Origin: a virus
Lineage: Duplodnaviria > Heunggongvirae > Uroviricota > Caudoviricetes
Length of the DNA stretch: 40,443 nt
Virus record (IMG/VR): IMGVR_UViG_2778261635_000003
Reading direction: 5' to 3' (one strand)
Under the pieces are notes generated by a model. The model was not told the DNA's origin. It did no database searches and saw only the letters and a program-made list of their open reading frames with translations. This document shows, in pieces, positions 1 through 40,443 of this stretch. A program made the position numbers and the translations under genes. Each line of letters begins with the position of its first letter. Position 1 is the first letter of the stretch.

Positions 1-17225: not shown

Positions 17226-17807
17226 ATGACAACTCAAATTTCTGTTGAAACTCTCTCCCCGATCACCCATAACCAGATTCCTGTTATTACCACCGAACTT
17301 TTGGCGCAGCTTTACGGCACTGAGCCGGTGCGTATTCGCCAGAATCATCATGAGAACAAAGTACGCTTCGTTGAAGGGAAACACTTTTTCAAAGTTGTTG
17401 GTAATGACCTTAAAGAATTGCGGGTAGCTTTAAACTACTCACAAAATTTGCAACCATCTTTAAGAGGGTTACAAATTTCCCCGAAAGCCCGCTCCCTCAT
17501 CCTCTGGACAGAACGCGGAGCAGCCCGTCATGCCAAAATGCTCGAAACCGATCAGGCGTGGGATGTGTTCGAAAAACTGGAAGACTGCTATTTCAGTCAA
17601 AAGGATCCGTCAACGCCAGTTTCATGCCAGAAAAGTTACGACACGCGAGTTCTCTGTTATCAGCAAGGCGGTGTCACTGTTTCCACAATTCAGTTGCGGG
17701 ATGATGATATTGTTATTTCCCTTGAGTCATGGCTGGAACTGGCGAGAGCCAATGGTTGGTTTGTTGTTCGCAGAGATAAACTGGTGGAAAGGCTGATGCA
17801 GCTTTAA
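17226..17807 (+). CDS. ORF6N/Bro-N-type DNA-binding protein (antirepressor-like)
   Basis: 193 aa; N-terminal block IPVITTELLAQLYGTEPVRIRQNHHENKVRFVEGKHFFKV typical of the ORF6N domain. Confidence 0.6.
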   Translation: MTTQISVETLSPITHNQIPVITTELLAQLYGTEPVRIRQNHHENKVRFVEGKHFFKVVGNDLKELRVALNYSQNLQPSLRGLQISPKARSLILWTERGAARHAKMLETDQAWDVFEKLEDCYFSQKDPSTPVSCQKSYDTRVLCYQQGGVTVSTIQLRDDDIVISLESWLELARANGWFVVRRDKLVERLMQL

Positions 17808-17899
17808 AAAAGTTCTTGCAATTTTAGCCATAAACTGCTTCAATTCCGGTAAGCTTCGCAAAGCTGTATCGCGAGGCGAACCAAGCGCATGAACTTTAC

Positions 17900-17930
17900 C
17901 AGAACCCGCCATTGAGCGGGTTTTGTTGTT
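17900..17930 (+). terminator. Intrinsic terminator after the ORF6N gene
   Basis: Stem AACCCGC/GCGGGTT followed by TTTTGTTGTTT. Confidence 0.6.
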
Positions 17931-18040
17931 TCTGGTACTGGCGAACCTGATGTTTCATTTCTGGAGCGCGATTCCTGGCGGAATACCTGGAATCGAGACA
18001 TTCTGGTAAAATTGTTTTCAGTACAGGATGTGGAGGTGAG

Positions 18041-18610
18041 ATGAGAGAACTACCTAAAGATTATTTTTTAGGAGTAGATGATGAGCTCGTCGATTACCTT
18101 GAAAAACAAGGGGAAGAGACGATACGAGAGATTCATCTTTCTAACAAAACCAATGTTGAGAATGGATACAAACTTCTGAACATTCAGATTGTTGGAATTG
18201 GCTCATCTTTTTTATTGCTGACACAGAAAACTAATTTCGATTTTCTCACCGCTGGAATTACCACATTTACATTACTATGGACATGGTGCGCCATTTACCT
18301 GGTATGTACTGGTTTATCTGTGAAGGTTAGGGGCCTGATCAATGCCCCTCCTGATCATCTATATCATGAAAAATATAAGGATATGGTGCCCTCGAGCTTT
18401 AAAATATTCGCTGATGCAGGATATTTAGGACCTGATAAGTTATTGCCGCTTATACGAAGGTATCGCCTTGTTGACTTGAGTGATACAGCAAGAGAGTTAC
18501 TGTTGGAAAATGAGAAAATCCGTACGAGTCTCGATAAAGCAAGGATGTATACCATCCTTGCTCCGGTAGCTGCGATGTTTATCTCGGCTGTTTTTTTATA
18601 TGTTCAATGA
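18041..18610 (+). CDS. Hypothetical membrane protein (3 predicted TM helices), low-GC accessory gene
   Basis: 189 aa, RBS GGAGGTGAG; hydrophilic N-terminus, hydrophobic segments at ~45-61, 69-92 and 171-189; markedly AT-rich. Confidence 0.6.
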   Translation: MRELPKDYFLGVDDELVDYLEKQGEETIREIHLSNKTNVENGYKLLNIQIVGIGSSFLLLTQKTNFDFLTAGITTFTLLWTWCAIYLVCTGLSVKVRGLINAPPDHLYHEKYKDMVPSSFKIFADAGYLGPDKLLPLIRRYRLVDLSDTARELLLENEKIRTSLDKARMYTILAPVAAMFISAVFLYVQ

Positions 18611-18740
18611 CTGAGTCGGCAGAATCTCCAACAAAAACACGACGTGTAGCAAAGTCTGCAGTACTTTGTGTTGGAGTTGGTTTTGGTGCCACGGGTTGCT
18701 GAGGTTTATTTTCACCTTGTGGCTTGTTTTTTTCAGACAT
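18579..18740 (-). CDS. Hypothetical small protein (53 aa), convergent with the membrane-protein gene
   Basis: ATG with an AAGAGGA RBS; Pro/Gln-rich N-terminus; overlaps the 3' end of the 189-aa gene by 32 nt; below the ORF-track size cut-off from this start. Confidence 0.3.
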   Translation of the reverse strand: MSEKNKPQGENKPQQPVAPKPTPTQSTADFATRRVFVGDSADSVIEHIKKQPR

Positions 18741-18834
18741 AAAAATCCTCTTTGTTTGAATTGTTACTTTTGGCGATTTAACGATATCAAACACGAGTAT
18801 ATACCGCCAGAAGCTTAATCTGGCACTCCATCTG

Positions 18835-18859
18835 GCCCCGGCATGTCCCGGGGCTTTTT
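18835..18859 (+). terminator. Intrinsic terminator upstream of the lysis cassette
   Basis: Stem GCCCCGG/CCGGGGC followed by a run of five T. Confidence 0.5.
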
Positions 18860-18957
18860 CGTTGTTAGGCTCCGGAAACATCCTCGACTTCTTGTTAGTA
18901 AGCCTGAGAGCCTGAATCTTACACTTAGCACCATCCGAACTCTCGGAGGTGAGGCTT

Positions 18958-19299
18958 ATGAAAATGCACAATGCCCCTCATTCCTGGCCTGACTTACTGG
19001 AACTCTTACAAAGTTGGTGGCGTGGAGATACGCCGCTGGGCGCAGTGGTTATGTCAATTATTATGGCTGGTTTGCGCATTGCCTATTTTGGCGGTGGCGG
19101 CGGCTGGAAACGAAAAACGCTTGAGATTCTGCTTTGTGGTGCTCTGACGCTGACCTTTGCATCCGCGCTTGAGTATGTCGGATGGCCTAAATCACTTTCT
19201 GTTGCCATTGGTGGTGGGGTGGGGCTGATTGGTGTTGATGCTATTCGTGGTGCGGCAATGAGGGTCATCGGTAACAAGTTCGGTGCCCATAAGGAGTAA
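18958..19299 (+). CDS. Holin (dual-start MKM motif)
   Basis: 113 aa, RBS GGAGGTGA; MKM start like lambda S; hydrophobic segments and charged C-terminus; directly upstream of the endolysin. Confidence 0.8.
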   Translation: MKMHNAPHSWPDLLELLQSWWRGDTPLGAVVMSIIMAGLRIAYFGGGGGWKRKTLEILLCGALTLTFASALEYVGWPKSLSVAIGGGVGLIGVDAIRGAAMRVIGNKFGAHKE

Positions 19300-19302
19300 T
19301 TA

Positions 19303-19779
19303 ATGCAGACACTGAATTCCCAGCGTAAAGCTTTCCTTGATATGGTGGCATGGTCAGAAGGAACAGATAACGGACGGCAGAAAACCAGAAATCACGGTTA
19401 TGATGTTATTGTCGGTGGCGAACTGTTCACTGATTACTCCGATCACCCCCGCAAACTTGTCACGCTAAATCCGAAACTCAAATCAACAGCCGCCGGACGT
19501 TACCAGCTTCTTTCACGCTGGTGGGATGCCTACCGCAAGCAACTTGGCCTGAAAGATTTTTCTCCAGAAAGTCAGGATGCTGTAGCGCTGCAGCAGATTA
19601 AAGAGCGTGGCGCTTTACCGATGATTGACCGCGGCGATATTCGTCAGGCAATCGACCGGTGCAGCAATATCTGGGCTTCGTTGCCGGGTGCTGGTTACGG
19701 TCAGTATGAACATAGAATCGGTGACCTGATTGCCCGATTTAAAGAAGCTGGTGGGGTGGTAAATGAAGCTGAGATATAA
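19303..19779 (+). CDS. R: Endolysin, lambda R-type lytic transglycosylase
   Basis: 158 aa nearly identical to my memory of lambda R (NSQRKAFLDMVAWSEGTDNGRQKTRNHGYDVIVGGELFTDYSDHPRKLVTLNPKLKST...). Confidence 0.9.
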   Translation: MQTLNSQRKAFLDMVAWSEGTDNGRQKTRNHGYDVIVGGELFTDYSDHPRKLVTLNPKLKSTAAGRYQLLSRWWDAYRKQLGLKDFSPESQDAVALQQIKERGALPMIDRGDIRQAIDRCSNIWASLPGAGYGQYEHRIGDLIARFKEAGGVVNEAEI

Positions 19780-20155
19780 GCTGGTTATTGTTGCCTTCTT
19801 TGTTACCGTCATCGGTTCTTTCATCTGGTCTGCCGGGCATTACTACAACAAATATCAGCATGAAAAGGAGCGCGCTGATGAGGCTGTACGAAATGCTGAA
19901 TCAGCAACAGCCATTACCCGTAACGTCCTGCAATCACTGCAAATCATCAACACAGTTATAGAGGCTAACCAGCATGCAAAACAGCAGATCGCACTGGAGT
20001 CACAGAGAACCCAGGAAGATATCAAAGTGGCTGTTGCGGATGATGATTGCGCTGTTCGTATCGTTCCTTCTGGCGCAGTTAAGCGGTTGCACGAATACGC
20101 GAACGGTATACGTGTCGGTGCCGGTCGTTCCGTTACCAGCCAGCCTGACGGATGA
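19763..20155 (+). CDS. Rz-like inner-membrane spanin
   Basis: 130 aa; N-terminal TM helix (LVIVAFFVTVIGSFIW) then charged, helix-prone periplasmic region; overlaps the endolysin stop. Confidence 0.7.
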   Translation: MKLRYKLVIVAFFVTVIGSFIWSAGHYYNKYQHEKERADEAVRNAESATAITRNVLQSLQIINTVIEANQHAKQQIALESQRTQEDIKVAVADDDCAVRIVPSGAVKRLHEYANGIRVGAGRSVTSQPDG

Positions 20156-20318
20156 AACACCCCAGCCAGATTTACCCGACCCGTTTACGTGGGGAGCCAG
20201 CCTTAACCTGAATGTTGCGTTGTTGTCAGCGTTAGCACAGTGCAACAGGGATAAGGCTGATATCAGGACTTTTGAGAAAAACAGGGCAGCACAAACCAAT
20301 GGCACGATTAAACGTTGA
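20040..20318 (+). CDS. Rz1-like outer-membrane lipoprotein spanin
   Basis: +1 frame within and beyond Rz; signal peptide with lipobox LSGC; Pro-rich mature region; start choice (20040 or 20043) uncertain. Confidence 0.5.
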   Translation: MMIALFVSFLLAQLSGCTNTRTVYVSVPVVPLPASLTDETPQPDLPDPFTWGASLNLNVALLSALAQCNRDKADIRTFEKNRAAQTNGTIKR

Positions 20319-20484
20319 AGTTATCCCACCAGACAGCGAAACGATGAACGAGATTTTTGCAGAGATTGAACGTAAATATGCGCATCAGCCGATGACGCCA
20401 AAAGTTATCGATGAAATGCAACGCGAAGCGGCGCGCCTTGTAAGGCGAGTGACAAACACGAAGGTTACGTTTGTTCGGGACTGA
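20299..20484 (+). CDS. Hypothetical small protein between lysis and packaging genes
   Basis: 61 aa from an internal ATG; weak RBS; stop abuts the 42-bp palindrome. Confidence 0.3.
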   Translation: MARLNVEVIPPDSETMNEIFAEIERKYAHQPMTPKVIDEMQREAARLVRRVTNTKVTFVRD

Positions 20485-20524
20485 CATTATCGAAGCTCCT
20501 TTGATAAGGGGCTTCGATAATGTC
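20483..20524. repeat. 42-bp near-perfect palindrome upstream of the terminase genes
   Basis: GACATTATCGAAGC (20483-20496) pairs with GCTTCGATAATGTC (20511-20524), with extra CCTT/AAGG pairing inside; no T-run after it. Confidence 0.6.
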
Positions 20525-20541
20525 ACTAAGAGGAAAAATTC

Positions 20542-21291
20542 ATGGCAAAACCGGACTGGGAGGCCATCGAATCGGCATACCGGGCCGGAGTCCTTAGCCT
20601 CCGTGATATAGGCGAGAAATACGGCGTTACAGAAGGGGCTATCAGGAAGAGGGCCAAAAAGCTTGGTTGGGTACGCAGTGGCGGTACGCAGGTTTGCAAA
20701 AATGGTACGCAAAAAAGAAAAGTGCGTACCAGCAGAAAGCCTGCCATTACTGGCCTTACACAAAAAGGTACGCAACCAAAAACAGAACCTACACTGGATA
20801 CGAAACCGATACGCGGAATGCGTACCGATCCCCCGACTAACCCATTCCAACCCGGTAACCAGCAGGCATTAAAACACGGTGGTTATGCCCGTCGCCTTCT
20901 GCTCAAAGATGAGGTGATAGAGGACGCTAAAGCGTTGACGCTCGAGGACGAATTATTTCGCCTTCGTGCTAACAACCTTGTCGCTGCAGAGAATATTGGT
21001 CGGTGGCTGGTGTCGCTGGAAGATGCTAATGGGGACCAGGAAAGGAAGATGCTGATGGAAAATATCAGCGCCGCCGAGAAAGCAATGATGCGCAATACAG
21101 TTCGTATTGAGTCCATCGTTGGCACGCTTGCGACGGTAGGAAAAATATTTGCTGATACAGCCTACCGCAAGGCCGCCACTGATAAGGTGTCTCTGGAGGC
21201 TGATCGTCTTCGCCGTGATGCAGGTATTGATGATGGCAATGGAGAGCGTGACCTCAATGACTTCTACTCTGACATCCAAACCGACGCTTAA
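20542..21291 (+). CDS. Terminase small subunit
   Basis: 249 aa; HTH-like N-terminus (LSLRDIGEKYGVTEGAIRKRAKKLGW); RBS AGAGGAAAAA; directly upstream of and overlapping the large terminase. Confidence 0.65.
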   Translation: MAKPDWEAIESAYRAGVLSLRDIGEKYGVTEGAIRKRAKKLGWVRSGGTQVCKNGTQKRKVRTSRKPAITGLTQKGTQPKTEPTLDTKPIRGMRTDPPTNPFQPGNQQALKHGGYARRLLLKDEVIEDAKALTLEDELFRLRANNLVAAENIGRWLVSLEDANGDQERKMLMENISAAEKAMMRNTVRIESIVGTLATVGKIFADTAYRKAATDKVSLEADRLRRDAGIDDGNGERDLNDFYSDIQTDA

Positions 21292-22660
21292 TCCGGCTTT
21301 ACGTAGTTTCTGGACTACGCGGGCACGTAACAAAGTGCTTTATGGTGGCCGGTCATCGTCAAAATCATGGGATGCCGCTGGCATTGCCATATTTCTGTCG
21401 AATAAATACACCCTGCGTTTTTGTTGTGCCCGTCAGATCCAGAATAAAATCGAAGAGTCGGTTTATACCCTGCTCAAAATTCAGATAGACAGGTTTGGCC
21501 TGCGGCACCGTTTCCGGATTCTGAACAACAAAATCATTAACCGGGTTACTGGCTCGGAATTTGTTTTTTATGGATTATGGCGCAACATCGAAGAAATTAA
21601 ATCACTGGAGGGGATCGATGTGTTGTGGCTGGAAGAAGCCCACGCACTGACGGAATACCAGTGGAAAATTCTGGAGCCAACGATCCGTAAAGAGGGTTCG
21701 GAATGCTGGTTCATATTCAACCCCGGACTTGTTACTGATTTCGTCTGGCGCAACTTCGTTGTTGATCCGCCCGAAGGCACTCTCATCCGCAAAATTAACT
21801 ATGACGAAAATCCGTTTCTGTCTGACACCATGCTTAAGGTTATCGACGCGGCGCGACGCCGTGATCCGGATGGTTTTAAACATGTGTATGAGGGCGTTCC
21901 GGAGTCTGATGATGATGCGGCAATCATCAAACTGTCCTGGATAGAAGCCGCAGTGGATGCGCACAAAACGTTAAATTTCGAACCCAGTGGAAGAAAGCGT
22001 ATTGGCTTTGACGTGGCTGACAGTGGTACAGATAAGTGCGCTAACGTTTACCGTCACGGATCCGTTGTTTTCTGGGCCGACGAATGGAAGGCCAAAGAAG
22101 ATGAATTACTGAAGAGCTGCCAGCGTACTTATCAGGCGGCGCTGGAGCGTGAAGCAGATATTGTTTACGACTCTATCGGTGTTGGTGCGTCTGCCGGTGC
22201 TAAATTCTCTGAAATTAACGCTGACCGGAAGAGCGAGAATGCATACGCGCGACGTGTGAATTACCAGAGGTTTAACGCTGGTGCTGGTGTGCATGAACCA
22301 GATGACGAATACAACGGCATCCCCAACAAAGACTTTTTCGCAAATCTTAAGGCTCAGGCATGGTGGCTGGTGGCTGACCGTTTCAGAAATACGTTTAACG
22401 CCATTAACAACGGAGAACAGTATCCTGTGGATGAGCTGATCAGCATAGATTCTCGTTGTCCGTTGCTTGAAAAGCTGAAACTGGAACTGACAACACCTCA
22501 TCGCGATTTTGACCGTAACGGACGTGTGATGGTCGAAAGTAAAAAAGACCTCGCAAAACGCGAGATACCGTCACCAAACGTTGCTGACGCATTCATTATG
22601 GCCTTCGCGCCAATTGATACATCGCTGGATATCTGGGAACAGCTGGGGAGACAGGCCTGA
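21257..22660 (+). CDS. Terminase large subunit
   Basis: 467 aa from an ATG with a GGAGAG RBS; Walker A-like VLYGGRSSSKSW; C-terminal nuclease-type acidic residues; upstream in-frame starts lack an RBS. Confidence 0.85.
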   Translation: MTSTLTSKPTLNPALRSFWTTRARNKVLYGGRSSSKSWDAAGIAIFLSNKYTLRFCCARQIQNKIEESVYTLLKIQIDRFGLRHRFRILNNKIINRVTGSEFVFYGLWRNIEEIKSLEGIDVLWLEEAHALTEYQWKILEPTIRKEGSECWFIFNPGLVTDFVWRNFVVDPPEGTLIRKINYDENPFLSDTMLKVIDAARRRDPDGFKHVYEGVPESDDDAAIIKLSWIEAAVDAHKTLNFEPSGRKRIGFDVADSGTDKCANVYRHGSVVFWADEWKAKEDELLKSCQRTYQAALEREADIVYDSIGVGASAGAKFSEINADRKSENAYARRVNYQRFNAGAGVHEPDDEYNGIPNKDFFANLKAQAWWLVADRFRNTFNAINNGEQYPVDELISIDSRCPLLEKLKLELTTPHRDFDRNGRVMVESKKDLAKREIPSPNVADAFIMAFAPIDTSLDIWEQLGRQA

Positions 22661-24126
22661 TGGCACGAAACAAACAAGCCCTGCGGCGAACTGCGCAGGC
22701 CACAGCTGATGGTTATGAGAATTTTATTGCCCGCGTAGGGATGCAGACACCTAACCAGCACTCAGCATCCACCTACCGGGCTAATTTCACCAGTCGTAAC
22801 CGCATGCTGGTGGAATGGTCCTATCGTTCGTCCTGGATCATCGGCGAAGCGGTCGATGCTATCCCAGATGATATGACCCGCAAAGGCATTCGCATCACTT
22901 CGGAAATTGATGCAAAAGATCGCGGCATTCTCGAATCACAACTGGATGAGTTGCAAATCTGGGATGCGCTGAATGACGTGCTGAAATGGTCGCGCCTCTA
23001 TGGCGGCGCGGTGGGTTTCATCATGATTGAGGGGCAGGCACCAATGACCCCGCTGCGGCTCGAAACCATTGGAGAAGGCAAGTTTAAGGGCATTCTCCCG
23101 CTCGACCGCTGGATGATTAACCCGGTCCTGACCCGCCGCATTAAAGAGATGGGGCCGGATCTCGGCAAACCTGAGTTTTACGACGTGGTGACCACTGCCA
23201 CGGGCATTCCAGCCTGGCGCATCCATCACAGCCGCCTGATTCGCTTCGACGGGGTGACACTGCCATTCCAGCAGAAGATGACCGAAAACGAATGGGGAAT
23301 GTCGGTTGTAGAGCGTATCTGGGATCGTCTTACCGCGTTCGACAGCGCTACTGTCGGCGCGGCGCAGCTGGTCTACAAAGCGCATTTGCGTACCTACAGC
23401 GTGGAGAAGCTACGCGAGCTTATCGCACTTGGTGGTCCTGCGTATGAAGCGTTGCTGAAGAATATTGACCTGATTCGACAGTTCCAGAGCAATGAAGGCA
23501 TGACTCTCATGGACTCGCGGGATAAGTTTGAAACCCATCAGTACAGCTTCAGTGGTCTGGATGACATCCTTTCACAGTTTGCAGAACAGATTAGTGGCGC
23601 TGTTGGTATCCCACTGGTGCGGTTGTTCGGACAGTCCCCGAAAGGATTTTCTACCGGTGATGCAGACCTTGCCAACTATTACGACCGCATCAGTTCGCTG
23701 CAGGAGAGGCGTTTACGTCTTCCGGTGCGGCGGATACTGGACATCATGCATCGCTCGGAACTTGGCAAGCCGCTGCCGGACGATTTCACGTTTGAGTTTA
23801 ACCCGCTCTGGCAAATGTCTGATGTCGATCGCTCAACGGTGGCGTTAAACACCACCAACGCAATCAGTACAGCGCTGGGTGATGGTCTGATGACACTGAA
23901 AGCCGCTATGACCGATTTGCGCGAAAATTCTGACGTAACCGGCATCGGGGCATCCATTACCGACGAGGACATCGAGAATGCCGAAGACGAAGCGCCGCCC
24001 GGCATCGGCGAACCTGATGACGAACCGCAGGAACCGTCAGGCGGAAATCCGCTATCGAACCAGCCTACGCAGGATAGCGCGGGCGGTCGGGGACATCGTA
24101 AATGGTCACTACGATGGTTCAAATGA
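22660..24126 (+). CDS. Portal protein
   Basis: 488 aa; start overlaps the terminase stop (TGATG); position and size; acidic C-terminal tail. Confidence 0.75.
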   Translation: MARNKQALRRTAQATADGYENFIARVGMQTPNQHSASTYRANFTSRNRMLVEWSYRSSWIIGEAVDAIPDDMTRKGIRITSEIDAKDRGILESQLDELQIWDALNDVLKWSRLYGGAVGFIMIEGQAPMTPLRLETIGEGKFKGILPLDRWMINPVLTRRIKEMGPDLGKPEFYDVVTTATGIPAWRIHHSRLIRFDGVTLPFQQKMTENEWGMSVVERIWDRLTAFDSATVGAAQLVYKAHLRTYSVEKLRELIALGGPAYEALLKNIDLIRQFQSNEGMTLMDSRDKFETHQYSFSGLDDILSQFAEQISGAVGIPLVRLFGQSPKGFSTGDADLANYYDRISSLQERRLRLPVRRILDIMHRSELGKPLPDDFTFEFNPLWQMSDVDRSTVALNTTNAISTALGDGLMTLKAAMTDLRENSDVTGIGASITDEDIENAEDEAPPGIGEPDDEPQEPSGGNPLSNQPTQDSAGGRGHRKWSLRWFK

Positions 24127-24751
24127 CAGTATCACGGAAATTATTGAGGCGCTGGAACGCTACAGTGAAATCATCACCCCCTGGGCGACAAAGGTCGCGG
24201 AAAACTTTACCGCCGACATTGTGCGCAAGAATGATGAGCAGTGGCGTAAACACAGCAAAACCATCAGCCGTGAGCTACGCAATCTGGTAAACAGTGCCCC
24301 TCCAGGGCAGGTTATGAAATCCATCGTTGCTGAACAGGTTAAGTACATCAAATCGCTACCCCTCGAGGCGGCTGACAGGGTGTACGACATCCAGAATCGG
24401 GCGATAGAAGCTGTTGTTACCGGTGGGAGAGCAGAACATTTTGCTAAAGAAATAGCCGCATCGGGTGATATAGCAAAGTCCAGAGCTGACCTGATTGCCC
24501 GTACTGAACTTGGACGTGCAACCGGCGCGCTGGATCAGGCGCGTGCGCTGTCAATTGGTTCGAATGGTTATATCTGGCGTACAGCCGAAGATGGTGATGT
24601 CAGGCATTCTCATCGGGAAATGGAAGGTAAATTTGTCGAATGGGGCAAACCTCCAACGCTTGACGGCATGACCGGTCACGCTGGCGAGTTCCCGAATTGT
24701 CGCTGTTATAAAGAAATTGTTTTTCCCACCTCCCATTCTTACCCCGCCTGA
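24017..24751 (+). CDS. Head morphogenesis protein (Mu F-like minor head protein)
   Basis: First ATG of this frame lies inside the portal 3' end (~110-nt overlap); follows the portal as in Mu-like head modules; start uncertain. Confidence 0.6.
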   Translation: MTNRRNRQAEIRYRTSLRRIARAVGDIVNGHYDGSNDSITEIIEALERYSEIITPWATKVAENFTADIVRKNDEQWRKHSKTISRELRNLVNSAPPGQVMKSIVAEQVKYIKSLPLEAADRVYDIQNRAIEAVVTGGRAEHFAKEIAASGDIAKSRADLIARTELGRATGALDQARALSIGSNGYIWRTAEDGDVRHSHREMEGKFVEWGKPPTLDGMTGHAGEFPNCRCYKEIVFPTSHSYPA

Positions 24752-24765
24752 ATCGCAGGTAACAC

Positions 24766-25986
24766 ATGAAATATTTTTTCAATACCCGGCTGGGGGAAAC
24801 CCGCTATCAGCTGGCTGACGGCTCGTTGCTGTGCAAAGACGTGCCGATAGGACGAACAGGTAAGCAGCTCTATGGTGCTGATGACCTGCCAAAACTGAAA
24901 CCCGATAAGTTCGGTGAAATAGTCGTCACGCGTTCTCCTGAGCAGGTATTCCATCCCGCCACGCTTGCCTCATTCGAAGGAATGAGTATCACGATCCTGC
25001 ATCCTGAAGATGAAAACGGGAATGTGCGGCTGGTAAATCCCGAGAACTGGAAAGAGCTTGCTGTCGGGCACCTCCAGAATGTCCGGCGCGGGACGGGTGA
25101 GCAGTCTGATTTGATGCTGGCTGACCTTATCGTCAAAGACGAAAACGCCATTCAGCTTATCGAAGATGGCCTGCGTGAAGTGTCGTGCGGCTATGACGCG
25201 GAGTACGAGCAGACCGAGCCAGGTAAAGCCGAGCAGGTCGATATTACCGGAAACCATGTGGCTCTTGTCCCCAAAGGCAGAGCCGGAAATCGTTGTGCAA
25301 TTGGAGACAGAGACACAATGGCAAATCAAAAGAAAAACTGGTGGAACCGCATGCGTGCAGCCATCAAGACAGGAGATGCCGACACCATGAACGAACTGGT
25401 GGAGTCGGCTCCCGCATCGGTTACAGGAGATGAGGGGGATTTGCCGCAGGGCGTTAATCTCAACATCAACCTGTCCCCGCAGCAACCACTACCGGACAAA
25501 GCACCAGAGATGGGTGGAGGTCCAACCGGCGACAGTGATGATGACCTCAAAACATTACTGAAAGCCCTGCTGGCTAAGCTGGAAGGAAATGCCACGGGCG
25601 ATAACGACAATAAGCCTGACGATAATCCGACCGGTGACGGCGAGGACGATGAAGAGGAAACCACGATTACTGGTGACTCAGCCTGGCGTGCCGAAGTTAT
25701 CGTTCCGGGTATCGATCTGAGCCGTAAGATGAAACCGACCGCGTTCAAACGCGAGGTTCTGGCTTCCGCAGATAAAACGCTGGTTCGCCAGATCGTCGGT
25801 GATGCGGATATCCGCAAATTGCCGAAACAATCGGTCGACATGGCGTTTAATGCCGTGTCTGAGATTGCCAAAGGGCGAAACACCCGCGCCACCACCGGCG
25901 ATGCACAGCGCCTAAACATGGGCATGACCAGTATCGCTTCCCTGAACAAACAAAACGCTGAATTCTGGGCAAACCGTAAAGGGTAA
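24766..25986 (+). CDS. Putative scaffolding/prohead protein (DUF2213-like) with acidic low-complexity region
   Basis: 406 aa; central Asp/Glu/Gly-rich segment; positioned between the Mu F-like gene and the capsid gene. Confidence 0.5.
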   Translation: MKYFFNTRLGETRYQLADGSLLCKDVPIGRTGKQLYGADDLPKLKPDKFGEIVVTRSPEQVFHPATLASFEGMSITILHPEDENGNVRLVNPENWKELAVGHLQNVRRGTGEQSDLMLADLIVKDENAIQLIEDGLREVSCGYDAEYEQTEPGKAEQVDITGNHVALVPKGRAGNRCAIGDRDTMANQKKNWWNRMRAAIKTGDADTMNELVESAPASVTGDEGDLPQGVNLNINLSPQQPLPDKAPEMGGGPTGDSDDDLKTLLKALLAKLEGNATGDNDNKPDDNPTGDGEDDEEETTITGDSAWRAEVIVPGIDLSRKMKPTAFKREVLASADKTLVRQIVGDADIRKLPKQSVDMAFNAVSEIAKGRNTRATTGDAQRLNMGMTSIASLNKQNAEFWANRKG

Positions 25987-25989
25987 AAA

Positions 25990-36554: not shown

Positions 36555-37307
36555 ATGCCCGTTTCTTTAAGCGCTCAACTTGGTAGCAAAGAACAGGCCG
36601 ATGTAAGACTTGCTGGCTCTGTCATGTCGGCGCTGCGTGTTTCTATGCCCGGCATCGTCCAGTCATTTGATCCGGACACGGTAACAGTGGTTGTTCAACC
36701 TGCGATTAAAGGCTATGAGCCGGACTCAAATGGAATCAACCAGTCGACGACATTACCCCTGCTGGTGGATGTGCCAGTGGTATTTCCGCGCGGCGGAGGC
36801 TGTACGTTGACTTTTCCGGTAAAAGCCGGTGATGAATGTTTGGTGATTTTTGCCGATCGTTGTATTGATTTCTGGTGGCAGAGCGGCGGGATACAGGAGC
36901 CTGTCGATGACAGAATGCATGATTTATCGGATTCGTTTTGTATTGTCGGTCCCCAGTCGCAGGCAAGGAAGATTAGCGGTATTAATACCAGTGCCACACA
37001 GTTGCGTAGTGACGACGGCAGCACCTATTTTGAGCTTAATCCTGATACCAGGAAAATTAAAATTGTCGCTCCCGGGGGGCTTGATGTGGTCGCCCCTCTG
37101 GCTGATTTTTCTGAGAAAGTAACCATTCATGGCCTGTTAACCTGGATGGGGGGCATGGTGGGGTCTGTTGTTTCTGGCGTGGCTTCAAAAATCACTGGTG
37201 CTGTTGAGTTCTTGGGGAGCGTTAAGGCTAACGGCAAGCCAATCGATGATACGCACACTCATGGCGGTGTTCAGCGCGGTGGAAGCAATACCGATGGGGT
37301 AAACTGA
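36555..37307 (+). CDS. Baseplate spike/assembly protein (gpV/Mu gp45-like)
   Basis: 250 aa, RBS GGAGA; Gly-rich C-terminal region; position in the baseplate module. Confidence 0.55.
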   Translation: MPVSLSAQLGSKEQADVRLAGSVMSALRVSMPGIVQSFDPDTVTVVVQPAIKGYEPDSNGINQSTTLPLLVDVPVVFPRGGGCTLTFPVKAGDECLVIFADRCIDFWWQSGGIQEPVDDRMHDLSDSFCIVGPQSQARKISGINTSATQLRSDDGSTYFELNPDTRKIKIVAPGGLDVVAPLADFSEKVTIHGLLTWMGGMVGSVVSGVASKITGAVEFLGSVKANGKPIDDTHTHGGVQRGGSNTDGVN

Positions 37308-37660
37308 TGCGATACAGACGTGAAGACGCCGATGGCGATTACACCTTTGGCAGCGGTGATGACACCTGGCTGATTAACTCACCGGAGGCCGTGGCGCAGG
37401 CGGTAAAAACGCGATTCGAATTGTGGTATGGGCAATGGTTTCTCGACACCACCGAGGGGACTCCGTGGATCCAGTCCGTACTCGGTAAGCAGAAGCCGGA
37501 AACCTACAACCTGGCGATCCGTAAGCGCATCCTCGAAACGCGGGGCGTTAAATCAATCCTCTCTTTCAATACGACGGTGGATACCACGACCCGACGTGTC
37601 ATGTTTTCCGCTGAAATCGACACTCTCTATGGAATAACGACTGTTACATCGGAGGCGTAA
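37307..37660 (+). CDS. Baseplate protein (Mu gp46-like)
   Basis: 117 aa; start overlaps the upstream stop (TGATG). Confidence 0.5.
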   Translation: MRYRREDADGDYTFGSGDDTWLINSPEAVAQAVKTRFELWYGQWFLDTTEGTPWIQSVLGKQKPETYNLAIRKRILETRGVKSILSFNTTVDTTTRRVMFSAEIDTLYGITTVTSEA

Positions 37661-38859
37661 TGGCTCTGAACCTTGATTCTCTCGGTTTATCTGCAAAGGT
37701 AACCGCGGAGGGGATCAGTGCGCCTGATTATCAGACGATACTCAGCACCCTGATTAGCTATTTTCAGCAGATTTATGGTAGTGATGCCTACCTCGAACCG
37801 GACAGTAAAGACGGTCAGATGGTGGCTCTGATGGCGCTGGCGATTCATGATGCCAATAATATGGCGATAACTGTCTACAACTGTTTTTCACCAGCAACCG
37901 GCTATGGGGCCGCACTGACCAGTAACGTGAAAATAAATGGTATTTCACGTAAAGGCGCGACGAATTCTACGGTTGATTTGCTTCTTACAGGAACTGCCGG
38001 AACAACCATCATTAATGGCAGCGTGAAAGACAGTAATAATGTGATATGGCGTTTGCCTGCTTCAGTGGTGGTCGGCGTGGATGGTACAGTGATGGTGACC
38101 GCAACATGTTCCGTCAGTGGTGCAGTGGCGGCGCTGGCTGGAACTATCACTGAAATTAATACGCCAACCCGTGGCTGGGTTTCGGTAACCAATCCTGCTG
38201 TAGCTACTGTAGGCACTCCAGCAGAAACTGATGCGGAGTTACGTATCCGCCAGTCGCAAAGTGTTGCGTTGCCATCAATAACCCCATTTGAAGCACTGGA
38301 TGGTGCTGTTTCTAATGTTACCGGTGTAACCCGCCACAAACTCTATGAAAACGATACTGGTTCGGAGGACGGTAACGGGTTACCGCCACACTCTGTTGCT
38401 GTAATTGTGGATGGCGGTGATGTGACGGATATTGCTCAGGCTATCAGAGGGAATAAAGGCCAGGGGACAGCCACTCACGGTACAACATCCGTTATGGTTC
38501 CGGATAAATACGGCAATCCCCATGTAATCAAGTTCTCGCGTTCCAGTGATGTACCTGTTTATGCCCGGATCAAATTAAAAGTTTTTACGGGTTATACCTC
38601 ACAGATAGGGCAGCAGATCCAGCAGGCTATTTCCGACTATATCAATAGTCTGACGATTGGTGATTCGGTCCTTTTAAGTCGCATTTACTCACCGGCGAAT
38701 CTTGGCGTGGTGAGTGGCGGGAATGCACGCTATTACGATATTCAGGAACTGACGATTGGGAAATCCCCGGGGGCTTTGTCGTCATCAAACATTGATATCA
38801 GATACAACGAATCTGCGTCCTGTACCCCGGAAAATATCGTTATAACGGTGGAGTCATGA
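37660..38859 (+). CDS. Baseplate J-like protein (Mu gp47-like)
   Basis: 399 aa, RBS GGAGG; start overlaps the upstream stop; size and position. Confidence 0.6.
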   Translation: MALNLDSLGLSAKVTAEGISAPDYQTILSTLISYFQQIYGSDAYLEPDSKDGQMVALMALAIHDANNMAITVYNCFSPATGYGAALTSNVKINGISRKGATNSTVDLLLTGTAGTTIINGSVKDSNNVIWRLPASVVVGVDGTVMVTATCSVSGAVAALAGTITEINTPTRGWVSVTNPAVATVGTPAETDAELRIRQSQSVALPSITPFEALDGAVSNVTGVTRHKLYENDTGSEDGNGLPPHSVAVIVDGGDVTDIAQAIRGNKGQGTATHGTTSVMVPDKYGNPHVIKFSRSSDVPVYARIKLKVFTGYTSQIGQQIQQAISDYINSLTIGDSVLLSRIYSPANLGVVSGGNARYYDIQELTIGKSPGALSSSNIDIRYNESASCTPENIVITVES

Positions 38860-39536
38860 GCAAATACACCGAACTAATCACGAACTACCACGCCACCAAA
38901 CCTAAATTTCTTGCGCATGTTGATCTGATGACCCGGCCACTTATTGATGTTGCGGCTGCCACCAGAGGGCTGATTACTGCATTTGATATTGACTCTGCGG
39001 TTGGTGTGCAACTTGACATTCTGGGATTGTGGATCGGACGTAGCCGTGTTGTCAGCCAGCCTATCTCAGGTGTCTATTTCAGCTGGGATACCGACGGGCT
39101 TGGATATGATCAGGGGGTATGGCAGGGGCCATATGATCCTGATTATGGATACATGTATCTCAGCGATGAAACTTATCGTGTCATTCTTAAAGCGAAGATT
39201 GCGATTAATAACTGGGACGGACGGAATGATTCGCTTCCGGCAATTCTTGACGCGGCAACAGCAGGATCCGGGCTGCGAATGCAGATTGTCGATAACCAGG
39301 ACATGACGATATCGGTCTGGGTCTTTCCTGATACTGATATTTCAGATGTATCGCGTGAGTTAATTGCTGCAATTAAACAGGGATATCTCACAGTAAAAGC
39401 CGCCGGTGTGTGGGCAGGTGGCATTGAAACACCTTCGGTGGAAACCCCATCGGAAGGTTCAAAATTTTTTGGTTTTGATATGGATAACGAATTCATCAGT
39501 GGTTTTGATGTAGGGGCATGGGGAGTATTACTCTGA
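38856..39536 (+). CDS. Tail protein (Mu gp48-like)
   Basis: 226 aa; start overlaps the upstream stop (ATGA); precedes the tail fibre. Confidence 0.5.
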
Positions 39537-40333
39537 TGGCAAAAAATGACTTTAAAGCATTCGCAACGGGTAAAAATGCCAATGTTATGTCGCAGGAGGA
39601 ATGGGAAGCGTTGCCTGCGCTTTTATCCGGATTTACAGCAGGGAAAGCATCCAGTGCGCAAGTCAATAAGGTTATTCGGCAGGCCAGCTTTATTGCTGCA
39701 GCTCTGGCCCAGTTTGTAAGTGACAAAACGCAACGGGATGTGCTTGATAATGGTGATCTGCCCGGTTTTGTTGAATTGCTGGGATCGGGGTTTGCTGTTG
39801 AATACCTGAGCCGCAAAAATCCGTTTGGCGATATCAAATCGGACGGCACAGTGAAAACGGCTCTCGAAAACCTTGGTTTGGGAGAAGGCTCTGCGTTGCC
39901 TGTTGGCGTACCAGTTCCTTGGCCTTCAGCTACGCCGCCGACAGGCTGGCTGAAATGCAACGGAGCAGCTTTTTCTGCTGAAGAATACCCGGAACTGGCA
40001 AAGGCTTATCCGACAAATAAATTGCCTGATTTACGTGGTGAGTTCATTCGTGGCTGGGATGACGGAAGAGGAATAGATACTAACCGTAGCTTGCTTTCGT
40101 CACAGGGCGATGCCATTCGAAATATAATTGGTGCATTAGTGGATGTCAGGTTTAATACCTACCCTTCTGATTCTGGCGTTTTTACAACCAGCGTCATCGG
40201 AGATGCTTCATCTGATTCAATTAAAGGTGGTTATGCAAAGCGAGTAACATTCGATGCTTCCAGAGTTGTTCCAACTGCAAACGAAAACCGACCTCGTAAC
40301 ATTGCCTTTAATTATATCGTGAGGGCTGCCTGA
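39536..40333 (+). CDS. Tail fibre protein with tail-collar domain
   Basis: 265 aa; start overlaps the upstream stop (TGATG); motif [28 protein letters not shown] is typical of the phage tail-collar domain. Confidence 0.65.
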
Positions 40334-40443
40334 TGAATAAAGTTGTCTTAAATAACGAACTCATTGCCATAAAAGCGGGAGACATAACCTAGACTGGCCC
40401 CCTGAATCTCCAGACAACCAATATCACTTAAATAAGTGATAGT

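Follow-up and report, generated by a model that had tools for sequence, protein, structure and literature searches.

Among the closest described arrangements is the Tai/Ati system of phage phi80 (tail-assembly inhibition and counter-defence), in which counter-defence is encoded within the Q late operon and defence by a gene running antisense to it (He et al. 2024, PMC11364771). A small inner-membrane moron protein, gp15, is encoded in the late (tail) cluster of HK97 (Cumby et al. 2012, cited in PMC11364771). A gene pair comparable with both was found in a window of 40,443 nucleotides (the whole stretch of DNA that was analysed; IMG/VR record IMGVR_UViG_2778261635_000003), an E. coli lambdoid prophage: a gene for a 189-aa membrane protein (18041–18610, plus strand) and, convergent with it, a gene for a 53-aa protein (18579–18740, minus strand), just upstream of the lysis genes. 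As in Tai/Ati, a two-gene prophage module is placed in the Q late unit, one gene is antisense and overlapping ('non-contiguous operon'), and the lysogenic and lytic states would be coupled. In phi80, however, the large protein TaiEcA (orf63) is the antisense one, the overlap is 5'-5' and the module follows the lysis genes; here the antisense gene is the small one, the two genes overlap 3'-3', the large product resides in the membrane and the module precedes the holin gene. Homology to Tai/Ati was rejected, no significant alignment with TaiEcA or AtiEcA being obtained by BLASTP and hhalign. HK97 gp15 is matched in position by beta-proteobacterial relatives of the pair in comparable places of tail clusters, but it is a single gene without a convergent partner; tblastn of the 189-aa protein against 50,697 phage genomes gave five records, none of them P22, lambda or HK97.

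SieB, reportedly described together with Esc and the sas antisense RNA of P22 and lambda by Ranade and Poteete in 1993, is likewise a prophage abortive-infection membrane protein whose gene is antisense to a lytic operon and which is neutralised via an antisense-RNA-dependent switch; Esc, however, is an in-frame truncated sieB product and not that of a separate convergent gene, and the locus belongs to the early left operon. RexA/RexB of lambda is a two-protein exclusion system of the lysogen with a polytopic inner-membrane protein, and in distant relatives of the present pair the small gene takes the rex position (immediately 3' of cI, same strand). RexB differs in having four TM helices and RexA in being a large cytoplasmic sensor; both are co-transcribed with cI and not convergent. 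The 189-aa protein gave no Pfam family match at E ≤ 1, and so none to SieB or RexB as far as the library contains models for them. The type I hok/sok systems also have a membrane-active toxin under a cis antisense transcript with structured stem-loops, but their toxins are hydrophobic peptides of <60 aa and their antitoxin is a non-coding RNA, whereas here a membrane protein of 189 aa faces an antisense transcript coding for a hydrophilic protein under selection; the size and the conserved antisense ORF both speak against the type I class. The convergent layout is atypical of type II operons; a type II-like antidote that binds its toxin would find indirect support in the strict co-occurrence, complementary charge and asymmetric decay described below.

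Results and Discussion

Location and composition of the locus

The interval between Q and the holin is a classic home of conversion genes. The initial annotation had placed the pair in this interval, and the pair does precede the holin gene (18958–19299; in the Pfam scan the ORF at 18949–19299 matches Phage_holin_3_1), but an isrK/C4 RNA and an ORF6N anti-repressor cassette intervene after the Q-like gene. A hokD gene is located 3 kb upstream of the pair in the same prophage. The GC content of 18041–18862 is 40.6% vs 48.9% for the whole window, as the annotated AT-richness implied, and the two insulating terminators postulated at the same time were found as hairpins at 17900–17925 and 18834–18855. 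The first (plus strand, terminator scan; −16.1 kcal/mol, z = −4.2) closes the isrK-ORF6N (anrP-like) unit and insulates the 5' side of the module; nearly all of the homologous loci aligned have a terminator directly 5' of the gene for the 189-aa protein. The second (18834–18860 with its T-run, plus strand; terminator scan and MFE fold) has an 8-bp GC-rich stem, lies before the holin gene and covaries in its stem across loci; the 118-nt stretch 18745–18862, in which its hairpin is contained, folds at −38.2 kcal/mol (z = −4.1). A sister E. coli prophage carries other cargo in the same Q–holin slot. Terminators on both sides, deviant base composition and replacement of the cargo between collinear phages, the marks of a moron, were thus all observed; the exchange of cargo in the sister prophage and the presence of the pair in other slots (see below) give strong support to the proposal of a horizontally mobile, insulated two-gene module.

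The 189-aa membrane protein

The annotated 189-aa ORF with a hydrophilic N-terminus and three hydrophobic helices was confirmed at 18041–18610 by hydropathy, homologues and an AlphaFold2 model (pLDDT 82; three long helices); its SD sequence is GGAGG (18032–18036). The product is predicted to be a three-TM inner-membrane protein with a cytoplasmic N-terminus: residues 1–44 are acidic (net charge −5), TM1 comprises residues 45–62, TM2 68–93 and TM3, at the extreme C-terminus, 169–187. A basic cytoplasmic segment of 75 residues separates TM2 from TM3, so that the three helices are not contiguous. TM1 is weakly hydrophobic and Gly/Ser-rich; the periplasm-facing loops have 5 and 2 residues, and a periplasmic or surface-exposed domain is absent.

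Homologues fall into 104 clusters, nearly all of 189 aa, and a profile search returned 101 representatives; two long profile-search matches, P0165 and P0195, proved to be repeat proteins and not domain fusions. The only PHROG match is phrog_11870 ('unknown function'), the RefSeq entry (WP_001208723) reads 'hypothetical protein', and both proteins of the pair have so far been annotated merely as hypothetical. Scans with Pfam (E ≤ 1), NCBIfam and PADLOC gave no match, a profile search against PDB sequences only noise (E > 0.4), Foldseek against viral models nothing with E < 0.29, and fold searches generic long-helix matches only; a search with the divergent family alignment reached Betaproteobacteria, where annotated relatives were likewise not encountered. 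Weak Pfam matches of distant members (8xMP, DUF6249, YLATT and others) look like noise from transmembrane composition. An identity as a known holin, antiholin or lysis accessory protein, which was named beforehand as the outcome that would contradict a defence role, was rejected, since the Pfam, NCBIfam and PHROG scans contained no such family among their matches. No characterisation was found in the literature searched under the accession and related descriptions.

Remote homology, which the initial annotation had pointed to as a check on the abortive-infection or exclusion role, gave a divided answer. The protein of the window has no defence, toxin or holin match, and its PADLOC scan was empty for PycTM and 2TM as well; a few distant members show weak similarity to these effectors. 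Among 63 divergent family members, one matches the PADLOC PycTM model at 1.5e−8 (a match whose source was sought in two batches of ten proteins without success), two match the CBASS '2TM effector' model at 4e−5, and P0199 matches the latter at 0.0022 over residues 43–135; the likeness is limited to 3–4 of the 63, and membrane-helix composition can inflate such scores. PycTM and 2TM effectors resemble the present protein in being stand-alone proteins of ~160–200 aa in which a cytoplasmic helix leads into a TM hairpin; they differ in the partner, which here is a small convergent protein and not a signalling enzyme. A nucleotide cyclase or CD-NTase gene was found neither beside the locus of the window nor at any related locus with called genes. 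On profile evidence, these weak matches are the sole functional lead.

The 53-aa protein and the overlap

The minus-strand ORF of 53 codons (18579–18740; phrog_14506, likewise a family of unknown function) was also present as annotated, with a strong ribosome-binding site (SD AAGAGGA, 18746–18752, 5 nt before the ATG) and a tail-to-tail (3'-3') coding overlap of 32 nt (18579–18610). The product is hydrophilic, basic (net charge +3) and Lys/Pro/Gln-rich, with a maximum 19-residue hydropathy of 0.28; it is mostly of low complexity, a motif of ~12 residues, DF..R..VGDSA(D/E), alone being conserved. Scans of Pfam, NCBIfam, PADLOC and solved structures gave no match for it. ORF lengths differ by source (RefSeq 71 aa from a GTG start; others 100–130 aa), but conservation across taxa is limited to the 53-aa core and its SD sequence; the N-terminal extension of the RefSeq form was discarded, its frame not being kept in loci L002 and L007.

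The small protein changes much faster than its partner (~30–40% vs 50–60% identity). Start codon, SD sequence, reading frame and C-terminal motif of the ORF are nevertheless kept in all loci, and pN/pS is 0.10–0.25 in close pairs, with saturated synonymous sites (pS 0.5–0.9). By the conserved SD sequence and start codon and by this ratio, the small ORF is protein-coding and under purifying selection; merely 20–35 nt of it overlap the membrane gene, so the constraint is not borrowed from the latter. These data make it very unlikely that the product is irrelevant and the ORF conserved incidentally, regulation being exerted by convergent transcription and antisense RNA, despite the covarying hairpin and terminator of the region and the largely low-complexity product that such an account could invoke. 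The overlap measures 20–35 nt in Enterobacterales; in three distant relatives it is 71, 158 and 41 nt long. At least five E. coli genomes carry a natural deletion of 1 bp at 18590, by which both C-termini are changed.

Non-coding elements

Upstream of the membrane gene, most of 30 aligned loci have kept CATTCAGGTAAAAT ~30 nt before the start codon. This sequence holds a putative weak or extended −10 element, TGG-TAAAAT (18004–18012, plus strand), which on its conservation may serve as promoter of the 189-aa gene; a consensus promoter scan did not pick up this element, and a good −35 was not seen. The conserved stretch is missing from the Pantoea and Morganella loci, in which the gene directly follows the terminator.

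Upstream of the small gene lies a conserved non-coding block (18754–18792), better conserved than either coding sequence and present as a single copy in the window. In its hairpin the outer stem GTTTGA (18754–18759) pairs with TCAAAC (18787–18792) and the inner stem GTTA (18763–18766) with TAAC (18779–18782); compensatory changes occur in both stems, and 18763–18789 is near-invariant across loci. Within the block a minus-strand −10-like TGnTATCGT (18781–18789) was noted, unaccompanied by a convincing −35; the block is a candidate promoter and/or leader of the small gene. Folding of the hairpin as plus-strand RNA (alifold −16.3 vs −1.25 kcal/mol) was considered and dropped, the preference among 41 unique sequences being merely weak (13 vs 7, 21 ties). 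Rfam holds no family for the block. In 85 viral contigs the block precedes, by 30–35 nt, the ATG of unrelated cargo genes on the minus strand, among them a 92-aa family (with a convergent partner of its own), a zinc-ribbon protein of 67 aa and proteins of 148–170 aa; being common to unrelated cargo, it says nothing specific about the 189-aa/53-aa pair. Between block and terminator, a second conserved hairpin was found by MFE folding (GCCAGA-N7-TCTGGC, 18806–18824), the arms of which co-vary, e.g., TGCCGC/GCGGCA in Trabulsiella.

Distribution and pairing of the two genes

The convergent small ORF was found in 53 of 53 distinct pairs (91 loci; one apparent absence was due to an ambiguous N) and in every distant relative that was checked. 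In each intact relative of the membrane protein that was examined, the 3' end of the gene is met by a small convergent ORF rich in Lys, Pro and Gln, with overlap in all but two loci; conversely, the small gene accompanies the 189-aa gene in 48 of 48 testable loci and never stands alone. The more than 50 distinct pairs come from Enterobacterales, Pasteurellaceae, metagenomic prophage contigs and Betaproteobacteria, with identities down to <20%. As judged from these loci, the two genes form an obligate pair and the arrangement is far beyond chance; the convergent ORF, which the initial annotation had taken for a possible regulatory partner, is real, selected and co-inherited. About 6% of complete E. 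coli genomes carry the cassette (315/5,426; 223 hold most of the region).

At least four different prophage slots are occupied: between Q and the holin, with at least three holin families (lambda-S-type, holin_2 and others); directly 3' of cI/XRE repressor genes (loci L016, L018 and L020); the early region of a Pasteurella prophage; and tail-gene clusters of Alcaligenes and Pandoraea. This spread over several slots is moron-like behaviour. In every case the small gene either runs against the lytic operon beside it or shares the strand of the repressor gene, and the membrane gene has the direction of the late genes wherever it lies in a late operon (Q–holin slot, tail clusters). The settings are prophages or phages, save for one distant relative on a 1.4-kb metagenomic contig beside a glycosyltransferase gene. 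Across the family the N-terminal domain of the membrane protein has a median charge of −7 and the small protein one of +4. Decay is asymmetric: truncation, frameshift or IS insertion is frequent in the membrane gene (L007, with the small ORF intact; L008; P0033), while the reverse, a small ORF broken at an A7 run beside an intact membrane gene, was encountered only once.

Proposed function and alternatives

The arrangement is tentatively read as a mobile toxin/antidote-like module, at a probability put somewhat below even, in which a membrane effector would be restrained by a small protein made in the lysogen and convergent transcription would flip the balance. Obligate pairing, a coding small ORF, the orientation rule, complementary charges and the asymmetry of decay point to this model, as do the PycTM/2TM matches of distant members, the moron hallmarks and the antisense precedent of Tai/Ati. 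The narrower suggestion of the initial annotation, an abortive-infection or exclusion effector with a small-protein or antisense regulator, would agree with the architecture, the orientation rules and the weak PycTM/2TM similarity.

According to this model the two-gene cassette would be a mobile moron. The acidic N-terminal helix and the basic helix before TM3 of the 189-aa protein, with the N-terminus in the cytoplasm, would form a stalk on a three-TM bundle, and the protein may be a potentially lethal membrane effector, pore-forming or depolarising. The 53-aa product, predicted to be cytoplasmic, basic and largely disordered, would be the antagonist made in the lysogen, acting probably by binding to the acidic domain of the effector in the cytoplasm. 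Because the genes converge and overlap, transcription of each would disturb that of the other, and their mRNAs would be mutually antisense. In the lysogen, the small gene would be driven by the conserved minus-strand block, and the terminators on both sides would limit plus-strand transcription. Lytic transcription through the locus, by Q-modified polymerase from the isrK/pR' promoter after induction of the prophage itself or trans-activation by a related incoming phage, would raise the membrane protein and lower the antidote; host shut-off would produce the same shift once the labile small protein has decayed. A compromised envelope would then result in abortive infection or exclusion, or in reinforced lysis.

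An unlikely alternative is that the 189-aa protein is a lytic-cycle accessory, i.e., a late or early-lytic membrane protein (holin or lysis timing, block of superinfection or re-adsorption, anti-defence), the leaky expression of which in the lysogen is silenced by the small gene and the antisense RNA. The membrane gene is co-directional with late genes, immediately 5' of several holin families or within tail clusters; in the loci of Pantoea and Morganella it comes after the post-Q terminator, with no recognisable promoter, like an ordinary first late gene, and for these loci a lytic-cycle role fits at least equally well. Helices of pinholins are conditionally membrane-embedded, and the weak, Gly/Ser-rich TM1 recalls them. 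The pair is, however, not linked to a constant lysis cassette: it precedes several unrelated holin types and also occurs far from lysis genes, in tail clusters and beside cI, the latter outside any late operon. A holin or antiholin family match is lacking, and in most loci a conserved −10-like element and terminators on either side give the gene the look of an autonomously expressed moron.

It is distinctly improbable that the polarity is reversed in the manner of Tai/Ati, i.e., that the small protein is the effector of the lysogen and blocks a host or phage function on which incoming phages depend, as the small protein DicB does, and that the membrane protein made in the lytic cycle sequesters it. 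In phi80, the gene running against the Q late operon is the one for defence, and counter-defence is encoded within the operon; here the small gene is the antisense one; its upstream block is common to other stand-alone antisense cargo genes, and distant relatives carry it downstream of cI. Against this stand the low complexity and faster evolution of the small protein with its single short motif, the lack of homology to Tai or Ati, and the finding that the membrane protein always accompanies it, as would not be expected of an effector acting on its own.

The chance is slighter still that the 189-aa protein serves lysogenic conversion and is directed to the host (envelope stress, colonisation, resistance), with the small gene as a cis-regulator. 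The Q–holin interval is a classic site of such genes, the morons bor and lom encode envelope proteins, and the sequence itself specifies no anti-phage role; but, the one metagenomic contig apart, the pair was encountered solely in prophages and phages, its hosts are very different (Enterobacterales, Pasteurellaceae, Burkholderiales), and with its two very short periplasmic loops the protein exposes no domain at the surface.

Conclusion

To return to the toxin/antidote model, it is possible, though doubtful, that phrog_11870 and phrog_14506 represent a new, widespread class of prophage toxin/antidote or abortive-infection switch, in which the antidote gene is fixed tail-to-tail and antisense to the gene of the membrane toxin and lytic transcription, of the resident phage or of a related, trans-activating intruder, is the trigger, mobile among at least four hot spots in Gamma- and Betaproteobacteria. 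If so, the block 18754–18792 would be a portable expression cassette for antisense cargo in front of lambdoid lysis cassettes; its sharing flags further unexplored antisense cargo genes. Cargo slots of prophages are a main source of new anti-phage systems and toxins, and the cassette ranges over many prophages of Enterobacterales, Pasteurellaceae and Burkholderiales. Should the 189-aa protein be a regulated lethal effector, the pair would add a compact two-gene unit of ~0.8 kb, short enough for a readily testable construct, to the defence and toxin–antitoxin repertoire, and it would be, after Tai/Ati, a second independent antisense wiring of a late operon by which the lysogenic state is told from the lytic one.

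Gene layout and the membrane protein

The layout described in the initial annotation was confirmed, with all its elements in place: a 189-aa ORF on the plus strand (18041–18610; SD GGAGG, 18032–18036), the product of which has three helices by hydropathy and AlphaFold2; a convergent 53-aa ORF with a ribosome-binding site on the minus strand (ATG at 18740 behind AAGAGGA, end 18579), overlapping it by 32 nt; intrinsic terminators on both sides, at 17900–17925 and 18834–18855; and low GC content (0.406 for the module vs 0.489 for the window). At the level of sequence comparison, the two genes were confirmed as a conserved, mobile cassette, whose tail-to-tail overlap is unusual and itself conserved and whose regulatory surroundings are defined.

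AlphaFold2 modelling of the membrane protein (38-sequence alignment) gave a pLDDT of 82 and long helices at 14–62, 68–92 and 134–188; together with hydropathy and charge, the model indicates an acidic cytoplasmic N-terminus, a TM1–TM2 hairpin with an outer loop of 5 residues, and a 75-residue basic cytoplasmic segment followed by a C-terminal TM3. A G-x-G-S-S motif in TM1 is invariant. Throughout the family the N-terminal domain is acidic, with a median net charge of −7, against +4 for the basic small protein. Homologues across Enterobacterales form a tight family, nearly all of 189 residues; profile search of 1.8 billion representatives gave 101 relatives, down to ca. 20% identity, and members from Alcaligenes, Pandoraea and Pigmentiphaga were added by a further search. 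Copies of the gene are commonly truncated, frameshifted or IS-disrupted; at locus L007 it is frameshifted and the adjoining small gene is intact. One homologue was found in a phage recorded on Actinobacillus (vB_Apl-pPE4, PP818812), which carries the cassette in an E. coli-like late-regulatory region (hok, DUF1367-, DUF1364- and DUF1133-like genes, ORF6N, then the cassette) with a TerB-domain gene between cassette and holins; the same 53%-identical membrane-protein variant is present in the E. coli plasmid record CP100067.

No Pfam, NCBIfam or PADLOC model matched the membrane or the small protein of the window; their PHROG families (phrog_11870 and phrog_14506, respectively) have no assigned function. 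Profile search gave no PDB relative of the membrane protein, fold searches gave generic helical bundles only, and no domain fusions were found among its relatives. Divergent family members (63, all matching phrog_11870) were scanned for functional leads: the PADLOC PycTM model matched one at 1.5e-8 (match alignment uninspected), the CBASS '2TM effector' model matched two at 4e-5, and a few members matched weaker models. The PycTM/2TM matches are the only functional lead for the family; the models represent small membrane effectors by which the cell is killed in abortive infection. With no cyclase beside any of the loci with called genes, the family cannot be counted among Pycsar or CBASS components; it may share the architecture of such effectors.

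Small ORF and obligate pairing

Database annotations conflict on the length of the small gene (53, 71, 100, 128 and 130 aa); in cross-taxon comparison only the 53-aa core and its AAGAGGA SD are kept. The partner search took in eighty viral contigs along with nine genome loci and several assemblies. In 53/53 distinct pairs (91 loci) the small ORF is convergent, has an SD, overlaps the 3' end of the membrane gene by 20–35 nt and shows the common pattern MS..NKP..E.KPQ...KP.P...DF..R..VGDSA...KK. Among distant relatives the ORF is convergent and overlapping at L016, L018, L020/L021 and L102, and abuts the membrane gene at L017 and in Pasteurella (L104); the overlap is 158 nt in Alcaligenes (L191) and 41 nt in Pandoraea (L192), where the ORF starts MSNSKNPVPNPQP. 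The membrane gene was present in all 48 small-ORF loci with enough sequence, and the two genes form an obligate, ancient pair. Among close pairs, nine synonymous and 5 non-synonymous changes separate the small ORFs of the window and Leclercia (pN/pS 0.16), 11 and 4 those of two Trabulsiella (pN/pS 0.10); with only the last 20–35 nt shared with the membrane gene, these ratios mark the small ORF as a genuine protein-coding gene, one that evolves faster than its partner.

A 1-bp deletion at 18590, within the 32-nt overlap, was observed in at least five complete E. coli genomes (L105; H61–H65): the last TM3 residues are rewritten (membrane protein of 190 aa), the small-ORF stop is lost and the ORF extended, and RefSeq then annotates a single gene. 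In the E. coli clade the small ORF has an A7 run at its start (18726–18732, minus-strand codons 3–5: ATG TCT GAA AAA AAC), not kept in other genera; one viral contig (L176/L042) has a frameshift there with the membrane gene intact, which may reflect either an error in sequencing or on/off variation through slippage.

Prophage setting

The window, a lambdoid prophage of E. coli, is 100% identical to strain S163-2 (NZ_CP058709) over this region; related sequence was found in 315 of 5,426 complete E. coli genomes. Upstream of the cassette lie a DUF1133/Q-type antiterminator gene (16404–16955), a sigma-70-like promoter (16952–16981) with a predicted start coinciding with the isrK match, Rfam matches to c4-a1b1 targets (16975–17027), isrK RNA (16988–17064, 75.5 bits) and C4 antisense RNA (17090–17173, 66.7 bits), and an ORF6N anti-repressor-like gene (17226–17807), the region of which is closed by the terminator at 17900–17925. 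The stretch 16952–17807 corresponds in E. coli to the Gifsy-1 antQ-isrK-orf45-anrP-isrJ locus; its 3' end gave no match to isrJ. In Gifsy-1 the isrK promoter is a Q-responsive late promoter and transcripts normally end at the IsrK and IsrJ terminators (PMC4825925); by this analogy, upstream plus-strand transcription should stop short of the module in the lysogen. Q-modified polymerase would, following established Q biology, read through the module into the lysis genes: a lambda-S-family holin (18958–19299), then GH24 endolysin and spanins.

The spanin pair (19763–20318) is an overlapping one: the 130-aa product of an Rz-like ORF (19763–20155) has a TM helix at its N-terminus, and a 114-aa LysC/Rz1-like ORF (19974–20318) overlaps this ORF and extends past its end; in the identical RefSeq record only LysC is annotated and the Rz-like ORF is uncalled. 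The type I toxin gene hokD, ca. 3 kb upstream of the cassette (2901–3056 of locus L001; ca. 14800–14955 in the window), is a further small membrane-toxin module of the same prophage; adjoining it is the region's sharpest dip in GC (0.33, 15050–15349).

Regulatory anatomy and the shared block

In nearly all aligned loci a terminator lies directly 5' of the membrane gene. The sequence CATTCAGGTAAAAT lies ca. 30 nt 5' of its start in most loci (18007–18012 in the window), but not in Pantoea and Morganella, and could plausibly serve as a weak −10 element. A block at 18754–18792, 3' of the membrane gene and, on the opposite strand, 5' of the small gene, is more conserved than both coding sequences and forms a hairpin. 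Compensatory changes were found in its inner stem (GTTA/TAAC to GTTG/CAAC or GTCA/TGAC) and outer stem (TTTGA/TCAAA to TCTGA/TCAGA); the block contains a −10-like minus-strand TGnTATCGT motif and is followed by a second covarying hairpin and a terminator. The hairpin of the block may act in the leader of the minus strand, in the 3' UTR/late transcript of the plus strand, or in both. In the Klebsiella/Citrobacter-like clade (L054–L059) the post-block terminator is replaced, by eye, by a tRNA-5'-half-like sequence GCCCTTTAGCTCAGTGGTTAGAGCG, so the right-hand slot boundary differs there.

In an exact-match scan, 85 viral contigs carried the block, always 30–35 nt 5' of a minus-strand start codon and heading different genes: the small protein, a 92–94-aa family, a 67–68-aa zinc-ribbon protein and proteins of 148–170 aa. 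Its position ahead of unrelated cargo points to a shared promoter and/or leader of antisense cargo before lysis cassettes, thus not private to this pair. Other block-headed cargo loci are L106, L115, L117, L118, L137, L143, L147, L148 and L150; the 92–94-aa family (MASFTVRVELVG) has its own convergent 61–76-aa partner (no Pfam match for the 92-aa protein or its 76-aa partner), the zinc-ribbon protein begins MSKVNFKCPGCG, and the remaining proteins are of 148, 165 and 170 aa.

Slots, orientation and function

The horizontal mobility suggested earlier was borne out by the slots occupied: between Q and holins of unrelated families; just 3' of a cI/XRE repressor gene and in its orientation, seen in three independent metagenomic lineages; in an early region near toxin-antitoxin genes in Pasteurella; and, in two Betaproteobacteria, within clusters of tail genes. 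The slot exchanges cargo: in a sister prophage of E. coli the flanks are the same, and the convergent pair between them is another one, of 76 and 92 aa.

In late-operon slots the membrane gene shares the direction of the lytic genes, to which the small gene is opposed; beside cI, the small gene runs in the direction of the repressor gene. Mainly because of this regularity it is proposed that the small protein would be part of the lysogenic programme, and that the membrane protein would be favoured by lytic transcription. In architecture the pair comes closest to Tai/Ati of phi80, where the gene antisense to the Q late operon serves defence and overlaps a counter-defence gene of that operon; the two systems share no homology, and differ both in polarity (antisense partner) and in type of overlap. 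The SieB/Esc antisense-RNA switch, RexAB downstream of cI, the HK97 gp15 moron and hok/sok each have a single feature in common with the pair and fail the sequence/architecture tests.

No description of the family and its wiring was found in searchable resources, and nothing here is categorically new in kind. The acidic N-terminus and basic small protein, the TM1 motif and the decay of the membrane gene fit, without proving, an effector/antidote relationship. The best-supported hypothesis, held at somewhat under even odds, is that a membrane effector would be kept in check by a small protein made in the lysogen, the balance being flipped by lytic transcription or host shut-off. Serious rivals are a lytic-cycle accessory role and a reversed polarity of the Tai/Ati kind. 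The pre-lysis slot appears to be a hot spot where antisense cargo genes share one expression cassette.
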